From a virus (Duplodnaviria; Caudoviricetes): 64,000 nucleotides of DNA. The position numbers and the translations under genes are program-made. Positions within the stretch are counted from its first letter, which is position 1. Each line of letters starts with the position of its first letter. The stretch lies in the IMG/VR virus record IMGVR_UViG_3300021255_000050, positions 32,001-96,000 of that record; one strand, 5' to 3'. Below the pieces are notes generated by a model that had not been told where the DNA came from, ran no database searches, and saw only the letters and a program-made list of their open reading frames with translations. Positions 1-64,000 of the stretch are shown here, one piece after another.

Positions 1-273
1 GACAACCTAGCTGGTGTAGCTATATTTGCTGTTATATGTATATTTGCTTTTCTTGGTTGGGCCTGGTTTAGACGTAAACATGAAGAGGAATTAATAGTGG
101 CATTAGGGCTTCTTATAATTTCCTCGTTAGTGTTTGGCATAACTCTTGGCGTAAGAAACGAACCTTACTACATAGCAGTAGTTGATGAGAGTGCATCTTA
201 TACTCAGTTGACCGAGAAGTACAAGGTTCTGGAGCACTATGACAGCGTTTACTTTTTAAATGACGTACAATGA
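1..273 (+). CDS. Partial membrane protein (5' truncated by window)
   Basis: Open frame 1 from the window start to TGA; two hydrophobic stretches (AGVAIFAVICIFAFLGWAW; LIVALGLLIISSLVFGITLGV). Confidence 0.6.
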   Translation, partial: DNLAGVAIFAVICIFAFLGWAWFRRKHEEELIVALGLLIISSLVFGITLGVRNEPYYIAVVDESASYTQLTEKYKVLEHYDSVYFLNDVQ

Positions 274-287
274 AAAGAGAATTAACA

Positions 288-488
288 ATGGATGATCATG
301 TGTATAGCGTGCCAAGAAAAGTAAAACAGCTGGTAATACCTACAGGGACATTATGTTTTTGTCCTACATGCAACGAAGATATATACGAAGTCTGGCCTGA
401 AATATACTGTCCTTATTGTGGGCAGTGCCTCGATTGGAGCGCTACAATAATAGACCAAATTGGCAAGTTTGAGCCTAGGCCGAGGTGA
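288..488 (+). CDS. Zn-ribbon protein, tandem paralog 1
   Basis: MDDHVYSVPRK...CPTC...CPYCGQCLDW. Confidence 0.7.
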   Translation: MDDHVYSVPRKVKQLVIPTGTLCFCPTCNEDIYEVWPEIYCPYCGQCLDWSATIIDQIGKFEPRPR

Positions 489-497
489 TAGAAGCAA

Positions 498-800
498 ATG
501 GATAATAACGTATACACAGAACCAAAGAAACCGAAGTTAAAATTTGCGCGTGGATACATAGTAAGCTATTGCCCAACATGCGAAAACGAAGTGCGCATAG
601 AGCAATATGTTTGTTTGTGCTGTGGGCAGGTTCTAGAATGGAAAAATATAGCTACCCAGTATCTCATGAATGCACGATATAAACCCATAACACTTATGGA
701 AATGCTGGCAAGAGGCGAGCTAGATGGAAGACAGCGTGACATAAGTTATATACATGCTGGGGGAGAAGTTCTTGAGGTGATAGAAGCAAATGGACAATAA
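498..800 (+). CDS. Zn-ribbon protein, tandem paralog 2
   Basis: MDNNVYTEPK...CPTC...CLCCGQVLEW; SD GAGGTGA. Confidence 0.75.
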   Translation: MDNNVYTEPKKPKLKFARGYIVSYCPTCENEVRIEQYVCLCCGQVLEWKNIATQYLMNARYKPITLMEMLARGELDGRQRDISYIHAGGEVLEVIEANGQ

Positions 801-1197
801 CATATACACAGAACCAAAGTTCGTCAAGGAAAATGGCGGCAAGTTTGAATGCCCTACATGCAACATCGAGATAAACAAGCAGACATCTCCGCAGCAATGC
901 AAATACTGCGGACAGCTGCTTGACTGGAGACCGAAGGGGACAGTCTTCTTTAGAGGCCAAATGCTGCGTGTAGGTGAAGACGTTTTCTTTGGTCGGGAGC
1001 CGGCGCATCCGAGTGATAGGTTCGACGTTATGTCAGAGGCTATCGAAGCTTTTGATCTGGAGTTCGACACTTATTATGGTGATGACTTGACGATACAGGT
1101 AGATGGTTCCGCGCCTGTACAAGTTGAACAGATGTGGCTTTATCCGGTTGATCAATTAGCATGCCACCGGATTGATAGGGAGGTACGCAATGGATGA
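790..1197 (+). CDS. Zn-ribbon protein, tandem paralog 3
   Basis: MDNNIYTEPK...CPTC...CKYCGQLLDW. Confidence 0.75.
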   Translation: MDNNIYTEPKFVKENGGKFECPTCNIEINKQTSPQQCKYCGQLLDWRPKGTVFFRGQMLRVGEDVFFGREPAHPSDRFDVMSEAIEAFDLEFDTYYGDDLTIQVDGSAPVQVEQMWLYPVDQLACHRIDREVRNG

Positions 1198-1435
1198 TAA
1201 CATATACACAGAACCGAAACTGATAAAGCGCAAATCAGATACCATTTTTGGATATGCTTGCCCAACCTGCAACATGGATGTTCTGCCGAAAACTCCTAGT
1301 GTTTGTATGTACTGCGGGCAACTTCTATTGTGGCCAGACATACCGGCGAGACGTATCGATACAAGAGGCTATGTAGAAGATGTATTAAACGCAAATAGAC
1401 AGAGAATAGCAGCGGAGGCATTCGATGGACGATAA
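1190..1435 (+). CDS. Zn-ribbon protein, tandem paralog 4
   Basis: MDDNIYTEPK...CPTC...CMYCGQLLLW; SD GGAGGT. Confidence 0.75.
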   Translation: MDDNIYTEPKLIKRKSDTIFGYACPTCNMDVLPKTPSVCMYCGQLLLWPDIPARRIDTRGYVEDVLNANRQRIAAEAFDGR

Positions 1436-1721
1436 TATATACACAGAACCGAAACTAGTTAAATCAGATACAAATAGTATCTTTGGCCAGTACATGTGTC
1501 CTACTTGTAGTATGAGCATATCGCCAAAGGATTCACCACATCATTGCAAATACTGTGGACAATATCTGTTGTATCACGATCCAAACATGTTCTCATTTGA
1601 TCCAGAGAAATATAGAGGAATTGATCTTGCAACAGCTGTACAACAAACGATGGATCATCTAGCTACTGATCCAAGAATTGCACCAACTATGACGTTTGCA
1701 GAAGGAGGACTTGTACCATGA
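1425..1721 (+). CDS. Zn-ribbon protein, tandem paralog 5
   Basis: MDDNIYTEPK...CPTC...CKYCGQYLLY. Confidence 0.75.
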   Translation: MDDNIYTEPKLVKSDTNSIFGQYMCPTCSMSISPKDSPHHCKYCGQYLLYHDPNMFSFDPEKYRGIDLATAVQQTMDHLATDPRIAPTMTFAEGGLVP

Positions 1722-1921
1722 ACTTTTCTCATGCATGGGGATCAATGTATATCGAGGGTAAGAAAGCAAGGCGCCACGGTTGGAAAGGATACTGGGCGTG
1801 GGAGAACGGTTCGATCATGATGCATTGCGAAGATGGAACCGTGATGAATATCTTGGATACTGATGATGCTGTTGATACTCTTTTGAGCATTTGTGCAGAG
1901 GACTGGGAGGAAGCAGAATGA
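1718..1921 (+). CDS. Tad2-like (DUF2829-like) putative anti-defence sponge protein
   Basis: MNF..A......GKKARR.GW.G N-terminus and ..AEDWEE C-terminus typical of DUF2829/Tad2. Confidence 0.6.
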   Translation: MNFSHAWGSMYIEGKKARRHGWKGYWAWENGSIMMHCEDGTVMNILDTDDAVDTLLSICAEDWEEAE

Positions 1922-2238
1922 AGAAGCTTGCAATTATCTTTGTACTCGTTGTCGCTATCTTCGTGCTCGCTAGCTGCGATGCAAATATTAGCGGCAACCG
2001 CGTGATGTACGGCAAGGACGTGCAGACTTTTACGTATGCGTACATTCGCCTTGGTGACGCGCCGATCAAGGAAGGATACATCATACAGTGGCGCGACTAT
2101 GAAGACAGCGACGTGGTTCAGGTTATGATCGATGGCAAGTACTACCTGACACACTACACAAATGTCGTGATGGTTGCCGACCCTTCGCATGGCAATCTTG
2201 ACTACAGCAATTCTGGTACATATGGGGTGACGGAATGA
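1918..2238 (+). CDS. Predicted lipoprotein
   Basis: MKKLAIIFVLVVAIFVLASC lipobox signal peptide. Confidence 0.65.
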   Translation: MKKLAIIFVLVVAIFVLASCDANISGNRVMYGKDVQTFTYAYIRLGDAPIKEGYIIQWRDYEDSDVVQVMIDGKYYLTHYTNVVMVADPSHGNLDYSNSGTYGVTE

Positions 2239-2370
2239 GTATATATAGAATGGCGAGTCTGATTGACGAACTGCTGGATGAGGCACTGAATGACCTTGAT
2301 CCTGATGACTATAAGAACCTCCTCGACATGGTTGTCAATATTTGCGAGGAAAGAAAAGAGGACGAATAAT

Positions 2371-2628
2371 ATGTACGGATTTGATTATGCTATTACTCGT
2401 GTTAAAGCTGGCGCTAAGATGAAGCGTGCCGGATGGAATGGCAAGGGCCAGTATATCGAACTGGCGACGAACGTATCCTTCATGCGCCCGAATGGCGATG
2501 TCGTGAACGTGGACCACGCACAGATGGGCAACAAAGCGATCGCTTTCCATGGAACAAGCGGAGTCCAGCTTGGGTGGCTTGCATCGCAGGCTGATATGCT
2601 GGCTGAAGATTGGGTTGAAGTCGAATGA
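2371..2628 (+). CDS. DUF2829/Tad2-like protein
   Basis: F..AI..VKAG.KM.RAGWNGKGQYI ... GWLASQADMLAEDW signature. Confidence 0.8.
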   Translation: MYGFDYAITRVKAGAKMKRAGWNGKGQYIELATNVSFMRPNGDVVNVDHAQMGNKAIAFHGTSGVQLGWLASQADMLAEDWVEVE

Positions 2629-4243
2629 GTAACGAAAAGCAGATCGTTATTGATTGCACTAAAGGTAAGTCCGAAGAATTTAAAATGATTGCCTATGGCG
2701 AAGATCATGATACTGTATGTACAACTATAGTAAGAGGGATACCTATAAGTCTCTCTTACACCGTTACTAGTAGCGAGGTTTTTGGCACAACAGAAATTGA
2801 TGTAACATTCCATATACTTTGTGACGCAGAACAAGAAAGTGTTGAGGCAGAATGATCGACCCGAAGAAAGCTGTTGAGTGGTTCGAGCGTTGGGATTTGA
2901 CGCCTGATTCAGCAACCTATGCGCTGAAGAACTACATAACATTGATCAACGACATAACCGGCGGCCGGCTGTCAAGGCTTGGCTATAGTGCAGCTTATAT
3001 CGAAAACATTGCTGACGATTATAAAGCCGGGGTATGCGAGGAGTGTGCTCGCGAAATGCGCGATGGTCTTAAGGACCAACTGAAAAGTGTGATGTGGGAA
3101 GTACAGGCACTGAAAGATATGCTTGATGATTAAGGAGTACGGTAATGGTAAATAAATTGAGACCCCGTGCTATGATCAGAGAATGCCATGATGCCGATGG
3201 ACGTAGCACATGGCGAGAGATTTATTACTTTTGTCCGCTGTGTGACAGAGCAATCAGTGGCTATAAGGAAGAGACAGCATGCGATATATGCGGAACGTTC
3301 TACGACTGGGGCGTAAGAGAGCCTCGTATTAAGACAACATATACTGTGGAGTGGTGATACGATGCATGATTTTCCTGCGATACTGTTTCTTCCAGTATGT
3401 TCTGAATGCAGAGAAATCCTGCATGAGCGGATCAATTGCGCTATGGACATTGAATCTAGCCCGCACACCAGAGGCTACAATATTCCGTTTATTGATATAC
3501 GACCTCGTCAATGTCCGCATTGTGGAGCGCTTTTCGAAAGAGTTACATATATCACTGATAATAGGCCATCTGAAGTAAGAACGAAAGAGCTTGAAGACGA
3601 GCTGCGAATGGAGTGAATTAGATGACAGTTAGAGATTGCATGAAAGAAATTGATTGGATTGATGTTTCTCTTGGCGCACTTATAAGGTTAGAGGATGGAC
3701 GCATAGCAAATCTTTCGACAGAAGAGGTCGTTATGATTCGACAATTGCTTCAACATTATGCGGAGAACATAAAACAAAAGAAGATCGAAGCTTAATCAAT
3801 CGGCAATAAGGAGCAGGTTATGGAAGAAAAGGTTCCTGTGGACACAAAGTATATCGGCACGTTCGCCGGCGATATAGAAGTATGGTGCTGTAGAGAATGC
3901 CGGGCCGTTCTTGACCCGGCATTTAACTATTGTCCGCACTGTGGTGTTGAGCTTGACTGGACAGAAGCAAAGGAGATTGAAGACGATGATAGTGACCTTG
4001 GGTGTGATTATTAATGATATCATTGTGCACTTTTGGGAGATCCTGCTGATTAGTATTCTAGCTGTCATCGCTGTTATCTTGGAGATATATTCAAAATGAG
4101 TAGAGTTGTTTTGTATATAGTAGCTGATAACGGATGGTGTGTCCCGTATCGGAAAGCATATAGGAAAGCGCGATACAGGAAGAAGATGGGCAGGTATCAT
4201 AACTGGCACGGATTCCACAAGAACGAGAAAGGCTGGCCGAAAG

Positions 4244-4486
4244 ATGACTGAAGGATGGATCAGCACCAAGGACAGGATGCCGGAAGACCACGAGATGGTC
4301 CTTGGATATACTCCATGCGATGGCGTTATGTTCGTTGGTTTCCACAAAGTTTATAGGTATTCCTGGGGAGATGATGCCAAATGGTACATTGCGACTGCAA
4401 TGGGATCCACGAAAACCATGCGCAAGAGAGTTAGCCACTGGATGCCGCTGCCTGCGCCGCCTACGGGGATGGTGCATAACGAATGA
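4244..4486 (+). CDS. DUF551 family phage protein
   Basis: WISTKDRMPE ... VSHWMPLPAPP. Confidence 0.75.
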   Translation: MTEGWISTKDRMPEDHEMVLGYTPCDGVMFVGFHKVYRYSWGDDAKWYIATAMGSTKTMRKRVSHWMPLPAPPTGMVHNE

Positions 4487-5034
4487 CGATTGAGGAACTC
4501 GAACAAGCTGTGAATGAGGCGTGGAACATGGGCTGGATTGCAATCGATGATGTGCGCGAGCTTATCGAACGCTTGCATGAACAGCCGATCGTACGCTGCA
4601 AGGACTGCAAATACTACTGCAGCACAGGTGGATTCTGTACATATGACGGCCTACTTAACCGGAACTATAAGCATACATATGGCTGGGGATGTTATGACGA
4701 TTGGTACTGCGCAGATGGGGAACGGAAGAAAGGGCGGTAAATATGATGATTGAGCGGGAGAAGGTAATCAAAGGGTTTGAATGCTGTTTAAGCTTAAGCG
4801 ATAATTTCCCTGACGAATGCCTCAAATGTCCATACGTAAGCGACATGGACAGTGAAGTTACTTGCATGCGAAAGATGGGATCAGATGCCATTACCCTGCT
4901 GAAAGAGCAGGGAGCGGTGGAGCCGATATACAGTTATGGAACTTTCAGATGTGGAAAATGTAAAAACATTGTCGGATACAATGATGGTTGTGGACATGGA
5001 TATCAAAATAATTTTTGCAGTAATTGCGGAAAGG

Positions 5035-6186
5035 CGGTGAAGTGGAATGGCTAACAGAAAAGAAGTATTACATGGGCTTGAAGACGAAATTTCGAGGGCA
5101 GAACGGAACGACACAGAATGGAATGATTGCGTTCCGGTTTGGGTGTTTCGTGGTGCGTATGAATTGTTGAAAGAACAAGCACCTGTAGCACCTCAAAAGC
5201 ATTACAACAAAAATGCAGATTTACTTTATGCGTGCGGAAAATGCCACAATGATTTGAAACCGAATAACCGTAACGCAAAGTTCTGCTGGTTTTGCGGACA
5301 AGCGGTGAAGTGGGAATGAAGTGCAGTTACAATAACAGACCGAAAAACATTTTTCCTTGTTCGGTTTGCAATTTCAAAGGAATTGATTGTGAAAATGCAA
5401 AGGGACGAGAACCGATAACATGTATGCATTGCCGAAATTATTGTGGGATAAACAAATTGGTGTGTAGCGAACGGAAAGGATACAACCTCAGACCGTGTGA
5501 AAAATTTATGTGGGATTAAAGGCGGTGAAGTGGGAATGAGCTGGCGTATTCCTTCACGAGAAGAAGCAGAAGAATACACTCTGGCATATCTTGCCGCGCA
5601 GGAAGTTTATTTCGAGGAACACGTTGATGATTGTTGTGAAACGTGTGGTTTCTACGAAAACGGTAAATGCTATTTGGACATCGGCGAGCTTGTCGAAAAA
5701 GACTACAGTTGCAAATTCTATGCAAGGCGGTGAAGTGGGAATGAAGGGAAACGAAGTAACAGCCGAAGACACGGAGAAATGGAAAAAAGATGGAATGATT
5801 CCTGCGACATGTAGATTATGCGGTGAAGTTGTTTTGCATCCAAGCAAATTTTTCAAGAAAGACGAATTGACTAATTACGAATGCGCTAACTGCAAAATGT
5901 ACCTCAGACTGTTAGGAAGACGGTGAAGTAGAATGATTATTGATGTCGTAAAAAGTAAAGGTATCCCTTTTAGGTGCAATACCTGCAATGCCTATTTTGC
6001 ATGGAAACCTGATGGACATGGGGGATGCCGTATACGTTCAAGATACCTACAATGTGAAAAAGTTGAATGTAACTATTATACACCAACAGAAAAGTACTGC
6101 CCCGAATGCGGAGGAAATGATCTTACAGAGGTTCCAGTGATGGTCTATAAAATCATAAGAAAGATTAGGTCGGTGAAGTGGGTATG
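5035..6186 (+). repeat. Six copies of gene-junction motif CGGTGAAGT(G/A)G..ATG
   Basis: Copies start at 5035, 5303, 5523, 5728, 5921 and 6171; each directly precedes the ATG of the next small gene (5047, 5316, 5536, 5741, 5933, 6184). Confidence 0.85.
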
Positions 6187-6339
6187 ACGATTAAAGAGTT
6201 TATTGAGATCCTCAAGAAATATCCGAAGTATTACAAACTGATCGACAGCTCAGCTGAGAATGGCACAATCACAGTCATAGATGAGAATGGCAAGATGGCT
6301 GATATTCTTTTCCTCGAAGAAGTGCTGCCGAGGGAGTGA
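6184..6339 (+). CDS. 51-aa hypothetical protein, tandem copy 1
   Basis: MTIKEFIEILKKYPKYYKL...LFLEEVLPRE; paralog of 6344-6499. Confidence 0.7.
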   Translation: MTIKEFIEILKKYPKYYKLIDSSAENGTITVIDENGKMADILFLEEVLPRE

Positions 6340-6343
6340 GAAG

Positions 6344-6499
6344 ATGACGATTAAAAAGTTTATTAAGATCCTCAAGAAATATCCTAAGTATTACAAACTG
6401 TACGACGGCTCTTTTGGAAATGGTATAATCGTAGTAAGAGATGAGAACGGCAAGATTGCAAAACTTCTTTTCCTCGAAGAAGTTCTGCAGAAGGATTGA
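6344..6499 (+). CDS. 51-aa hypothetical protein, tandem copy 2
   Basis: MTIKKFIKILKKYPKYYKL...LFLEEVLQKD. Confidence 0.7.
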   Translation: MTIKKFIKILKKYPKYYKLYDGSFGNGIIVVRDENGKIAKLLFLEEVLQKD

Positions 6500-7417
6500 G
6501 AAGATGGCAGACACACAAAAGATGTTGCTCAGCCTCAGACAAATGTTAGGCGCTATGAACGGCGGCCTTACATATGTAAACGATGAAGACGAGATCAGAC
6601 CGTGCGGCACTAGATGGGAGTTCTGCAATGGCAAGTGCAGTGAATGCCCTAAGGCTAATGCTGCTGTAAGTACAAGGAGCGAACCATGAGCGTTATCGTT
6701 AAAGGCATGCATATGCCAACTAGCTGTGAATGCCTTAGTGCTAGGTGTCCTTTGTTTAGGTATGATGAATGGGACGGCGAAACATGCGGATACAAACCAG
6801 GCTGGACACTTCACAAACGCAGCTACTATGAAGTCATCAAGCCAGACTGGTGTCCTCTTGTTGATCTGGTCACGTGCGAAGATTGTATACACGCTATCTA
6901 CGATCAGGATGGCAATGCTAAATACTGCAATATCGATGAAGATGAAGATGGAAGACCTATCAGAAAGGTAAGCAACGACTATTATTGTGCCGAGGGGAAA
7001 CGTTATGAAGAGGATGTACAGCTGTGTGGTCAGTGACAACTACGGCGCTACATACATGATAACCAGCAAGTATAACTCCGTCGAGCATGCTTTTGCCGAC
7101 CTTGAGAGCCAGGGCTACCATGTTATTTCAGTGCGCCAAACAGGTGACGATTGGTATGCCATAGATTTCACGCCAGAAGATTGGGCCACTATCAGAACAT
7201 ATAAGGAAACTGTCGGTGCTATTGACATGAAGTCTGCGATCATGAACGCAATTAGCGTTGCATCGGACGATGTAATATGGAAGGAGCCTAAATGGCAGGA
7301 TCTGAAGGAAACAATCGAGGAGCTACATGATAACAACCAAGGCAAGCCTGAGGTTGAACTTGTTACACGGTTCCTGTTGAGTCTCATGAATGTACTGGAG
7401 AAAAAGGAGAATGATGA

Positions 7418-7696
7418 ATGACATCCAACAAGTTTATTAACGCAGCAAAGAACGCTGTGATTGATGTAGCCAAGCATGAACTTGGCATTGATGTTGACTT
7501 CGATAGTCTGCAGCTCGTGTGGTTCGCGCACGAATTGGGCTATAAGAAATGCACACTGTTCGCGAAGGAGCTTGACCTTATGTACCCCGAAGTGACGTAC
7601 AATCTTGCGAAGAACGAGATGTACGTGGATATGTACAAGAAGACGAGCAACACGGTTTTCGACGCTGAGAGGATTGAGTTTCTTTCACGGAGGTAA
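7418..7696 (+). CDS. DUF6275-like phage protein
   Basis: VWF..ELG..KC.L......YPEVTYN..KNEMYVDMYKK..N pattern. Confidence 0.6.
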   Translation: MTSNKFINAAKNAVIDVAKHELGIDVDFDSLQLVWFAHELGYKKCTLFAKELDLMYPEVTYNLAKNEMYVDMYKKTSNTVFDAERIEFLSRR

Positions 7697-8839
7697 GTAT
7701 GGACAGCAGTGCTGGATTGTTTTATATATCGTGTATGTCTGGTGGAATGGCACATTCCGCGTCTTTAGACTCCGGTTTGCGGGCTGCGTTTTTGCATGCT
7801 GGAATAGATGTGGGCCCAAAAGATATGAAGAAATGCTGCGAGAACTGTAAGCATATGCTGAGTTTGAAAGAGTACGACTATCGTGACGGCGGTTGCAAGC
7901 ATACCGAGATGGATGGTTTCGTTTGCCTTGCATTTGCAGACGAAGGGCTTGCATGCTGGATGCGAGGCATTGATATGAAGACAAAAACATGTGAGGCATA
8001 CGAGCATGTTTGAGTACGTAGTTTCTTTTGAAGACGGTGGCTGCAACAAGGTTACAAAGAACGGTCTTGTCGGAACTGGCAGCTTCACTGAAGCTTGCAG
8101 GGCGCTGGTAGATTATTACGGAAACGATTTGGAATATGTTAGCCTGAACAAAGCAGAGACTGTGATTGAAGACGCTAACGATATATCAATGCAAAAGTTT
8201 ATGAATATAATTCGAAGTGAGTGCAAGGAGTGAGATACTATGACAGGCCGTGAACTGATAGAATGGATCGTAAAAAATAACGCCGAGGACAAGGAAGTCA
8301 TCATAGAGCACAGGGATTCCGGGGGATCGTATCGCACTGCAGAACGGCTCGGTGAGTTTTCCGAACCAACCTTAGTAAAGTTCTCTGAAGGGTCGGATGG
8401 AGTTATCTCAAAGTTAAAGTATGAATATGACGAGATAGACTTCAAGCCGAATGGTATTATACTTTAAGGAGCGGGGCTAGATGATTATCGGTACCAGTAT
8501 TCCATGGTATGAAATGTCGTGTTCATACGGAACGGCGATAGATGTTATCCCACAAAATGTCTGGTTTATAGGAGTTTAATATGGGGATGATAGAGGATAC
8601 GTATATTCGCGCACTTGCGAAGGAAAGTACAAGTATCCCAGAAAAGCAGAAGCAACGTATTCGAGAACGCTTCACCGCAAAACAATTGCTGTATGAGAAT
8701 CACAGATACTACTGCCCGCATTGCGAAATGCCCACACCGAAGATGTCAAAATACTGTTGTAATTGTGGGCAAAAGGTCACGTTAGAAAAACCTACGATGG
8801 CTGTTCTTGATTAAATTAACACTTTAGGTGGAGTTCTTT

Positions 8840-8992
8840 ATGACAGTAAGAGAGCTGATTGAATTATTACGACAAGAAAACCCTGATGCGCTTGTTTACA
8901 CAATGGATAACACGGATGATATCGCACTGATTGTCACAAGAGTAAGCAGGAATATTCTTGAAGGGAAAGACGAGACAGTTACAATACATTAA
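8840..8992 (+). CDS. 50-aa hypothetical protein (dispersed duplicate of 11786-11938)
   Basis: MTVRELIELLRQENPDALVYTMDNTDD...; same length and strong identity with the second copy. Confidence 0.7.
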   Translation: MTVRELIELLRQENPDALVYTMDNTDDIALIVTRVSRNILEGKDETVTIH

Positions 8993-9340
8993 ATAGGAGG
9001 TTAGAGCATGGATGAACGCGATTGGTGGATTGAACTCGATAGGCGCATCTACATAGATGAAGATAAGGGATATTATAAGATTGCACTTACGTTCGATGAG
9101 GCCAGGGAAATCATCAAGTTGTTACAAGAACTTGATGATATGAAGGTGAATGACATAACTTAAATAATACGAGGTAATTTTATGACAGTTGAGGATATTG
9201 ATGCCCCGTGCAATGAATGTGAATATGCTGATTACTCTCCATTCGCTCAGCCATGTGCCGATTGTGGTTTTGACTGCCGCAATTTCAAACCAAGACAGAT
9301 GGACGTCGGAATTGTTCTTGATGATGACGGATTCTAACTA

Positions 9341-9472
9341 AAATATGGCTAACACTCAGAAAGGAAGTGTGAATCCGTACAGGGGCAGGTGCCTGCCTCC
9401 ATGCCGTCGGCTGTGGACGTTAACAACAGGGAAGCACACAGTTCAAGTCTGTGCTGTACGGAAGCCATATTT
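9341..9472 (+). ncRNA. Putative structured RNA with tRNA-like T-arm
   Basis: Intergenic; closing helix AAATATGGCT/AGCCATATTT, inner TCCGTACAG/CTGTACGGA, T-arm-like CACAG-TTCAAGT-CTGTG. Confidence 0.5.
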
Positions 9473-10000
9473 AAGCTTAAATAACACATTTATGGAGGTA
9501 GCATGAAAAAAGGCTGCGATTACAAGAGACGCAAAATACCTAAAGACTGCCTGAGTTGTGCACAATCATTCAGCGCAGATGACGAGGATGGTAACATGAT
9601 ACTTGTATGTGTCAAGGACAGCGATCCGTCGTATGTTGTTGTACCAGAAGATGGATACTGCGATGAATGGAAGGACTAACATGATAGAGTGGAAAGAAAC
9701 TGATTTGTGGAAATTCACAGCAGAACATCAGGACGCCGATGTCAATATATGGGGTGGGTACATTGGTAAAAACGATGGGTACACACCGTTTGGATATACC
9801 GTAGATTATGAAAATAAAATTTGGTACTTCGGGCTTGATGGTCACTTCATTAAATGTAAAGCTATGTAATGGTTTTCTGATTAACGCTGGTTCAGATGCA
9901 ACAGGCTCGGTTATGCCTTCCATCTAGCTTGCCGGAGTAGACAGGTGCGGTGAAACGTGATTCAAGACTCCGTAAATGGGAGAAACGGCAAGCATAACTT

Positions 10001-10100
10001 ATGCGGTGGTGTAAAGAGTCCGATGAGGTTTTCCGGAAAAGTTGAAAGCACACAGGACCTGAAATCCTGAGGAGTTGGTTAGAATCCAACCCGCATTCCA
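10001..10100 (+). ncRNA. tRNA-like RNA with greatly expanded D-loop
   Basis: ATGCGG/CCGCAT acceptor + T-CCA end; anticodon-like arm CAGGA-CCTGAAA-TCCTG; T-arm GTTGG-TTAGAAT-CCAAC; ~35-nt D-loop. Confidence 0.5.
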
Positions 10101-10872
10101 TGAGGTGTTTATTATGACATGGGAAGAACTCACAGAAGCAATGAAACGGGATTGTTATGAATCCTATGTTGCTGAAATCATTTACGAGAACGGAGATAAT
10201 GCGCCACGCTTTACATATGAAGAATGGTGCAAAGAATCTGAGGCATTCGGATTTCCATTATGTGACTGCATATAATGAATGGTCGTGATGTAATGGGCAA
10301 ACCAAAAAGAAAACGGCGACCATCTGTACCACACTGGTGGCTGCTTGGTTCTGATGGTTGCTGGTGGTGTAAGAATCGCAACAACTGCAACCAATGCAAG
10401 ACGATTAAAAACGTAAGCCCTAAAAAGCAAGAGCTGCAGGAAAAAGAACGCTGCAAATTAAGAGGTGATTCATATGAGCCTGGATAAAGCGATTAAGCAT
10501 GGCAAGGAGCACCGCAAACCATACACTGGCAGCAAGGTTTACTTCAGCTCATGCCGCAATCATGGCAGCTGTCCTTGGTGCGAGCGAGACCGCAGACATA
10601 AATTCCGTGACAAACATCCATATGACTTAAAAGAACCTCCGCAAATCTCGAAAAATGCGGAGGTTTATTTAAATAAAGAAGTAAAGGGTGTGAGAAATTG
10701 ATAAGTGGCTTTCCGTACAAATGCATTGAGTGCGTGCACTGTGACGCAGCCAACCATAAGTGCTACCCGGAATCGCGGGACTGCAAGAGCGAATACGATC
10801 TAACTGACGAGGATATATACCAGACATCATATGACCGGTGTGATTTTTACAGCCCGAAACGAAAGGATTAAC

Positions 10873-11157
10873 ATGAAGAAATCAGAGAAGCATCGACTGA
10901 TATGGCGCAAGACGACTGGCAACCGGTGCTCTCACTGTGGGAACATCTGCTACTGTAACAAGACGGTTGACCATGTCGTGCCGAAAGCTGCCGGTGGGAC
11001 GAATGCAATGGACAACCTGATGCCAGTCTGTGAGAAGTGCAATAAGATTCGCGGGGCCGAAGAAGTGAACCCGTGGAAATTCTACAAGTATGCTAAGAAG
11101 GAAGAGATTGCGAGAAGCGTAAGATACAAGAACAACTTTAATAAGCATTGTGTGTAA
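10873..11157 (+). CDS. HNH endonuclease
   Basis: CSHCG...TVDHVVPKAAGGTNAMDNLMPVCEKCNKIRG. Confidence 0.9.
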   Translation: MKKSEKHRLIWRKTTGNRCSHCGNICYCNKTVDHVVPKAAGGTNAMDNLMPVCEKCNKIRGAEEVNPWKFYKYAKKEEIARSVRYKNNFNKHCV

Positions 11158-11165
11158 GGTAGGCG

Positions 11166-11618
11166 ATGCCTATGAATTATATAGGTATAGACCCAGGGAA
11201 AACAGGGGGATATGCTGCGATAATCAATGGGGTTCCAGAGACGCACATCTGGAACTCCGAAGAGTTTATTGTGTGGATCAGGAACATGAAGACACCGGTC
11301 GCGACTTGCCTCGAAGGAGTTCATGCTTTCCCTACAGACCGGGGTTCGGTTTCGACATTTAACTTTGGCAAGAGCGCCGGCTTCATTGAGGGTGTGCTCA
11401 TGTCGTACAACATTCCATACCAGCGGGTGGACCCTCGCAAATGGAAGGGAGAGTTCGGGCTGGACTCTGACAAGCAAAAATCAATCGACCTGTGCAAGCA
11501 ACTGTTCCCGGACGTGTCTCTGCTGCCGAATGATCGCTGTAAAAAAGACTCGGATGGAATGGCTGAAGCGCTGCTCATGGCTGAGTACGCGCGTCGGCAC
11601 TTTATAAATGGCGTATAA
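11166..11618 (+). CDS. RuvC-like Holliday junction resolvase
   Basis: YIGIDPGKTGG, LEGV, F.FG...G, P.KWK, DGMAEALLMAEY. Confidence 0.85.
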   Translation: MPMNYIGIDPGKTGGYAAIINGVPETHIWNSEEFIVWIRNMKTPVATCLEGVHAFPTDRGSVSTFNFGKSAGFIEGVLMSYNIPYQRVDPRKWKGEFGLDSDKQKSIDLCKQLFPDVSLLPNDRCKKDSDGMAEALLMAEYARRHFINGV

Positions 11619-11635
11619 TGGAGAGGTGATTAACC

Positions 11636-11668
11636 GTCAAGAACCCACCACCTAAAGGTGGCGGGTTT
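11636..11668 (+). mobile_element. Solo IS200/IS605(IscB)-type end hairpin remnant
   Basis: GTCAAGAACCCACCACCTAAAGGTGGCGGGTTT resembles the GTCAA..ACCC-stem-TAAA-stem-GGG ends of IscB/IS605 elements; no tnp or iscB ORF nearby. Confidence 0.4.
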
Positions 11669-11785
11669 CCGCCACTAAGGAGTTTTAATGAAGGAGTTTA
11701 TTATGTGGATAATTCCTTTAATTCCTTTGATTATTACAGGCAGTTATTTGTTTGCTTATTTCTATTTAAAATAGGAGTTTTGATT

Positions 11786-11938
11786 ATGACTGTAAAAGAA
11801 CTAATTGAATTACTGCAAAAGGAAGACCCAAACGCGCTTGTTTACACGATGGACAATACAGACGATCTTGCCTTTGCTGTCACAGAGATTAGCAGAAATG
11901 TTCTTGTTGGGAAAGATGATACAGTTTTAATACATTAA
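11786..11938 (+). CDS. 50-aa hypothetical protein (duplicate of 8840-8992)
   Basis: MTVKELIELLQKEDPNALVYTMDNTDD... Confidence 0.7.
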   Translation: MTVKELIELLQKEDPNALVYTMDNTDDLAFAVTEISRNVLVGKDDTVLIH

Positions 11939-11957
11939 AATAGCACGGAGGTACTAT

Positions 11958-12452
11958 ATGAACGTTTTTGAGAAGGTAACCTTCAGGCAATTCTACGATG
12001 ACTTCGTGGATTGCTATGGCAATGTGTGTTCTGAAGACTCTGTTCGAGACATTTATGATGGCATCAAGATTCCGCAGCGCTCTACGGCTGAGTCAGCTGG
12101 GTATGATTTCTATTGCCCGTATCAACTCGAAATGAAGAGTCACAAACAGGACACAATCCTCACTGGTATACGCGTGGTCATGGACCCCGGCAATGTGCTG
12201 CTGATTTTCCCGAGGTCTGGACTGGCTACAAAGCATGGCCTCATCCTTGTAAATACAATTCCTGTGATCGATGCGGACTATTACAAGGCAAAGAACGAGG
12301 GCCATATCAAGCTGGTCATGAAGCCTGACGTTGACTACATCATCGGCCAGGACGAGCGCGTTGCACAGGGCATTATCATGCCGTTTGTTACTGCACTGAA
12401 CGGCAACACTGACAACCAGCGCGTTGGCGGCTTCGGGTCTACTGGTGTATGA
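11958..12452 (+). CDS. dut: Trimeric dUTPase
   Basis: SAGYD, PRSG, VIDADY..EG, ERVAQG, R.GGFGSTG motifs. Confidence 0.95.
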   Translation: MNVFEKVTFRQFYDDFVDCYGNVCSEDSVRDIYDGIKIPQRSTAESAGYDFYCPYQLEMKSHKQDTILTGIRVVMDPGNVLLIFPRSGLATKHGLILVNTIPVIDADYYKAKNEGHIKLVMKPDVDYIIGQDERVAQGIIMPFVTALNGNTDNQRVGGFGSTGV

Positions 12453-12909
12453 CGATGGCTGAGAAGGTAAAGGAGTGGCTGGCAGCAGCAAGGCACGACA
12501 CAACATACCAGATTGCGTATAGCGCAGCCTATGAGTGGGCTGGCAAGCGAGCTAAAGATTATTCGAAAGACCCTGAAACATTCCTGAACAAAATGGTAAC
12601 TGCAATAAACAGTGAGATCAAAAGAACGGAGCTGCTTGGTGCGGCTGCTACGAAATCATACAAGGACGGCTACGTTATGGCGCTGTCGCGAATCAGACTG
12701 GAGCTTCTTAAATCTTTCTTGGCAGGAGCTGGTGCTGATGACGAGGTATGAACAGATTCGTGGCATGACCGAGAACCAATTGGCAGCTTTTCTTTGCATA
12801 ATCCACGGCATGGACTGCGAACACTGTCCGTTTGGCAAGGAGAAACCAAAGGACTATCCCATGCTCTGCAGCGGATGGTGGTTGATGCAGGAAGTAGGAG
12901 GACAAGACG

Positions 12910-13887
12910 ATGGTCAAACCCCATAAGGTTCACCACTTTACCCATACAGACCTCGACGGCGTAGGCTGCGCATGTATCTCACAGGTTGCACTGGCAAGGC
13001 GCGAAGACGTGGAGCTGGAGGTAAAGTACTGCAACTATTCAGACATAGACAATGAAGTAAACAAGCTGCTTGATGACCTCGAAGAGCACAGGAAGATCGA
13101 AAGCTACGAAGCTTTCCGCAAGCACACCATCCTCATCACTGATCTGTCAGTAAATGAGGAGACTGCGAAGCGCCTTGATGCTTATAACGACAAAGATACC
13201 GTTGTTATGCTGGACCACCACAAGCTGCCTGACAGCATGAGGGTGCGTAACTGGGCTGTAGTCGCAGATAACGGAGAGGAAAGCGGGACCTCGCTTACTT
13301 TCAGATACTTCTATGGCAACCAGATACAGGGGCTGCAGGGCATCATCGACTTCGTAGAAAATGTTACACTTTACGACAACTGGAAGTTCGACCCCGAAGT
13401 CCGCAGCCGGCCGCAGGACTTTAACAAGTACATGTATACCTTTGGCCGCAAGTATTTCGTGAACTATATCACTGACCAGCTGACACTCTTCCCGAACACG
13501 GGCGTAGACCTCGACGATGAACTGCTCGAAGCGCTGTATGACCGCGACGAAGCGTACATCAAGGCGGTATCCCGCAAGGCAAAGCCTGTTACTTACAACG
13601 GGCTGCACGGAATGTATGTCTTTGCTGAGCAGCAGGTGTCTCGCATGGGTCACAGGATTTTGATTGAGAATCCAACCATTGATTTCGCAGTCATCATCCT
13701 CGCACCGGGCAATGTTTCGCTTCGGTCAAGGGATGACGGCGATATTGACGTGGCCGAAATCGCGAAGCACTTTGGCGGCGGTGGTCATACGCACGCAGCA
13801 GGCTACCAGCTGGCCGAACCATACACATTTACCATGGAGGATAACGATGAGAAAGCTTGCATCGATCCAGAAGATTCTCGAGCTTAA
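12910..13887 (+). CDS. DHH/DHHA1 phosphoesterase (NrnB/oligoribonuclease-like)
   Basis: THTDLDG, ITDL, LDHH, SLRS, GGGGHTHAAG. Confidence 0.9.
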   Translation: MVKPHKVHHFTHTDLDGVGCACISQVALARREDVELEVKYCNYSDIDNEVNKLLDDLEEHRKIESYEAFRKHTILITDLSVNEETAKRLDAYNDKDTVVMLDHHKLPDSMRVRNWAVVADNGEESGTSLTFRYFYGNQIQGLQGIIDFVENVTLYDNWKFDPEVRSRPQDFNKYMYTFGRKYFVNYITDQLTLFPNTGVDLDDELLEALYDRDEAYIKAVSRKAKPVTYNGLHGMYVFAEQQVSRMGHRILIENPTIDFAVIILAPGNVSLRSRDDGDIDVAEIAKHFGGGGHTHAAGYQLAEPYTFTMEDNDEKACIDPEDSRA

Positions 13888-14932
13888 CCCCATTCCGGGG
13901 AAAGACCGGATTGAGCTGGCCACGATCGAGGGCTGGCATGTAATCGTCGCAAAAGACGAGTTTAAAGTGAATGATCTCTGCGTCTACTGCGAGATTGATT
14001 CAGTCTTGCCGGAGCGTGAAGAGTTTAAAGTTCTTGAGCGGACCAAATACCGCGTGAAAACCCTGAAGCTTGGGGGAGTTATAAGTCAGGGCATCGTGTT
14101 TCCCTTATCTGTGCTGCCGAAACCTGCGGATAAGTACAGCGAAGGGGACGACGTCACGGATGAACTTGGCGTAACGAAGTATGACCCCGAACCTGAGGCT
14201 GAGCCGATGGAAAGGAAGCCCAAACAGAAGAAGTGGTATGAAAACACTTTCCTGATGAGGTTCGCGTGGTTCCGAAAGCTGCTCAAGAAGCATACATCAT
14301 CTGCTGATTTCCCTACTGAGTACGTCAAGAAGACTGACGAAGTGCGAATCCAGAATGCGCCGTGGTTCCTGAAGGAAAACATTAAGCAGCCATGGATTCT
14401 CACAGAGAAAGTTGACGGAACCTCCGGGACTTTCCTCCTTGTGCAGCACAAACGGAAGCTTGAGTACTTTGTTTGCTCGCGAAACCGCCGGATAGTCGAA
14501 CCAGATGATTCGATTTACTGGAAAGTGAGCGAAAAGTACGGGCTGCAGGAAGTTCTTGCCAAGATTATGAAAGGCACCGGCCAGAACTGGGCGTGCATTC
14601 AGGGTGAATGTATTGGTCCCGGTGTACAAAAGAACAAGTACATGCGACATGATTGCGAATTCTACGCATTCAATGTGATTTGTGGTGACCGCGGCCTGAT
14701 GAACTCCCTTGATGCGAAGGAGTTGCTGCTCACCTACGACGTGCCGTTCGTGCCGATCGTAGATGTAGCTGAAGTGCTGCCGGAAACTGTGGATGATATG
14801 CTCGCGAAAGCTCACGGTAAGTCGAAATTGTGTAAGGATACGCTGCGAGAAGGACTTGTATGTCGTAGTTGGGATGCCAGAAAGTCTTTCAAAGCTGTAG
14901 ATCCGCAATTCCTTATTAAGTGGGATGAGTAA
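13847..14932 (+). CDS. ATP-dependent RNA ligase (DRB0094-like, N-terminal OB fold)
   Basis: MRKLASIQKI..L.PI.G.DRIE N-terminus; TEKVDGTS, QGE, FYAF, REGLV, SFK nucleotidyltransferase motifs; SD GGAGG. Confidence 0.85.
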   Translation: MRKLASIQKILELNPIPGKDRIELATIEGWHVIVAKDEFKVNDLCVYCEIDSVLPEREEFKVLERTKYRVKTLKLGGVISQGIVFPLSVLPKPADKYSEGDDVTDELGVTKYDPEPEAEPMERKPKQKKWYENTFLMRFAWFRKLLKKHTSSADFPTEYVKKTDEVRIQNAPWFLKENIKQPWILTEKVDGTSGTFLLVQHKRKLEYFVCSRNRRIVEPDDSIYWKVSEKYGLQEVLAKIMKGTGQNWACIQGECIGPGVQKNKYMRHDCEFYAFNVICGDRGLMNSLDAKELLLTYDVPFVPIVDVAEVLPETVDDMLAKAHGKSKLCKDTLREGLVCRSWDARKSFKAVDPQFLIKWDE

Positions 14933-14933
14933 A

Positions 14934-15086
14934 ATGGCAAAAGGCACTCTGAATGTAAACAGCGTGAATAACTACATGGCTGGTTACGAATGGGACGACG
15001 ATGACGATCTAACTCAGGAAGAGGACGAACATGAGGACCTTGACTATGAGGTGGATGAAAATGGTCTAGTAATAGTAAAGGATTGA
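14934..15086 (+). CDS. 50-aa highly acidic protein
   Basis: WDDDDDLTQEEDEHEDLDYEVDE; fills the gap between neighbouring genes. Confidence 0.55.
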   Translation: MAKGTLNVNSVNNYMAGYEWDDDDDLTQEEDEHEDLDYEVDENGLVIVKD

Positions 15087-15087
15087 T

Positions 15088-15444
15088 TTGATGGAAAAAG
15101 TGTACGTTGTAATGGCTCGGTTCGAAGAGGAATACCTGCCGCTGAAGGTTTTTTCTGACAGAGATGATGCTGAAAAGTTCATCGAGGTCATGATGTACGA
15201 AGCCGGCGAGGCTGGCTATGTGTACGTCAAGGAAGTACCCTTCAATGACATTACGTTTGAAGAAGAAGAGTACAATGATGACGATGACGACGAAGATGAA
15301 GACGATGATGATGAAGAAAAAGAAGATAGCGAAGACGAAGAAGACGGCGATGAAGATGGCGATGATGCTATCTGGAATTACCTGAGATTTATGCATGCAT
15401 ATTGCGAGCTGATGGACTCGCTTGAAAAAGTAAAGGAAGATTAA
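15088..15444 (+). CDS. Acidic protein with long D/E tract
   Basis: EEEEYNDDDDDEDEDDDDEEKEDSEDEEDGDEDGDD. Confidence 0.7.
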   Translation: MMEKVYVVMARFEEEYLPLKVFSDRDDAEKFIEVMMYEAGEAGYVYVKEVPFNDITFEEEEYNDDDDDEDEDDDDEEKEDSEDEEDGDEDGDDAIWNYLRFMHAYCELMDSLEKVKED

Positions 15445-16447
15445 ATGGATACTGGATTCTGCACATATAACGACAACACATGGGAGGTTTCCTCTGACGA
15501 GCGCAAGTGGATCAACAAAATCCTGAAGCTCGCCGAGGACCACCCGGACGAAGTTAAGATCACACAGCAGCCGGAATCGAACTACGGTATGATCGTAGCT
15601 CACATCCCTGCGAGCTGGTTCAAGATCATGCCGCCTCGCAAGCTCAACCTCACAGAAGAACAGCGCAGCCAGATGGCCGAACGCCTTAAGGCAGGAAGGG
15701 AAAAGTTATGATGAAGATGTCGAAGATTAAGAAGGTTTGTGTCAAGCGTGAAAGCATCCAGATGATCACTCCACTGATTCCTGAGAACATGGTCCAGCAG
15801 TGGGTTGGTGCATCAAGCTGCGTATTCTTCCCGATTGCGAAAACGCAGATGACGCCTGCCGAGCTTGGCCAGTTCTGGGATATTACTGCGGATAAAGTCC
15901 AGGCTTATGTGAATGACAAGCCTGACGAGCAGCTGGCCCCGGCGCTTTCGAGAGTGCCGGTGATGGCAAGCGCAGATAAGCCCATGGACCTGTATGATTT
16001 CGGCGATATCTACGTCCTGCATGACACCAGGAACAACAAGACATACATGGTTAGCGCGGCTGATGTGGAACCCTGCATGGGTAACGAAATGCCGGCGTTT
16101 GTACCACTGCCTGACTTCGAGTTCTTCGCAGACTGGCTGGGCGTGTACGTGGATGGCAAGCTGTGCGAGGTCGTGAAGTGTGTGGATGAGCCTGTGAAGA
16201 GAAGAATCTATACGATCATGAACAAGCTGTCTACGGTGGATGGTTTGGTTTCGTAAATAAGGGGTGATTCCATGTTCTCATGGAGTCAGTTTTGTGTTAT
16301 AGCGCTCATGGTCATCGCAGCTGTTGTTTCTTATCGGCAGTATAAGAAAGATAAGAACAAAGATGCGCTGACCTGGGCGCTGATTTTTTCATATTGGGTT
16401 GTTCTTACGATAAAGAACTTATGTGACTTCATACACATATAAAGGAC

Positions 16448-18917
16448 GTGACCTACATGCAGTATGTATATAAAAGAGATGGAAAGAAGCAAGCTTTTGA
16501 CTCTAATAAAATCATAACTGCAATCACAAAATCCATGGAATCGACGGGCGATATAGATGAAGCGCTCGCCAAGCATATAGCTGACAAGATATCAGAGATA
16601 CCAGACAACATGAACGTAGAAGATATCCAAAACCTTGTTGAACAACACCTGATGGATAGCGATAGGAAGGATGTAGCGAAAGCTTACATCATTTACAGAG
16701 CTGAAAGAACCAGGATAAGGCAGAAGAACAGCGCAATCATGAAGCTGTTTGCCGAGAAGCTGACCGCAAAGAACATCGAGAACCAGAATGCAAACGTGGA
16801 TGAAGCGTCTTTCGGCGGCAGAATCGGCGAGGCTGCTGATGCTATGATGACGCAGTATGCCCTTGACAACTGCATGACCGAGAAGTCTCGCAGGAACCAT
16901 GAAGAGAACAGGATTTACATCCACGACAGGAACAGGTATGCCGTTGGTCAGCATAATTGTCTAACTATTCCTTTCGATGATCTGCTGGCCAATGGTTTCA
17001 ATACAAGACAGACGGATGTGCGCCCCGCAAACTCTATCAACACAGCCTTCCAACTGTTGGCTGTTATCTTTCAGCTTCAATCTCTGCAGCAGTTTGGTGG
17101 TGTTGCCGCTGGCCATCTTGACTGGACCATGGTTCCGTATGTGAAGAAGAGTTTTTACAAGCACTTTCAGGATGCGCTGAAGTATATTGGTACTGATGAA
17201 GATAGGGAACTGTATCAGTATGCGAAGCCAACGTGGAGTATTGATGAATACCCTGTCAGTGCTGGCAATAAGCTATTTGATTATTCCATGAACATGACGC
17301 TCAAGGAATTGAAGCAGGCTGTTGAAGCGCTTTACCATAATCTCAATACTCTGCAGTCCCGCAGTGGCAACCAGCTGCCATTCAGCTCCATTAACTACGG
17401 CACATGCACGCTGCCTGAAGGAAGAATGGTAACGAAGGCTCTGCTTGAAGGTCTTATCAATGGCGTTGGTAAGCTGCACAAGACATCCATCTTCCCTTGT
17501 GGAATCTTCCAGTACAAGAAGTTTGTTAATGATAAGCCAGGAACCCCGAACTATGATCTTTTCAGGCTGGCACTGAAGGCTACATCTATGAGACTGTATC
17601 CGAACTACGCGAACTGCGATTGGTCAGGCAATGATGGCTATGATCCGAATGATCCTCGCACGTACTTCGCTACAATGGGATGCCGTACAGCAAATGGCTG
17701 GGATATAAACGGTTTCGGCCAGCTGAAAGACGGACGAGGAAACATCTGTCCTGTAACAATCATTCTGCCGACTGTAGCAATGGAAGCTACCGAGTATGCA
17801 GAAGAACACAATCTGGATAAGGTCGAGTACTTTATGACTTATCTTGCCAACGTAATCGAAGATGCGAAGGATATGCTTATTGAACGGTTTGAATATATCT
17901 GTTCGCAACCGCCTGAGTCTGCTAAGTTTATGTACGAGAACGGCGTTATGGCTGGATATATTCCTGAAGAAGGCACACGGTCGGCACTCAAGCATGGCAC
18001 ACTCGCTATGGGCCAACTCGGTCTTGCTGAAACGCTGCAGATTCTCATCGGTTGCAACCATACAGAGCCGAGAGGTATGGATTTGGCAAAGAGAATCGAG
18101 CAACTGTTCGCCGCCAAGTGCAAAGCATACAAAGAAAACTATAAGCTAAATATAGGCGTTTACTATTCACCATCCGAAAACCTATGTTACACAGCCATGA
18201 ATAAATTCAAAGACAGATATGGTGAGATCAAGAACGTCAGCGACCGTGCATACTTCACAAACAGCATGCATATTCCTGTATGGGAAAAGATCGGAGCATT
18301 CCAGAAGATTGATCTTGAATCTCAGCTTACAGGCTACTCAAGCGCCGGCTGTATTACATATATCGAGCTTGAAAGTTCTGTGAAGAATAACATTGATGCA
18401 ATTGAAACGTATGTCACCTATGCAATGGAGCATGACATTCCGTACTTTGCAATAAACGTTCCGAATGACACATGCCTTGAATGTGGATACACAGATGAAT
18501 TCAACGATAGATGTCCGGTGTGTGGCTCAACAAAAATACAAAGACTGCGGCGTGTTACTGGGTAGAATTATGCCCCTCTTAACAGTGATGTTTAGAGCAA
18601 ACCTCTTTAATTGCTGGAAACTCCTGCAAAGGATAATCAGCAGCCAAGTCTCGTAAGAGAAAGGTTCAACGACCATCCCGCAAGGGAGTAGGATCAAGTG
18701 ATCCGAAATGGGAGGCGGCTCAACAGAGTCGATGATATGGTCTGATCTCTGCAGCAATGTAGAGCTGTCGAAAGACGCATATGTAGTAACGAAACATATG
18801 GAACATAATGATCTCAGCGCCGACTATACCACATCGTTTAATCCAGGAAAACAAGCAGAAGTAAAGGATCGAATAAAGCATACAACATATGCAAGCTTCA
18901 AGGACAATATTTCCTAA
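16448..18917 (+). CDS. nrdD: Anaerobic (class III) ribonucleotide reductase with ATP cone; join(16448..18563,18811..18917)
   Basis: KRDG ATP cone, HNCL, TMGCRT, CxxC..CxxC; splicing restores the glycyl-radical loop RRVTGYLS...FNPGKQAEVKDRIKH. Confidence 0.93.
18564..18810 (+). ncRNA. Group I intron (IA2-like, 247 nt, no ORF) in nrdD
   Basis: P1 exon GGGU/GCCC with U.G at the 5' site; AAUUGCUGGAAA P element; P3 CCUCU/GGAGG; P7 GACCA/UGGUC; terminal G at 18810. Confidence 0.92.
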
Positions 18918-19446
18918 CTTATCCGGCATAGTTTACGAGAGCATCGTTGATGGTCCAGGAGTAAGGACTGCTATATTTCTTAGCGGATGCAATCATAACT
19001 GTGCCGGATGTCATAATCCTGAGACACACAATCCTAACTTCGGCTTTCAATTGGTAGAAGAAGATATCATACAAATCGCAGACAATATTGTCAAAAGTCC
19101 ATACATATCCGGCATTACTCTGACTGGTGGCGACCCGCTATTCTGGCCGCAGAATACCCTTAACCTTCTTAAGTATCTGCTTTTCTACATCATTAAGAAG
19201 GACAACAACTGGGTGCAGGAAAGGAAATCACCGATCTGGATTTATACAGGATATATTTATGAGAACATCAACAAAGATGATAACGATATGGATGACGTTC
19301 TTCACATGGCTAATGTATTAGTTGACGGACCTTTCATCCAGAAGCTTGCTGATAGAACGCTGGCATTCAGAGGATCGTCAAACCAAAGGATAATCGATCT
19401 AAGAGAAACTAGAAAGAACAGGGAAGTCGTATTATGGCAGCCCTAA
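18889..19446 (+). CDS. nrdG: Anaerobic RNR activating enzyme (radical SAM)
   Basis: SIVDGPGVR, CNHNCAGCHN, GGDP, DGPF, RGSSNQ. Confidence 0.93.
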   Translation: MQASRTIFPNLSGIVYESIVDGPGVRTAIFLSGCNHNCAGCHNPETHNPNFGFQLVEEDIIQIADNIVKSPYISGITLTGGDPLFWPQNTLNLLKYLLFYIIKKDNNWVQERKSPIWIYTGYIYENINKDDNDMDDVLHMANVLVDGPFIQKLADRTLAFRGSSNQRIIDLRETRKNREVVLWQP

Positions 19447-19460
19447 AATGGAGGAACATA

Positions 19461-19802
19461 ATGGACCACAATATTATGTTTGGTGTCATGCCCGATGCGC
19501 CCGTCGAAACCAACGCCAGAGGTGGCAAGCAGTCCTCGTCGCCCTATGCTTTCGAGCTGCTGCCGATCACCTCTATGTTTGCTGCAGCAAAGGTAGCCCG
19601 TGAAGGCGCGACTAAGTACGGCGAAACATTCGGCGACCGCAACTACACCAAGATCCCCTCGACGGACCACATTAACCACGCTATCGCCCATCTGTACGCA
19701 CACCTCGCCGGCGACACCAGCGACGAGCACCTTGCCCACGCGATCGTGCGCCTGCTGTTTGCGTATGATTGCTGGAAGGATGAAACGGATGTACCTGTAT
19801 AA
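19461..19802 (+). CDS. dATP/dGTP diphosphohydrolase-like (DUF5664) protein
   Basis: GGK.....ELLP, EGATKYG..RNY, DEHLAHA. Confidence 0.7.
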   Translation: MDHNIMFGVMPDAPVETNARGGKQSSSPYAFELLPITSMFAAAKVAREGATKYGETFGDRNYTKIPSTDHINHAIAHLYAHLAGDTSDEHLAHAIVRLLFAYDCWKDETDVPV

Positions 19803-20050
19803 GTACTACGGTGCGTTCGGCGAGAAGCTCGCAGACGATGAGTATACGCTCATCGACAAAGATATAGCTGCAGAAGATGCGCTTCACGCAGTTTATGATG
19901 ACCTCGGTTTCACCCCGCGCTACGTTCGAACAACAGAGCCGGACGAGCAGGGTGTAACCTACTTTGATTATGGTTCACACACAACATTCTATGTGCTACT
20001 CCCACGGCCGTGGGAGTTGTGTTAATCACGGCGCCCTCGTGGCGCCACAT

Positions 20051-20126
20051 GCAAGCGTAGCTCAGTGGTGAGAGCAGGTTCCTTATAAGTGCCGTGCCGC
20101 TGGTTCGATTCCAGCCGCTTGTACCA
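20051..20126 (+). tRNA. tRNA-Ile(UAU)
   Basis: Cloverleaf: GCAAGCG/CGCTTGT acceptor, GCTC/GAGC D-stem, loop CT-TAT-AA, TTCGATT T-loop, encoded CCA; one mismatch in the anticodon stem. Confidence 0.8.
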
Positions 20127-20195
20127 GGGCGTGGTGGTAGTTCAGACAGGTAGAACACTCGTAGATGACGGTTCAACCCCGTCCCGCCTCGCCCA
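20127..20195 (+). ncRNA. tRNA-like RNA lacking an anticodon arm
   Basis: Extended acceptor GGGCGTGGTGG/CCGCCTCGCCC, D-arm GTTC..GGTA..GAAC, T-arm GACGG-TTCAACC-CCGTC; only ~10 nt between D and T arms. Confidence 0.65.
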
Positions 20196-20198
20196 TAT

Positions 20199-20274
20199 GC
20201 AGACATAACTCAATGGATAGAGAAAAGGTAGCGATCGCTACCTTATATGCGGGTTCGACTACTGCTGTCTGCCA
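20199..20274 (+). ncRNA. tRNA-like RNA with palindromic pseudo-anticodon arm
   Basis: GCAGACA/TGTCTGC acceptor, D-arm, GGTTCGAC T-loop; anticodon arm is the perfect palindrome AAGGTAGC-GATC-GCTACCTT (no 7-nt loop). Confidence 0.6.
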
Positions 20275-20356
20275 TGGGATCGGTGCGCTTTATGTCAATC
20301 TAACCAAGCAAAACAGCAAAGACATGTGGCAGCCGGGAACGAGACCGGCAAAACAT

Positions 20357-20430
20357 TGGGGATTAGTATATTGGCTTGATTACACCCGGCTTTGAACCGG
20401 GTAAGAGTGGATCGTAACCACTATCCCCAG
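20357..20430 (+). tRNA. tRNA-Gln(UUG)
   Basis: TGGGGAT/ATCCCCA acceptor, CCCGG-CTTTGAA-CCGGG anticodon arm, AGTGG-ATCGTAA-CCACT T-arm; CCA not encoded. Confidence 0.8.
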
Positions 20431-20454
20431 CTTTTCATGAAAGGATGTGAGACT

Positions 20455-20640
20455 ATGGACCTCGACAAGCTGAATGAGAAGCTCGAACCTTGCCCATTCT
20501 GCGGAGAACTGGCTGGAGTCGGCATCCTTGGCGGCAAATTCTTCATCGCATGCACGCATTGCCCTGCTTGCTTCCCACCAAACGGCATGGAACTGGAGGA
20601 ATTAATCAAATGTTGGAACGAAAGAGCAAAAGATACGTGA
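20455..20640 (+). CDS. Lar-like restriction alleviation protein
   Basis: LEPCPFCG...C..C......WNERA. Confidence 0.7.
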   Translation: MDLDKLNEKLEPCPFCGELAGVGILGGKFFIACTHCPACFPPNGMELEELIKCWNERAKDT

Positions 20641-21192
20641 CAATCTGTGATATGTACAGGCTTCCGCGCAGAACTCCCAGTTGGTTGGCGGCTCTGCGCT
20701 TTTATCTTGACCGATTTTTCCATAGGAGGAAGAAAAATGAGGCTTATAGACGCTGAACCCCTAGAAAATAGGGTAACAGAACTGCGAAAAGTGTTTCGAG
20801 GCGAGGCTCGCGAAGCTCTTGACCTCGTTGCTGCAGCAATAATCAAGGCTCCGACGGCTGAAATCGTAAGCGGAGAGCTTTGCGCCATCCGTTTCAAGGA
20901 AAGGACCGGTAAAAATGCCACGAGCACGTAAGAAACCTGTCGAGATCGAGCCGGAAGAGCACAGCATTATCGTCAGAGTGCCGAAAAATACCATAAAGCT
21001 GGAGATTACAGCGTGGTTTGCTGACGAAAAAGGCGAGGAAATCATAAAAGCAACGAAAAAAACTCTCGCCAGATGACTACCGAAAGTGTCGTAAGCACTT
21101 CGAAGAAGAGGTCGGTGACGAAGATTACGATGCTATATATTGCCTAACCCCTAAGGGAGAAGAATTTCTCAGAGAACTGGAGGAAAAAGACT

Positions 21193-21732
21193 ATGATGAA
21201 CGTGAACGTTGAAGCTCCTTGGTACACTTTCCTGAAAAAGGTCCAGGCCCTTTTCGAAGGCGACCCTGAAATTGTTGTAGAACCGGACCTTACTGAACTT
21301 GAAGGCGGCAACCATGACTATGCCCTGATGATCGGTGTGAAGAACCACGAGAAATATCTCGCGCTGGACAGGATGATGCGCAAGGAACACACCTTTGGCA
21401 ACATCAGCGTCGAGGTTATGCTGTTCGATGAAGAGAATACTGCCAACGAAGAGAACGACCGCATCGAACTGTACCGCACCATCTTCAAGGGCAACCGTAT
21501 CGTGCGTGATGTGAAGGAACAGACCGACTTTACTGGCACAAAGTTTGGCTACGTCCGCTTCGAGCCTGAGGTCATCCAGTTCGATGACGACAACACTGCT
21601 GACTACAGCGGCCTGTGGAATGGTCTCGCCGAAGACATTGCCCGCGAAGTTTTCGTGGATGAGTTCTGCGGTGTCTACTTCTGCACTGTGGACAAGCGTG
21701 AGAACGCCGTTGCTGCTACTGCTGCCGAATAA
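21193..21732 (+). CDS. Conserved phage hypothetical protein
   Basis: 179-aa ORF with strong SD GGAGG, codon bias suggesting high expression, followed by a terminator. Confidence 0.75.
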   Translation: MMNVNVEAPWYTFLKKVQALFEGDPEIVVEPDLTELEGGNHDYALMIGVKNHEKYLALDRMMRKEHTFGNISVEVMLFDEENTANEENDRIELYRTIFKGNRIVRDVKEQTDFTGTKFGYVRFEPEVIQFDDDNTADYSGLWNGLAEDIAREVFVDEFCGVYFCTVDKRENAVAATAAE

Positions 21733-21745
21733 GAGATAATAAATT

Positions 21746-21788
21746 GACCCGGCCTTGGTTCTTTGTTAGAATCGGGCCGGGTCTTTTT
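21746..21788 (+). terminator. Rho-independent terminator upstream of integrase
   Basis: GACCCGGCC...GGCCGGGTC stem + TTTTT. Confidence 0.8.
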
Positions 21789-21800
21789 GGTGGTGATGTT

Positions 21801-23009
21801 ATGGAGATTACACTGGAAAGCCTGAAGAGCCTTATTAATGAGGCTGTTCGCGTGAACCTTGAAAACTGCATGACTACGCTGTTGACATCCGAATCGAAAG
21901 AGAAGGATGAAGATATGAAAAGATTCATGTACACTTACAATGATGGAAACGGCGACGAACAAACAGTAAGAATCTTTGGCAATTCAAGGACAGATGCTGA
22001 TAAAAAATTCCAGGACTTCATTAGCGATATTGATGAGGGCAGCATGACCTTCAGGCAGTTTATCGAGGACTATTATACGCAGGGTTTCCTGCCTAAAAAA
22101 GCTACAACACGCGCAACATACGAGTACTATATCGAGCACTATATGTATCCGATCATCGGTGATATAGAGCTGCTGAAAATAAAAGTGAAGCATGTGCAGC
22201 AGATCATGGACTACCTTGCGAACGGAAAAAAGAATGGGCTGAAGAAAAACATCGTAAGCGGAACCATATCGAGAGTCGTTGGTCTGCTATCTCACATAAT
22301 GCGCATAGCCCAGGCTTCGGATTTAATTCCGGCGAACCCTGTGAAGACCGTACTGCTGCAGAACAGGGGAGAGGAAAGCGGCCACCATATAGCACTCGCT
22401 GATGAGGACATACACTACATCAAGACACAGCTGCCGGAAATGGAAGACGACCACGAGAAGGTTTGCCTTGCGCTTATCGCATACACAGGCTGCAGACCAG
22501 AAGAGATCCGTGGGATTCGGTGGGAAGATGTGGACCTTGCTGAGCGCTATATCAGCATCAAGCGAGCTGTTACATATGCTGGAAAGAAAAACAGGACCAA
22601 TGTTGATACACCAAAGACTGAAGCATCAAAGCGCACCGTATATATCCCGGAGCCTCTGCTGCGAATCCTCGAATCAGTTAAGGATAAGCGTGGCTACCTC
22701 GTGCACGCGATTCGGAATAAGGAGAACCCTATCCCGGAAAGCTCATGGAAGCGCTTGATCAAATCGGGCTTTACAAATCTCGGCATCAGTGGCTGCACGC
22801 CGTATGACTTTAGAGCGACGTTCGCGACACAGTGCAAGGAGAGCGGCATCACAAGCGCACAGGTCGCTGATTTGATGGGCCACGCTGATACGAGGATGGT
22901 CGAGACGGTATATGCAAAGACGAGACACCAGAGCGTTATGAAGCAGAGCGCAAAACTTGAGGCATTGAACGAGCAGTATACCAAGCACGTCACTAAAAAC
23001 GAGGCTTGA
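21801..23009 (+). CDS. int: Tyrosine integrase (start may be 21915)
   Basis: TGCRPEE (R), TPKT (K), YDFR (HxxR variant), LMGH, VY catalytic residues. Confidence 0.92.
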   Translation: MEITLESLKSLINEAVRVNLENCMTTLLTSESKEKDEDMKRFMYTYNDGNGDEQTVRIFGNSRTDADKKFQDFISDIDEGSMTFRQFIEDYYTQGFLPKKATTRATYEYYIEHYMYPIIGDIELLKIKVKHVQQIMDYLANGKKNGLKKNIVSGTISRVVGLLSHIMRIAQASDLIPANPVKTVLLQNRGEESGHHIALADEDIHYIKTQLPEMEDDHEKVCLALIAYTGCRPEEIRGIRWEDVDLAERYISIKRAVTYAGKKNRTNVDTPKTEASKRTVYIPEPLLRILESVKDKRGYLVHAIRNKENPIPESSWKRLIKSGFTNLGISGCTPYDFRATFATQCKESGITSAQVADLMGHADTRMVETVYAKTRHQSVMKQSAKLEALNEQYTKHVTKNEA

Positions 23010-23051
23010 GCCGTTGAGATATAAGGCTTCGTGATGCACAAGCACGTCACT
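22982..23051 (+). repeat. Direct repeat CAAGCACGTCACT x2, putative integrase arm sites
   Basis: Exact 13-bp copies at 22982-22994 and 23039-23051, between the int 3' end and the att core. Confidence 0.6.
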
Positions 23052-23124
23052 TTTTCAGGACCCGCCAATTTAATATTAATAAACAAAAACCGCTGCAGCC
23101 TTATGCCACAACGGTTCCCGACAA

Positions 23125-23168
23125 GTGGGGTTTAGAGGACTCGAACCTCCGACCTTTACGATGTCAAC
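23125..23168 (-). other. attP core: 3' half of tRNA-Val(GAC)
   Basis: Minus strand GTTGACATCGTAAAGGTCGGAGGTTCGAGTCCTCTAAACCCCAC = anticodon loop TT-GAC-AT, T-arm and acceptor 3' strand; no 5' half; adjacent to int. Confidence 0.85.
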
Positions 23169-23257
23169 ACATAGTCATGCCAGCAACGTTGGGTTTACGC
23201 AGTTCGAATCTGCATGCTGGAATCATTCGCGCTCTCTAGATATGTAGAGCGCACAAT

Positions 23258-23293
23258 AAAATAGGGGCGTCACGATTTGTGACACCCCATTTT
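23258..23293. terminator. Bidirectional terminator between convergent arms
   Basis: AAAATAGGGGCGTCAC-GATTT-GTGACACCCCATTTT. Confidence 0.7.
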
Positions 23294-23297
23294 AATA

Positions 23298-23630
23298 TCA
23301 GCCGTCGGCAGCTTCTTTAATCCCTGCAGCAATCTGCTTAATATCAAGCTCTTGCCATGCGGCGCTAATCGCATTAAGGACTTCGTTAGTTTCGACGTTC
23401 CAACCGTCGGCCTTCAACTGATCGATAGCGCACTTGAGCTTTTCTTCTCCATGGCCGCGACCATACAGAGCCTCGGCAGCTTCAACAGCAATCATCGCAG
23501 CATCAACCAAACCAGCCTGCTCAATGTAGGGCCGGATGGTTCGCCGGTATAGGCGGTTAAACAAGAACGTAACAACAATAATTACTGCGGTAAGGATCGC
23601 AGTCCACGGCAGCTCTTTCAGAAACTCCAT
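23298..23630 (-). CDS. Phage holin (LL-H-like)
   Basis: N-terminal TM helix; AVEAAEALYGRGHGEEKL motif; last gene of the lysis block. Confidence 0.75.
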   Translation of the reverse strand: MEFLKELPWTAILTAVIIVVTFLFNRLYRRTIRPYIEQAGLVDAAMIAVEAAEALYGRGHGEEKLKCAIDQLKADGWNVETNEVLNAISAAWQELDIKQIAAGIKEAADG

Positions 23631-23642
23631 ACAATCACCTCG

Positions 23643-23894
23643 TTAACCTTCAGTATCATCATCTCTGCGGGCAGTAAAGTTCTCGACACTTGCTCGCCCA
23701 AAGTAGCCCGTAACAACAACACCCGCGAGCGTTGCGAATATCTGGACGAGGCTGGTCACAGCATTAATCTGGTTCGGGTCGCAGCATACGAAGACGCACA
23801 GCGCGATCGCGACGAGTACGAGTATGAAGACGCCAAGGAGCGACCACTTTGTAACGCGCTTGCTGTAAGCGATATATTCTTTTTCAGCTTTCAA
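23643..23894 (-). CDS. Two-TM holin-like protein
   Basis: Two hydrophobic helices, GYFG.A..EN C-terminus; within the lysis block. Confidence 0.6.
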   Translation of the reverse strand: MKAEKEYIAYSKRVTKWSLLGVFILVLVAIALCVFVCCDPNQINAVTSLVQIFATLAGVVVTGYFGRASVENFTARRDDDTEG

Positions 23895-24360
23895 TTGGAC
23901 ATCCCTTCAGTTTCTCTTTAAAGTCTCCTGGGACATGGTTTCGTCCACCTTTAATATAGGCATCATAAATGCGCTCGAGGGATGCGACCTTTGAAACGCT
24001 GATCGGCTCCTTACGAACGCAGTGCTGCGTGTATGCTTCCATCAGCTGATAGTACGTCAGGGAGGATGACTGTTCCTGAACATCAGCCATAGTCGCTTTA
24101 AGCTCGTCGATTCGCTCGAAGACCTTGTCGATGAGCTTGGCTTGTTCTTCATCTCGCTTGCGGACATTCTTGTCGAGGTTGTCAACAGCTTGCATAATAC
24201 GTGCTTCCATGTCATCATGGTCCACCTTATCTTTCGCTTTCTTTCCAAACCACGCAATGATGAGTTCGATGTTCTTAACGAGACTTACGATAATGGCGAG
24301 GCCAGCGCCGATGGTTACGGCGAGACCCCAGCCTGTTGATAAGAGAGCCTCCATAGGCAT
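23884..24360 (-). CDS. Membrane-anchored lysis-module protein
   Basis: N-terminal TM, coiled coil, Y.AY..GGRNH C-terminus. Confidence 0.55.
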   Translation of the reverse strand: MPMEALLSTGWGLAVTIGAGLAIIVSLVKNIELIIAWFGKKAKDKVDHDDMEARIMQAVDNLDKNVRKRDEEQAKLIDKVFERIDELKATMADVQEQSSSLTYYQLMEAYTQHCVRKEPISVSKVASLERIYDAYIKGGRNHVPGDFKEKLKGCPIES

Positions 24361-24367
24361 TCCTCCA

Positions 24368-25741
24368 TTAAATTCGGACCCCAGCTTCTTTCATTGCTGC
24401 AGCAAGAGATTTTGCTACAGATTCGCTGAGTGTAATAGTAACGACAGGTTCTACAGCCGGCGGCATCGGTGCGATTTCCTCGCTCGGAACCATTGGTGCA
24501 GCAAGGAATTGAGACATGATGTAGCCGCTCTTTCCGTTAAACGAAACCGGAGTCCAACCACCAGAGGGTTCGCCGGCGGTTACGATGGTGCCAACAGGCA
24601 GCTGCTGGATAATAGCGGCATCGGCGCTCGGCTGGTGCCGGAAATTAACGCTCTTGCCGTTTGCTGATGTAATGACCATGGTCATATGCACATCTTCTTT
24701 CTTTGTAGGGTTAGTATAGTCAATGCCTTTCAGCTCGCCCCAGTGGGACCACGTGGTCACCTTTGATTTGATGACGCCGGTCTTTGCCCCTTGCGCTTCG
24801 ATTACCTCGCCATTGCCAATGTACAGGCCAATGTGGTGGTAGCGCTTCTTCGGGTCTGGGTCGTACTTAAAGACTGCAGTGCCGGGGAGAAGCTCCTTGC
24901 CATCAATGCGCTTGCCGCGGGCGAGGGCGCCATTTGCTGTGCAGCCTTTGGACCAGATGGAGTTCGAGCCGTGGTAAATAGTCTGGCCGTGCTTCTTGAA
25001 AGCGTAAACAAAAAGACCAGAGCAGTCAGTAACGTTGTGGTTGATCCACTTCGAACCATACTTGATCGAGTATGTGTAGTTGGGATCAGAAGCTTTCGTT
25101 TCTTTCAGCCGAGCTTGCTTGGCAGCGGACCACACCTCGCCGCTCGTGCCATAGATGTAGCCGAAGTTGCTGGTGAGAGCATACTCGAATTCGGAGATAA
25201 GTGTTTCAGGAATCATAAGGTCACCACCTTGTATGGTTGATCCGGGATAATAAAAAGCGAGGATTTCCTCGCAGCTTTTGCCATGCTCCGCAGCATAGAT
25301 CGCACCAACCTGGCTCATGCCTACGCCGTGGCCGAGCTTCACACCATCGCTTGCTGCGGAATCCCATTCATCAGGCTGCGAGATAAGGTAAGGTCGCGAC
25401 CCGCCCCAGCGTTCTGCGGATGAAGTTGTGTGGCCGCCGTTCGAGTGCGAGTAGGAGCAGGGCGAGAGCAGCTTATCGTTGTAGGTGAGGACGCGACCGG
25501 CGGTAGCGCGGGCTGCAGTTATGGCATTTGGGTATGTAGTGTTATTAAGCCTTTCAATACGGAAAGCTTGGGCCGACGAAGATGAATCTGAGATAGCTTT
25601 GCCAGCTTGAATATATGAATATGCCAGTGTTCGAGACGCAATTGCTTGGGCTTTACATGCTTCGAGCGGGGCATTGCCAATTTCGGAAGCAACTACGCAG
25701 GAAATATAATCCTCCAGATCAAAATAAATAACGCTGCCCAC
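24368..25741 (-). CDS. Endolysin: SpoIID/LytB-like + NlpC/P60 + SH3b
   Basis: LEDYI..VVASE, KAQAIASRT, GHGVGMSQ.GA (SpoIID); DCSGL, HHIGLYIG (NlpC/P60); VNFR..PS...GYIMSQFL (SH3). Confidence 0.88.
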   Translation of the reverse strand: MGSVIYFDLEDYISCVVASEIGNAPLEACKAQAIASRTLAYSYIQAGKAISDSSSSAQAFRIERLNNTTYPNAITAARATAGRVLTYNDKLLSPCSYSHSNGGHTTSSAERWGGSRPYLISQPDEWDSAASDGVKLGHGVGMSQVGAIYAAEHGKSCEEILAFYYPGSTIQGGDLMIPETLISEFEYALTSNFGYIYGTSGEVWSAAKQARLKETKASDPNYTYSIKYGSKWINHNVTDCSGLFVYAFKKHGQTIYHGSNSIWSKGCTANGALARGKRIDGKELLPGTAVFKYDPDPKKRYHHIGLYIGNGEVIEAQGAKTGVIKSKVTTWSHWGELKGIDYTNPTKKEDVHMTMVITSANGKSVNFRHQPSADAAIIQQLPVGTIVTAGEPSGGWTPVSFNGKSGYIMSQFLAAPMVPSEEIAPMPPAVEPVVTITLSESVAKSLAAAMKEAGVRI

Positions 25742-25963
25742 AGTCGTATGAAAGTAGGCAGCGTTATTTGCGTTGGTAAGTTTTATGTCAATATTCAGAC
25801 GAAAAGATACTCCAACGGGATATTGACATAATGGTTATTGTTATCTGGAGGAAGATCATAACAAGGTCTGTCGTCTATGGCAACATATATTTTGTCACCA
25901 TAAAGAACGACATCATTTTCTTTGAACGACAAGCCGTTCAACCATTCGCCGCGAACAACGTAG

Positions 25964-26092
25964 TTACTCGGCATAAGGTTCACCGACGATTTCTTCATAC
26001 TGTTCAGGAGTGATAACACCCTTCTTGACAGCATTGGCTACCATGGTCTTAGTCCACAGACGCGGATACCACTTCTTAATCTTCTCAAACAT
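25964..26092 (-). CDS. XkdX-like small protein (42 aa)
   Basis: MFEKIKKWYPRLWTKTMVANAVKKGVITPEQYEEIVGEPY. Confidence 0.8.
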   Translation of the reverse strand: MFEKIKKWYPRLWTKTMVANAVKKGVITPEQYEEIVGEPYAE

Positions 26093-27281
26093 TCTCATCA
26101 ACCTCCACTTCGTCTTCGGGAAGCTCAATATCGGCCATCATAGCGATGTATTCCTGGAAGGCCTCGAACTTCTCCATAGCCAGTTCCATAACGTCATTGC
26201 GCTGCTTCACTCTGGCAGCAACCAGTTCCTTGTTCAGAATCATAGTAACACCCTTTCTTTGTTTAAGGTATAATCTATGCATATTAGAGCGAGCACCGCT
26301 TGTATTACCGTGCTTCGCGTATGCATTCAAACATGTATAACTCTCATTATATTTTCCCAATGGCATTATACCAGCAGAAACTTTACGAATCAACTTCTTC
26401 AGCTTTGACCGCTCACGCTTTGAAGACGCTTTTGAAAGCTTTCTCAAAACCTTACCTGTTCGTGTAAGGATAAAGCGCCACTTGAGAAATACAATGCCTT
26501 GGGATAATTTATAAATACAAGTTTTCTTGTTTAGCGTTAATCCCATCTCAAATAACTTTTCTTTGATTACATTTAAACAATACTGTAGATAAGCCTTATC
26601 TTCATGAATAAGAATAAAATCATCCATGTAACGAATGTAGTGCTTGATATGCAATTTTTCTTTAATGAAGTGGTCAAGATCATCCAGCACAGCAAGTTGT
26701 ATTAATTGACTTACCTGACTGCCAAGACCAATACCACGATCGCTACCAAAAGAATCAATTATATCAACAGTATATTTGTATGCCATGTCGTCTTTTACTC
26801 TTTTGCGAACAGCAGCTTTAGCAACATCATGAGGTGTTTCCGGGAAGAAGTGATGTATATCACACTGCAGAACATATCCATCACAACCGCTTTCTCTATA
26901 GTACTTATGCAAGTGATGGTTCATTCTATCAAGAGCAAACGTTATTCCTTTGCCAACATGACAAGCGCAATTATCATAAATAAAACTTCTTGTAATAGCC
27001 GGAGTAAGAATGTTATCACAAAGAGAACGCTGAAAAGCACGGTCGCGAACACGAGTCGCAACGATTTCTCGCTCTTTGGGTTCGTGAATGGAAAATATCT
27101 GATAAGGACTTATCTTGTATGATCCATCCAAAAGAGATTTGCGCAGCGAATGAACTTCACGTGATAAACTCAAAGAGAATTTGACTACAGAATCTTTCCA
27201 CATAACATTTCTGCAGGATTTCTTCGCACCTATCCAAAGCTGTTCGAAGCTAATTGCTTCTTCAAATGTCTTTATATCCAT
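26085..27281 (-). CDS. DGR reverse transcriptase
   Basis: EPKER.I, RDR, CDIHHFF, GIGLGSQVSQ (DGR-type SQ), YIRYMDDF; next to TR and avd. Confidence 0.95.
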   Translation of the reverse strand: MDIKTFEEAISFEQLWIGAKKSCRNVMWKDSVVKFSLSLSREVHSLRKSLLDGSYKISPYQIFSIHEPKEREIVATRVRDRAFQRSLCDNILTPAITRSFIYDNCACHVGKGITFALDRMNHHLHKYYRESGCDGYVLQCDIHHFFPETPHDVAKAAVRKRVKDDMAYKYTVDIIDSFGSDRGIGLGSQVSQLIQLAVLDDLDHFIKEKLHIKHYIRYMDDFILIHEDKAYLQYCLNVIKEKLFEMGLTLNKKTCIYKLSQGIVFLKWRFILTRTGKVLRKLSKASSKRERSKLKKLIRKVSAGIMPLGKYNESYTCLNAYAKHGNTSGARSNMHRLYLKQRKGVTMILNKELVAARVKQRNDVMELAMEKFEAFQEYIAMMADIELPEDEVEVDENV

Positions 27282-27453
27282 AATAAAAGAACTACCGGGT
27301 TAATAGGCTAAGCCCTTGCGGGTTCATATCTTTGTCCCATACGTACAAAGTCACGGCCATCACCGGCTTGTATTCACCCATACAGGTTATGTTGCAAACT
27401 CCCTGAATCATGCACTGATTTCACTTAAACGTTACTTTATTCTCGCTTTGTAT

Positions 27454-27581
27454 CCAGTCCGCGGCCAGCCCGTTCGCGTTGTTCGCATTATTGTTGTTGG
27501 GGGCGCCGGAGGTGTTGACGTTACGCACATTGTTTGCATTAGTCGGGTTAGGACCACGCAACCACCAATTGCGGGCAGCAG
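27454..27581 (-). repeat. DGR template repeat (TR)
   Basis: 128-bp gap-free match to VR 28210-28337 with 22 mismatches, 21 at TR adenines; AAC/AAT-rich. Confidence 0.95.
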
Positions 27582-27609
27582 CTTATAGTTTGCAACCTAG
27601 AGTAAACAG

Positions 27610-28119
27610 TTACGCTATCTGTTGTTTCAGCAGAAAATCATTGAGCCTTGCAAGCTCATGAACGATTTGATGCATGACATTTTGCTCCTGGAATATTTTG
27701 GCATCAGAAATAATCTCTGCGTATGATTTGCGATCACCTTTTCTCCAGGCGATAAGCAGCTTGGATGTTTCGTCGATTAGTTCTTGCCAATAGTCCATGC
27801 TAAGATCTTTTAAGTATCCAAGATCAATAGCAAGATTAATGTCAGCCTCAAGAGCTTCTAACGAATTTTGAGCTTCAATCATATAGTCTCTCCGTTTTGT
27901 ATAATCTTCATAAGTTTTTACATTGATTCGGTTTGCTTTTCGAATGTAGCGATATACATCAAGCGCATCATTTTTAAGATCACTACCTATGATCCATCGT
28001 TGCGATTTTGGAATATGTTTTTCGCTTTTCAGCCCAGTTAATACAGTGTATGCAAGCTGCCGGGCTTTAACCGCTACTTGTAGCTTACCTTCACTCCTGT
28101 CATACTTTGGAACAGACAT
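27610..28119 (-). CDS. avd: DGR accessory variability determinant (Avd-like four-helix bundle)
   Basis: MSVPK..R, PK..RW, I.KAN, W..L......L.AW; lies between target gene and TR. Confidence 0.8.
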   Translation of the reverse strand: MSVPKYDRSEGKLQVAVKARQLAYTVLTGLKSEKHIPKSQRWIIGSDLKNDALDVYRYIRKANRINVKTYEDYTKRRDYMIEAQNSLEALEADINLAIDLGYLKDLSMDYWQELIDETSKLLIAWRKGDRKSYAEIISDAKIFQEQNVMHQIVHELARLNDFLLKQQIA

Positions 28120-28139
28120 ATGATTTCACTCCTTTATGC

Positions 28140-28171
28140 GTGTTCCCCACCCCTTGCGGGGCAGGGAACAC
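28140..28171 (-). promoter_or_regulatory. GC-rich hairpin downstream of VR (DGR target-recognition hairpin)
   Basis: GTGTTCCC-TG-CCCC-GCAA-GGGG-TG-GGGAACAC, ~40 nt after the VR. Confidence 0.7.
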
Positions 28172-28200
28172 TGTAATTCGATTAGAAATTCTACCGGATT

Positions 28201-29634
28201 TTAGATTGCCCAGGCCGCGGCCAGCCCGTACGCGCTGTTCGCAAGATCGCCGTAGGTGGCGCCGGAGGGGCGGACGCAACGCACAAAGTTCGCAAGAGTC
28301 GGGTCAGGACCACGCAACCACCAAATGCGGGCAGCAGAGTTCAGCTTCTTGATTCTGTCAGCATTTGTAGCACCATTGTAGTAAGCATAAGGCACAGTCT
28401 TGCTTGTGGCAGAACCATCGACGCCATAGCTGGTTTCGCTGATGCTGTTATTCTGACCGAAACCGACTTCGGTATTGCTGACAAGGAACACATAGTCTTC
28501 AGTCTCGACGAAACCGTCGCCATCGCAAGTGCCGAGAGCGTGAATCTTCTTAACCTTCTTCATAACCTTGCGCAGTGCAGGATCAATCATGGACAGGAAA
28601 CCAACCATAGTTTCGACGTTGGCGGGCGGGAAATCCCACTCGTTTTGCTTGGTGAACCAGCCGGTCCCGGCGCTGTTCAGACGCTGCCGGATGTTGGACT
28701 GGTCCCAGCGGTTGCAGCCATGCGCCTGCCGCCGAGTATAGTTCATGTGTGCGGTCTTGATGCCGACATCTTCAGCGGTGCAGGTGCCGAGGCTTGTGCC
28801 TTCGGGAGCATCAATGGTTTCCAGCTGCTCAATCTGAATAAAGTTGGGACCGTAGGTAATAAACTTACCAGCCAGAAGAGCTGCGCGGGTATAGGTGTTA
28901 TCGGACCGATATACACCGAGGGTGCTGTGACGAACATAGCCGCCAGCAGGAACGTCCTGCGTTGGAGTGAAACCAATCGTACCATCCTGGCTGGTGGAGT
29001 TGTTGTAGGCGCCCTTCAGCACTTCGATGGTATAGGTGGTGCCGGAGGTAAGGCCGCTGGGATAATCGGTCGGATCAACATAGAAGAGAGCTTCCGGCGC
29101 GTCAAATTGCATATTCTGCAGGCAGTTCAGCATCTGCATAGTCATGCTGTGCTTGAACTCAGAGTTCGCTGGGGTGTCGTAATCGTGGTCCAGCACAACA
29201 ACTTCAACGGAGTTGTCGGTTTCGGTAACAACGATCGTATCGTTAGCATCGGGGGTGCCTTCGAAGGTAATACCGTACTCAGCGATGTTCACGGAGTTGC
29301 CGTTGAGCTTCCACACAACACCATCGTAAACGAACTCGTAGATCTTGTTCGCTACTTCGCCGGCAGCCTGAATGAATAGCACTTCGTTCACGGCGACACT
29401 GGCGATGCTGGAGCTTGTGGTGGTGACGGCCATGCCGGCTTCGATCTCAACGGTTTCGATGGTGCCGGTAGGCATAGCCTTGGCGCCGAGGCCCATATCA
29501 ACGAGGTTGCGCTGGCCAGCGAAGTTGATCTTCTGGTCCACGCCACCGGCCTGTGCAATGGCGATCACATTCAGCGCATTTACGATTTCATGACCAGTGC
29601 TGTCAAGAATGATAGGGTTAGTAATTTCGGACAT
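28201..29634 (-). CDS. DGR target: receptor-binding fibre protein with C-terminal CLec-type (DUF6273-like) variable domain
   Basis: W..SNIR.RLN, VFLVS.TEV, WWLRGP motifs; VR at the 3' end. Confidence 0.9.
   Translation of the reverse strand: MSEITNPIILDSTGHEIVNALNVIAIAQAGGVDQKINFAGQRNLVDMGLGAKAMPTGTIETVEIEAGMAVTTTSSSIASVAVNEVLFIQAAGEVANKIYEFVYDGVVWKLNGNSVNIAEYGITFEGTPDANDTIVVTETDNSVEVVVLDHDYDTPANSEFKHSMTMQMLNCLQNMQFDAPEALFYVDPTDYPSGLTSGTTYTIEVLKGAYNNSTSQDGTIGFTPTQDVPAGGYVRHSTLGVYRSDNTYTRAALLAGKFITYGPNFIQIEQLETIDAPEGTSLGTCTAEDVGIKTAHMNYTRRQAHGCNRWDQSNIRQRLNSAGTGWFTKQNEWDFPPANVETMVGFLSMIDPALRKVMKKVKKIHALGTCDGDGFVETEDYVFLVSNTEVGFGQNNSISETSYGVDGSATSKTVPYAYYNGATNADRIKKLNSAARIWWLRGPDPTLANFVRCVRPSGATYGDLANSAYGLAAAWAI
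28210..28337 (-). repeat. DGR variable repeat (VR)
   Basis: Encodes AARIWWLRGPDPTLANFVRCVRPSGATYGDLANSAYGLAAAW; differs from TR at adenines. Confidence 0.95.
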
Positions 29635-29648
29635 ATAAAAACACTTCC

Positions 29649-29924
29649 TTATACAGAATAGGTAATACAAACACGCCCATCGACGATGGACAGGTTTAGC
29701 TTTTCCAGTGCGGTAGTGCGCTCTTCTACAGCGCTGACCACATCTTCTTCGGCGACCAACCGATCGTCGAGGTTTGCTGTATCTTCTTTCAATTGTGCGA
29801 CATCTGCCTTCATATCAATAAATTCCTGCGTTTTCTCCGCAGGAACGAGATGCCCTATAGCTTCTACAATTTTGCGACCAGTGGAGTCCAAAAGAATAGG
29901 ATCACTATGAATCATCTTCCTCAT
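29649..29924 (-). CDS. Small fibre-segment protein
   Basis: PILLDSTG N-motif, coiled coil, LNLSIVDGRVC C-motif. Confidence 0.65.
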   Translation of the reverse strand: MRKMIHSDPILLDSTGRKIVEAIGHLVPAEKTQEFIDMKADVAQLKEDTANLDDRLVAEEDVVSAVEERTTALEKLNLSIVDGRVCITYSV

Positions 29925-30204
29925 CCTCCCTGTATCTGCAGCAAAGTTTGCCGTTGATTATTTCGAGGCCAAGGTTCTGCAGCAGCGCGTCAATGGCTGT
30001 GTATTCCGGGATAACTTCTTCAAGCAGTCCGGCCACTTTGCCATCGAGTATGTCCACAGCTTCATCGAGGTCTACGAGCTTTTGTTTTTCTTCTGGTGAT
30101 GTGTGAATTGTCGCGTCAGCAATGTGAGCAGCTACGGCAGATCCAGAACCCGAGCCGCCGCTTTTTCTGGCAAGAGCAAGAGTGAGTATATCCATATGCA
30201 TCAC
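29905..30204 (-). CDS. Small fibre-segment protein
   Basis: MDILTLALAR, H..D..IH.S.EEK repeat unit, LGLEIINGKLC C-motif. Confidence 0.65.
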   Translation of the reverse strand: MMHMDILTLALARKSGGSGSGSAVAAHIADATIHTSPEEKQKLVDLDEAVDILDGKVAGLLEEVIPEYTAIDALLQNLGLEIINGKLCCRYREDEEDDS

Positions 30205-30395
30205 TCTCCAATAGGCTGCCAGACTCTGTTGATATCGAGCATCCAGATATTTGCGAGGTCAGCTGTATAAGCAATGCTGCCGGGAGCAAGCTTCATTTCG
30301 GCAGCATCGGGCAGATCATTTTCGCCGTCAACAAGGAGCTCAAGCAGATCAGCCAGCGCACTTTCGCCGTTTCGTTTTACCGCGGTATAGCTCAT
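30201..30395 (-). CDS. Small tail-associated protein
   Basis: DLP....APGSIAY....W typical of small phage tail proteins. Confidence 0.6.
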   Translation of the reverse strand: MSYTAVKRNGESALADLLELLVDGENDLPDAAEMKLAPGSIAYTADLANIWMLDINRVWQPIGE

Positions 30396-30399
30396 AACA

Positions 30400-30729
30400 T
30401 CACTCCTTCAGTACCTGGCACAGTTCGCCGTTGCTGTTAACGACGAAGCCAAGTGCTTCAAGAGCGTCTGCAAGCAGGCCATCAGCGTTCTCACGGATAG
30501 CTGCTTCGGAGTTGACAGAAGCATGAATGTTTTCGGCGACCGTGTCGTAGCCTGTGTCGAGGACGACCTTGCCAACTACTTCATCGAGGTCTTCCTGGAT
30601 TGCTGGGACGGTCGTATTAGCCAACTGCTCAATAGCTGTGGTATTGGCGGCAATCTGGTTTTCCTGCTGGTTGTGGTCGGCAGAATAGATGATGTCGCCT
30701 GGGTTGCGAATTTGTGTGTTGTAGGCCAT
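30400..30729 (-). CDS. Small fibre-segment protein
   Basis: GD.I.SA.HN..E..I N-motif, LGFVVNSNGELC C-motif. Confidence 0.65.
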   Translation of the reverse strand: MAYNTQIRNPGDIIYSADHNQQENQIAANTTAIEQLANTTVPAIQEDLDEVVGKVVLDTGYDTVAENIHASVNSEAAIRENADGLLADALEALGFVVNSNGELCQVLKE

Positions 30730-30787
30730 AGAAACACTCCTTTCTATGAGTATATAAACAACTGCAGCGCGTCGAACTACAGTACGT

Positions 30788-32317
30788 TTAGTTAGTGTTT
30801 GGGTAATTTGGATTGGCGATTATAGTCTTGATTAAATCGACAATCTCCATATCGTGTGTATACAAATTCCACTTGCCATCTATGTAAACTACACCTTGTG
30901 CAGAAACGTAGCCATGACTGCTACTATCATAGATTGCCTTATTTTTGCTCTCGTTCGTAGGATAAGCTCCGATGCCAAGTGCAGACGTGTGATTGGTAGG
31001 GTCATATTCCATACGCATAAAAACATTTGCTGATGTAACTTTGTATGTTGTTGAAGTTGATGTTACCCGGTCCCAAGCTGTGAGCTGAATGATGTACGCA
31101 GAGCTATTATCAACTACAACATCCTGTGGATCGTTAAAGTCTCCATACTGTAACATATAATAGTTAGCAGCACTAATAGCACCTGTATGATTCTCGTCAC
31201 ATCCATATACTGTTGGTGACCATTCAGCGATATCTTCTCTTCTATAATGCACCATGCATAGGACAGCATTTAGTTCGTTTCCATTGGCATCTTTAATAGA
31301 TGAAGCTTGTGTCAGCGTTACGTTAAAGCCGATTCTGTTTCCAGAAGCTACGGCAATATTGGGAGCACCTTCAGCACATCTGTATGCCATGAAATAAGCC
31401 TGCGGTTTTGTATAGGCAATGAACGTATGTTGGTCTTCTGCTGCCATGCCATACTGAACTGCAACATTTCTTGAATCGTACACAGTTATAACAAGACTCT
31501 TTACACCAGCTGTCAGGAATGTTATTTCCTCATCGACTGTGCTGGATGTACCAGTAAGATAAGTATCGGGGCCACTAATTACCCACGACACTATATCTGC
31601 ATACTCGGATGAAAGAGTAGCTCGTACATGGATACATGTATGATTTGTCAGGTAATAATCAACGCCGCTATCTGTGAACACGTTCTCTATAGAATACCAT
31701 TTATTGTAACCACTGATAGGGCTGACAGTTGCGCCTGTATCGGTGCTATAACAATTAAGAGTAAAGCTTGCTGTGGCACTGCATTCCTTTGTACTGTTTT
31801 TATATGCATCACACGTAACAGTAACGACAACAGAGTTGGCAGTTTTATTCGCTTTGGCAACGCTCTTAAGCCATGCTGGATTATCAATCTGAAAGGTATA
31901 AGACTCGCCGGTCAGGCCGCTTAGATTCTGTGCATATGGTTCAACGCCTTGTGCAGACCATGTCACGACATATGTATATGAACTCAGGCTTCCTGTCAGT
32001 GTTATAGCGCCACCTTGATTTGCATATACATCAGCAGCAGTCATAGAGATTGAGCCACCATATTCAACTTCAATACTTACATAGCCACCGCCGGAAGTTT
32101 GACCGCCGGCAAACATCGTAATTGAATTAACAGCTCCAATATTCGTCGACAAACCACGAGATACAAGAATCTCACCATTGGTTTTATACATGTGCTGAGA
32201 TTTTGCACCCTCGTTATGATATGTAACGGTTACGCTCGATACATTTGGGAAGTCCCATTTGGCAGTCTGCCATCCTAAACCTACCCAGTGTTTATCCCAT
32301 ACAGTTGATCTTGCCAT
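30788..32317 (-). CDS. Minor tail/baseplate protein
   Basis: 509 aa, beta-rich, directly after Tal. Confidence 0.65.
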   Translation of the reverse strand: MARSTVWDKHWVGLGWQTAKWDFPNVSSVTVTYHNEGAKSQHMYKTNGEILVSRGLSTNIGAVNSITMFAGGQTSGGGYVSIEVEYGGSISMTAADVYANQGGAITLTGSLSSYTYVVTWSAQGVEPYAQNLSGLTGESYTFQIDNPAWLKSVAKANKTANSVVVTVTCDAYKNSTKECSATASFTLNCYSTDTGATVSPISGYNKWYSIENVFTDSGVDYYLTNHTCIHVRATLSSEYADIVSWVISGPDTYLTGTSSTVDEEITFLTAGVKSLVITVYDSRNVAVQYGMAAEDQHTFIAYTKPQAYFMAYRCAEGAPNIAVASGNRIGFNVTLTQASSIKDANGNELNAVLCMVHYRREDIAEWSPTVYGCDENHTGAISAANYYMLQYGDFNDPQDVVVDNSSAYIIQLTAWDRVTSTSTTYKVTSANVFMRMEYDPTNHTSALGIGAYPTNESKNKAIYDSSSHGYVSAQGVVYIDGKWNLYTHDMEIVDLIKTIIANPNYPNTN

Positions 32318-32330
32318 AACTCCACCTCAC

Positions 32331-35300
32331 TTACTGGCTCCACCCAAAATTAATACCTCCGTCTGAGCAGAGGAATACAGTGAGCGGAGTTGAAGTGCCA
32401 AGATTGAAACTGTTAGTGAAACTGGCTTTGGATACCATCATACCGCTCTCGCCGATATATGCGACTTCTGTTGCGTTATTCAAAAAAGATAGCTTTGAAT
32501 TTGAAAGCTGCATAGTTGTCTTTGAATCTGACTTGCCAATACTAAGACCGTCTTGGTTCTGAACGAACCATGTCAGGCGCTCGTCTAAGCCTTGGGTTCG
32601 GAACTCTGTGTACAATCTATCAGCTTCAAGCTTTGATATGGACTTGGCTATTTCTGTCATACCATTCTTATATGTATCGCTTCTGGTCACTGTCTGAATA
32701 ATTGCATCGTCTTCAATTTTGATTTCGGCTTTGCTGACTCGCTTCAAAAGATTGGCTATAGTATCACCTGTCATGCCGTCATCCAAAGGGCTGCTGGAGT
32801 AATCTGTGGAATACATACCGTATTCAAGTTTGCAGTTCGCTACAAATAAAACAGGTGGTGGGACTATAGGATCAGACATGTTGATAAAACCGTGTATGAA
32901 TATTTGAACTGTATCACTTACAGCCTCAAAAGGAATATCAATACGCACATACTTTTCAAGAGAATCACCTTGCGTAATTTCAGTTATGCTTTTATTAATA
33001 TATTCACCATCCGCTACCTGAATATTGACAAGTATGCTGGATAATCCTAAACCTGATACATACATGCTTAATGAGTAGTATGCGCCGGGTTCAACAGCAA
33101 TAGGTGTATGCACAGCATTAATACATGGGTCCTGAAGTATGACTCCTGTTTCCGTTGCTGTATATGCAATGACGAGAGTATTCACGCTTTTATCAACATA
33201 ATCACTAAGATTGATGAGATCTTTTTTAACTCCGGATTCTTGTAATTCTCCAGTGTCCCAGCTTATATCGTTGTTTATTTTTTCCCCAATAACAAAACCA
33301 AAAAGTTTAGATTGATCAAAAATATAACCCTGCTTGCTCCAGCCGGATGTGTCATCAATTACGCCGCTACCGTTTTCGTCAACAATACATTTAACGTTAT
33401 CGCTGGTTGCTTCATAATGCGGCACTGGACCATCGACATAATATGTGAAGCCGCCGTTGATCAGGAGGTTCTCACCATTCTTCGTATTGCTGTCAGCGCT
33501 TGCACACCATGCAGAAGCAATAAGACTGTGCTCAACCATGAAGTTAGAAATTGTTACAGCTTTTTCGCTCGTGAATATACAGACAGGTTCCTCAGGGATA
33601 CCTTCGAAACTTGTATGGTATACAACGCGGTACAAATAACCGGCTTCCATGCGCAGCTCAAAGGGCTGGCCGGGAAGCGACTGCATTGATGCTTTGTTGC
33701 ACATAGCTACGAACAAACTGCCGGCTTCCTCTGACTTTGCGAGAAAAGATACAACGTAGTCGCCTTCATATGTAGCATGACTTATTGTTGTGAAGCCAAG
33801 CGTTGTATCGGCAGGGACTGTAAAACCGTGAAATCTGTTCTTGCTGATAAGGTTCGTGCCGTCAAACATTTCTGAATACAGGTTTTCGTGGTTCGAATAT
33901 ATAGTTTCAGATGTGACGGACTGCGAGATGAACCTTGGGTTCACTTCTAGAACAGCACGGGAAAGTCCGACCGTATCTGTCTCTGTATCGTCAGGATTAA
34001 ATGTGAAGAGGGTAGGTATCTTGCCAAGCTCAACCTTCGGCGAACTGTAATCGACTCGATCATTGCGACCATCAATAATTGTGATGCGAGCAATAACCAT
34101 TTCGACTGTGCTTGCAAGAGTTGCTGTAGCGCTTGACCATCCACCTTCTCTATTTCCAACATCGATAACATTACCTTGGACAGTTGTCTGTTTACCGTCA
34201 TCAATAATAATAAGGTCGGCCCGTGCTTGGCTGCTTGTCGTTTTAAGGTTCACCCTGAATACGATCTTATCGGTTGATCTTTCTTTTGGGACCTCAATAT
34301 AGTTCAGGTCAATCGTCTGGTTCGTGCTGTACCATCCATTCGCAGCAGCTCTCATCAGGTTAACACCGTTCGAAAACCCTTTGTCGAATATCTGTTCGTC
34401 AGCGACCAACCGCACACTCTTATTCGAGTACACGTTCAGCTCGGAACCAACAGGGGCTGCGAGCATCTCTGTGGTAATGAGACCAGCCTGAATAAGCGAG
34501 GCTCGCAAAGTCCCGCTTGTAATAAGGTCAGCCGATATACCTTCGCCTGTAGTACATGTGCGCCAGTTCCAGTCGCCGTCTTCGTTCCTGCTTGTAGCCA
34601 CGCCGATGCCGGCTGAAGAAATGATGATGGCTGAAGAACCATCGACAGCTTCAAGTACGAAGTTGCCGTTGTCGTCCTGCGTCAGAGTAGATGCCACACC
34701 AGTGAGCTTCACCTTATCAAGAGAGATTTGGCCTTCAAGATTATCCGCGAGGTATTCGCCATAGTTATTGAGATAGGCAGCCCTTTTATACAGTGCGTCT
34801 TTACCGCTCATTGTATTCGACACTTCTGCTATATGTTGCATAACGTCAGCGAATGTATGAGAAGTAATCGTTGAGAGATTCGTGTTTACTTGCAGCTGCG
34901 TCTTCCATGGTTGGTCCACGCACCACGCAAGCTTATCAACGAAAGCCCACTTGCTGATACCAATGTCATCGTCAATGATATGGATAGCCGATGCTGCAGT
35001 AATAACAGGGTTGATCACGTCGTTCCAGTTTGGAACAGCATCCGTGTTAATGAAGCTTATATCATATTTCTCTTCGGGCCACGCGATCTCGCGCAGCGTT
35101 TCGAGACCATCATCGTAAAGCTTCTGCTCGTCGCCGTCTACATAGTCGTTCTTTTGCATCCAGCCTTCACGATACATGTAGCCGGTCGCATCCACAAACT
35201 TCTGCAACTTATCATCGACAACAGCCTGTGCTTCTTTAACAGCATTGTAGTCGTCGATATAAACAGTGTCTGCCGTTTCAGCGAAGGTGGTAAGAAGCGG

Positions 35301-38300
35301 AATCAAACCCTTCTTAATATTCTTTTCGATGCCATCTGTTATGTATGGTTCGGCAAGTACTTCATATAACTCGTCTTCAAGAGCGAATATACGATCCGGT
35401 CCAGACAGGTGAACGTCCAAAGGTGAGTTCGTCAGTCTGCATACAGTACAATGTGTTGCGCCATACGGAACATTGAAGTAGCTGTACATTGATGTTGGAT
35501 AGTTCGGATTATAACTACCCACGAGATTCTCGTCAGCGTCATAGAAGCTGATGTTATACGTTCCATGATTGATGCAGTACATATGACCAAAAGAAACCGG
35601 TATGCCATTTGTGCAATAGTGGCCTTCCCACTCTATTGTTTCGAGATCATAAGCAAGATTCACATGCTGCGAACGAACTGCATAGCTCGGCGCCCACGAT
35701 GGCTGCGGAAGCTGCTCTTCGTATGAAGCCTTAATCTTCTGGTTAATGAAGCCATCAATCGTAACAGAAAGATTACTCAGGTCAGACATCATGCTGTTCA
35801 TAATGACGAGCCTGACATACATAGTCTTCTTATTCGGCTTCTCGCAGCGCGTATCAAAGATTCCACTGCTGAAGATATGGGTTTCGATATAGTTGTTGAA
35901 CTGATCGTAAAGCGCAACATAGCCTGTGCTTGCGTTGACGATGTATGCTGCATCGTTGTAAACAGGAATGAAGCCGCTCGTGCTGTAGAGTGTAGTAGGT
36001 TCTTCACGCCCATCATTCAGCCATGTATCCTGCGTAACAGGTTTACCAATGGCTGCGTTAACAGGCATGTATGTAACGGAGTCGAAACCAACCTTGTGCG
36101 TGGTGTATGGATTGTCGAGGTTATCATGAGAAGTAAGCAGAGTCTTCGTATCAAATGTCAGCACAGTTCCGTTATTGATTTCCTTCTCAGTTTCAAAGAG
36201 GAAGTAATCATCATCGGGAGAGAGCCATGCATAGTTGCCTTTGATCATTGCAGGAGTTTCGTAATTGAAACTCATGTTAACTTTGTACTGGTACTTCTCA
36301 TATATGCCAAACATCTTTGCGTTATATTCGAGGCAGTTCTTGATGACAACTGCGAAACTGTTGACCATAGAAGAGATCGAACTATTGCTATCGATGTCAT
36401 TGATCTCGACCCAGTATCCATAAAGAGGAATGCCTTCTTCGGTTGTATGCTCTTCTGGATAGCTAAAGTAAAGCTTTTTTGTAGCCCAGTTGTAGAACCA
36501 TGTACCCGGCCTGTTCTCAGGCATAATGCGGCCCCACATAACAGGATACCATTCTCCGTTATATAAGGAAGCAAGCGAAAACTTCAGCGACCGCATCTCC
36601 TTACCGTCTGTATATCTGTAGCGCCACGCCCATGCATATGCATCTGTGCCGGATGCTTTATCAGGATCTGGCTTTGATTCATTCAGAATGTGTACAGGAT
36701 GTGTTGTTCTGACATACTTGGTCTCGGACTCCATAGTCTGGACAATACCCTTGAGCGCGATTTCGATTGCGCCAAGGTAACCATTCGTGCTGAGTCTTGA
36801 GAAGACGTATACACGGGAGCCATTAAAGTAGTTAAGATCATGTACTTCATCTGTGCAGCTGACAATAATCTGTCCAGACTTTCTGTCGCCTTCCATGATG
36901 TAATAACATTCATGCGTCATAAGCTCGGCAGAAACCGGGCGAATGATGTATACACAGGAAGCTTCGGCATTCAGCGGGCTGCCATCCTTCTTGAAACCAT
37001 CTGTAACCGGGCGCCAAGTGAACCAGTCCTTCTCCTTCTTCATGTACTCCGAAGTGTAGTCAAGACCGGTAAAGTCAATCGTGAGATAGTTTTTCGGGAT
37101 ATCAAAGTACACCTTTCTGGTGAATGAGAAAGTCGGCCCATTCTTACCTTTGTCATCCGGCCCTGCGAGCTTCACAAAGTCATTCGCACCAATTGTTTCA
37201 TACAGTATGACGTTGTCCTCTGCCATCTTTGTAGTGCGATCGTCAACGAGCTTGAGAGCATCGGGAGATTCTCGCTGGTACTTGGCAAGCTGCTGAAGAT
37301 GTTCATCTTTGAATAGACCAATCTCGTCGTAGTAGGAGAAGTCCATAAGGCATGGGAAATAGTTCTGTTTCTCTATTCTCGCGACCGGCGTTGAGATATC
37401 TGTAGCCACCATAGACTGTTGCTTTTCATAAACCTTGATAGCAGTATTCTTGCTCTCAACCCATATATACATCATGGATGCAGGATCGAGTTCGGACCAT
37501 AGCAACCTCGTACCGCTGCTGATATCAAATGGAGCTGTAAAATATCTTCTTCGTTTGATGTACATGTTATCCATTGTCTCGAACGTGTACTCTGACCCCT
37601 CGACCAAATCAATGCCAATATCAAAAGCCCACTCGTTATGAGAGACTTCGTCAATATTACAGTAGCCATTAACGTAGTCACCGTATGCACCGTAAGCATA
37701 CAGGCGCGTGGTAAGGTTTTCTGTATTCAGCGTCTTGGTTATGGTCTTCACGTTCTTGCCATAGTGCAGCTCATAGATCGTATCGGCTTTGCTTGCGATC
37801 GTTTTGACGTTATCTTCCTTTGAGAATGGATTCATTAGATGCATGCTGACAGTTCGGTCCTTGCCATGATAAATTGCACGGGCTTCGAACAGATCACACA
37901 GCTTACTGATAAGGTTGAATGCGCCAGTGCGTTCGGAAGCGACAAGTGTTCGGCGCTTTATGTTCTTGTCTACAGACTCAGGATCATTGTAGTCAATGTA
38001 GCGATGCTTCTCGAAGAATGTATCGACATCAAGCTCGCCATCAATCGTTCGAATGGACCAGTTGGTTCCTTCAAGAATCGTCTTGAGGATTTCTTCAGCC
38101 TTGCCGACATTGTTGCCTTCTGTATCGGAGAAAACGAGACCAAGGTTCTTCGTCTTCAGTAGAGCAGACACATGGTCGCAAGTCACAGTGCGGGTAGCTG
38201 ACATGTTCTGGTGAACAATCTTCGGCTCAGAGATAATAAAAAAATCAGTGTCGTCGCCATCGAGGCGGCAATCACTGTCGTAAACTCGTATGAGGTAATC

Positions 38301-38507
38301 AGCCTTCAGGTATTCACAGCGGAAGTTCTCAACGTTCTGGCCACTGTCATCTATCATTGTGTCTGGCAAAGTGAAGCTTAGAGTCTTTGCACCATTTCGC
38401 TGGAATGTGATGACAACATCTGCAGCACCGCCGGAAAGCTCGTTCTCGCTGGAGTAAAGCGGGCAGACGAGGGTATTCGAATAATCGAATATGTCGATTG
38501 AAACCAT
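32331..38507 (-). CDS. Tal/tail tip and host-specificity protein (2058 aa)
   Basis: Prophage-tail N-terminus (TRLYAYG), GISADLITSGTL, repeated G.NL carbohydrate-binding-like modules; follows Dit. Confidence 0.8.
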   Translation of the reverse strand: MVSIDIFDYSNTLVCPLYSSENELSGGAADVVITFQRNGAKTLSFTLPDTMIDDSGQNVENFRCEYLKADYLIRVYDSDCRLDGDDTDFFIISEPKIVHQNMSATRTVTCDHVSALLKTKNLGLVFSDTEGNNVGKAEEILKTILEGTNWSIRTIDGELDVDTFFEKHRYIDYNDPESVDKNIKRRTLVASERTGAFNLISKLCDLFEARAIYHGKDRTVSMHLMNPFSKEDNVKTIASKADTIYELHYGKNVKTITKTLNTENLTTRLYAYGAYGDYVNGYCNIDEVSHNEWAFDIGIDLVEGSEYTFETMDNMYIKRRRYFTAPFDISSGTRLLWSELDPASMMYIWVESKNTAIKVYEKQQSMVATDISTPVARIEKQNYFPCLMDFSYYDEIGLFKDEHLQQLAKYQRESPDALKLVDDRTTKMAEDNVILYETIGANDFVKLAGPDDKGKNGPTFSFTRKVYFDIPKNYLTIDFTGLDYTSEYMKKEKDWFTWRPVTDGFKKDGSPLNAEASCVYIIRPVSAELMTHECYYIMEGDRKSGQIIVSCTDEVHDLNYFNGSRVYVFSRLSTNGYLGAIEIALKGIVQTMESETKYVRTTHPVHILNESKPDPDKASGTDAYAWAWRYRYTDGKEMRSLKFSLASLYNGEWYPVMWGRIMPENRPGTWFYNWATKKLYFSYPEEHTTEEGIPLYGYWVEINDIDSNSSISSMVNSFAVVIKNCLEYNAKMFGIYEKYQYKVNMSFNYETPAMIKGNYAWLSPDDDYFLFETEKEINNGTVLTFDTKTLLTSHDNLDNPYTTHKVGFDSVTYMPVNAAIGKPVTQDTWLNDGREEPTTLYSTSGFIPVYNDAAYIVNASTGYVALYDQFNNYIETHIFSSGIFDTRCEKPNKKTMYVRLVIMNSMMSDLSNLSVTIDGFINQKIKASYEEQLPQPSWAPSYAVRSQHVNLAYDLETIEWEGHYCTNGIPVSFGHMYCINHGTYNISFYDADENLVGSYNPNYPTSMYSYFNVPYGATHCTVCRLTNSPLDVHLSGPDRIFALEDELYEVLAEPYITDGIEKNIKKGLIPLLTTFAETADTVYIDDYNAVKEAQAVVDDKLQKFVDATGYMYREGWMQKNDYVDGDEQKLYDDGLETLREIAWPEEKYDISFINTDAVPNWNDVINPVITAASAIHIIDDDIGISKWAFVDKLAWCVDQPWKTQLQVNTNLSTITSHTFADVMQHIAEVSNTMSGKDALYKRAAYLNNYGEYLADNLEGQISLDKVKLTGVASTLTQDDNGNFVLEAVDGSSAIIISSAGIGVATSRNEDGDWNWRTCTTGEGISADLITSGTLRASLIQAGLITTEMLAAPVGSELNVYSNKSVRLVADEQIFDKGFSNGVNLMRAAANGWYSTNQTIDLNYIEVPKERSTDKIVFRVNLKTTSSQARADLIIIDDGKQTTVQGNVIDVGNREGGWSSATATLASTVEMVIARITIIDGRNDRVDYSSPKVELGKIPTLFTFNPDDTETDTVGLSRAVLEVNPRFISQSVTSETIYSNHENLYSEMFDGTNLISKNRFHGFTVPADTTLGFTTISHATYEGDYVVSFLAKSEEAGSLFVAMCNKASMQSLPGQPFELRMEAGYLYRVVYHTSFEGIPEEPVCIFTSEKAVTISNFMVEHSLIASAWCASADSNTKNGENLLINGGFTYYVDGPVPHYEATSDNVKCIVDENGSGVIDDTSGWSKQGYIFDQSKLFGFVIGEKINNDISWDTGELQESGVKKDLINLSDYVDKSVNTLVIAYTATETGVILQDPCINAVHTPIAVEPGAYYSLSMYVSGLGLSSILVNIQVADGEYINKSITEITQGDSLEKYVRIDIPFEAVSDTVQIFIHGFINMSDPIVPPPVLFVANCKLEYGMYSTDYSSSPLDDGMTGDTIANLLKRVSKAEIKIEDDAIIQTVTRSDTYKNGMTEIAKSISKLEADRLYTEFRTQGLDERLTWFVQNQDGLSIGKSDSKTTMQLSNSKLSFLNNATEVAYIGESGMMVSKASFTNSFNLGTSTPLTVFLCSDGGINFGWSQ

Positions 38508-38522
38508 GCTGCCATCACCTCC

Positions 38523-39668
38523 TTAATTGAATGTGGGTTTGTATTCGAACTGAACAGAACCATTGATCATCCTTACATCGGGATCAATGTTGATTATGTT
38601 AGCACCTGAATAAATAACACCAGTGCCGCCTGTGGCGAAGCTCGTGCCGGACGTCTGGAAGGTTAGCTCGATTGTGTTAACATCATACTTGAAACCTTGA
38701 ATAAGATATCTGCTGGTAGGATTAAGAGCAAAATACTTATGATAGAGATCAACACCAGCCAGCCGTTTCTCAGGATCATTAACGTATATCTTATGCGGGT
38801 TGTTAATATCCCTCAGGTATTCACAGGTGAAAGCAAAATCAGCAGGCGCAAGCTGTATAAATCCATAGTCATGGTAAACATAGTTAGCGGTCTTCGTGCC
38901 AGATCCGTCATCAAAATAGCAGTTGCCATTCTTGCTGTTGCAAACATACCATTGCGTTAGGCCGGGGCTTGCGGAAAGACGAAGGCGTTGGCCAGTTGTC
39001 TGATTGGTGATCGTGAGCGCTCCGTTGATTTCGCTGTTGTGTTCAGCTTTGACTTTCACAGCAACGTCTGCCGTAACCGTGCCTGGGTTAAACAAAAAGA
39101 ACGATTGGCCGTTGTTATGCTGCAGATTCAAACCGGTGTACTTAACAGGGAAGAACGAGATAGTGTTATGCATCATGCTGGAATTATTCTTCATGTCGTT
39201 ATAAAACTTATCTGAAGTATTCGGCAAATCCAACTGGCTGCACAAACCATACGGATAATACGCTCTTGCTGTGATAATAACGAAGCCGCCCTTCGTCCCT
39301 CGAATCTGCGAAGCGTCCACATTGACGATCGTCGCATCATAATATATCCAAGGCCGGTTCGAGAAAGTGAGCTGGCCTGTAGTTCCGACTTCAAACACAC
39401 GATACAGCTGCGTGAAGAAACCATTCATCACATCGAACTCTTCTGTATCCTCGCACTTCTGTGCATAAAAACAGCGCAGCACGAAGTCCTTCCACTTGCA
39501 CGAGGCACCAAAGAAGTAGCCGCCATGGTGACCTTCGAACTGCTGCTCATGAATGTTACGGGTTGTAGGAGACCATACGTACATGTCTTTATTATCGGGC
39601 GCGTATGTGAGGCCCAGAGACTCGCACGAGACTCCATTGAAGGTGAAACTTGTGATCATATGGACCAC
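38523..39668 (-). CDS. Distal tail protein (Dit)
   Basis: SFTFNGVS...LG N-terminus, AYYPY, FNPGT; directly after the tape measure gene. Confidence 0.75.
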   Translation of the reverse strand: MVHMITSFTFNGVSCESLGLTYAPDNKDMYVWSPTTRNIHEQQFEGHHGGYFFGASCKWKDFVLRCFYAQKCEDTEEFDVMNGFFTQLYRVFEVGTTGQLTFSNRPWIYYDATIVNVDASQIRGTKGGFVIITARAYYPYGLCSQLDLPNTSDKFYNDMKNNSSMMHNTISFFPVKYTGLNLQHNNGQSFFLFNPGTVTADVAVKVKAEHNSEINGALTITNQTTGQRLRLSASPGLTQWYVCNSKNGNCYFDDGSGTKTANYVYHDYGFIQLAPADFAFTCEYLRDINNPHKIYVNDPEKRLAGVDLYHKYFALNPTSRYLIQGFKYDVNTIELTFQTSGTSFATGGTGVIYSGANIINIDPDVRMINGSVQFEYKPTFN

Positions 39669-39696
39669 TCTCCTTTATCATTATAACACAAATATA

Positions 39697-39730
39697 AAGT
39701 ATAGAGGAGGCGTGAACCTCCTCTATACTT
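39697..39730. terminator. Hairpin after tape measure gene
   Basis: AAGTATAGAGGAGG-CGTGAA-CCTCCTCTATACTT perfect 14-bp stem. Confidence 0.7.
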
Positions 39731-39734
39731 GCAA

Positions 39735-42700
39735 TTACCAGCTAAGTCTTGTAGTTGCGATGCCTTGACCTGAGATCTGCTTTACAAATTCCTGGCCGAC
39801 CTTCTCGGCGAGTTCCTGAAGATCGAGGTTGTCATTCAGTTGGTTCGTGCTTACGTGAATGTCGCCGACGGTAACGGTTGGCTTACCTGTCAGCATATCG
39901 GAGCGGAACGCGGTCGAGAACATGGGGACGCTCACGCGAGAGAACGCGCTGATCATCTTGCGCATGTCAGCCATAACGCCGCTGTCGAGCAAGCCACGAA
40001 TCATTTCGCGGTCATCGCTGTTAAGGAAAGCTTCGGGCTTGGACTTAGTGCCGTCAACCCATGCCGGGCCGGTGTAATCTACGAGGCCGCCACTCTTGTA
40101 TTCTGAAACATTGATCTTGTTCTTTAATGCTTGCGCATAACCATGTACCATTCTTACTGTTGTTGCTACATCACCATATCGCTGTGGGTTTGCATTAACA
40201 AAAGACGCGGCCAATTCATCCAGCATAGCTTCGGCAGCCGCTCTTGCTTCTTTTTCCGTTCGGAAACCTTGAAGGGTTCGTCCCTGGAATCCATGCGCCG
40301 TTTCCCATCCAGCTTGATATCTCTTTATTGTTGCAATTTTCTCGTCGCTGTTAGCATTTTTGTTTGCACCACTGTTGGTATTGCCACCGGTGTTGCCGCC
40401 GCCATTACCGCCACCGCTGCCATCGCCGCCGTTGTAATTAGCAAAGTTCTCGTCGCTGTGGAAATATGTAGCCATATCTTGCATTGCTGCAATCCATGCA
40501 TCATATGAACCAGAGCCGGCATCTACATCGAGCCACTGATAAAGAAGTTGCTTACGCTTGTCGTCACTGGCTGTCTGGTATTCATCGGAGGCCATCATAT
40601 AAGCTGCGAAGGATTCTCTGTCACCGAGTATGTTATGCACTTCATCCCAGTAGGTATCAAGAATGTGCAGCATCTGCTTATAGGTATCGGTCCAACTCTG
40701 AACCATTTGTGTTTGTGCATCTTCAATACTGTAAGTGTATTCCTTTACATTTTTCTTCAGCCAATCAAAAAGCTCTGTCTGGTTAAGCTTCATAACTCCA
40801 TTAACCTCTTCGGCAAAGTTATTAGCATCACGCAGCAAGCGCTCCAGATCTTCGTCACCATATGTTACGTACTGATCGTAAGCTTCGATCTCGTCGTCCA
40901 TGCTCTTCTTCTGTGCTTCTACTTGTTCTTCTGCGATCTTCCAGCCGCGCTCTTCCTGCAGATCATCGATCTTCTTCTGCAGCTCCTTCACATCTTTCGT
41001 GCGGGTGCTGTCCATGCTGATAAGAGCAAGCTGCCTCTGGTATTCAGCAAGCTCTTCGGCCTTCTTGGCTTCGTTACTTGCGTCCTTCCTGCGCTGGAGT
41101 TCTTCGTCAATATACTGTTTCTTCTTTTCGAGAGCTTCCTTCTCTTTTTCAACGCCCTTCTTAATGAGCAATATGTTGGCGCAGCAGGTTGTCATCCTTG
41201 CGCCGTTATACAGTGCACTTAAATATACTGCCAGTGGAAACCGCCGGCGGTTTTGCGCAGACCACAAGCAGCTCGCCGAACCATCTCTTTTCCGGGGAGA
41301 CTTTGCGTGGCCGCTTTTGCGCTGGGATAAATAACACCGGTCTCAACACACAAGACCGGTTTCGAATTTATTTCTGCTAGCTTTTGCTTTGTTTCCTCTG
41401 AGTGGTGGAACCCTGTTTTTACTGCACTCATCTTCTTTCGGTACTCCTCTGTATGCATTGCGTTAACGATCTTCTGATGCACCTCTGGTTCCGCAAGTAT
41501 CTGGCGCCGAAGCTCGATGTACTCCGGGTGTTCTTCAATGTATCGGTGCAAGCTTTCGATCCGGCGAGCTGTTACTTCGGGCGAAACCTCGCGACCACCT
41601 TCACCGCCGGCTGTCATGTTGTAGCCGTACTCCGGGTTGTTCGAATGGTAAGCTGCGATGAACCGTTGCTCTTCGCTGTTGAGCGAATCAATGCTGCAGG
41701 GTTCGAGGAGGAAAGCATCGAAAGCTTCGGGACCATACTTATTATATGCGTACTGCAGATGAGTGTTAGGGTGGGAACCGCGCTTTAGTTTACTCATGTG
41801 TTCTTTCAATCTCCTATCTACGTTTTTGGACTGGCCAATATAACACTTATTATTTACCATGTTTCGAATCATGTAGATACCACTTTGAATGCAACCACCT
41901 GCCTTAGGTGGCACTGTATAACCCTCACACTTTCATGCGAGTTCAGACTATATCTTGTGTGCGCAGCAAAGCGCAGCACACCAACCGCTTCGGCAGCAAT
42001 GACGGGGCGCTGCCTACTCCATATAGGATAGTCGTTGAACCTTCTTCTCAGCGGGCTTTGCAAAGTCTTATGAGAAGCTTGGCTGCTGATTGCCCGTGTA
42101 CATCCGCGCCATTTTCGAGCATTCGCGTTTGCTCTCGCGAGCTGCGCTGTAGCTGGCGGGCTTTGGGGTGTTCCAGCAATTCGATTGGTAGGGACCGTAT
42201 AATCCCATTCGTCTTGGTAGCGTTGTTTAATCGCGTCGAGAACCGTCGTTTCCATTTGGACGCGAGCATCGAGCATGTCGCGCTGGATCTGGATGCGGTT
42301 CCGAATTTCCTGATCAACGAGGTCTTCGAGATCAGTATGCGTTTTGAGGATAGCTTGCTCGTTCTGTTTCATCTTCTTGGTGTTCGCGTCAATTGTATTG
42401 TTAGTTTCGTCTAACTGCTCTTCGTACTGCAGCACTTGCTCGTAAAGTTTTTGCCAGTCGTCGGAACCACGCTCTGTCGCGGCAAGCTGCTCGCGAAGCT
42501 TCGTGATCGCGTCGGCGAGGACCACGCTCTTCTCGCGCTGCAGCTCGTTCTCGTACTCGATCATATTGTTGACGTTGCCGAGCTGGCCGAGCTGTTCGTA
42601 CTTGGTTTCCTGGAGTTGGGTCATCTTGATGCGGTGATCGGCAAGAGTAATTTTGTTCTTGAGGTTTTGGAGAAGCTTGTCGGCTGCAGATTTACCACCG

Positions 42701-45700
42701 CCGCCACCGCCGCCGGCTGGCTTAATACCGCCACCACCGCCGCCGAATTTTACTGAGTCTGATTTGAGTTCGGCAACATATTGTCCTTCAGAATTCTTTA
42801 CGATATCCCAGTTAGCCTCAATGTATGCCTGAAGAGTTTGGAGTATACTCATTACGTCGTCACTGACTTGTCCTTGCAATGCCGAAATAATCGAACCGAT
42901 TCCTACGTCTTCAACAGAGCCGCCGTTAAGCATAATATGCAGAGGATTATCCAATTCGATAGTTCCAAAGTCTATTGTATTAAGAACATCGTTAATAGCA
43001 GCAGTCGCTGTTTGTGCAAAGCCAGTAGCTACTTCTATATCAGAAGATTCAACACCTTTAAGTAGCTGCTCTACAAGACCAGCATTTGCGGAGTCCTTAA
43101 CGAACTTCTTATTATTAATACCTGTTTGCTGCATGATAGAGGAAACAACATCTTCAGATCTATTTCCTTTGCGCCACTGTTGTCTTGCCCATTGGCGTTC
43201 ATTAGCTTCAAGCAGTTCTTTATTCATATTGTTAAGCGTTTGATTTACATCTTGCTGTGAACCATTAAGCCCCTGCAAGTTCTTTTTTACTGACTCTGTG
43301 TTATATCCATATTTACCCATCGTTGTATTGGCAGTATCAACAACTTTCTTTAAGTCTCTGAATGTTTTAGCAGAATCTCTGTTCTCATCATTAAGAGCAG
43401 CAAGTGCTTCTGTCCCACCATCAAACTGTTTGATCATATCGACGAGCCATGTATTATCACTCAGATATGAAGAGAAACCGGCAAGATCAAGAGATCCTGT
43501 AGAAAGCGCACCAGCAAAGTCGCCACCGGCATATCCATTGAGGGCGCCCATCATGATGCCAGCCGTTTGATCAGACCGCAGTCCTGCCATAGAGGAGTTG
43601 TTGTACAGATCATTCAGCAGCATATTGTAGGTGTTTGGATCACCAGTGAGTTGCCATGACTGAGTATTTTGATCGTATGTGTACAGCCTTGCGAAAGCTT
43701 CTGCGAGTCCGCTGCCTTCGAGGAAACTCTGGAATTGACTGCCATTTTTAATCCAGTCAGTTTCGGAAGATGTCAGCGCGTTAAGCAACGATTGAGCATC
43801 GCCAGCGCTAGTAGCCATTTCAAGCAGTGTGTTAACGCGACTATTCTGAAGTTGCTTGGCACCATAGCCAGATGAGTTATTTACAAAGCTTGCAAAGTCG
43901 CTTTCGGTCCAGGCGTCTGTTACTAAGTTTGCACCTTGAGTAATTGCATTGGCAAGAGTTCGGAAAGTTTCTGCAATATCTGCAGCGCCATCCATGCCAG
44001 AAGTTTTGATCATGGTTGCCATTTCATCAAGCGTTGTGGCATATCCTGAGTATGAAGTTCTCATGCTTTCACGGACTTTATTCACGCTGTCAGCAGAAGC
44101 ATCAAGCGAATCAACATCCATGTCACTCATGTCACCGAATTGTTTTGCGTATTCTTTTATCTTCTCGCTATCATACGTACCGTACTTCGTCATATTACCA
44201 AGTTCTTTATATGCTTCAGAGAACGCAACCACATCGTCAACGATTTGGTTAACGGTACTATTGCGCTGCTTTGAAGTACCGAAGAGACTACCATACTGAT
44301 TGAGGAGATCAGCATTGAGTTCCGGGTTTTCAAGCAGCTTCTGAGTAACTTGAGCTTGGCGAAGCTCTTCGTTGATTTCGTTAATCTCGCCGGGGTTAAG
44401 TGTACCGCCAGCCATAACGCGGGCTGCGTACTTGCCCCATGTGCCGTAGTTACCGAGAGCGGCTGCGAGGCCACTGTTAGATGAGTCGAAGGTTCGGAGT
44501 GTATCAGTGTCGCCGTTGGCAAGAGCTGTCATGAACTTCATTACATCTTCATTGCCGTAAGCTGTATAAGAGTTGTAAGCATCCATGCCGTAGGCATACT
44601 GTGCGATGGTATTGAGTATACCTTGCCGGTCGCCGTTCTTAACGAGAGTCTGGAATGCTTCGTCTTCGGCGAGCGTTCTAGCGAGATCAGAATTTGCAAG
44701 GACGCCTTTTGATATGGCATCTTGATATGACATGCCAGAGTTCATAAATTTAAGAAGCTGCATTGCGTCGCGGCGCGGATCATATGTGTTGGCTACACGC
44801 TGCGAAACTTGAGCTGCGGTTGGATTAACGCCTGGAATAAACGAAACACTATAATCATTATCAAGTCCAAGTAATTTTGCAGCTTCAGATTGTTGAACTT
44901 TAATGCCATATTTCTGTAACTGAGAAATAAAACCTTCTCTATATTCAGGTGGCAAGCTAGCCATAATGATAGGTATCATATTAACCAACTTGTTTTTATC
45001 TGCTGCAACGGAGCTGCCATAAGTTTTCATAAGTTCTGTGTTTGACATACCCATAATTGTGCTTGCATCAACATTGAGATAATTTGCCAACGCATTGTAA
45101 TTCGAATCACTATGGCTGCCGCCGATGATTGCATTGAAAGCGTTAATACCCATGGCTGTGGTTGTGAGGGAGCCGGCTATAGCATTAACTCTACTTGCTG
45201 CATCAGAGCCAACATCGAGTTCTGCAATTTCTTTAAGGTTGGAAGCAATGTCACTGGTAAGCTTACCAAGCTTTACAAGGTCATCATAACCACTGACTTT
45301 TACTTTGACTTCGAAATCATGAAGAAGACCTTGACCTTCTGGAGAGGCACGCTGCTCATCAGTCATGTTGAGGTATTTGTATAGTTCTGGGTAAGCAGAC
45401 TTAATTTGTTCTTCGAGAGTGTCATCCATATTTTCTGACATAGTTTTCCAATCTGTGGAGTTGAGGAGAGCTTGTGCTTGCTGTGCAATATAGGCGTTGG
45501 TAAAGATAGATTCAGTTGCAACGAGAGGATTATCCGTCGGCAATGTCCATGAACCGGAAGAAGAAACCGTTCTTCTTGTACCTGGACTATCCATTACTAC
45601 ACCTTCTATTGTATCTCCGGCTTCCCAGTCAGAAGATGCAGATGACCAGTAAACGCCATGTGTTGCACTAAAGTTAAGAAGTTGCTGCAGAAGTGGATTG

Positions 45701-48700
45701 GTAGCTGCAATATCGTTTATGTTAAGTTTTTTGGTTGGATCGGCTGCATCCATAATTCCTACTATAGTATCTGCCATACTGCTTGTGAAAGAGTCTATAT
45801 TTGACTCTACAGCATTTTCGAATACCGAATAAAAGAAATCGAGATTTTGTTCAACATTAGCAACACTTGTACTAAATGCTTTGGCAAGAGTAGCTTTCAT
45901 TTCCGGGGTAAGGTTATCTTTCCCTGTAGCAAGAATTTTAGACTGGTCAGCCATAGTTTGAAGAGTGCTAGATGCTGCAGAAAAATAGTCAGTTAAATTC
46001 TGACTATTAAGAGATTTTTTAAGAAGATATTCACCAAGATCTGCTGCAGAATAAATTCCATCTTCAGCACGGAGACTATCAATGATTTTATCAAGTTCGG
46101 CATCATTTTGGAGAAGAGATGAAAGATTGGGAACTTCAATGTCAGTGAGGCTAAGAAAATCATTTATATTTGACACGTCCAAAAGAGAGTATAACTTTCT
46201 GTACTCTTCAATAAATCCTTTGTTCTTGCTTGTTTGACTAATAGATTTAGAAACGGCAGAAATAGGTGAATGTTCCTTAAGTCCAGTTATGTTATTAATA
46301 ATATCTTTTCTAAAGGCATTATAGTCAATGGTTTTATCTTCTTTTATATATTTATCCAACCAAGATCCGTTTTTAGCATATCCTCCAGAAATGATGTATG
46401 AATGGATAGCATCAAAAATACTTTTGTCGCTGAGATCATTCAATCCTATTCCGTTTTCGCCACCGATACTATATATAAATCCTCTAGATGTTGGATCAAT
46501 AAATTTACTATAATCAAAACCGCTATTTATTATCTCTTCCAAGAATTTAAATATGTTATCTGGATTCAGCAAATCCTCTTCAGGGTATTTGCTATAATAA
46601 TAATCAAGCAAAGCGCTTTCGACATCAGTATTTCCAGATGTTAGCGTCGTCCAAGAATCTGAATATCCGTTTGTTATAACATCCTTAACATATTGTTTTA
46701 TTCGATCTTTTCTAGTCAGATCGCTTGTATAGTAAAACTTGTTTAAGTAACTGTCATTGTCATAAACTTGATCGATAAAATGCTGTGCTGCATAATAATC
46801 TTCTTGCTTTTGCCCGTCTGCATTCAAATGATTTATAACTTCATCGGCAGTTCTATATGAATGCCAAGCATCATAAGGCCTTGAAATATCGTTAGCTAAA
46901 TACATTGTAAGCAATTCTTTTAATGCGTCACTTGGAGTAATTCTCGTTCCGGAAAGAATACCGGTTAATTTGCTGGCAGCAGATTCATCATAATATCTAT
47001 AATCAAAATCATTTGGATCATATCCTTCGTCTTGTAACTTCTTACGCCATTTTTCAATATCTTGAACTGTTGAATTAACTGTTACCGGAAGAACTTCCTT
47101 TGATGTTTTACCAGCCAAACTGTTAGATATTGTTTCTTTAGCTTTACTCGATTCTTCTTCTATTATTGGTTTAGCAATGCCAAGAGCATATATCAAATCG
47201 TCTTTTTTCTGCTCTTTCATAGCTTCCTTGGCTTCTTTATATAATGTAATATAATCTTCTAGGCTTGCGTTTGTAATATCTATTGAACGACCTAATTTTG
47301 GGAAAACAGCAGATAATGAAAGAACTGAATTAGCAAGTTCAAGTGAATGCTCTGAACTGATCTCACTTAATGAATCGTACTTTTCGGTTATTTTTTCAAT
47401 AGATGAAATAGCTTTATCAACAGATTCGTATTTTTGTTTGTATTGTTCATTATTAAATTTCAACTTTTCCCTTGCATCTGAATTAGTGTCATTGTTAGGA
47501 GTTTTCGTACCACCAGATAATCCGGGTAAAATATTAAACAAAAACCCAGAACTAGCAATACCAAAAAGACTACCAATTATACCGGCAATAGGAGCAAGAG
47601 GAGTTGCAGCAAGTCCTATAGTTGTTATAGATTTGATAAATACGCCAGTCAACAAGGACATGATTGTTTCAGCGATAGCAATTGTTTGTTTCCCTGCATT
47701 ATTCAAATCAGTTAAACCCTGTATCATTTTTGTAATGTTGTCAAATATGCTAGTTATTTCATTGCTTGAACCAAGTGATGCTATGAATTCATCAAACGTG
47801 GACTTTAAAGTATCTAACGCCGCTTGAATGCCTTTAATTGAGACTTCATATTTTGATTGAGTTGTTCCTTTTGCGTTTTCAGTCAAACCTAAATATTCAT
47901 CAAGTAAGGCACCACCGTCTTCACCCATACCTTCCATAAGTGTATTGAACATATTGGCATTTCTATTACCAACCATAGCATATGTGATATTGTTCTTTTG
48001 TAAATCGTTTAACCCGTTCCATACTTTTGCAACATCTCTTAATACATCAAAAGAACTTCTAAAAGAATCCTTGCCATCACGCAGTGAAATGCCAGCAGTT
48101 TTCAATGCAGCTTCCACGTCATTTATATTGGTAGTTTCTCCACCTTCATCTGTAAGGTATCCTTCTTTTGTAACTCTATTCATTCGACTAAACAAGGTTT
48201 GGAAAAATGTTCCAGCTTGATTTCCGCTCAATTGAGTCTTGCTCGTTGCGATTGTTAACATTGAAGTAAGTTCTGCATATGAAACGCCTGCTGTCTTTGC
48301 CGACGCTGCAGCTTTCTGCATTCCTTTTTGAATCTCTTCTGCAGTTGTGGCAGCGCTATCACCCAATGCGACCAATACATCCATAGCTTCTTCAACAGAA
48401 CTAACAAGTCCTGTTTGAATAGCTGTTGTTAATCCCTTTGTGGCATTTGTAATATTTTGGCCTGTGACTGTGCTAAATTTAATAATTGCCTCAGTTCTGT
48501 CTTCCACTTCCGCATCAGACAAGCCCTGCCTATACAATGCAGCTTTTGTTTGAGTAACATTTTTCACAGAAGTATGAAGACTCTTCGCTTGTGAAAGAGA
48601 ACTAGAACGAACAATACCCATTTCCTCATCTGATTTCCCAGTGATTTGTTGAATGGTAATCATGTCTGCATTAAACTGTTTTACAAAAGAAGTTATTTCA

Positions 48701-51700
48701 TTGGCTATTTTCATAAATAATCTGCGGCCCAAGCGCATAATTAATCCGTCAACAGCACGACTTACATTCATAAGAGATGTTCCGACAAAACCACCAGCAC
48801 TACCAAAATTCTTCATTGCCTTTTGTGCAAATTCTAAATTGTTTTGCAATTCTTTGATTTTGCTATTTGACGCATCCAACTGTTTGTCTATATTATTCAT
48901 TGATTCTGTGTATATAGAGTCTTTAGTTTTTCCATAGTAAGAATGCTCTAAATCATCTTTTCGCAATAACAGCGCATCGCGAGTTGCTTCTTCCGTATTT
49001 AATTGCGCTTCATAATTAGACGAATTATTTTTCCAGTAATTATATTGTTGTTCGTTATATTGTAATGACCGCCCAATAATGTCAGAACCATAATACGTAT
49101 TGGACATTTTATAGCGAGCCATGTTTTGTTCTAATTGATTCTGATATTGCATAGCTTGTGTTTGTTGCCTAACAAGATCAAGCTCTTGTTTTTCTTTCTG
49201 CGATTTATCCAAAGTACTTTTTAGTGTATCTGCAATCGCGCCCTGATTCGCAGTGTTATCTGGATTGACAAATGGGAGGAATTCTGCCGGCAATGCATCG
49301 ATACCATTTTGATTTATAAATGTATTGATAGCATTAGCATAACTTCTGGCTTTAAGATCATTCATTGTAGCATTTGCTATTGGCATGCCTGTAATCGAAG
49401 AGAAAAGATTATGCATATTCTGCAATTGATTAATATCATATCGATCTAGTTCAAGTTGATCCATTCTGTCCAGTTTGTCAAGATCAGCCATCTGCAATCT
49501 ATCTCTAATTTGCATCAATTTGTACATTTCAGGATTTCTTGATTTAAAGCCTGCTTCATCAGCTTCTCGTTGCCATTCTAATTCAGGGTCTATCGCTTGT
49601 TTAAGGAAGTCCATATATTTTGAATGCGTTATCCTTCTATCTTCCTGCTTTTGTATAACCGCATCCTTCCTAGTTAATAATGAATTTGCATATGCTTCGA
49701 CCGCTTTAACTTTAAGACCACTTTCATATTCATCAAAATCGAAAGCATGCAATGAGTCCATTAAACCATTTAACGTTGTTTGTTGCTTTTCTGAAAGTTT
49801 CTCTCTAGCAAAGATTCTAGTTAAATCGGCTTTTTGTTGTTCGATCTCAAGACGTTTTTTAAGAACTTCTGCTTGAACATTATCGCTAATACTTGTTGTA
49901 CCAAGAATGTCTTTCGTGGCAGTACTCTCTGCCAAAAGAGTATCATTTATATATCTCTTTCTAAGCTTATTAAGATTGTCTTCAGATTTTAAATTTTCAA
50001 ATCGACTTATAATAACACTAGCATCAACAGGTTGAATAATTCCTTTTTTAGAAAGTTCGGAAACATTTCCAATATTCTGATTAATATCTTGCTCAAATGC
50101 ATCCATCATCTGTTTAATTGTCAGTTTCTTCATATTTGGGCTTACCTTGCCATTCATTTCATTTTCAGCTATATTATATGAATCTGCAAGTGTTTCAAGC
50201 ATTCGCGTTTCAAGGCGATTTTTATATGTAGCCACTTCTACTGCTGCTCTATTGTATGGATCTCGCGTTGCTTTTTGCGCTTCTATAAGTTCTTTCTGTT
50301 GCTGTTTGAGTCTTTCTCTTTGAATATTTGAATTTGCATTAAAGGTATCAATTTCTGTTTGTTCTTTCTCTTGTTCTTCTTTTGTTTTGGCTCTATGCTG
50401 ATTGTTTCTATCCTTTTGTTTGTCATCCAAAGTCTTCCACTCATCTTGAATGGCTTTTATTTTTAGTCCAATTTCAGCATAGTTTTTGTCGGCTTGGTCT
50501 ACAGATTTACTCAATGAGTCCCATTCTTCGATAACATTATCAATTTCTTTTGATGCAACAAAACCTTTATTAACACGTTCAAGCGAATCGGCAAGTTCGT
50601 TATAAGATTTAATTGCAGCAGTTGGTAATGTTTGGTTGTATTTATCTTTTGCTTTTTCTATTGCGTTTCCAAGATTTTTTGATTCTGCATATTGTTTATT
50701 TGCCTCAAGAACTTCTTGCTGTCTCTCTGCGGCAAGAATTGTTTGATGGTACGCTTCCCAAATATTACCATATGGTTTATCATCGGATAAAAACATTTTA
50801 TCTAAAGTTCCGGTCATTTTAGTAACGTCTTTCATCGTTTCTTTATAATCTTCATGAGCTGTAAGAGTTGCGCCTATACCTGTAGCATTAATACTACCAG
50901 CAGTAAGAGCATCATGAATTTCATTATCCCATTTATAATTTCTTAGCGCCAAAGACTTATCTTTTCCAATTAATATATCATGAACCATATTCTGAGCTGA
51001 ATAAATAAAATCCCCTCTAAGCCCAGTATTTGCGAGTTCTTGCATAGTTTGTACAGCAAGTTTGATGTTGTCCATATTTAATTTTAGCGCTTTTGGATCA
51101 ACTGAAAAATCATGTGTATATGACCCAGTTCCTGAAATAACATCTGGGAAAATAGCTTTAAGCGCTTCAAAATTATTATTTGTTGTATCAAGAGTTGATC
51201 CGTCACCCATGACAGCCGCAGGACTACCTCCATTTTGGAATTGATCTGCCATAGCATAAGCCATAAGTTGTACTTCAACCTTCTTTAATTGTTCATTTGT
51301 CAATGTGTCCCATCCACCATATGTTTTTATATCAGCAATTGTAAGCTTATGATTTTGTATGTTTCTAAACAAAGCGTCTTCTCGCCCTGTAAAATGAATA
51401 TCTTCCCCGCCGAGTATCTTTTTGCCAACATTAGACATAGTAAGTATATGTTCATGTCCAAGATAATCATAGATATCTGTTGGGAACAAGGCACGAAGCC
51501 CATTTTCAGAAGTAAGAAAATCTCTGACATTGTGATACTTTCTGTTTGTTCTATTAACGTATGCCTGGCCAGTATATTCCTTAATAATATTTTCGTATTC
51601 GCTTGAAAGACTATCTTCTTCTAACTGTTTTCTTATATATTCGTTAAAGCCTGCATATCCTGAAGTAAGTATCTGGCCAGATTCATTTTTACCATGAACT

Positions 51701-54700
51701 AATTCATTGATAAGATCAGTCGTTTGAGCATCTGTCAATGTTCTGCCTTTGCCTTCTTTTACATTTTTGTCAACTAATTCTTGTCTACGTGTCCAATATT
51801 CCTGTATGATATCCTCTGTAGCGTGTCCAAATGCAGTATCTCTACTTGTCCCTGTATCAGAGTGTTCAGGCTTACCTAGATTCTGCTTTATCCATCTAGA
51901 TCCACCAAACGTTTCATCGGCAAAACCAAGTATATTTGTTATAGACCAAAGCGTATTATCTAATTGTTCTTGAATTGTTTCTTTTGGCATTCTTGCTAGA
52001 GTCCTGAGTTTATCGTCATCGTTTTTCTCAGATCGCCATTCTGAAAAATTATCTTTGTTGTAAACTTTTAAACTTTTCAAATCAAGATTGCTATATGGGT
52101 TAATACCAAATCTTTCTAATGCAACAAGACGAGCGCCCCAATCCTTAGATTTCCCTGAAACATTGCCTTCATACAGACCTATATTCGGATCAATAATATT
52201 TGCAAGCGTTGCACCGCCAAATGCTTCAATAATCTTATCAACATCGCTTGCTGTTCTTCCGATATTCCCCTCTGCCTTTCGTGCTGCTTCTTTCATTTCA
52301 AGAAGCGAGAAAATATCATCAGAAGATCCTATAAGAAAATCGCTTTTAAGTAACCCAGAAAGATATGTTTGCATTCCTTTAATATATTTTCTAGTTTCTT
52401 TCGTGAGTTTAGGTTTATCACCAAGTACGCCGGAACTTTCAAGGGAGTCCATAATACCAATAAAAGAATTTTCAAAAGCTTTATCCCAATCAATTTCTTT
52501 GTCGATATTCTGACCATGGCTTCTTGCTATCATTCTTGAAGTTAGGCTAGAATAAATATTACCAGTCATTGTCCTTGTAGGAGCATTGATCTTAAATAAA
52601 TTAGTATCTCTAAATTTGTTATAGTCATAGTGTCCTCTATCATCTTTGCTTTTCATTAATGTGTTATAAAATTCAGACCATGATTTATATTTATTCATGA
52701 TCTCTTGTCCTTCTTTTGTCGAGTTAAAGAAAAAACCATACTTTGCAGCAACTGAATTTGCATCATATTGGGAAGATGCCATGTTAATTGCTTTAGCGGT
52801 TTCTCTATTTATTGGTATTTGTAAAGCATTTCTTGTTATTGCATTGGGAGCACCAAGACGAAAACTTTGTTGTGCATATGCAGATATCCATTTACCTATA
52901 TGAGCAGGATCTTTTGTATTAAATTCTGTTAAATCACCCATAATGTTCTGCTTAAGAGCGGCTTCTCTTTGACTTTTTTCTTCTTCAGTCATTTGTCCTT
53001 TTCTCATAAGGTCGTTATGAGTTTTGATTGTTTTCGAAAATATTGTTTGAATAATCTTTGACATTGGAGCATTTGAAGATATAAGATCAAAAATTTCATT
53101 AACGTCGCCATCAAAGTCTTCACTTTGCAATAAATCTAACAAAGGAGATGACTGTGAAAAATATATAGCGTTTGGATCAAGCCCCAATAATTTTGTAAGA
53201 TCCTTAAAGCTTTTAGACTTTCCAGCTCTTATAAGTGCTTGTTGGTTAGCTACATTATTAACTTGCTGTAATGAACCAATGGATGCAGGAAATCTACTAA
53301 TGCCAAGCATGTCTGACAAGCTTTTTGAATATACCGCGGCATTATCAGCTATACGTACATCAGATATTTCTGAACCATTTTTAGGGTCAATTAAAGAATT
53401 AACAATTCTACCAGCCGCATTTACGACGGCACCTTTTACTTGCCGTTCAACACCATTTTTATCCTTTATATTAGCCACGGCATTTGGATCCCACTTATAT
53501 CCAAGTCCGAGCATGCTTGTTGGAATTTCACTACCTTCTATTCTTCTACGATACATGCCGCCCTTTGTAGGTTCAATGTCTTGATATAATGCATTAATAG
53601 CATCGGAGAAAACATTTGCAACCCATGGTGCTGCTAACCCTCTATGCGTACCAAGTTCTTCCGGGACAACAAGATCCCCTCTGCCAACTCTTTCTAACAT
53701 GTTTCGACGGAAAGCTTCAACTCTATTTTTATATTGCTTTTGGTTTAAGAGAGTTGGATTATCAATTAGCATCTTTTGCAAATTTGAATCGTCCGCGAAC
53801 ACATGCTTAATTTGACCAAGCGGTGTATTGAGGTCGGTGTATAAGTTCCAAAATGCATCAGAAAATACTTGAGCTTGCGTTGCGTCAATTGACATTAACT
53901 GAGCCAGCTGTGATGGTATCCATGATAACGTTTTACTGCCGGCTTGGGCAGCTGTTTTATTTACATATATACCACTTGTTCTTATACGATTCGCGAATTC
54001 TTTTGACAATTCATCAGATGATTTTGTAACTTTATACGTCTTCCCATCCGGGCCTGTTACATCTTTCTGAAAAGCAATTCCGAAACCCTTCAAATCAGCC
54101 TTGTTGAGAACAACATCTGTGTCTGCTTCAATAAACTGTATAGATCCATCAGGTGCACGAACTGGGATTTTCCCACCGAAAAGATCAACCATCTGCTTCA
54201 TATTGACAGAATTAAGAGCAGATTTAACACCAAGAATACGTCCCTGAAAAGCCGTGCCTCCAGTTAACTTTGACGAAAGAAAACTTGCGCCATTTAAACC
54301 TGGGCCTACTCCTCCTTGCCCTTTCGTATCCTCTTCAATATCCATTACAACAACTTTCAAGTTCGAAAGGTTAGTTCCAAAAAGGTCTCTAATATCAACA
54401 CCTTCGGTAGCTATTTTATTCATATATTCAAAGTATCCAGCAAAATCTTTTACATTTGTAAATTTGCCGCCTTGCATACCTCCGGTGAAGAAATCTTTGC
54501 CATATTTACTTTCTATTCTATTCTTTAACTCCAAAGGAATCATTTCAATTCCTGTAGACTTTGGATTAATTCTTGTTGCGGCATATTTAACACCATTAAT
54601 TGTTCGCCCATGTAAAAAGAGATTGCCATATTTCTTTTCCAAATCTTTTCTTATATCATCAGGTGTATTCGGATCAGCGAGCCTCGGGTCAATTGAGACA

Positions 54701-56199
54701 TACACAACGTTATTTAATGCTGAATTATGTGGAAGAACTTGGTGGCCACCTGTTTCTTCTCGCATAATAGCATCAAGTTCAAGGCTTTGATTAACAGGTA
54801 TTTTGTGTTCTCTATTAGCACCAACTGAATTATCTTGAAAATTTTCTCCGCGTAACAATTCATCAATTGTATATGTTGTTGCTTGGTATGTATTCGGTTG
54901 AACCGCAAAGTTAACATGTCCTATATTTTTATTAAGCTTTGGTGTTTTGGTAGCCTTCCCATTTTTGGGTTTAGGCATACTGGCAAGATAAGAGCTTGTT
55001 GCAATATCACGAAGATCAGTCAGTTGTGTGTCAGTAAATCTTCCAGGTGACAACCAACTAAATTGTTTTGTTAAAAATCTTTCAGCATCAAGCCCGCCAT
55101 ATAACATTTTGTTTGTTTTGTTGAGAATCCTATCAAACATGTTTGGGTCTGCGACATCGGATATACCATACATTGGTAAACCTTTTGCACCATTAATAGT
55201 CATATCATGGATAAGAGCTGCAGCGGCATTGACCTGCTGCCTCGTAATAGCTTTGTCAAGATAAAAATAACCATTTTCTCTACGAAGAACTTGCGCTTGT
55301 TCGAACGCCTTTGCTGCATATTGGTTTTCTCGTACCAATGAAGCTACACGCTTAAGTTCATTTTTCGAAAGACGATCATTATTATTTTTAGAAGTGCGTG
55401 TCATATAATCAGACTGTTGAATCTCGGCGAAACCAACATTCGATGCACCTGCTTTAAACTGCCCTGGTAACATATCGGCAAAGCTATTCATAGGCCCCAT
55501 GCGTTGGTTTTGTCCTCTTAAATGATTCATAAATGATCCACGTTGAGTTTTGTCTACTTCTGTTATGATATTTAACCCAATGAGATCTGACATGAAATTA
55601 TCAAATGTTTTATTGTTTGCAAGATTTTTAGAAGCCTTCCTTGTAAAATATGTCATGTCTGTTTTTATCTGGCTTGCTATGTCTTGATAATCTTTTCTAT
55701 GCATAACCGCACCGCGAATAACATCATCGGTTACAATGCCACTATGCGTTGAAGTGTTATGAGAAAAATCATTTGCAACTTTTAAAATTATATCTCTTAG
55801 TTTTGGCAATTGTTGATTAACAACACTTATATCATGGTTAGTTAATCCAAGGCTTGATAGACTCCTTGCGAGTTGTGATGCAACTGTTAAATCTTTTGAT
55901 AACCCGGCAATCGTATGCAAACCTACTTCGTAACGACCAGCATTAAGAGTGTTAGAATAATCATTCGACGAAGATGAAGTGTACTCCTTTTTAGCTTCAT
56001 CCATTATACTAGTAGTTTCTTCTAGATCGTGCCTAATCTGTTGTGTAAAATTTCCGAAAACAGGCGCCATTGAAGCAGCGGCTGATTCTATACCACGAAT
56101 TCTTGACTCAAGACGTTCGCTTGCATCCGCAGCATTGACAAGATCTTTATAGCCGCCCATATCCATTTTTATTTGTGCTGTAAATATAGCATCGGCCAT
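39735..56199 (-). CDS. Giant tape measure protein (~5143 aa spliced) with N-terminal RNAP-like and nuclease-like domains; complement(join(39735..41168,42202..56199))
   Basis: Located between tail chaperone and Dit; PhageMin_Tail-like segment near 47.8-48.7 kb; C-terminal YKSGGLVDYTGPAWVDG..KPE; splice joins ...QDEWD|LIKKGVEKEK in frame. Confidence 0.9.
41169..42201 (-). mobile_element. Group I intron (1033 nt) in tape measure gene, encoding a homing endonuclease
   Basis: P1 exon GGGAU/GUCCC (U.G); AAUUGCUGGAA; P3 ACCAAUC/GGUUGGU; P7 GACUA/UAGUC (AAGAUAUAGUC); terminal G 41169. Confidence 0.92.
41219..41914 (-). CDS. GIY-YIG homing endonuclease with NUMOD-type C-terminus
   Basis: SGIY.I.N..N.KCYIGQS...R..EH, E, GYN; HSEETKQKL, AGGFHW. 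Confidence 0.92.
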   Translation of the reverse strand: MPPKAGGCIQSGIYMIRNMVNNKCYIGQSKNVDRRLKEHMSKLKRGSHPNTHLQYAYNKYGPEAFDAFLLEPCSIDSLNSEEQRFIAAYHSNNPEYGYNMTAGGEGGREVSPEVTARRIESLHRYIEEHPEYIELRRQILAEPEVHQKIVNAMHTEEYRKKMSAVKTGFHHSEETKQKLAEINSKPVLCVETGVIYPSAKAATQSLPGKEMVRRAACGLRKTAGGFHWQYI

Positions 56200-56271
56200 T
56201 ATATAATCATCCTTTCAATTGCTATGTGACAACATCGGCTTTATATTATTACCCTCTTTAACGGCGCCCCG

Positions 56272-56299
56272 TTGACACAAGATATGCATATGATAAAAT
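56272..56299 (+). promoter_or_regulatory. SigmaA-type promoter of the counter-oriented gene
   Basis: TTGACA-N16-TAAAAT with extended -10 TG. Confidence 0.65.
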
Positions 56300-56370
56300 A
56301 CATATGCCTAAAAGAAAGGAGCGCTATAGGTTTACGTAATCTAACCGATCTAAGAAAAAGTGAGGACAAA

Positions 56371-56628
56371 ATGAAAAATACAGGTGTTATTATTAAAAGT
56401 ATTAGTGTTATACTCCTTATCATAGTTATTAGTACAGTAATAATTGCTATGGTTGTAAACGCATATATGGGTATGGAAATCGACATTATAACTAATATGA
56501 TATATCTAACCTCAACAATAATTCTTTCATCTATTCTATTTGGGATAGGCGACATCGTTAAAACAAATCAAGAAATAAGAGACCAGATTATCGATATCAA
56601 GTTAATGCAAATGCAGAACGAAGATTAA
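56371..56628 (+). CDS. AT-rich two-TM membrane protein (moron-like)
   Basis: Opposite strand to the tail operon, own promoter and SD GAGG, two hydrophobic helices. Confidence 0.7.
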   Translation: MKNTGVIIKSISVILLIIVISTVIIAMVVNAYMGMEIDIITNMIYLTSTIILSSILFGIGDIVKTNQEIRDQIIDIKLMQMQNED

Positions 56629-56629
56629 T

Positions 56630-56995
56630 TTATTTTCTTGCAAAGCTCCATCCGTCAAGGCCAGCCTTCCTCTTCTGGTCCTCCGGCCTCGCCCTCATGT
56701 ACTCCATCATATCCTCCATCAACTTAATCTCGCCCTCGTTCAGCGCCGCTGCGCCCTCCTCCGTCATCAGCTTATACAGCCAGTTCACGACCGGATGCAC
56801 GAGGTCCGCTTCCGCGTTGCGCTTCGCCACGGTCAGCTCGAGCATCTCCTTGATCTCGGCCATCGCCGCCGGATCGTCCGCGAACTCGTGCAGCGCAGGG
56901 TCGATGCGCCAAAGCGGTTCGAGGTAGAAAACGCCAGAATCACCGCAGCCGATGCAGGTGGGGATCGCAGAGTTAAACGCTTCAATCTTGGTCAT
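56630..56995 (-). CDS. Hypothetical protein
   Basis: SD AAGGAG before MTKIEAF. Confidence 0.65.
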   Translation of the reverse strand: MTKIEAFNSAIPTCIGCGDSGVFYLEPLWRIDPALHEFADDPAAMAEIKEMLELTVAKRNAEADLVHPVVNWLYKLMTEEGAAALNEGEIKLMEDMMEYMRARPEDQKRKAGLDGWSFARK

Positions 56996-57118
56996 AATAA
57001 CACGCTCCTTTATGCGGTAGTGCTGCGACAGCAGTGATGACAATAGCGTAGCCAGAAACTGTCGTCATCGCTGCCGTCGCAAATAAGGCCGGCAGTGCGT
57101 ACCACCGGCCTTTTGCTG

Positions 57119-57376
57119 TTAGTGAAAATCGCGCTCGCCGTTTTCGCTGCGGCCAGTTACGCGCTGGTAAAGCTCGCCATGCTTCTTGTCAGGATCGGAA
57201 TCGCTGACGATAGGGAAAGGGTTCGCCTGTTCGAGAGTCATCAGCTGCACAGCGCAAGCGCCAATGCGGCCAAGCTCCCCGCTGCGGTCAATGCCGAGCT
57301 TATAGTTACGGTAATGTATCTGCATTTCGTTATACAGATCAAATGCTGTCTTCATAGTCAACACCTCGTTAATCAT
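57119..57376 (-). CDS. Hypothetical protein
   Basis: MINEVLTMK..., overlaps the stop of the chaperone extension. Confidence 0.5.
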   Translation of the reverse strand: MINEVLTMKTAFDLYNEMQIHYRNYKLGIDRSGELGRIGACAVQLMTLEQANPFPIVSDSDPDKKHGELYQRVTGRSENGERDFH

Positions 57377-58186
57377 TTGCCCATTCCATCCCCTGCATAT
57401 CCTTTTCTGCTGTAATAGGAACGTTAGCGAAAAGCGCAAGGAGACCGCTGGCAACATTTGCGGAATCACCACGGAGGGGGTTCGCCTGCTCGATAATCTT
57501 GCCGGACTCTTTTGCAAAAGCATTGCCGGCATAATTAACAGCGGCTTCGTAATTCAAGCGCTTGCCTAGCGCTTTAAGGACTGCTTTGAAGAACGGGATA
57601 CTCATGTTATTGATCTTATCCTCGTTAACTTCACCTAAATGAACAGCGACAGCAGCAACAGCTTCATCAAGAGTTAGCCCATCGTCGCCGCTGTCGCCAT
57701 CCGGTTTTTTACTTGTTCCTCCATCTCGTCAATCTTGTTCAAGCGGCAGAAGATGTCGAGCAAGTTGTAAATATCTGCAGAGGTCATGTTGTCGAAGTGC
57801 TTCTTCGTAAAGGCTGCATCATCAACAACACAGGTTACCCAGTCCATGAGGCACTTTGTAGGCGTACGCTTTTCGTCAAAGTAATCATCAGGAAGCTGGA
57901 AGATGTAGGGAAGCGGCATGCTTTTCAGCACCCTGTAAAAACCAGCAACACCATTACGCTGGTAGAACATGCGCGTTGCTTTTATCTCTATAGTAACGCC
58001 GTCACATGTGAACATATTTTGCATGTTCTCAGCCGGCGGGATTGGCTTGCTGGATATTTCTTCTGAAGGCTGCGGTTCCGAAATCACTTCTTCTTTCGGG
58101 AGATCGCTGGCTTCAATATCTTCATCAGGCAGTGTACCGGGGTTCGGCACCTTTTCTGTGGGAAGCTTCTTCGGCATAATCATCAT
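57369..58186 (-). CDS. Tail assembly chaperone (57674-58186) and -1 frameshift extension to 57369 (gpG/gpGT-like)
   Basis: Slippery A AAA AAC at 57710-57704; the -1 frame is open (PDGDSGDDGLTLDEAVAA...MSIPFFK...) to the stop at 57369. Confidence 0.85.
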
Positions 58187-58196
58187 CTCTTCTTTT

Positions 58197-58229
58197 TAAA
58201 AAAGGGCTGCCAGTGTTAGTAGCAGCCCT
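58197..58229 (-). terminator. Terminator after the second terminal exon of the major tail gene
   Basis: AGGGCTGCTA-CTAACAC-TGGCAGCCCT-TTTT. Confidence 0.75.
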
Positions 58230-58234
58230 ATAAG

Positions 58235-58389
58235 TTAGCTTGAATATTTGTCCGTATCGTAGTTGGACTCGTCGTACTTGGATTGCTGTCCGTACCCCTT
58301 GCTTACAATGCCAACCTGCCAAGCGATGTTGTCATCGCCGCCGGGGTCCATTGTAGACAGGGTGAGCGGAAATGTAGCTGCTGATTTGT
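58235..58389 (-). CDS. Major tail protein terminal exon B (distal)
   Basis: (T)AC-AAA... = YKSAATFPLTLSTMDPGGDDNIAWQVGIVSKGYGQQSKYDESNYDTDKYSS*; preceded by G58390. Confidence 0.8.
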
Positions 58390-58429
58390 CATTTACATTC
58401 AGCATAGATCGCTACACTATGCTCGCGCT
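58390..58429 (-). ncRNA. Duplicated group I intron 3' end (P9-type hairpin + terminal G)
   Basis: AGCGCG-AGCAUAG-UGUAGCGAU-CUAUGCU-GAAUGUAAAUG, homologous to the 3' ends of both upstream introns. Confidence 0.8.
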
Positions 58430-58542
58430 TTAGGACGACTTCTTCTTGGGATTGTCGATGATGCCAACCTGCCATGCAATAGCATCGTCATCGCCACGGT
58501 CCATCGTGGAGAGAGTCAGCGGGAAGGTAGCAGCAGACTTAT
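58430..58542 (-). CDS. Major tail protein terminal exon A (proximal)
   Basis: (T)AT-AAG... = YKSAATFPLTLSTMDRGDDDAIAWQVGIIDNPKKKSS*; preceded by G58543. Confidence 0.85.
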
Positions 58543-58804
58543 CATATGTATTCACCGCAGTTCGCTGGGCTGCAGTCGCGCCTTAAGCACTGCTCTATGT
58601 CGCCATAGAGATTAGACCATATCTTCATCTCAAGTTGAGAGGCTACCGTTTCGACCACCAATCGCTTGTGGCCTACTCCCATATGGGATGGTCGTTAGAG
58701 TCTATGCGTATAACGCACTTGCTACGGGATTGTCTCGTAGAGAGTTTCCCCGTTTAGGTAGCTTTTGCATGCAGCTCACGCTGCAAGGAACCTATTGTTT
58801 GCTA
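58543..58804 (-). ncRNA. Group I intron 2 of major tail gene (262 nt; 415 nt if the distal 3' site is used)
   Basis: P1 exon GAGCU/GGUUC (U.G); AAACGGGGAAAC; P3 GCUACC/GGUAGC; P7 GACCA/UGGUC; P7.1/P7.2 hairpins (IA2-like). Confidence 0.9.
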
Positions 58805-58816
58805 AGCTCGTGTCAA
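58805..58816 (-). CDS. 12-nt microexon of major tail gene (TTGACACGAGCT)
   Basis: Flanked by intron 1 terminal G and intron 2 P1; its first 6 nt pair perfectly with the intron 1 guide UGUCAA (P10); gives PG-FDTSY-KSAAT. Confidence 0.88.
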
Positions 58817-59094
58817 CAGTGTGTGTTCAGCATGGTTCGCAACACCATGCCCGCTTTTCAGCTGCTGCATATCACTATGCAGATCGGACTATATCTTCAT
58901 CCATTTTCATGGAGCTTCCCATTTCGAACGCCATATGCTTGCGTCCTACGCCGTAAGGCTAGTCTCTAGGCTTTTTGCATACTCTTTTCAGGTATGCATT
59001 TAGCACGGTAGGTTGTCTTACGCTGCCGTAAGAGTTTCCCCGTTTAAGGAAGTGTCAGTATGCATTGCTGCATAAAGGACCTTGACAAATGTAA
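58817..59094 (-). ncRNA. Group I intron 1 of major tail gene (278 nt)
   Basis: P1 exon GGCU/GGUC (U.G); P10 UGUCAA/UUGACA; P3 CUUCC/GGAAG; P7 GACUA/UAGUC; terminal G 58817. Confidence 0.92.
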
Positions 59095-59770
59095 AGCCAG
59101 GAAGAGTGGTCACGCGGGTCTTGAAGATACGAACCACAGCATACTTGATGATGCCGCTTTCTTCGCACTTCTTACCGTCGTTGTAGATAGGCCACTTAAG
59201 GATAACTTCGCCGCAAGCCACGTCCCTGTTGTTGATGTTAACAACATTGGCAGTGGAATCTGCAGTCTCGTAGAAGATCTCCATCTCGTCGGTTTCATCA
59301 TCAGAGAACAGGACCGTCTTTGCTTCGGTATCAACATAGTAATAACCGGACGCAACAGGAGTGCCAGAAGCCTGTTCCTTCAGACCATTGATATACACGG
59401 TGCCAGCGGCCGGCTTATAGGTCAGGGTAACCTTGTGGGTAGTGGCATCGGGAGTAAGAGACTCGCTGACAGGAACCAGGAAATTGGGATCGTTCACGAA
59501 ATCAGCAGCATTCGCGGCAGCAAAGATTTCGGGCATGAAATCGCCCAGAGTGATCTGGATGTCCATGGTGGACTGGCCAGGGATGTTAGCAGAAGCATAA
59601 GCGGACCACCCAGAGCGAACCTCAATGAAGTCCACCTGAGGATTCAGGGAGCACTGCGTAACATGCTTGCTTGTAAAGACTTTCTTGTCGCCACCGCGCC
59701 TAAAGTAGAACTGCGGAACGTCGACAATGTAGCCGCCAAACTGTGGTACATATTTGGTTGCCATAAGCAT
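59095..59770 (-). CDS. Major tail (tube) protein exon 1
   Basis: Between the tail-completion gene and the frameshifting chaperone; beta-rich, high-expression codon bias; ends ...RVTTLPG. Confidence 0.85.
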
Positions 59771-59824
59771 TCACGTTCTTTCAATTGTATTTATGATAGC
59801 TCGTCCCTCACACGAGTTACATAC

Positions 59825-60319
59825 TTAATAAACTCTCGTGAAAGTCATCGTGAGGCAGTGGCGTTCGTACCCTATGGTCCGTGTGCCAAGCACCGTTTCA
59901 TGCGGATCACGAAACTTAAACACACCGATGTACCCGTAGTTCTCATCGCGCGGCTTAATGTAAAGCAGCTCAAGGAACCTGCGAGCAATACGCTGTGTTC
60001 GTGCGACAAGGCGGTCCTTGCCAACAGTGTGCATCTTCTCAGTCGGACAATAGATGTCGAGGCTGAGTGTCATGTTATGAGCATTTGGGATGTCTGTGCT
60101 GTCAGCTGGATAAAAACCATAGACGACGCGAATGTCCTCGTTGGTGAGAAGCTCGGACGTGGTCTTGCCAGCCTGCACAAAGTAGCGGTTCACAAATTCA
60201 AGGATGCTGGTTTTCGGGGCAACCCCCATCAGCTCCTTCAGCTCTGTATCGGGAAAGATGACGTCACGAATAATGTCGAGCCAGTCATCGTCCCAGGCGG
60301 TGTACAGCATTCTCACCAC
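59825..60319 (-). CDS. Putative tail terminator/completion protein
   Basis: Synteny immediately upstream of the major tail gene. Confidence 0.55.
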   Translation of the reverse strand: MVRMLYTAWDDDWLDIIRDVIFPDTELKELMGVAPKTSILEFVNRYFVQAGKTTSELLTNEDIRVVYGFYPADSTDIPNAHNMTLSLDIYCPTEKMHTVGKDRLVARTQRIARRFLELLYIKPRDENYGYIGVFKFRDPHETVLGTRTIGYERHCLTMTFTRVY

Positions 60320-60358
60320 CTCGCTTTCATTTGAGTAGTAATTTCGTAACTTAAACGG

Positions 60359-60592
60359 TTAAGCATTCATACCGATGCGGCGCATCGCATTCTGCCAATC
60401 GTATTCTTGGAACTCTTTCTTGCGGTCTTCGTCAGCCCCTTCGAGGTTCAGCTGAACTTCATCCTTGGTCACGCTTTTAATCGAGACCTTGATCGGTTCG
60501 CCCTCGATACCGGATTCATAGGTTGCTGCAGCAGCAAGAGCTGTGAATCTTTTTTGGAGCATGTCAACGACAAACTCATCTACGTTAATCAT
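60359..60592 (-). CDS. Neck-region hypothetical protein
   Basis: SD GGAGG; synteny. Confidence 0.55.
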   Translation of the reverse strand: MINVDEFVVDMLQKRFTALAAAATYESGIEGEPIKVSIKSVTKDEVQLNLEGADEDRKKEFQEYDWQNAMRRIGMNA

Positions 60593-61316
60593 AACTGAAC
60601 CCTCCAGCCGTATGCCGACACCGCAGCGTCAGGCAACCGCGCTCATCATCCAGCGCGAGACCAACGCGGGAAACATCAACGATCTCGTACGTATCATCGC
60701 CCCACTGGAATGTATCGTCCACGCGGATAAGCTTCGTCTGGTCGTTGTACTGCACACTAAGGATCGTGTAAGCATTCGCGGTAATACCGGGAGTGCCGCT
60801 GGCTGCAGAAAACTCAGGGCGGCCATCATAGCGGTATGCGTTACAAGGAATCGCATCCACGATCTTGGTCCAGCCCTTCTCCTCGATAACGTAGCCCCGC
60901 TCGTCCACAACATCGTCCATGTATCGGCTGATGCTGAGATAGAAGTTGCAGCGCAAAGCACGGCTTGGAGCATTGTTGGATTCGAGGTGAACTTCCCAGT
61001 CGAGAAGGTAAGGCTGCTGGTTATTGCTGGCGATAATCATGTCGCCCTTATGGATACCAGAAGACAGGCTCGCGCGGAAGTTCATATTGGAGTCCGTGTT
61101 TTCATAACGAGACTTTGTCGCATCAGGGTAGAGTTCGCCCCTGATGATCGTAGGTTCGTAACCATCTTCGAACTGAGCGTACCAGTCGTGCAGCAGAGTG
61201 AAGTCCATGACTTGATTAGGAAGCTGACCATCCAAAAAATTGTCGAAGTCGGATTCCAAAGTCGGAGGCCGGTAAAATCTAAACTGTGAAGGCCTTTTAA
61301 CATAAGGTCGGCTCAT
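60585..61316 (-). CDS. Putative head-closure protein
   Basis: Synteny; beta-rich with YEIVDV-like C-terminal barrel. Confidence 0.55.
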   Translation of the reverse strand: MSRPYVKRPSQFRFYRPPTLESDFDNFLDGQLPNQVMDFTLLHDWYAQFEDGYEPTIIRGELYPDATKSRYENTDSNMNFRASLSSGIHKGDMIIASNNQQPYLLDWEVHLESNNAPSRALRCNFYLSISRYMDDVVDERGYVIEEKGWTKIVDAIPCNAYRYDGRPEFSAASGTPGITANAYTILSVQYNDQTKLIRVDDTFQWGDDTYEIVDVSRVGLALDDERGCLTLRCRHTAGGFSYD

Positions 61317-61335
61317 GGCGCATCACTCCTTTCTG

Positions 61336-61881
61336 TTAATAAGATACGCCCTTCATGTACCGGATCATTCGGTAAAGCAGCTCGCGCCTGTAGTTCTCCA
61401 GCTTGTCGATGGAGTCAGCAAGGTGAGCATAGGGTTTGTCTGCGCCTGTAACGCTCAGCGCATTCGTGGTGTAAGACGTGATCACGTTGACGTCTTTCTG
61501 GATAATCTCGAGGAACGCTTTCTCTGCACACAGCAGCACGTACTCCTCCTCATCGATCTTCAAGTCCGCTGAAAAGAACAGCGCAGCCGCTGCAGGATCG
61601 GTGTCGCTAGTAGGCTCGCCGTCCGCAGCAGGATCTTGATCATCAGTAGGCTGTGTAGAAGGTTCGTCGCTAGACGGTGCGAGGTCCCCTTCTTCGGAAG
61701 AATCGATGAACATTTCTTTGCTGAAGATAAGAGCGCGGCCTGTATCGACATAAAGCCGCCTTATAGCGCGGACGATCAAGTCCATGTACTCTTCGAACGT
61801 GAACTCTTTCTCGGTCCGCTGCATGTAAACACGGCTCTCCAGTTCTTCAGCAAGAGCATTCACTGAAGTCATAAGCCGCAC
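61336..61881 (-). CDS. Putative head-tail adaptor
   Basis: Helical, synteny after the capsid genes; low-complexity acidic insert. Confidence 0.55.
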   Translation of the reverse strand: MRLMTSVNALAEELESRVYMQRTEKEFTFEEYMDLIVRAIRRLYVDTGRALIFSKEMFIDSSEEGDLAPSSDEPSTQPTDDQDPAADGEPTSDTDPAAAALFFSADLKIDEEEYVLLCAEKAFLEIIQKDVNVITSYTTNALSVTGADKPYAHLADSIDKLENYRRELLYRMIRYMKGVSY

Positions 61882-61886
61882 CTCTC

Positions 61887-62336
61887 TTACTCAGGGTCGG
61901 AAGCCCAGTCCTTGTTCGGGATTTTTGCCTGCAGGATTTCCAGCTTGCTCTTGGTGAGCGTATCCATATTCTTGGCAACAAGATAAATGGAGTGCAGCTC
62001 GGCGGGATCGGTTACGGTCTCGAGCCACTTCTCAAGCTTGGTGTTACTCATCCGCAGATAGCCGGCGATCTCTTCATCATCAAGATGGACGTTAGCCTTC
62101 ACGGGCTTCACGATGTGCAGCTTGTCCAGCGGGACATCATTGCCATCGTCATCAACAGGGACGAGCATGCGCTGTGCAAAGAACTTGTTGACCTTGCACT
62201 TGTTTTCGACAAACATGATCTCGTCATCTGTCATAAGCTGGAAGTTGCCGGCTTCAACATTGCGCTCCAGCCCATTGGGCAGCACGCACCCGATGTCGTA
62301 GTTACACCGGTTGTAAACTCGAAATGTATTCGCCAT
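61887..62336 (-). CDS. Hypothetical protein after capsid gene
   Basis: SD AAGGAG before MANTFRVYN. Confidence 0.65.
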   Translation of the reverse strand: MANTFRVYNRCNYDIGCVLPNGLERNVEAGNFQLMTDDEIMFVENKCKVNKFFAQRMLVPVDDDGNDVPLDKLHIVKPVKANVHLDDEEIAGYLRMSNTKLEKWLETVTDPAELHSIYLVAKNMDTLTKSKLEILQAKIPNKDWASDPE

Positions 62337-62357
62337 ACTTTTCTTCTCCTTAAATAT

Positions 62358-62385
62358 GTACGCCCCCACCGAAGCAGGGGCGTAC
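62358..62385 (-). terminator. Hairpin after major capsid gene
   Basis: GTACGCCCC...GGGGCGTAC. Confidence 0.55.
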
Positions 62386-62395
62386 ACGAAGATGG

Positions 62396-63409
62396 TTAGC
62401 CGATGAGATAGCCGCCCAGATTGGGGAGCCGATCCATCGTGATGAAAGAAGCACCAAACCACAGACGCAGCGTAACTTCGAGAGCTTCGTCGTCTGCATC
62501 CTGACGCTCGTAGGACCGCACGTTACCTTCGGTGATGATCTTCAGGTTGCGTGCATCGCCGGTGTAGCCGCCGGGAACGATATACAGCCAGTCCTTGGAC
62601 AGAATGTTCCTGGTCGTTCCGGGATAGTAAGCATTCTGCATGCAGACCAGCTCAGCGCCATTGTAGGTGCCAAGGTGACCATTCGCATTGGCCTGGTCGA
62701 TCATGCCGTCAGAGTAGGACTTGACGGTGGGGTCGAGGATAGCGCCGGCCAGCCCGCTCACCTTGCGCAGAGCGCTGTGGGTACCAAGGATACCAACGGG
62801 GCCAAAGTCGGCGAAGTAGTCGATCATGCTGTCCAGAGTAGCAGCAACAACACCGGTGCCGGTGCCATAGAAAGGAGTAGCATAAGAACCACTGGACAGA
62901 GCAGCCTGCAGCACACTCTGCACCTTTTCGATCTCGATGCGAACGATCGCGTCATTAGCTTCTTTGATGAGGTCAGACATCTGGAAGCGGCCACGCAGAA
63001 GGTCGCCGATCTGGATAGTGGGGCGAGCAGCAATTTCCTCGGTATCGACGGAAACCTGCTTCTCTGTCACGTAGCTACGGGAGGGCGTGCTGCCCTTGGC
63101 CTGAATCTGGGCCATGATGCCGCGAGTCTTGATATTGAAGGCAGCCTTCTGACCATAGGCGACATGCTTCTGGTCGGCGAGCTGGCCGAAGAAATCAAGA
63201 GCATTCTGCTGCAGTTCATTCACGCCATAACCAATGGTCTGAGCAAAGGTGTGGCGGTTAGCAGGGCTGAAGTCACTGATAAGATCATGAACGATCTGGT
63301 TGGCTTCAGCAGTGGTGTTGGAGTCAAGACGTTCCCCGCGAGCCTGCGCTGCGAGGACTTTCACGAAATCGCAATCGCTGCGAACATTAATGTCAGCCAT
63401 TTCATTCAC
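62396..63409 (-). CDS. Major capsid protein
   Basis: 337 aa, strong codon bias, synteny after the decoration gene and before neck genes; HK97-like size. Confidence 0.75.
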   Translation of the reverse strand: MNEMADINVRSDCDFVKVLAAQARGERLDSNTTAEANQIVHDLISDFSPANRHTFAQTIGYGVNELQQNALDFFGQLADQKHVAYGQKAAFNIKTRGIMAQIQAKGSTPSRSYVTEKQVSVDTEEIAARPTIQIGDLLRGRFQMSDLIKEANDAIVRIEIEKVQSVLQAALSSGSYATPFYGTGTGVVAATLDSMIDYFADFGPVGILGTHSALRKVSGLAGAILDPTVKSYSDGMIDQANANGHLGTYNGAELVCMQNAYYPGTTRNILSKDWLYIVPGGYTGDARNLKIITEGNVRSYERQDADDEALEVTLRLWFGASFITMDRLPNLGGYLIG

Positions 63410-63413
63410 CTCA

Positions 63414-63857
63414 TTACGCAGTAAACTTTCCGGTAGCGGCAGACTTCAGGGTATCGCCGACTTCATAAGTAGACGGCAGGGCTGCGAGCTGGTCGGTGGT
63501 GACTTCTTCGCCAGCTTCCAGCTTGTGGATGCGCACACGCTTGCCGTCGGCGACGACATAGGTAGCACCATCCCATTCCTCATTGCTCTCGTTGATGAGA
63601 ATGAGGTTCTCAACGAGGTACAGCTCGTCGGGGTCTACAACATGCAGGGCCAGACCCGGAGTCCCTTCAAACACATCACGCTTTTCGACCACAACAAAAG
63701 CTCCCTTGTTAGCAGCAGGGAGCTTTACTTCAACAGTATGGTTCGTGGTGTCCGGGGTGAGAACCACGAGCATGCCGTTGGCGAGGTCGGCGCCGGTCTT
63801 ATTCATGAAGCGACCTTCATAAACGCGATGAGTCAATCTAGACATAAAACCAGCCAT
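63414..63857 (-). CDS. Putative capsid decoration/stabilising protein
   Basis: 147 aa directly upstream of the capsid gene; L.NG.LV and G..VRI..L..G motifs. Confidence 0.55.
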   Translation of the reverse strand: MAGFMSRLTHRVYEGRFMNKTGADLANGMLVVLTPDTTNHTVEVKLPAANKGAFVVVEKRDVFEGTPGLALHVVDPDELYLVENLILINESNEEWDGATYVVADGKRVRIHKLEAGEEVTTDQLAALPSTYEVGDTLKSAATGKFTA

Positions 63858-64000
63858 AGATATTCACTCCATTTTCTTCAAGTTACAGCAGCGAGTAAGT
63901 CTTCACGCGGTCCTTTTCTTTAAGCAGGGAGTACTCCTTGCCACCGACTTCGACCTCAGCGAGCATCTTGTTCTCAGCTTCGCCGATAGTGCTGCTTTCG

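What the first reader, a model, noticed from the sequence alone, without database searches (positions are those of the whole stretch)
58235..59094. Apparent ribozyme-driven alternative splicing: phage major tail gene with two mutually exclusive terminal exons
Seen in sequence: after group I intron 2 (terminal G58543) comes exon A (58542-58430). Right after its stop is a 40-nt copy of a group I 3' end (GCGC, hairpin, GAA...UG; G58390), then exon B (58389-58235), and only then the terminator. Both exons complete the same split Tyr codon (T|AT versus T|AC) in the same phase. Their first 15 codons encode identical residues (YKSAATFPLTLSTMD) yet 11 of the 15 differ synonymously, and 25 of the first 28 aa are identical. 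The tails then diverge: basic NPKKKSS versus acidic, Tyr-rich SKGYGQQSKYDESNYDTDKYSS. Inference: both exons are under purifying selection, neither has an SD, so both are probably expressed through a choice of 3' splice site, giving ~265-aa and ~279-aa tube subunits. Established: siphoviruses such as SPP1 make two tail-tube forms by ribosomal frameshifting. I know of no described case achieved by alternative group I splicing.
Basis: partly seen in the sequence, partly recalled or inferred. Interest (0 to 1): 0.96.

Follow-up and report, generated by a model that had tools for sequence, protein, structure and literature searches.

The report
Ribozyme intron with alternative end-exons
A phage tail-tube gene is split by a self-splicing RNA intron followed by two alternative final exons, each behind its own copy of the intron's 3' end; diverged phages keep this layout, so it is probably a way to make two tube proteins from one gene, though no RNA data were available to show it.

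Summary
The gene, on the minus strand, encodes an SPbeta/SPR-type (YomU) tail tube protein in a complete 115-kb phage record.

- **Layout:** exon 1, group I intron 1, a 12-nt micro-exon, group I intron 2, exon A, a 40-nt spacer, exon B, then the only terminator.
- **Spacer:** it is an orphan copy of the intron's 3' terminal domain (strand, hairpin, GAA, omega-G) with no ribozyme core.
- **Relatives:** three other diverged metagenomic lineages with an intron at the same codon carry 2-3 terminal exons. All but one downstream exon sits behind such a cassette.
- **Hairpin:** it pairs in 70 of 70 cells, with compensatory changes in all 7 pairs.
- **Selection:** B-type exons share a Tyr-rich tail motif. 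Between lineages their synonymous sites are saturated (pS 0.65-0.94) while pN is 0.36-0.45.
- **Translation:** no downstream exon has a Shine-Dalgarno site, and most have no in-frame start.
- **Exon choice:** a single intron strand (GUGCUUA...) can pair locally (4 bp) or with the distal cassette (6-9 bp).

Best reading, about 0.7: alternative 3' splice-site choice gives 266-aa and 280-aa isoforms. No RNA evidence could be obtained. I found no published equivalent. An unchecked note from this scan describes a similar layout in a Staphylococcus phage tape-measure gene.

The parts
59095..59770 (-). Exon 1 of the tail tube gene: 225 codons plus 1 nt, ending GGC T.
   Evidence: ORF. PF27173 YomU_Tube is recorded for the product. 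PHROG virion structural protein. Distant hit to the SPR tail tube protein in the PDB.
58817..59094 (-). Group I intron 1, 278 nt. The U.G pair sits at GGCU|. The 3' tail is hairpin-GAACACACACUG|.
   Evidence: Rfam 68.1 bits. Its 3' domain is hit by model R1 at 58857-58809; this sequence was in the model's seed. The junction is confirmed by P0005.
58805..58816 (-). 12-nt micro-exon TTGACACGAGCT. It encodes (F)DTS and is phase 1 at both ends.
   Evidence: Homologues read GFDTS contiguously.
58543..58804 (-). Group I intron 2 in its proximal form, 262 nt. It has a single ribozyme core, P1 is GAGCU:GGUUC, and the omega-G is G58543.
   Evidence: Rfam 53.1 bits. Orthologous introns sit at the same codon in L002, L004, L009 and L013.
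58581..58590 (-). Docking strand GUGCUUAAGG, just 3' of P9. It can form a local 4-bp stem with GCGC (58580-58577) or a 9-of-10 helix with the distal selector.
58554..58576 (-). Proximal pre-splice-site hairpin: 7 bp with loop CCCAGCGAA.
   Evidence: Alignment A2 and the pair counts.
58430..58542 (-). Terminal exon A: (Y)KSAATFPLTLSTMDRGDDDAIAWQVGIIDNPKKKSS plus a stop. It gives the 266-aa isoform.
   Evidence: It is orthologous to the C-termini of intronless relatives.
58390..58429 (-). Orphan 3' splice cassette. The selector CCUAAAGCGC (58434-58425) overlaps the exon A stop codon. The 7-bp hairpin is 58423-58401 with loop UGUAGCGAU, followed by GAAUGUAAAUG with omega-G at 58390.
   Evidence: Model R1 gives 64.5 bits (this sequence was in the model's seed). 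Hairpin covariation. Orthologous cassettes in L004, L011 and L002.
58235..58389 (-). Terminal exon B: (Y)KSAATFPLTLSTMDPGGDDNIAWQVGIVSKGYGQQSKYDESNYDTDKYSS plus a stop. It gives the 280-aa isoform.
   Evidence: B-type orthologues share the tail motif in L004, L011, L002 and L009.
58197..58229 (-). Intrinsic terminator after exon B: a 10-bp stem plus a T run. It is the only one on this strand in the gene.
   Evidence: Terminator-like hairpins also follow the last exon in L002 and L004.

Best explanation
One group I ribozyme (intron 2) serves two alternative 3' splice sites.

Shown:
- After the first splicing step, the 5' exon (ending ...GAGCU) could be ligated at G58543|exon A or at G58390|exon B. 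In the second case exon A and the spacer are removed as part of a 415-nt intron.
- Each site has its own copy of the intron's 3' terminal domain: the 3' strand of a short helix, a 7-bp hairpin with an AGCGA-type loop, GAA, 6-8 nt, then UG.
- The predicted products are a 266-aa tube subunit with a short basic end and a 280-aa subunit with an acidic, Tyr-rich tail.
- Both exons re-encode the last two beta-strands of the tube fold.

Inferred:
- A single strand after P9 (GUGCUUAAGG) chooses the site. It pairs either locally with the proximal cassette (4 bp, formed first during transcription) or over a distance with the distal cassette (6-9 bp, favoured thermodynamically).
- The phage therefore makes a mixture of the two isoforms, as other siphophages do by frameshifting.
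- The role of the long tail is unknown. It corresponds to the disordered C-terminal segment of the SPR tube protein.
For: - **Anatomy.** Two Rfam-supported introns; junctions validated by an intronless homologue; both exons in the same split-codon phase; no ribozyme core between the exons; one terminator after exon B.
- **Conservation of layout.** WIN/L013, L004, L011 and L002/L003/L009 all carry an intron at DTS|Y plus 2-3 terminal exons. The nine loci examined by eye that lack an intron at that site (L001, L005-L008, L012, L033, L050) have one terminal exon, and the HMM scan gave one module per tube gene in the other IMG/VR loci.
- **Cassette specificity.** The cassette model R1 hits only intron 3' ends and these orphan copies in 146 kb of sequence. 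The window, L002, L004 and L011 cassettes were in the model's seed; the hits in L057, L052, L050, L041, L033 and L045 were not.
- **Hairpin covariation.** 70 of 70 cells are paired and 7 of 7 pairs show compensatory changes, against 19-44% paired in slid controls.
- **Coding selection.** For B exons between lineages, pS is 0.65-0.94 and pN 0.36-0.45. For A exons, omega is 0.17-0.42. The B tails share the motif Y[GN]Q...[YF]D...Y.
- **No independent translation.** There is no SD-like sequence before any downstream exon, and 5 of 7 lack any in-frame start.
- **Docking and selector.** MFE folds place the helix in 4 of 4 lineages. The selector is the best duplex partner among 337-504 windows in 4 of 4 lineages.
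- **Reproducibility.** The arrangement recurs in independent assemblies.
- **Protein context.** The AF2 model of P0005 places the alternative segment at strands 236-243 and 254-260 plus the tail. The fold matches the SPR tube protein at TM 0.72-0.78. SPR residues 242-264 are disordered (PMC11850899).
Against: - No RNA or protein data exist for either junction.
- P10 pairing with either exon is weak in this window (2 bp). It is 3-5 bp in L002, L011 and L004 (by inspection) and cannot discriminate between exons that all begin ACAAR or AUAAG.
- The docking and selector sequences are nearly invariant, so they show conservation but not covariation. The complementarity could be a by-product of duplicating a near-palindromic P9.1.
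- L057 has an intron at the same codon but only one terminal exon, so the layout is restricted to one clade.
- The middle exon of L002/L009 has no recognisable cassette.
- There are only four independent lineages.
- The close pair L002/L009 shows 5 nonsynonymous and 0 synonymous changes in exons 1-2, though the numbers are tiny.
Confidence: 0.7

Rival explanations
1. Relic of recombination or duplication. Only the proximal site is used. Exon B and its cassette are a leftover of an unequal crossover or of an exchange between intron-bearing alleles, carried along as 3' UTR.
For: The region is a recombination hot spot. L013 is 100% identical to the window from the intron 1 5' splice site downstream, but only 50-80% identical upstream. 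The within-genome synonymous divergence could have accumulated in separate genomes before the exons were joined.
Against: The same A-plus-B layout, with orthologous B tails and orthologous distal cassettes (loop UGUAGCG), is present in lineages with 54-70% identical tube proteins. The B exons are open in every lineage, with pN well below a saturated pS. The orphan hairpin keeps pairing through compensatory changes. A neutral relic should have decayed.
Confidence: 0.1
2. Regulatory decoy. The distal cassette competes for the ribozyme to tune or time splicing of the main exon A product, or it stabilises the 3' UTR. Any B product is a by-product.
For: The docking strand can pair with either cassette. 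RNA-level conservation of the cassette alone would fit a purely regulatory RNA.
Against: This does not explain protein-level conservation of a 50-codon exon B with a shared tail motif, or the exact preservation of the split-codon phase in all lineages.
Confidence: 0.1
3. Silent cassette store. The downstream exons are unexpressed donors for DNA-level gene conversion or deletion that swaps the tube C-terminus, in the manner of pilS/pilE.
For: They are direct repeats of about 85 nt at 73% identity. The tube C-terminus varies widely across the family.
Against: Synonymous sites between A and B are maximally diverged (pS 0.90), which suppresses homologous recombination. RNA-structure covariation in the cassette would not be needed. 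No assembly shows a deleted or swapped variant.
Confidence: 0.05
4. Translational recoding (readthrough, frameshift or hop) from exon A into exon B, or independent translation of exon B.
For: In this window an in-frame ATG lies 16 nt before exon B, giving the 56-aa ORF 58405-58235.
Against: The 40-nt spacer shifts the frame and holds an in-frame stop. Recoding would duplicate the two beta-strands. There is no SD-like sequence. In L004, L002 and L009 there is no in-frame start at all. A search with the 56-aa ORF found only itself.
Confidence: 0.03

Closest known systems
Exon skipping by group I introns in phage genes: Staphylococcus phage Twort orf142 (a tail tube gene with three introns) and Bacillus phage SIOphi DNA polymerase
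   Same: Self-splicing group I introns in a phage structural gene give more than one spliced mRNA. Twort's gene is also a tail tube gene. The window likewise has two introns around a micro-exon, both in phase 1, so skipping it would stay in frame (PMC3073962 and PMC11878797).
   Different: There, an internal exon flanked by two complete ribozymes is skipped. Here, two terminal exons compete for one ribozyme, and the second has only a 40-nt copy of the 3' domain with no core. The duplicated exons encode the same structural segment, so they are mutually exclusive.
c-di-GMP-dependent allosteric group I ribozyme of Clostridioides difficile
   Same: A natural group I intron whose splice-site choice is set by alternative RNA pairings (as summarised in PMC3073962).
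   Different: That system needs a riboswitch aptamer and controls translation initiation of one product. No riboswitch is detected here, and the outcome would be two protein isoforms.
Two tail-tube forms made by programmed frameshifting (SPP1 gp17.1 and gp17.1*)
   Same: A siphophage makes a short and a C-terminally extended tube subunit from one gene.
   Different: The mechanism there is ribosomal. Here there is no overlapping frame, and a stop plus 40 nt plus a repeated coding segment separate the two ends.
Alternative splicing of a group II intron in Clostridium tetani surface-layer protein genes
   Same: A bacterial self-splicing intron joins alternative exons to diversify a surface or structural protein (from my own knowledge, not checked here).
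   Different: That case involves a group II intron and alternative 5' exons, with no duplicated 3' splice cassettes.
Docking-site/selector-sequence competition in Drosophila Dscam exon 6
   Same: One docking RNA segment pairs with one of several selector segments placed before mutually exclusive exons. This is an analogy from my own knowledge.
   Different: Dscam is spliceosomal and eukaryotic. Here the pairing would rebuild a helix of the ribozyme itself, and it is inferred only from conservation and folding.
SPbeta/SPR tail tube protein (YomU; PDB 8k98, 8xkn, 8ygm)
   Same: Same fold and gene neighbourhood. The C-terminal ~23 residues of the SPR protein are disordered, matching the position of the variable tails.
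   Different: Sequence identity is only ~15%. No intron or alternative end is reported for the SPR or SPbeta genes.

Membership tests
Group I self-splicing intron (Rfam RF00028), intron 2 | Conserved catalytic core (P3-P9) scoring above the family threshold | tested here: met
   53.1 bits against a gathering score of 50, full-length model match at 58838-58593.
Group I self-splicing intron (Rfam RF00028), intron 2 | U.G wobble at the 5' splice site in P1, and a terminal G (omega-G) at the 3' splice site | tested here: met
   GAGCU|U pairs with AGGUUC, placing U.G at the junction. G58543 and G58390 immediately precede exons A and B (by inspection).
Group I self-splicing intron (Rfam RF00028), intron 2 | Removal restores a continuous reading frame that matches intronless homologues | tested here: met
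   The join reads ...LPGFDTS|YKSAATFPLTLSTMD, against P0005 ...LPGFDTSYKSPATFPLTLSTMD.
Group I self-splicing intron (Rfam RF00028), intron 2 | Self-splicing activity, and use of each 3' site | not testable with these tools
YomU/SPR-type siphophage tail tube protein (PF27173) | Sequence-family match | tested here: met
   PF27173 is precomputed for the window's product and its relatives. My own Pfam scan of exon 1 alone gave no hit. PDB phmmer hit to the SPR tail tube protein at E 4e-4.
YomU/SPR-type siphophage tail tube protein (PF27173) | Tube fold | tested here: met
   AF2 model of homologue P0005 at pLDDT 93. Foldseek top hits are 8xkn and 8ygm at TM 0.68-0.78.
YomU/SPR-type siphophage tail tube protein (PF27173) | Position in a tail module between head-tail connector genes and the tape measure | tested here: met
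   Relatives' loci carry YonB, YomX_C, the tube gene, small ORFs and then a giant PhageMin_Tail tape measure.
Twort/SIOphi-type exon skipping | The omitted exon is flanked on both sides by complete ribozymes | tested here: not met
   Only 40 nt lie between exon A and exon B, with no core there by Rfam or by inspection. The feature is met for the 12-nt micro-exon, which is a separate matter.
Programmed ribosomal frameshift giving two tube forms (SPP1 type) | The extension lies in an overlapping or contiguous alternative frame reached without a stop | tested here: not met
   Exon A's stop codon is followed by in-frame stops. Exon B repeats the first 28 codons of exon A.
Riboswitch-controlled allosteric group I ribozyme | A ligand-binding aptamer adjacent to the intron | tested here: not met
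   No riboswitch family is found in 57000-61000 at E <= 1.

The most novel reading that the evidence does not exclude
A natural group I ribozyme performs mutually exclusive terminal-exon selection. One docking strand of the intron pairs with one of two or three selector strands, each heading a portable '3' splice cassette plus exon' unit, so that a phage makes defined ratios of tail-tube isoforms. This would be a self-splicing counterpart of Dscam-type competing-helix alternative splicing, evolved by tandem duplication of the cassette-exon unit.
Probability: 0.5. Interest if true: 0.92.

Novelty: new variant of a known kind. Interest (0 to 1): 0.86.

Why it matters
Alternative splicing that yields protein isoforms is regarded as essentially eukaryotic. 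In phages only exon skipping has been seen, and its purpose is unclear. Here comparative data indicate a selected, modular design: one ribozyme with duplicated 3' splice cassettes in front of alternative exons.

If RNA and virion data confirm it, three things follow:
- It would be a new route, besides frameshifting, by which siphophages make two tube subunits.
- It would be a simple natural system for studying how a group I ribozyme selects its 3' splice site.
- It would be a template for engineered self-splicing switches.

It also matters for annotation. Gene callers truncate these tube genes or miss the alternative ends.

Tried and rejected
- **Search with the 56-aa exon B ORF.** It found only itself.
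- **GTDB genome scan.** No relatives.
- **Known phage records.** Only the intron cores match, in Bacillus and T4-like introns; the gene does not.
- **Pfam on exon 1 and neighbouring ORFs.** No hit from my own scan.
- **IMG/VR scan with the wider family (42 loci).** None has the DTS|Y intron with multiple exons. It showed other intron sites and single ends.
- **Look-ups for more DTS|-intron relatives.** P0035 and P0079 returned no DNA. L056, L059 and L060 are too short to reach the downstream exons.
- **Assembly chimera.** Rejected, because the arrangement is found in independent assemblies.
- **Independent translation and readthrough.** Rejected.
- **P10 pairing as the discriminator between exons.** Rejected, because all the exons start alike.
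- **Covariation test of the docking/selector helix.** Not informative, because the sequences are nearly invariant.
- **MIR3627 hit at 57015-57091.** Far below the family threshold, so treated as chance.

Full report
**What is there**

On the minus strand the window holds a gene whose first exon (59770-59095) ends GGC T. Rfam finds two full-length group I intron matches, at 59104-58865 (68.1 bits) and 58838-58593 (53.1 bits).

By inspection, P1 of intron 1 is GGCU:GGUC and P1 of intron 2 is GAGCU:GGUUC. Each has a U.G pair at the cut. That gives this map:
- intron 1: 59094-58817
- 12-nt micro-exon: 58816-58805
- intron 2: 58804-58543
- exon A: 58542-58430
- 40-nt spacer: 58429-58390
- exon B: 58389-58235
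- the only terminator on this strand: 58229-58203

An intronless homologue from metagenomes (P0005, 264 aa) reads ...LPGFDTSYKSPATFPLTLSTMD...GIIDNVKN. This confirms both junctions and shows that exon A is the ancestral type of end.

The first 15 residues are identical with 11 synonymous codon differences, and 25 of the first 28 residues are identical. The split codons are T|AT and T|AC. The products would be 266 and 280 aa.

**What the gene is**

- The product and its relatives carry PF27173 (YomU_Tube). The relatives' loci run YonB, YomX_C, tube gene, small ORFs, then a 4,500-5,100-aa tape measure.
- An AlphaFold model of P0005 (pLDDT 93) has SPR tube structures as its best Foldseek matches, at TM 0.68-0.78.
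- In the model, the segment encoded by the alternative exons forms the last two beta-strands (236-243 and 254-260) plus the C-terminal tail.
- In the SPR tube cryo-EM structure, residues 242-264 are disordered (PMC11850899).
- The window lies in a complete 115,379-bp virus record with terminal repeats and five group I intron matches, four above the family cut-off.

**The spacer is an orphan 3' domain of the intron**

The last ~48 nt of this intron class have a fixed plan: AAGCRCG, a 7-bp hairpin with a ...AGCGA... loop, GAA, 6-8 nt, then UG|. The spacer before exon B has all of these elements and nothing else of a ribozyme.

I built a covariance model from ten such ends. In 146 kb (both strands) of the window plus 22 loci, it hits only true intron 3' ends and the orphan copies in front of alternative exons. 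The window's orphan copy is the top hit at 64.5 bits, but it was one of the ten seed sequences, as were the cassettes of L002, L004 and L011. The hits in L057, L052, L050, L041, L033 and L045 were not in the seed, and all lie at intron 3' ends. There is one Rfam core per insertion site and none between the exons.

**Relatives**

Searches returned seven close proteins and 200 family members, and I fetched their DNA where it was available.

Four lineages carry an intron at the same DTS|Y codon together with several terminal exons:

| Lineage | Terminal exons |
|---|---|
| Window and L013 | A + B |
| L004 (L010 has the same intron but its contig ends too early) | A + B |
| L011 | A + B |
| L002/L003 and L009 | A + B + a third, A-like exon with an acidic tail |

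Their tube proteins are 54-70% identical to the window's. In each complete locus the terminator follows the last exon.

Loci without an intron at that codon have a single end: L001, L005-L008, L012, and L033/L050, which I read directly, plus the other IMG/VR loci by the HMM scan. A distant member with an intron at that codon, L057, also has a single end. So the intron is necessary for the layout but not sufficient, and the layout is a trait of one clade.

The window's arrangement is reproduced base for base in an independent ENA assembly, L013. This removes the chimera objection.

**Evidence of selection on the RNA**

- In the ten aligned cassettes the hairpin is paired in 70 of 70 cells.
- All seven pairs show compensatory double changes.
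- When the partners are slid, only 19-44% of cells pair.
- Between orphan cassettes alone, for example window versus L011, three pairs are changed on both sides.
- The distal cassettes of the window, L004 and L011 share a derived loop (UGUAGCG), whereas the proximal ones share YCYAGCGAA. The duplication therefore predates the split of these lineages.

**Evidence of selection on the coding sequence**

- Between lineages, B-type exons have pS 0.65-0.94 (effectively saturated) and pN 0.36-0.45.
- A-type exons give omega of 0.17-0.42.
- All B exons are open and share a tail motif. The tails are KGYGQQSKYDESNYDTDKY, KGYGQFPRFDAAHFDSSSY, RYYNQSPVYGVAVFDRDKY and TDYNQGPASIASYYDSSIY.
- Within the window, A versus B gives pS 0.90 and pN 0.18.

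This cross-lineage comparison, not the within-genome one, is what shows that exon B has been kept as a coding sequence.

**Expression route**

- No downstream exon has an SD-like sequence.
- Five of the seven downstream exons have no in-frame start after the preceding stop.
- The spacer length (40 nt) shifts the frame, and an in-frame stop follows the end of exon A.
- Every alternative exon starts directly after UG with AC or AU, completing the same split Tyr codon.

Splicing to the common 5' exon is the only conserved way to express these exons.

**How the choice might be made (inferred)**

Just after P9 the intron has a single strand, GUGCUUA(A/G/C).... With the GCRC of the proximal cassette it forms only a 4-bp stem.

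The orphan cassettes keep the 3' strand and extend it (CCUAAAGCGC, CUAAGCAC, UUGAGCAC). In three of four lineages this extended strand takes in the stop codon of the preceding exon. That allows 9 of 10, 7, 6 and 8 base pairs with the docking strand.

- Minimum-free-energy folds of the whole stretch from P9 to the distal splice site contain this long-range helix in all four lineages.
- The selector is the best duplex partner of the docking strand among 337-504 windows in all four, at -10 to -12 kcal/mol against -7 to -9.6 for the runner-up.

I read this as kinetic (proximal) versus thermodynamic (distal) competition. The caveat is that the strands are nearly invariant, so there is conservation but no covariation. 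A near-palindromic P9.1 would give such complementarity after any duplication.

**What does not fit**

- The middle, B-type exon of L002/L009 lacks a recognisable cassette.
- P10 pairing is weak in the window.
- L011's B frame has no stop near the homologous end.

**Comparison with what is known**

- **Exon skipping.** Phage group I introns are known to skip exons in Twort orf142, itself a tail tube gene, and in the SIOphi polymerase gene (PMC3073962 and PMC11878797).
- **Controlled splice-site choice.** A C. difficile group I ribozyme chooses splice sites under c-di-GMP control.
- **Other precedents.** Group II alternative splicing in C. tetani and SPP1's frameshifted tube form are further functional precedents, both from my own knowledge.
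- **Literature search.** Six full-text searches found no report of duplicated 3' splice cassettes with mutually exclusive terminal exons for a group I intron.
- **Earlier scan note.** An unchecked note from this scan (e1-1960617 and e1-1960605) describes a Staphylococcus phage tape-measure IStron followed by two alternative end-pieces, each behind its own splice signal. If that holds, the design recurs in an unrelated intron lineage.

**Verdict**

- I rate alternative 3' splice-site choice at about 0.7.
- I class it as a new variant of a known kind (alternative splicing by self-splicing introns), with high interest.

Noticed in passing
window 59118-57109 versus L013:704-2713: L013 (ENA ERZ28612952) is 100% identical to the window from just before the intron 1 5' splice site through 2 kb downstream. 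Tube exon 1 upstream is only 50-80% identical. This is either a sharp mosaic boundary at the intron or a chimeric metagenome scaffold.
   Followed up: partly
window 58805-58816 (-): A 12-nt micro-exon lies between two ORF-less group I introns that both interrupt codons after the first base. Skipping it (intron 1 5' site joined to an intron 2 3' site) would stay in frame and delete FDTS.
   Followed up: partly
family-wide (P0009-P0158; L033, L041, L045, L050, L052): The YomU-type tube gene is an intron hot spot. Read-through tails and split HMM hits show insertion sites after KWP(V), after PG, after DTS, after YKTANT, inside the last module (around AM|D), and near residue 45-64. Some of these introns carry GIY-YIG ORFs.
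   Followed up: partly
L002:4076-4266 and L009:1252-1442: The middle (B-type) terminal exon of this lineage is preceded by only 27 nt, with a different hairpin and no AGCGA-loop cassette or selector. How it would be spliced, or whether it is, is unexplained.
   Followed up: partly
L011:1247-1520: The B-type exon frame runs on for about 90 codons into an AT-rich stretch, with no stop near the homologous end. An overlapping ORF (1431-1544) encodes an acidic Tyr/Asp-rich peptide. This could be a contig error or a longer tail.
   Followed up: no
L019:1806 and 2661; L037:1364 and 2640: Two strong matches to the tube C-terminal module lie 850-1270 nt apart. This suggests two tandem tube paralogues in these IMG/VR phages, a DNA-level alternative to two isoforms.
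   Followed up: no
window 18554-18814 (+), 41924-42281 (-); G000:C1:18864-19109: There are three further group I intron matches in the same 115-kb phage. The one at 18554-18764 ends in the same 3' domain type (R1 hit at 18772-18814). The match at G000:C1:18864-19109 scores 43.7 bits, below the family cut-off of 50.
   Followed up: no
window 58430-58542 versus 58235-58389: Synonymous difference between the two exons within one genome (pS 0.90) is at or above the saturation level. This is compatible with selection against recombination between the direct repeats, but the excess is not significant on 25 sites.
   Followed up: partly
L001:183-328 and 5559-5633: Three tRNA genes flank the tail module of a related phage.
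   Followed up: no

What the first reader, a model, noticed from the sequence alone, without database searches (positions are those of the whole stretch)
58390..58590. Competing helices that could act as the exon-choice switch
Seen in sequence: intron 2 segment GUGCUUAAGG (58590-58581) has two possible partners. It can fold locally with the adjacent GGCGC (5 bp, 2 G.U), which positions the proximal hairpin and G58543. Or it can pair at 9 of 10 positions with CCUAAAGCGC (58434-58425, spanning the exon A stop codon), which loops out exon A and docks the distal hairpin and G58390. Intron 2 also lacks an obvious P10 to either exon, unlike intron 1. The distal hairpin matches intron 1's terminal hairpin at 21/25 nt with a compensatory A-U/G-C swap. 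Inference: a two-state RNA fold sets the isoform ratio.
Basis: partly seen in the sequence, partly recalled or inferred. Interest (0 to 1): 0.78.

Follow-up and report, generated by a model that had tools for sequence, protein, structure and literature searches.

The report
One intron strand, two exon partners
[quoted passage not shown] One short intron strand can pair with either copy, which is probably how the RNA picks the protein ending; no spliced RNA has been seen yet.

Summary
GUGCUUAAGG (58590-58581) is the 5' strand plus loop of helix P9.1 of the second of two tandem group I introns in a tail-tube gene of a 115-kb uncultured gut phage. It can close a 5-bp local hairpin with GGCGC. It can also pair 9/10 with CCUAAAGCGC (58434-58425); folding extends this to 15 bp.

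The distal partner is not a chance match. It is the duplicated P9.1 3' strand of a second "3' splice cassette" (strand, P9.2 hairpin, about 11-nt tail, terminal G) in front of exon B.

- Three diverged lineages with an intron at this codon carry 2-3 such exons. Intron-less relatives carry one.
- Paralogous exons differ mostly at third codon positions, so each is under protein-level selection.
- The docking strand GUGCUUA is invariant.
- The best downstream complement abuts a distal cassette in all three lineages, and folding favours the long-range helix by 3-6 kcal/mol.
- The tape-measure intron of the same phage closes a 694-nt loop with the equivalent helix.

Still missing: spliced RNA (the one metatranscriptome gave no junction) and compensatory covariation in P9.1. 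One distal exon in a relative has no cassette.

I read this as docking-site/selector exon choice, probably set kinetically. The scan noted similar alternative 3' sites in two other phage genomes.

The parts
59095..59770 (-). Exon 1 of the tail-tube gene (225 codons; ends GGCU, and the last U is codon position 1)
   Evidence: ORF and translation. phrog_2729 virion structural protein, E 2e-12. Homologues carry a precomputed PF27173 YomU_Tube assignment.
58817..59094 (-). Intron 1 (group I, 278 nt); terminal G at 58817; P10 UUGAC/GUCAA
   Evidence: RF00028, 68.1 bits. An allele without this intron in a sheep-metagenome contig joins LPGF|DTS exactly here.
58805..58816 (-). 12-nt micro-exon UUGACACGAGCU (codons F-D-T-S plus the first base of Tyr)
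   Evidence: The intron-less homologue P0007 reads ...LPGFDTSYKS.... Coordinates.
58543..58804 (-). Intron 2 (group I, 262 nt to the proximal terminal G58543); P1 is GAGCU|UA with UAGGUUC
   Evidence: RF00028, 53.1 bits. Consensus fold with relatives has 37 pairs with compensatory changes.
58581..58590 (-). Docking strand: P9.1 5' strand GUGCU plus loop UAA and GG; the shared partner of both 3' strands
   Evidence: Sequence. GUGCUUA is invariant in the three alternative-exon introns and is one of only nine invariant runs of 6 nt or more.
58578..58582 (-). Proximal P9.1 3' strand GGCGC (local 5-bp hairpin, 2 G.U)
   Evidence: Sequence. The local hairpin forms when enforced as a constraint.
58554..58576 (-). 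Proximal P9.2 hairpin (7 bp; loop CCCAGCGAA), followed by tail 58553-58544 and G58543
   Evidence: Alignment A6 and pair counts: 100% of cells paired, 6 of 7 pairs compensatory. Model R1 scores it 49.1 bits.
58430..58542 (-). Exon A (short, canonical C-terminus ...IAWQVGIIDNPKKKSS*)
   Evidence: Translation. Matches the C-termini of intron-less homologues. The junction is seen as DNA in an intron-less relative.
58425..58440 (-). Distal selector. AGCGC (58429-58425) is the duplicated P9.1 3' strand. With CCUAA and AGUCGU it pairs with 58590-58574 (15 bp, two single mismatches) and covers the exon A stop codon.
   Evidence: Duplex and minimum-energy folds.
58401..58423 (-). Distal P9.2 hairpin (7 bp; loop UGUAGCGAU), followed by tail 58400-58391 and terminal G58390
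   Evidence: A6 and pair counts. R1 scores it 54.6 bits. 21/25 identical to the hairpin of intron 1.
58235..58389 (-). Exon B (long C-terminus ...IAWQVGIVSKGYGQQSKYDESNYDTDKYSS*)
   Evidence: Translation. Orthologous B-type tails occur in L004 and L001/L009 and as the stand-alone small ORFs P0014, P0015 and P0018. Codon-position pattern.
58203..58229 (-). Terminator-like hairpin plus U-run. It is the only such site on this strand in the gene region and lies after exon B, not after exon A.

Best explanation
The 10-mer is the 5' strand plus loop of helix P9.1 of a group I intron that interrupts the tail-tube gene after ...FDTS. The end of that intron, together with the last exon, has been duplicated in tandem. 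The duplicated intron part is a cassette: the P9.1 3' strand, the P9.2 hairpin stacked on it, a tail of about 11 nt starting GAA, and the terminal G.

One catalytic core and one 5' splice site therefore face two cassettes. The single P9.1 5' strand acts as a docking site. Each cassette's 3' strand acts as a selector.

- Pairing with the proximal strand makes a weak 5-bp triloop hairpin. It places G58543 in the G-binding site and joins exon A, giving a 266-aa protein with the canonical short end.
- Pairing with the distal strand makes a helix of 9-15 bp. It loops out the proximal cassette and exon A, much as a homing-endonuclease ORF is looped out of L9.1 in other introns. It places G58390 and joins exon B, giving a 280-aa protein with a Tyr/Asp-rich 22-aa extension.

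Only one partner can be bound at a time, so the exons are mutually exclusive. The distal state is the more stable one, but its strand is transcribed about 150 nt later. The isoform ratio is therefore most likely set kinetically: the rate of splicing from the proximal state against transcription and strand displacement.

Shown here: the sequences, the homology of the two strands, the conservation, the P9.2 covariation, coding selection on both exons, and the predicted energies. Inferred: that exon B is spliced, that P9.1 exchange is what selects it, and that the control is kinetic.
For: 1. Architecture. Two RF00028 introns. The cassette alignment A6 shows P9.2 paired in 100% of cells with compensatory changes in 6 of 7 pairs, against 18-45% paired when the partners are slid. 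A model of the cassette finds only the known intron ends plus the end of one more intron.

2. Conserved multi-exon layout. The window has 2 exons, L004 has 2, and L001/L002/L009 have 3, all with an intron at FDTS|. L003, L005/6/8 and L007, which lack an intron there, have 1.

3. Coding selection on every copy. Differences by codon position: winA/winB 8, 7, 24; L001 A/C 2, 1, 14; winB/L004B 21, 16, 33. All seven exons start A[UC] AA[GA], which restores Tyr-Lys. An own start codon in frame with exon B is not conserved: it is in frame in the window, but not in L004 or in front of L001 exon B.

4. B-type tails in three further lineages occur only as stand-alone small ORFs. None is fused to a tube body in 1.84 billion representatives.

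5. Docking strand. GUGCUUA is invariant while only 53% of intron columns are. It sits among core-element runs. Relatives with a single 3' site vary it (CAGCU, CUGCU, UGUC) and cap P9.1 with a GAAA tetraloop instead of UAA/UUA.

6. The best complement of the 10-mer abuts a distal hairpin in all three lineages.

7. The long-range helix is in the minimum-energy fold of the segment from P9.1 to the distal G in all three lineages. Ensemble ddG is -5.4, -3.0 and -6.2 kcal/mol. Pair probability is about 0.99 in the window.

8. Precedent in the same genome. The tape-measure intron has an 11-bp P9.1 closing a 694-nt loop that holds a GIY-YIG ORF, followed by a hairpin, a 9-nt tail and G before exon 2.

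9. The only terminator-like site follows exon B.
Against: - No spliced RNA was seen. The one metatranscriptome holding this phage gave two contigs (inside intron 1 and inside exon 1) and no junction.
- P9.1 has no compensatory change among the alternative-exon introns. The pairing rests on conservation and on one G-C/C-G swap against single-site relatives.
- Part of the extra complementarity (UUA/UAA) comes free from duplicating a near-palindromic hairpin.
- L001/L009 exon B has an intact, conserved reading frame but no selector strand and no cassette.
- In a wider sequence context L004 folds with the local hairpin instead.
- Secondary-structure energies ignore the ribozyme's tertiary fold and any proteins.
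- Only three lineages with DNA were available.
Confidence: 0.55

Rival explanations
1. Alternative splicing to exon B is real, but cassette choice does not depend on the P9.1 strand exchange. Each cassette docks through its P9.2 loop (conserved YAGCGAA), the GAA tail and the terminal G. Whichever docks first is used. The conserved distal GCRC strand is kept for another contact.
For: L001/L009 exon B keeps its frame and the family tail motif without any selector or cassette. L9.2 AGCGAA is as invariant as the docking strand. P10 is weak or identical for all the exons, so other contacts must matter.
Against: The 3' strand sits in the same register, directly stacked on P9.2, in every cassette. 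It pairs with the one 5' strand in all six cases. The 5' strand is frozen only in the multi-exon introns. The long-range helix is energetically dominant.
Confidence: 0.22
2. Only exon A is spliced. Exon B with its cassette is an unused remnant of a tandem duplication or of recombination between intron alleles. The complementarity is a by-product of copying half of a near-palindromic hairpin.
For: Intron-less homologues have only A-type ends. The distal strand is homologous to the proximal one. No RNA evidence for exon B.
Against: Third-position-biased divergence between the paralogous exons and between orthologous B exons. No frameshift or stop in any of seven exons in three lineages. The Tyr junction codon is kept. 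The B tail motif is conserved in six lineages. The B cassette is better conserved than the exon it precedes, and its stem covaries. The terminator lies only after the last exon.
Confidence: 0.12
3. The two folds form a regulated switch. A protein or ligand (for example a phage late protein, Mg2+ or temperature) stabilises one state, so the isoform ratio changes during infection.
For: Two mutually exclusive structures exist. In the window the long helix also consumes the proximal P9.1 3' strand and the P9.2 5' strand.
Against: No aptamer-like conserved element was seen. Rfam finds nothing but the introns. The closest precedent, C.te.I1, looked constitutive (PMC3919590 abstract).
Confidence: 0.08
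4. The tandem exons are an assembly artefact that merges two strain variants.
For: All the data come from metagenome assemblies.
Against: Contigs from three separate runs span exon A, the distal cassette and exon B with 0-1 differences. The same layout is found in independent assemblies of two other lineages.
Confidence: 0.01

Closest known systems
Clostridium tetani C.te.I1, an alternatively splicing group II intron (McNeil, Simon and Zimmerly; PMC3919590)
   Same: A bacterial-type self-splicing intron with one 5' part and several downstream 3' splice sites. It produces protein isoforms that differ in their C-terminal part and appears constitutive.
   Different: That intron is group II, in a bacterial S-layer gene, and RNA evidence exists for it. 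Here the intron is group I, in a phage tail-tube gene. The repeated unit is P9.1 3' strand/P9.2/terminal G, and there is no RNA evidence yet. That its repeated units are domains 5-6 is from my own memory and was not checked here.
Exon skipping by tandem group I introns: phage Twort orf142 (a tail-tube gene), SIOphi polymerase, Coxiella 23S rRNA (PMC11878797; PMC10136302)
   Same: Phage group I introns of the IA2 kind lie in tandem around a very short exon in a tail-tube gene. More than one ligated product is possible.
   Different: Those cases skip or include a micro-exon. None has duplicated, mutually exclusive terminal exons with their own 3' cassettes. Here skipping the 12-nt exon would also stay in frame, but that is a separate matter.
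T4 sunY (nrdD) intron: ORF looped out of the 3' peripheral domain, with a remote 3' splice junction that activates the core (Michel et al. 1992; own knowledge, not in the searchable library)
   Same: A long-range peripheral helix closes a long insert, followed by a short terminal domain and the terminal G. The tape-measure intron of this phage shows the same design.
   Different: In sunY the insert is a homing-endonuclease ORF and there is one 3' site. Here the insert is a complete alternative cassette plus a coding exon, so closing the helix changes the product.
Docking-site/selector-sequence control of mutually exclusive exons in Drosophila Dscam1 exon 6 (Graveley 2005; own knowledge)
   Same: One docking sequence can pair with only one of several selector sequences, each placed just upstream of an alternative exon.
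   Different: That system is spliceosomal, eukaryotic and protein-assisted, with dozens of variants. Here the competing helix is part of the ribozyme itself. This is a resemblance in logic only, not membership.
Two tail-tube isoforms made by programmed frameshift in siphophages (SPP1 gp17.1/gp17.1*, Ig-like C-terminal additions; own knowledge)
   Same: Tube subunits share the same body and have either a short or an extended C-terminus, produced from one gene in a set ratio.
   Different: That mechanism is translational frameshifting, not RNA splicing. The extension here is only about 22 aa and its role is unknown.

Membership tests
Group I intron (Rfam RF00028) | Covariance-model score above the curated gathering cut-off (50 bits) | tested here: met
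   Intron 1 scores 68.1 bits and intron 2 scores 53.1 bits.
Group I intron (Rfam RF00028) | P1 with a U.G pair at the 5' splice site, and a terminal G at the 3' splice site | tested here: met
   GGCU|UU with AAGGUC; GAGCU|UA with UAGGUUC. G58817, G58543 and G58390. The junctions match intron-less alleles and homologues.
Group I intron (Rfam RF00028) | Conserved core helices supported by covariation | tested here: met
   The consensus fold of five related introns has 65 pairs, 37 of them with compensatory changes, covering P1-P6, P7.1/7.2, P9 and P9.2. RNAalifold did not draw P7 and P8 correctly; they were read by eye.
Group I intron (Rfam RF00028) | Self-splicing activity | not testable with these tools
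   Needs in vitro transcription and splicing, or RNA from infected cells.
Alternative 3' splice-site use by a self-splicing intron (C.te.I1-like logic) | Two or more complete 3' splice modules downstream of one core, each in frame with the 5' exon | tested here: met
   There are two cassettes in the window (R1: 49.1 and 54.6 bits). Both joins are in frame without stops, giving 266 and 280 aa.
Alternative 3' splice-site use by a self-splicing intron (C.te.I1-like logic) | Each alternative exon maintained by selection | tested here: met
   Codon-position bias and intact frames in seven exons of three lineages. The tail motif is found in six lineages.
Alternative 3' splice-site use by a self-splicing intron (C.te.I1-like logic) | Both ligated products observed in RNA | tested here: inconclusive
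   The single RNA run holding the phage gave no contig across any junction.
Docking/selector (competing-helix) exon choice | One docking strand complementary to a selector in front of every alternative exon | tested here: inconclusive
   Met for window A and B, L004 A and B, and L001 A and C. Not met for L001/L009 exon B.
Docking/selector (competing-helix) exon choice | Pairing supported by compensatory covariation or by mutational rescue | tested here: inconclusive
   The docking strand is invariant. Changes are one-sided only (U.G to U-A). There is one G-C/C-G swap against single-site relatives. Mutational rescue is not testable here.
YomU_Tube tail-tube family (PF27173) | Profile match and tail-module gene context | tested here: inconclusive
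   A precomputed PF27173 assignment exists for the window ORF and its homologues. My own Pfam scan of exon 1 alone found nothing at E 0.01. phrog_2729 matches at E 2e-12. The neighbours in relatives are YonB, YomX_C and a 4,473-5,105-aa tape measure.

The most novel reading that the evidence does not exclude
A natural ribozyme carries out mutually exclusive exon choice by the docking-site/selector logic known from Dscam, with no spliceosome and no proteins. One frozen P9.1 strand is handed from a weak proximal partner to a stronger distal partner as transcription proceeds. The phage thereby makes a fixed mixture of two (three in a relative) tail-tube subunits from one gene. Together with the two similar cases the scan noted in other phage genomes, this would make cassette duplication at group I intron 3' ends a general phage route to protein isoforms.
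Probability: 0.45. Interest if true: 0.85.

Novelty: new variant of a known kind. Interest (0 to 1): 0.72.

Why it matters
According to the review text read here (PMC10136302), group I introns show only cryptic-site use and exon skipping. I found no paper describing conserved, duplicated terminal exons with their own 3' splice cassettes.

If exon B is used, this is protein-isoform production by a ribozyme in a virus of bacteria. The selection mechanism would be written entirely in RNA pairing and could be tested with one synthetic transcript.

It would give RNA biologists a minimal, protein-free model of mutually exclusive splicing and of co-transcriptional strand exchange. It would give phage biologists a third way, after frameshifting and read-through, to mix tail subunits with different C-termini.

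There is also a practical consequence. Gene callers currently give this tube protein false ends and call exon B as an orphan 56-aa ORF.

Tried and rejected
- **RNA evidence.** One run search and one read-laying were allowed. The only RNA run (X7, same sample as DNA run X2) gave two contigs, 58850-59032 (inside intron 1) and 59491-59756 (exon 1). No junction was covered, so it says nothing for or against either exon.
- **More lineages.**
  - Protein-pattern scans of viral contigs, metagenome contigs and genome contigs gave only L005-L011, all of one-exon or already known types.
  - Two DNA-pattern scans of viral contigs found nothing.
  - An alignment of B-type tails was too variable to scan with, and P0015 was too short.
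  - tblastn against 50,697 cultured phage records found no relative of the tube protein or of exon B. blastn there matched only intron cores.
- **Structure of the tube protein.** AlphaFold2 on P0007 with 6 sequences gave mean pLDDT 55.9, and the C-terminal part was below 50. It cannot place the alternative tails and was not searched further.
- **P10 as the selector.** Rejected. It is absent in the window and identical for both exons in L004 (ACAAG/CUUGU).
- **Separate translation of exon B from its own start.** Rejected as a general mechanism. The AUG in the cassette is in frame only in the window, not in L004 or in front of L001 exon B, and has no obvious ribosome-binding site.
- **Selector for L001 exon B.** A search for a cryptic cassette or complement in front of it found none.
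- **Pfam.** My own scan of exon 1 and four neighbouring ORFs gave no hit.
- **sunY paper.** It could not be found in the searchable library.

Full report
**Setting**

The window is part of a complete 115,379-bp virus record with terminal repeats. DNA runs holding it come from animal gut and sheep metagenomes.

On the minus strand, 59770-58235 is a virion structural gene. It matches phrog_2729 at E 2e-12. The unspliced ORF and its homologues carry a precomputed PF27173 YomU_Tube assignment. It lies upstream of a tape-measure ORF of several thousand codons.

Rfam finds two adjacent group I introns in it, at 68.1 and 53.1 bits.

**Splice sites**

The intron-less homologue P0007 reads ...TTLPGFDTSYKSPATFPLTLSTMD...GIIDNVKN*. 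This fixes the following parts:

- exon 1 ends at 59095 (GGCU|);
- the micro-exon is 58816-58805 (UUGACACGAGCU);
- exon A starts at 58542.

DNA contigs confirm two of these joins. A sheep-metagenome contig is identical over 58101-58814 but lacks intron 1, joining LPGF|DTS. A second relative lacks both introns and joins FDTS|YK at 58542.

Intron 1 has P1 GGCU|UU/AAGGUC and a 5-bp P10. Intron 2 has P1 GAGCU|UA/UAGGUUC and no convincing P10 to either exon.

**The observation**

**What the two partners are**

Eight intron ends from this family were aligned. They share one unit: a P9.1 3' strand ([A/G]GCGC or GCAC), directly followed by a 7-bp P9.2 hairpin with a 9-nt loop of consensus NNYAGCGAA, then GAA, a short tail and G.

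- P9.2 is paired in 100% of cells, with compensatory changes in 6 of 7 pairs. Slid controls give 18-45% paired.
- A covariance model of this cassette finds, in 94 kb, only these ends plus the end of one further intron at 18770-18811.
- The distal partner is therefore the P9.1 3' strand of a second, complete 3' splice cassette. The two 'competing helices' are one helix with two alternative 3' strands.

**Is exon B real?**

Every lineage with an intron at FDTS| carries several terminal exons: two in the window, two in L004, and three in L001/L002/L009. Lineages with no intron there (L003, L005/6/8, L007) carry one.

- All seven alternative exons begin A[UC] AA[GA], giving Tyr-Lys after the micro-exon's U.
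- All have open frames.
- The terminator-like hairpin follows only the last exon.
- Paralogous and orthologous exon pairs differ mainly at third codon positions: window A/B 8, 7, 24; L001 A/C 2, 1, 14; window B/L004 B 21, 16, 33. This is the signature of protein-level selection on each copy.
- B-type tails share a Tyr/Asp-rich motif in six lineages. In a profile search of 1.84 billion representatives they appear only as small stand-alone ORFs, never fused to a tube body.
- An in-frame AUG in front of exon B exists only in the window, so splicing is the only general way to express it.

I put the probability that exon B is spliced at about 0.8.

**Is the helix exchange real?**

*For:*
- The docking strand GUGCUUA is invariant in the three multi-exon introns, where 53% of columns are invariant. 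It is one of nine invariant runs of 6 nt or more; most of the others lie in elements of the catalytic core and one is the L9.2 loop motif AGCGAA.
- Three relatives with a single 3' site vary this strand and cap P9.1 with a GAAA tetraloop rather than UAA/UUA.
- In each of the three lineages the strongest complement of the 10-mer anywhere downstream is the site that abuts a distal P9.2. Between 15 and 23 of 300 shuffles reach the same energy.
- Folding the segment from P9.1 to the distal G puts the long-range helix in the minimum-energy structure in all three lineages. Ensemble differences are -5.4, -3.0 and -6.2 kcal/mol relative to the enforced local hairpin.
- In the window the helix extends to 15 bp (58590-58574 with 58440-58425). 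It consumes the proximal P9.1 3' strand and the base of the proximal P9.2.
- The tape-measure intron of the same phage has an 11-bp P9.1 (41921-41911 with 41216-41206). It closes a 694-nt loop holding a GIY-YIG ORF and is followed by a hairpin, a 9-nt tail and G before exon 2. A long insert at exactly this place is therefore a working design in this genome.

*Against:*
- No compensatory change in P9.1 can be seen, because the shared strand never varies.
- Part of the extra pairing follows automatically from copying a near-palindromic hairpin.
- In a wider context L004 folds locally.
- Exon B of L001/L009 has neither a selector nor a cassette.
- Energies ignore tertiary structure.

**Mechanism proposed**

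This is docking-site/selector choice of the 3' splice cassette. The distal state is more stable but is made about 150 nt later, so the ratio is more likely kinetic than an equilibrium of two folds.

The products would be tube subunits of 266 and 280 aa that differ only after ...AWQVGI. This is analogous in outcome to frameshift-made tube isoforms of other siphophages (own knowledge).

**Comparison with the known**

- Group I alternative splicing on record is cryptic-site use and exon skipping: Twort orf142, SIOphi and Coxiella.
- The nearest design is the group II intron C.te.I1 of C. tetani.
- The sunY-type remote 3' junction and Dscam docking/selector pairing are resemblances recalled from memory.
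- Literature searches found no description of this arrangement.
- The scan itself noted alternative 3' sites of group I introns in two other phage genomes. I did not check those notes.

**Verdict**

This is a new variant of a known kind, and a single self-splicing assay could test it.

Noticed in passing
window 41206-41921 (minus strand): The tape-measure-gene intron has a perfect 11-bp long-range helix (UUAUACAGUGC with GCACUGUAUAA). It closes a 694-nt loop that holds a GIY-YIG ORF, followed by a hairpin, a 9-nt tail and G before exon 2 (CUC AUU AAG AAG). This is a sunY-like layout.
   Followed up: partly
window 58805-58816 with 59095 and 58542/58389: Skipping the 12-nt micro-exon would also stay in frame (..LPG-YKS.., 262 or 276 aa). 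The two flanking introns are similar, as in the Twort orf142 exon-skipping case.
   Followed up: no
window 58814-59106: Intron 1 is a presence/absence polymorphism. A sheep-metagenome contig identical over 58101-58814 lacks it and reads LPGFDTS uninterrupted, while keeping intron 2 and both exons.
   Followed up: partly
L001 5073-5104 (and the same stretch in L009): The middle of the three alternative exons in this lineage is preceded by CCCAAAACUUAAAUUGGGAUGUGGGGAUUGUUUGACAUG. It has no P9.1 strand and no P9.2-type hairpin, yet the exon keeps its frame and the B-type motif. How or whether it is spliced is unexplained.
   Followed up: partly
window 18554-18811 (plus strand): A third group I intron (82 bits) ends with the same cassette type: P9.1 with a GAAA loop, P9.2, and GAACAUAAUG. 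It has a single 3' site. The host gene was not identified here.
   Followed up: no
window 58850-59032: A metatranscriptome contig lies wholly inside intron 1. It could be stable excised intron RNA, unspliced precursor or DNA carry-over.
   Followed up: no
window 59018-59770 and 58235-58405; proteins P0001, P0004-P0006, P0009, P0010: Public protein predictions for this tube family end in false tails read from the intron (for example ...FDTSLANNRFLAA, ...LLNGEPLTLLAAA). Exon B is called as an orphan 56-aa ORF.
   Followed up: partly
L003 4571-4862: A relative carries a homologous intron at a different codon of the same gene (after LKWP) and has a single last exon. This tube gene is an intron hotspot with at least three insertion sites.
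   Followed up: partly
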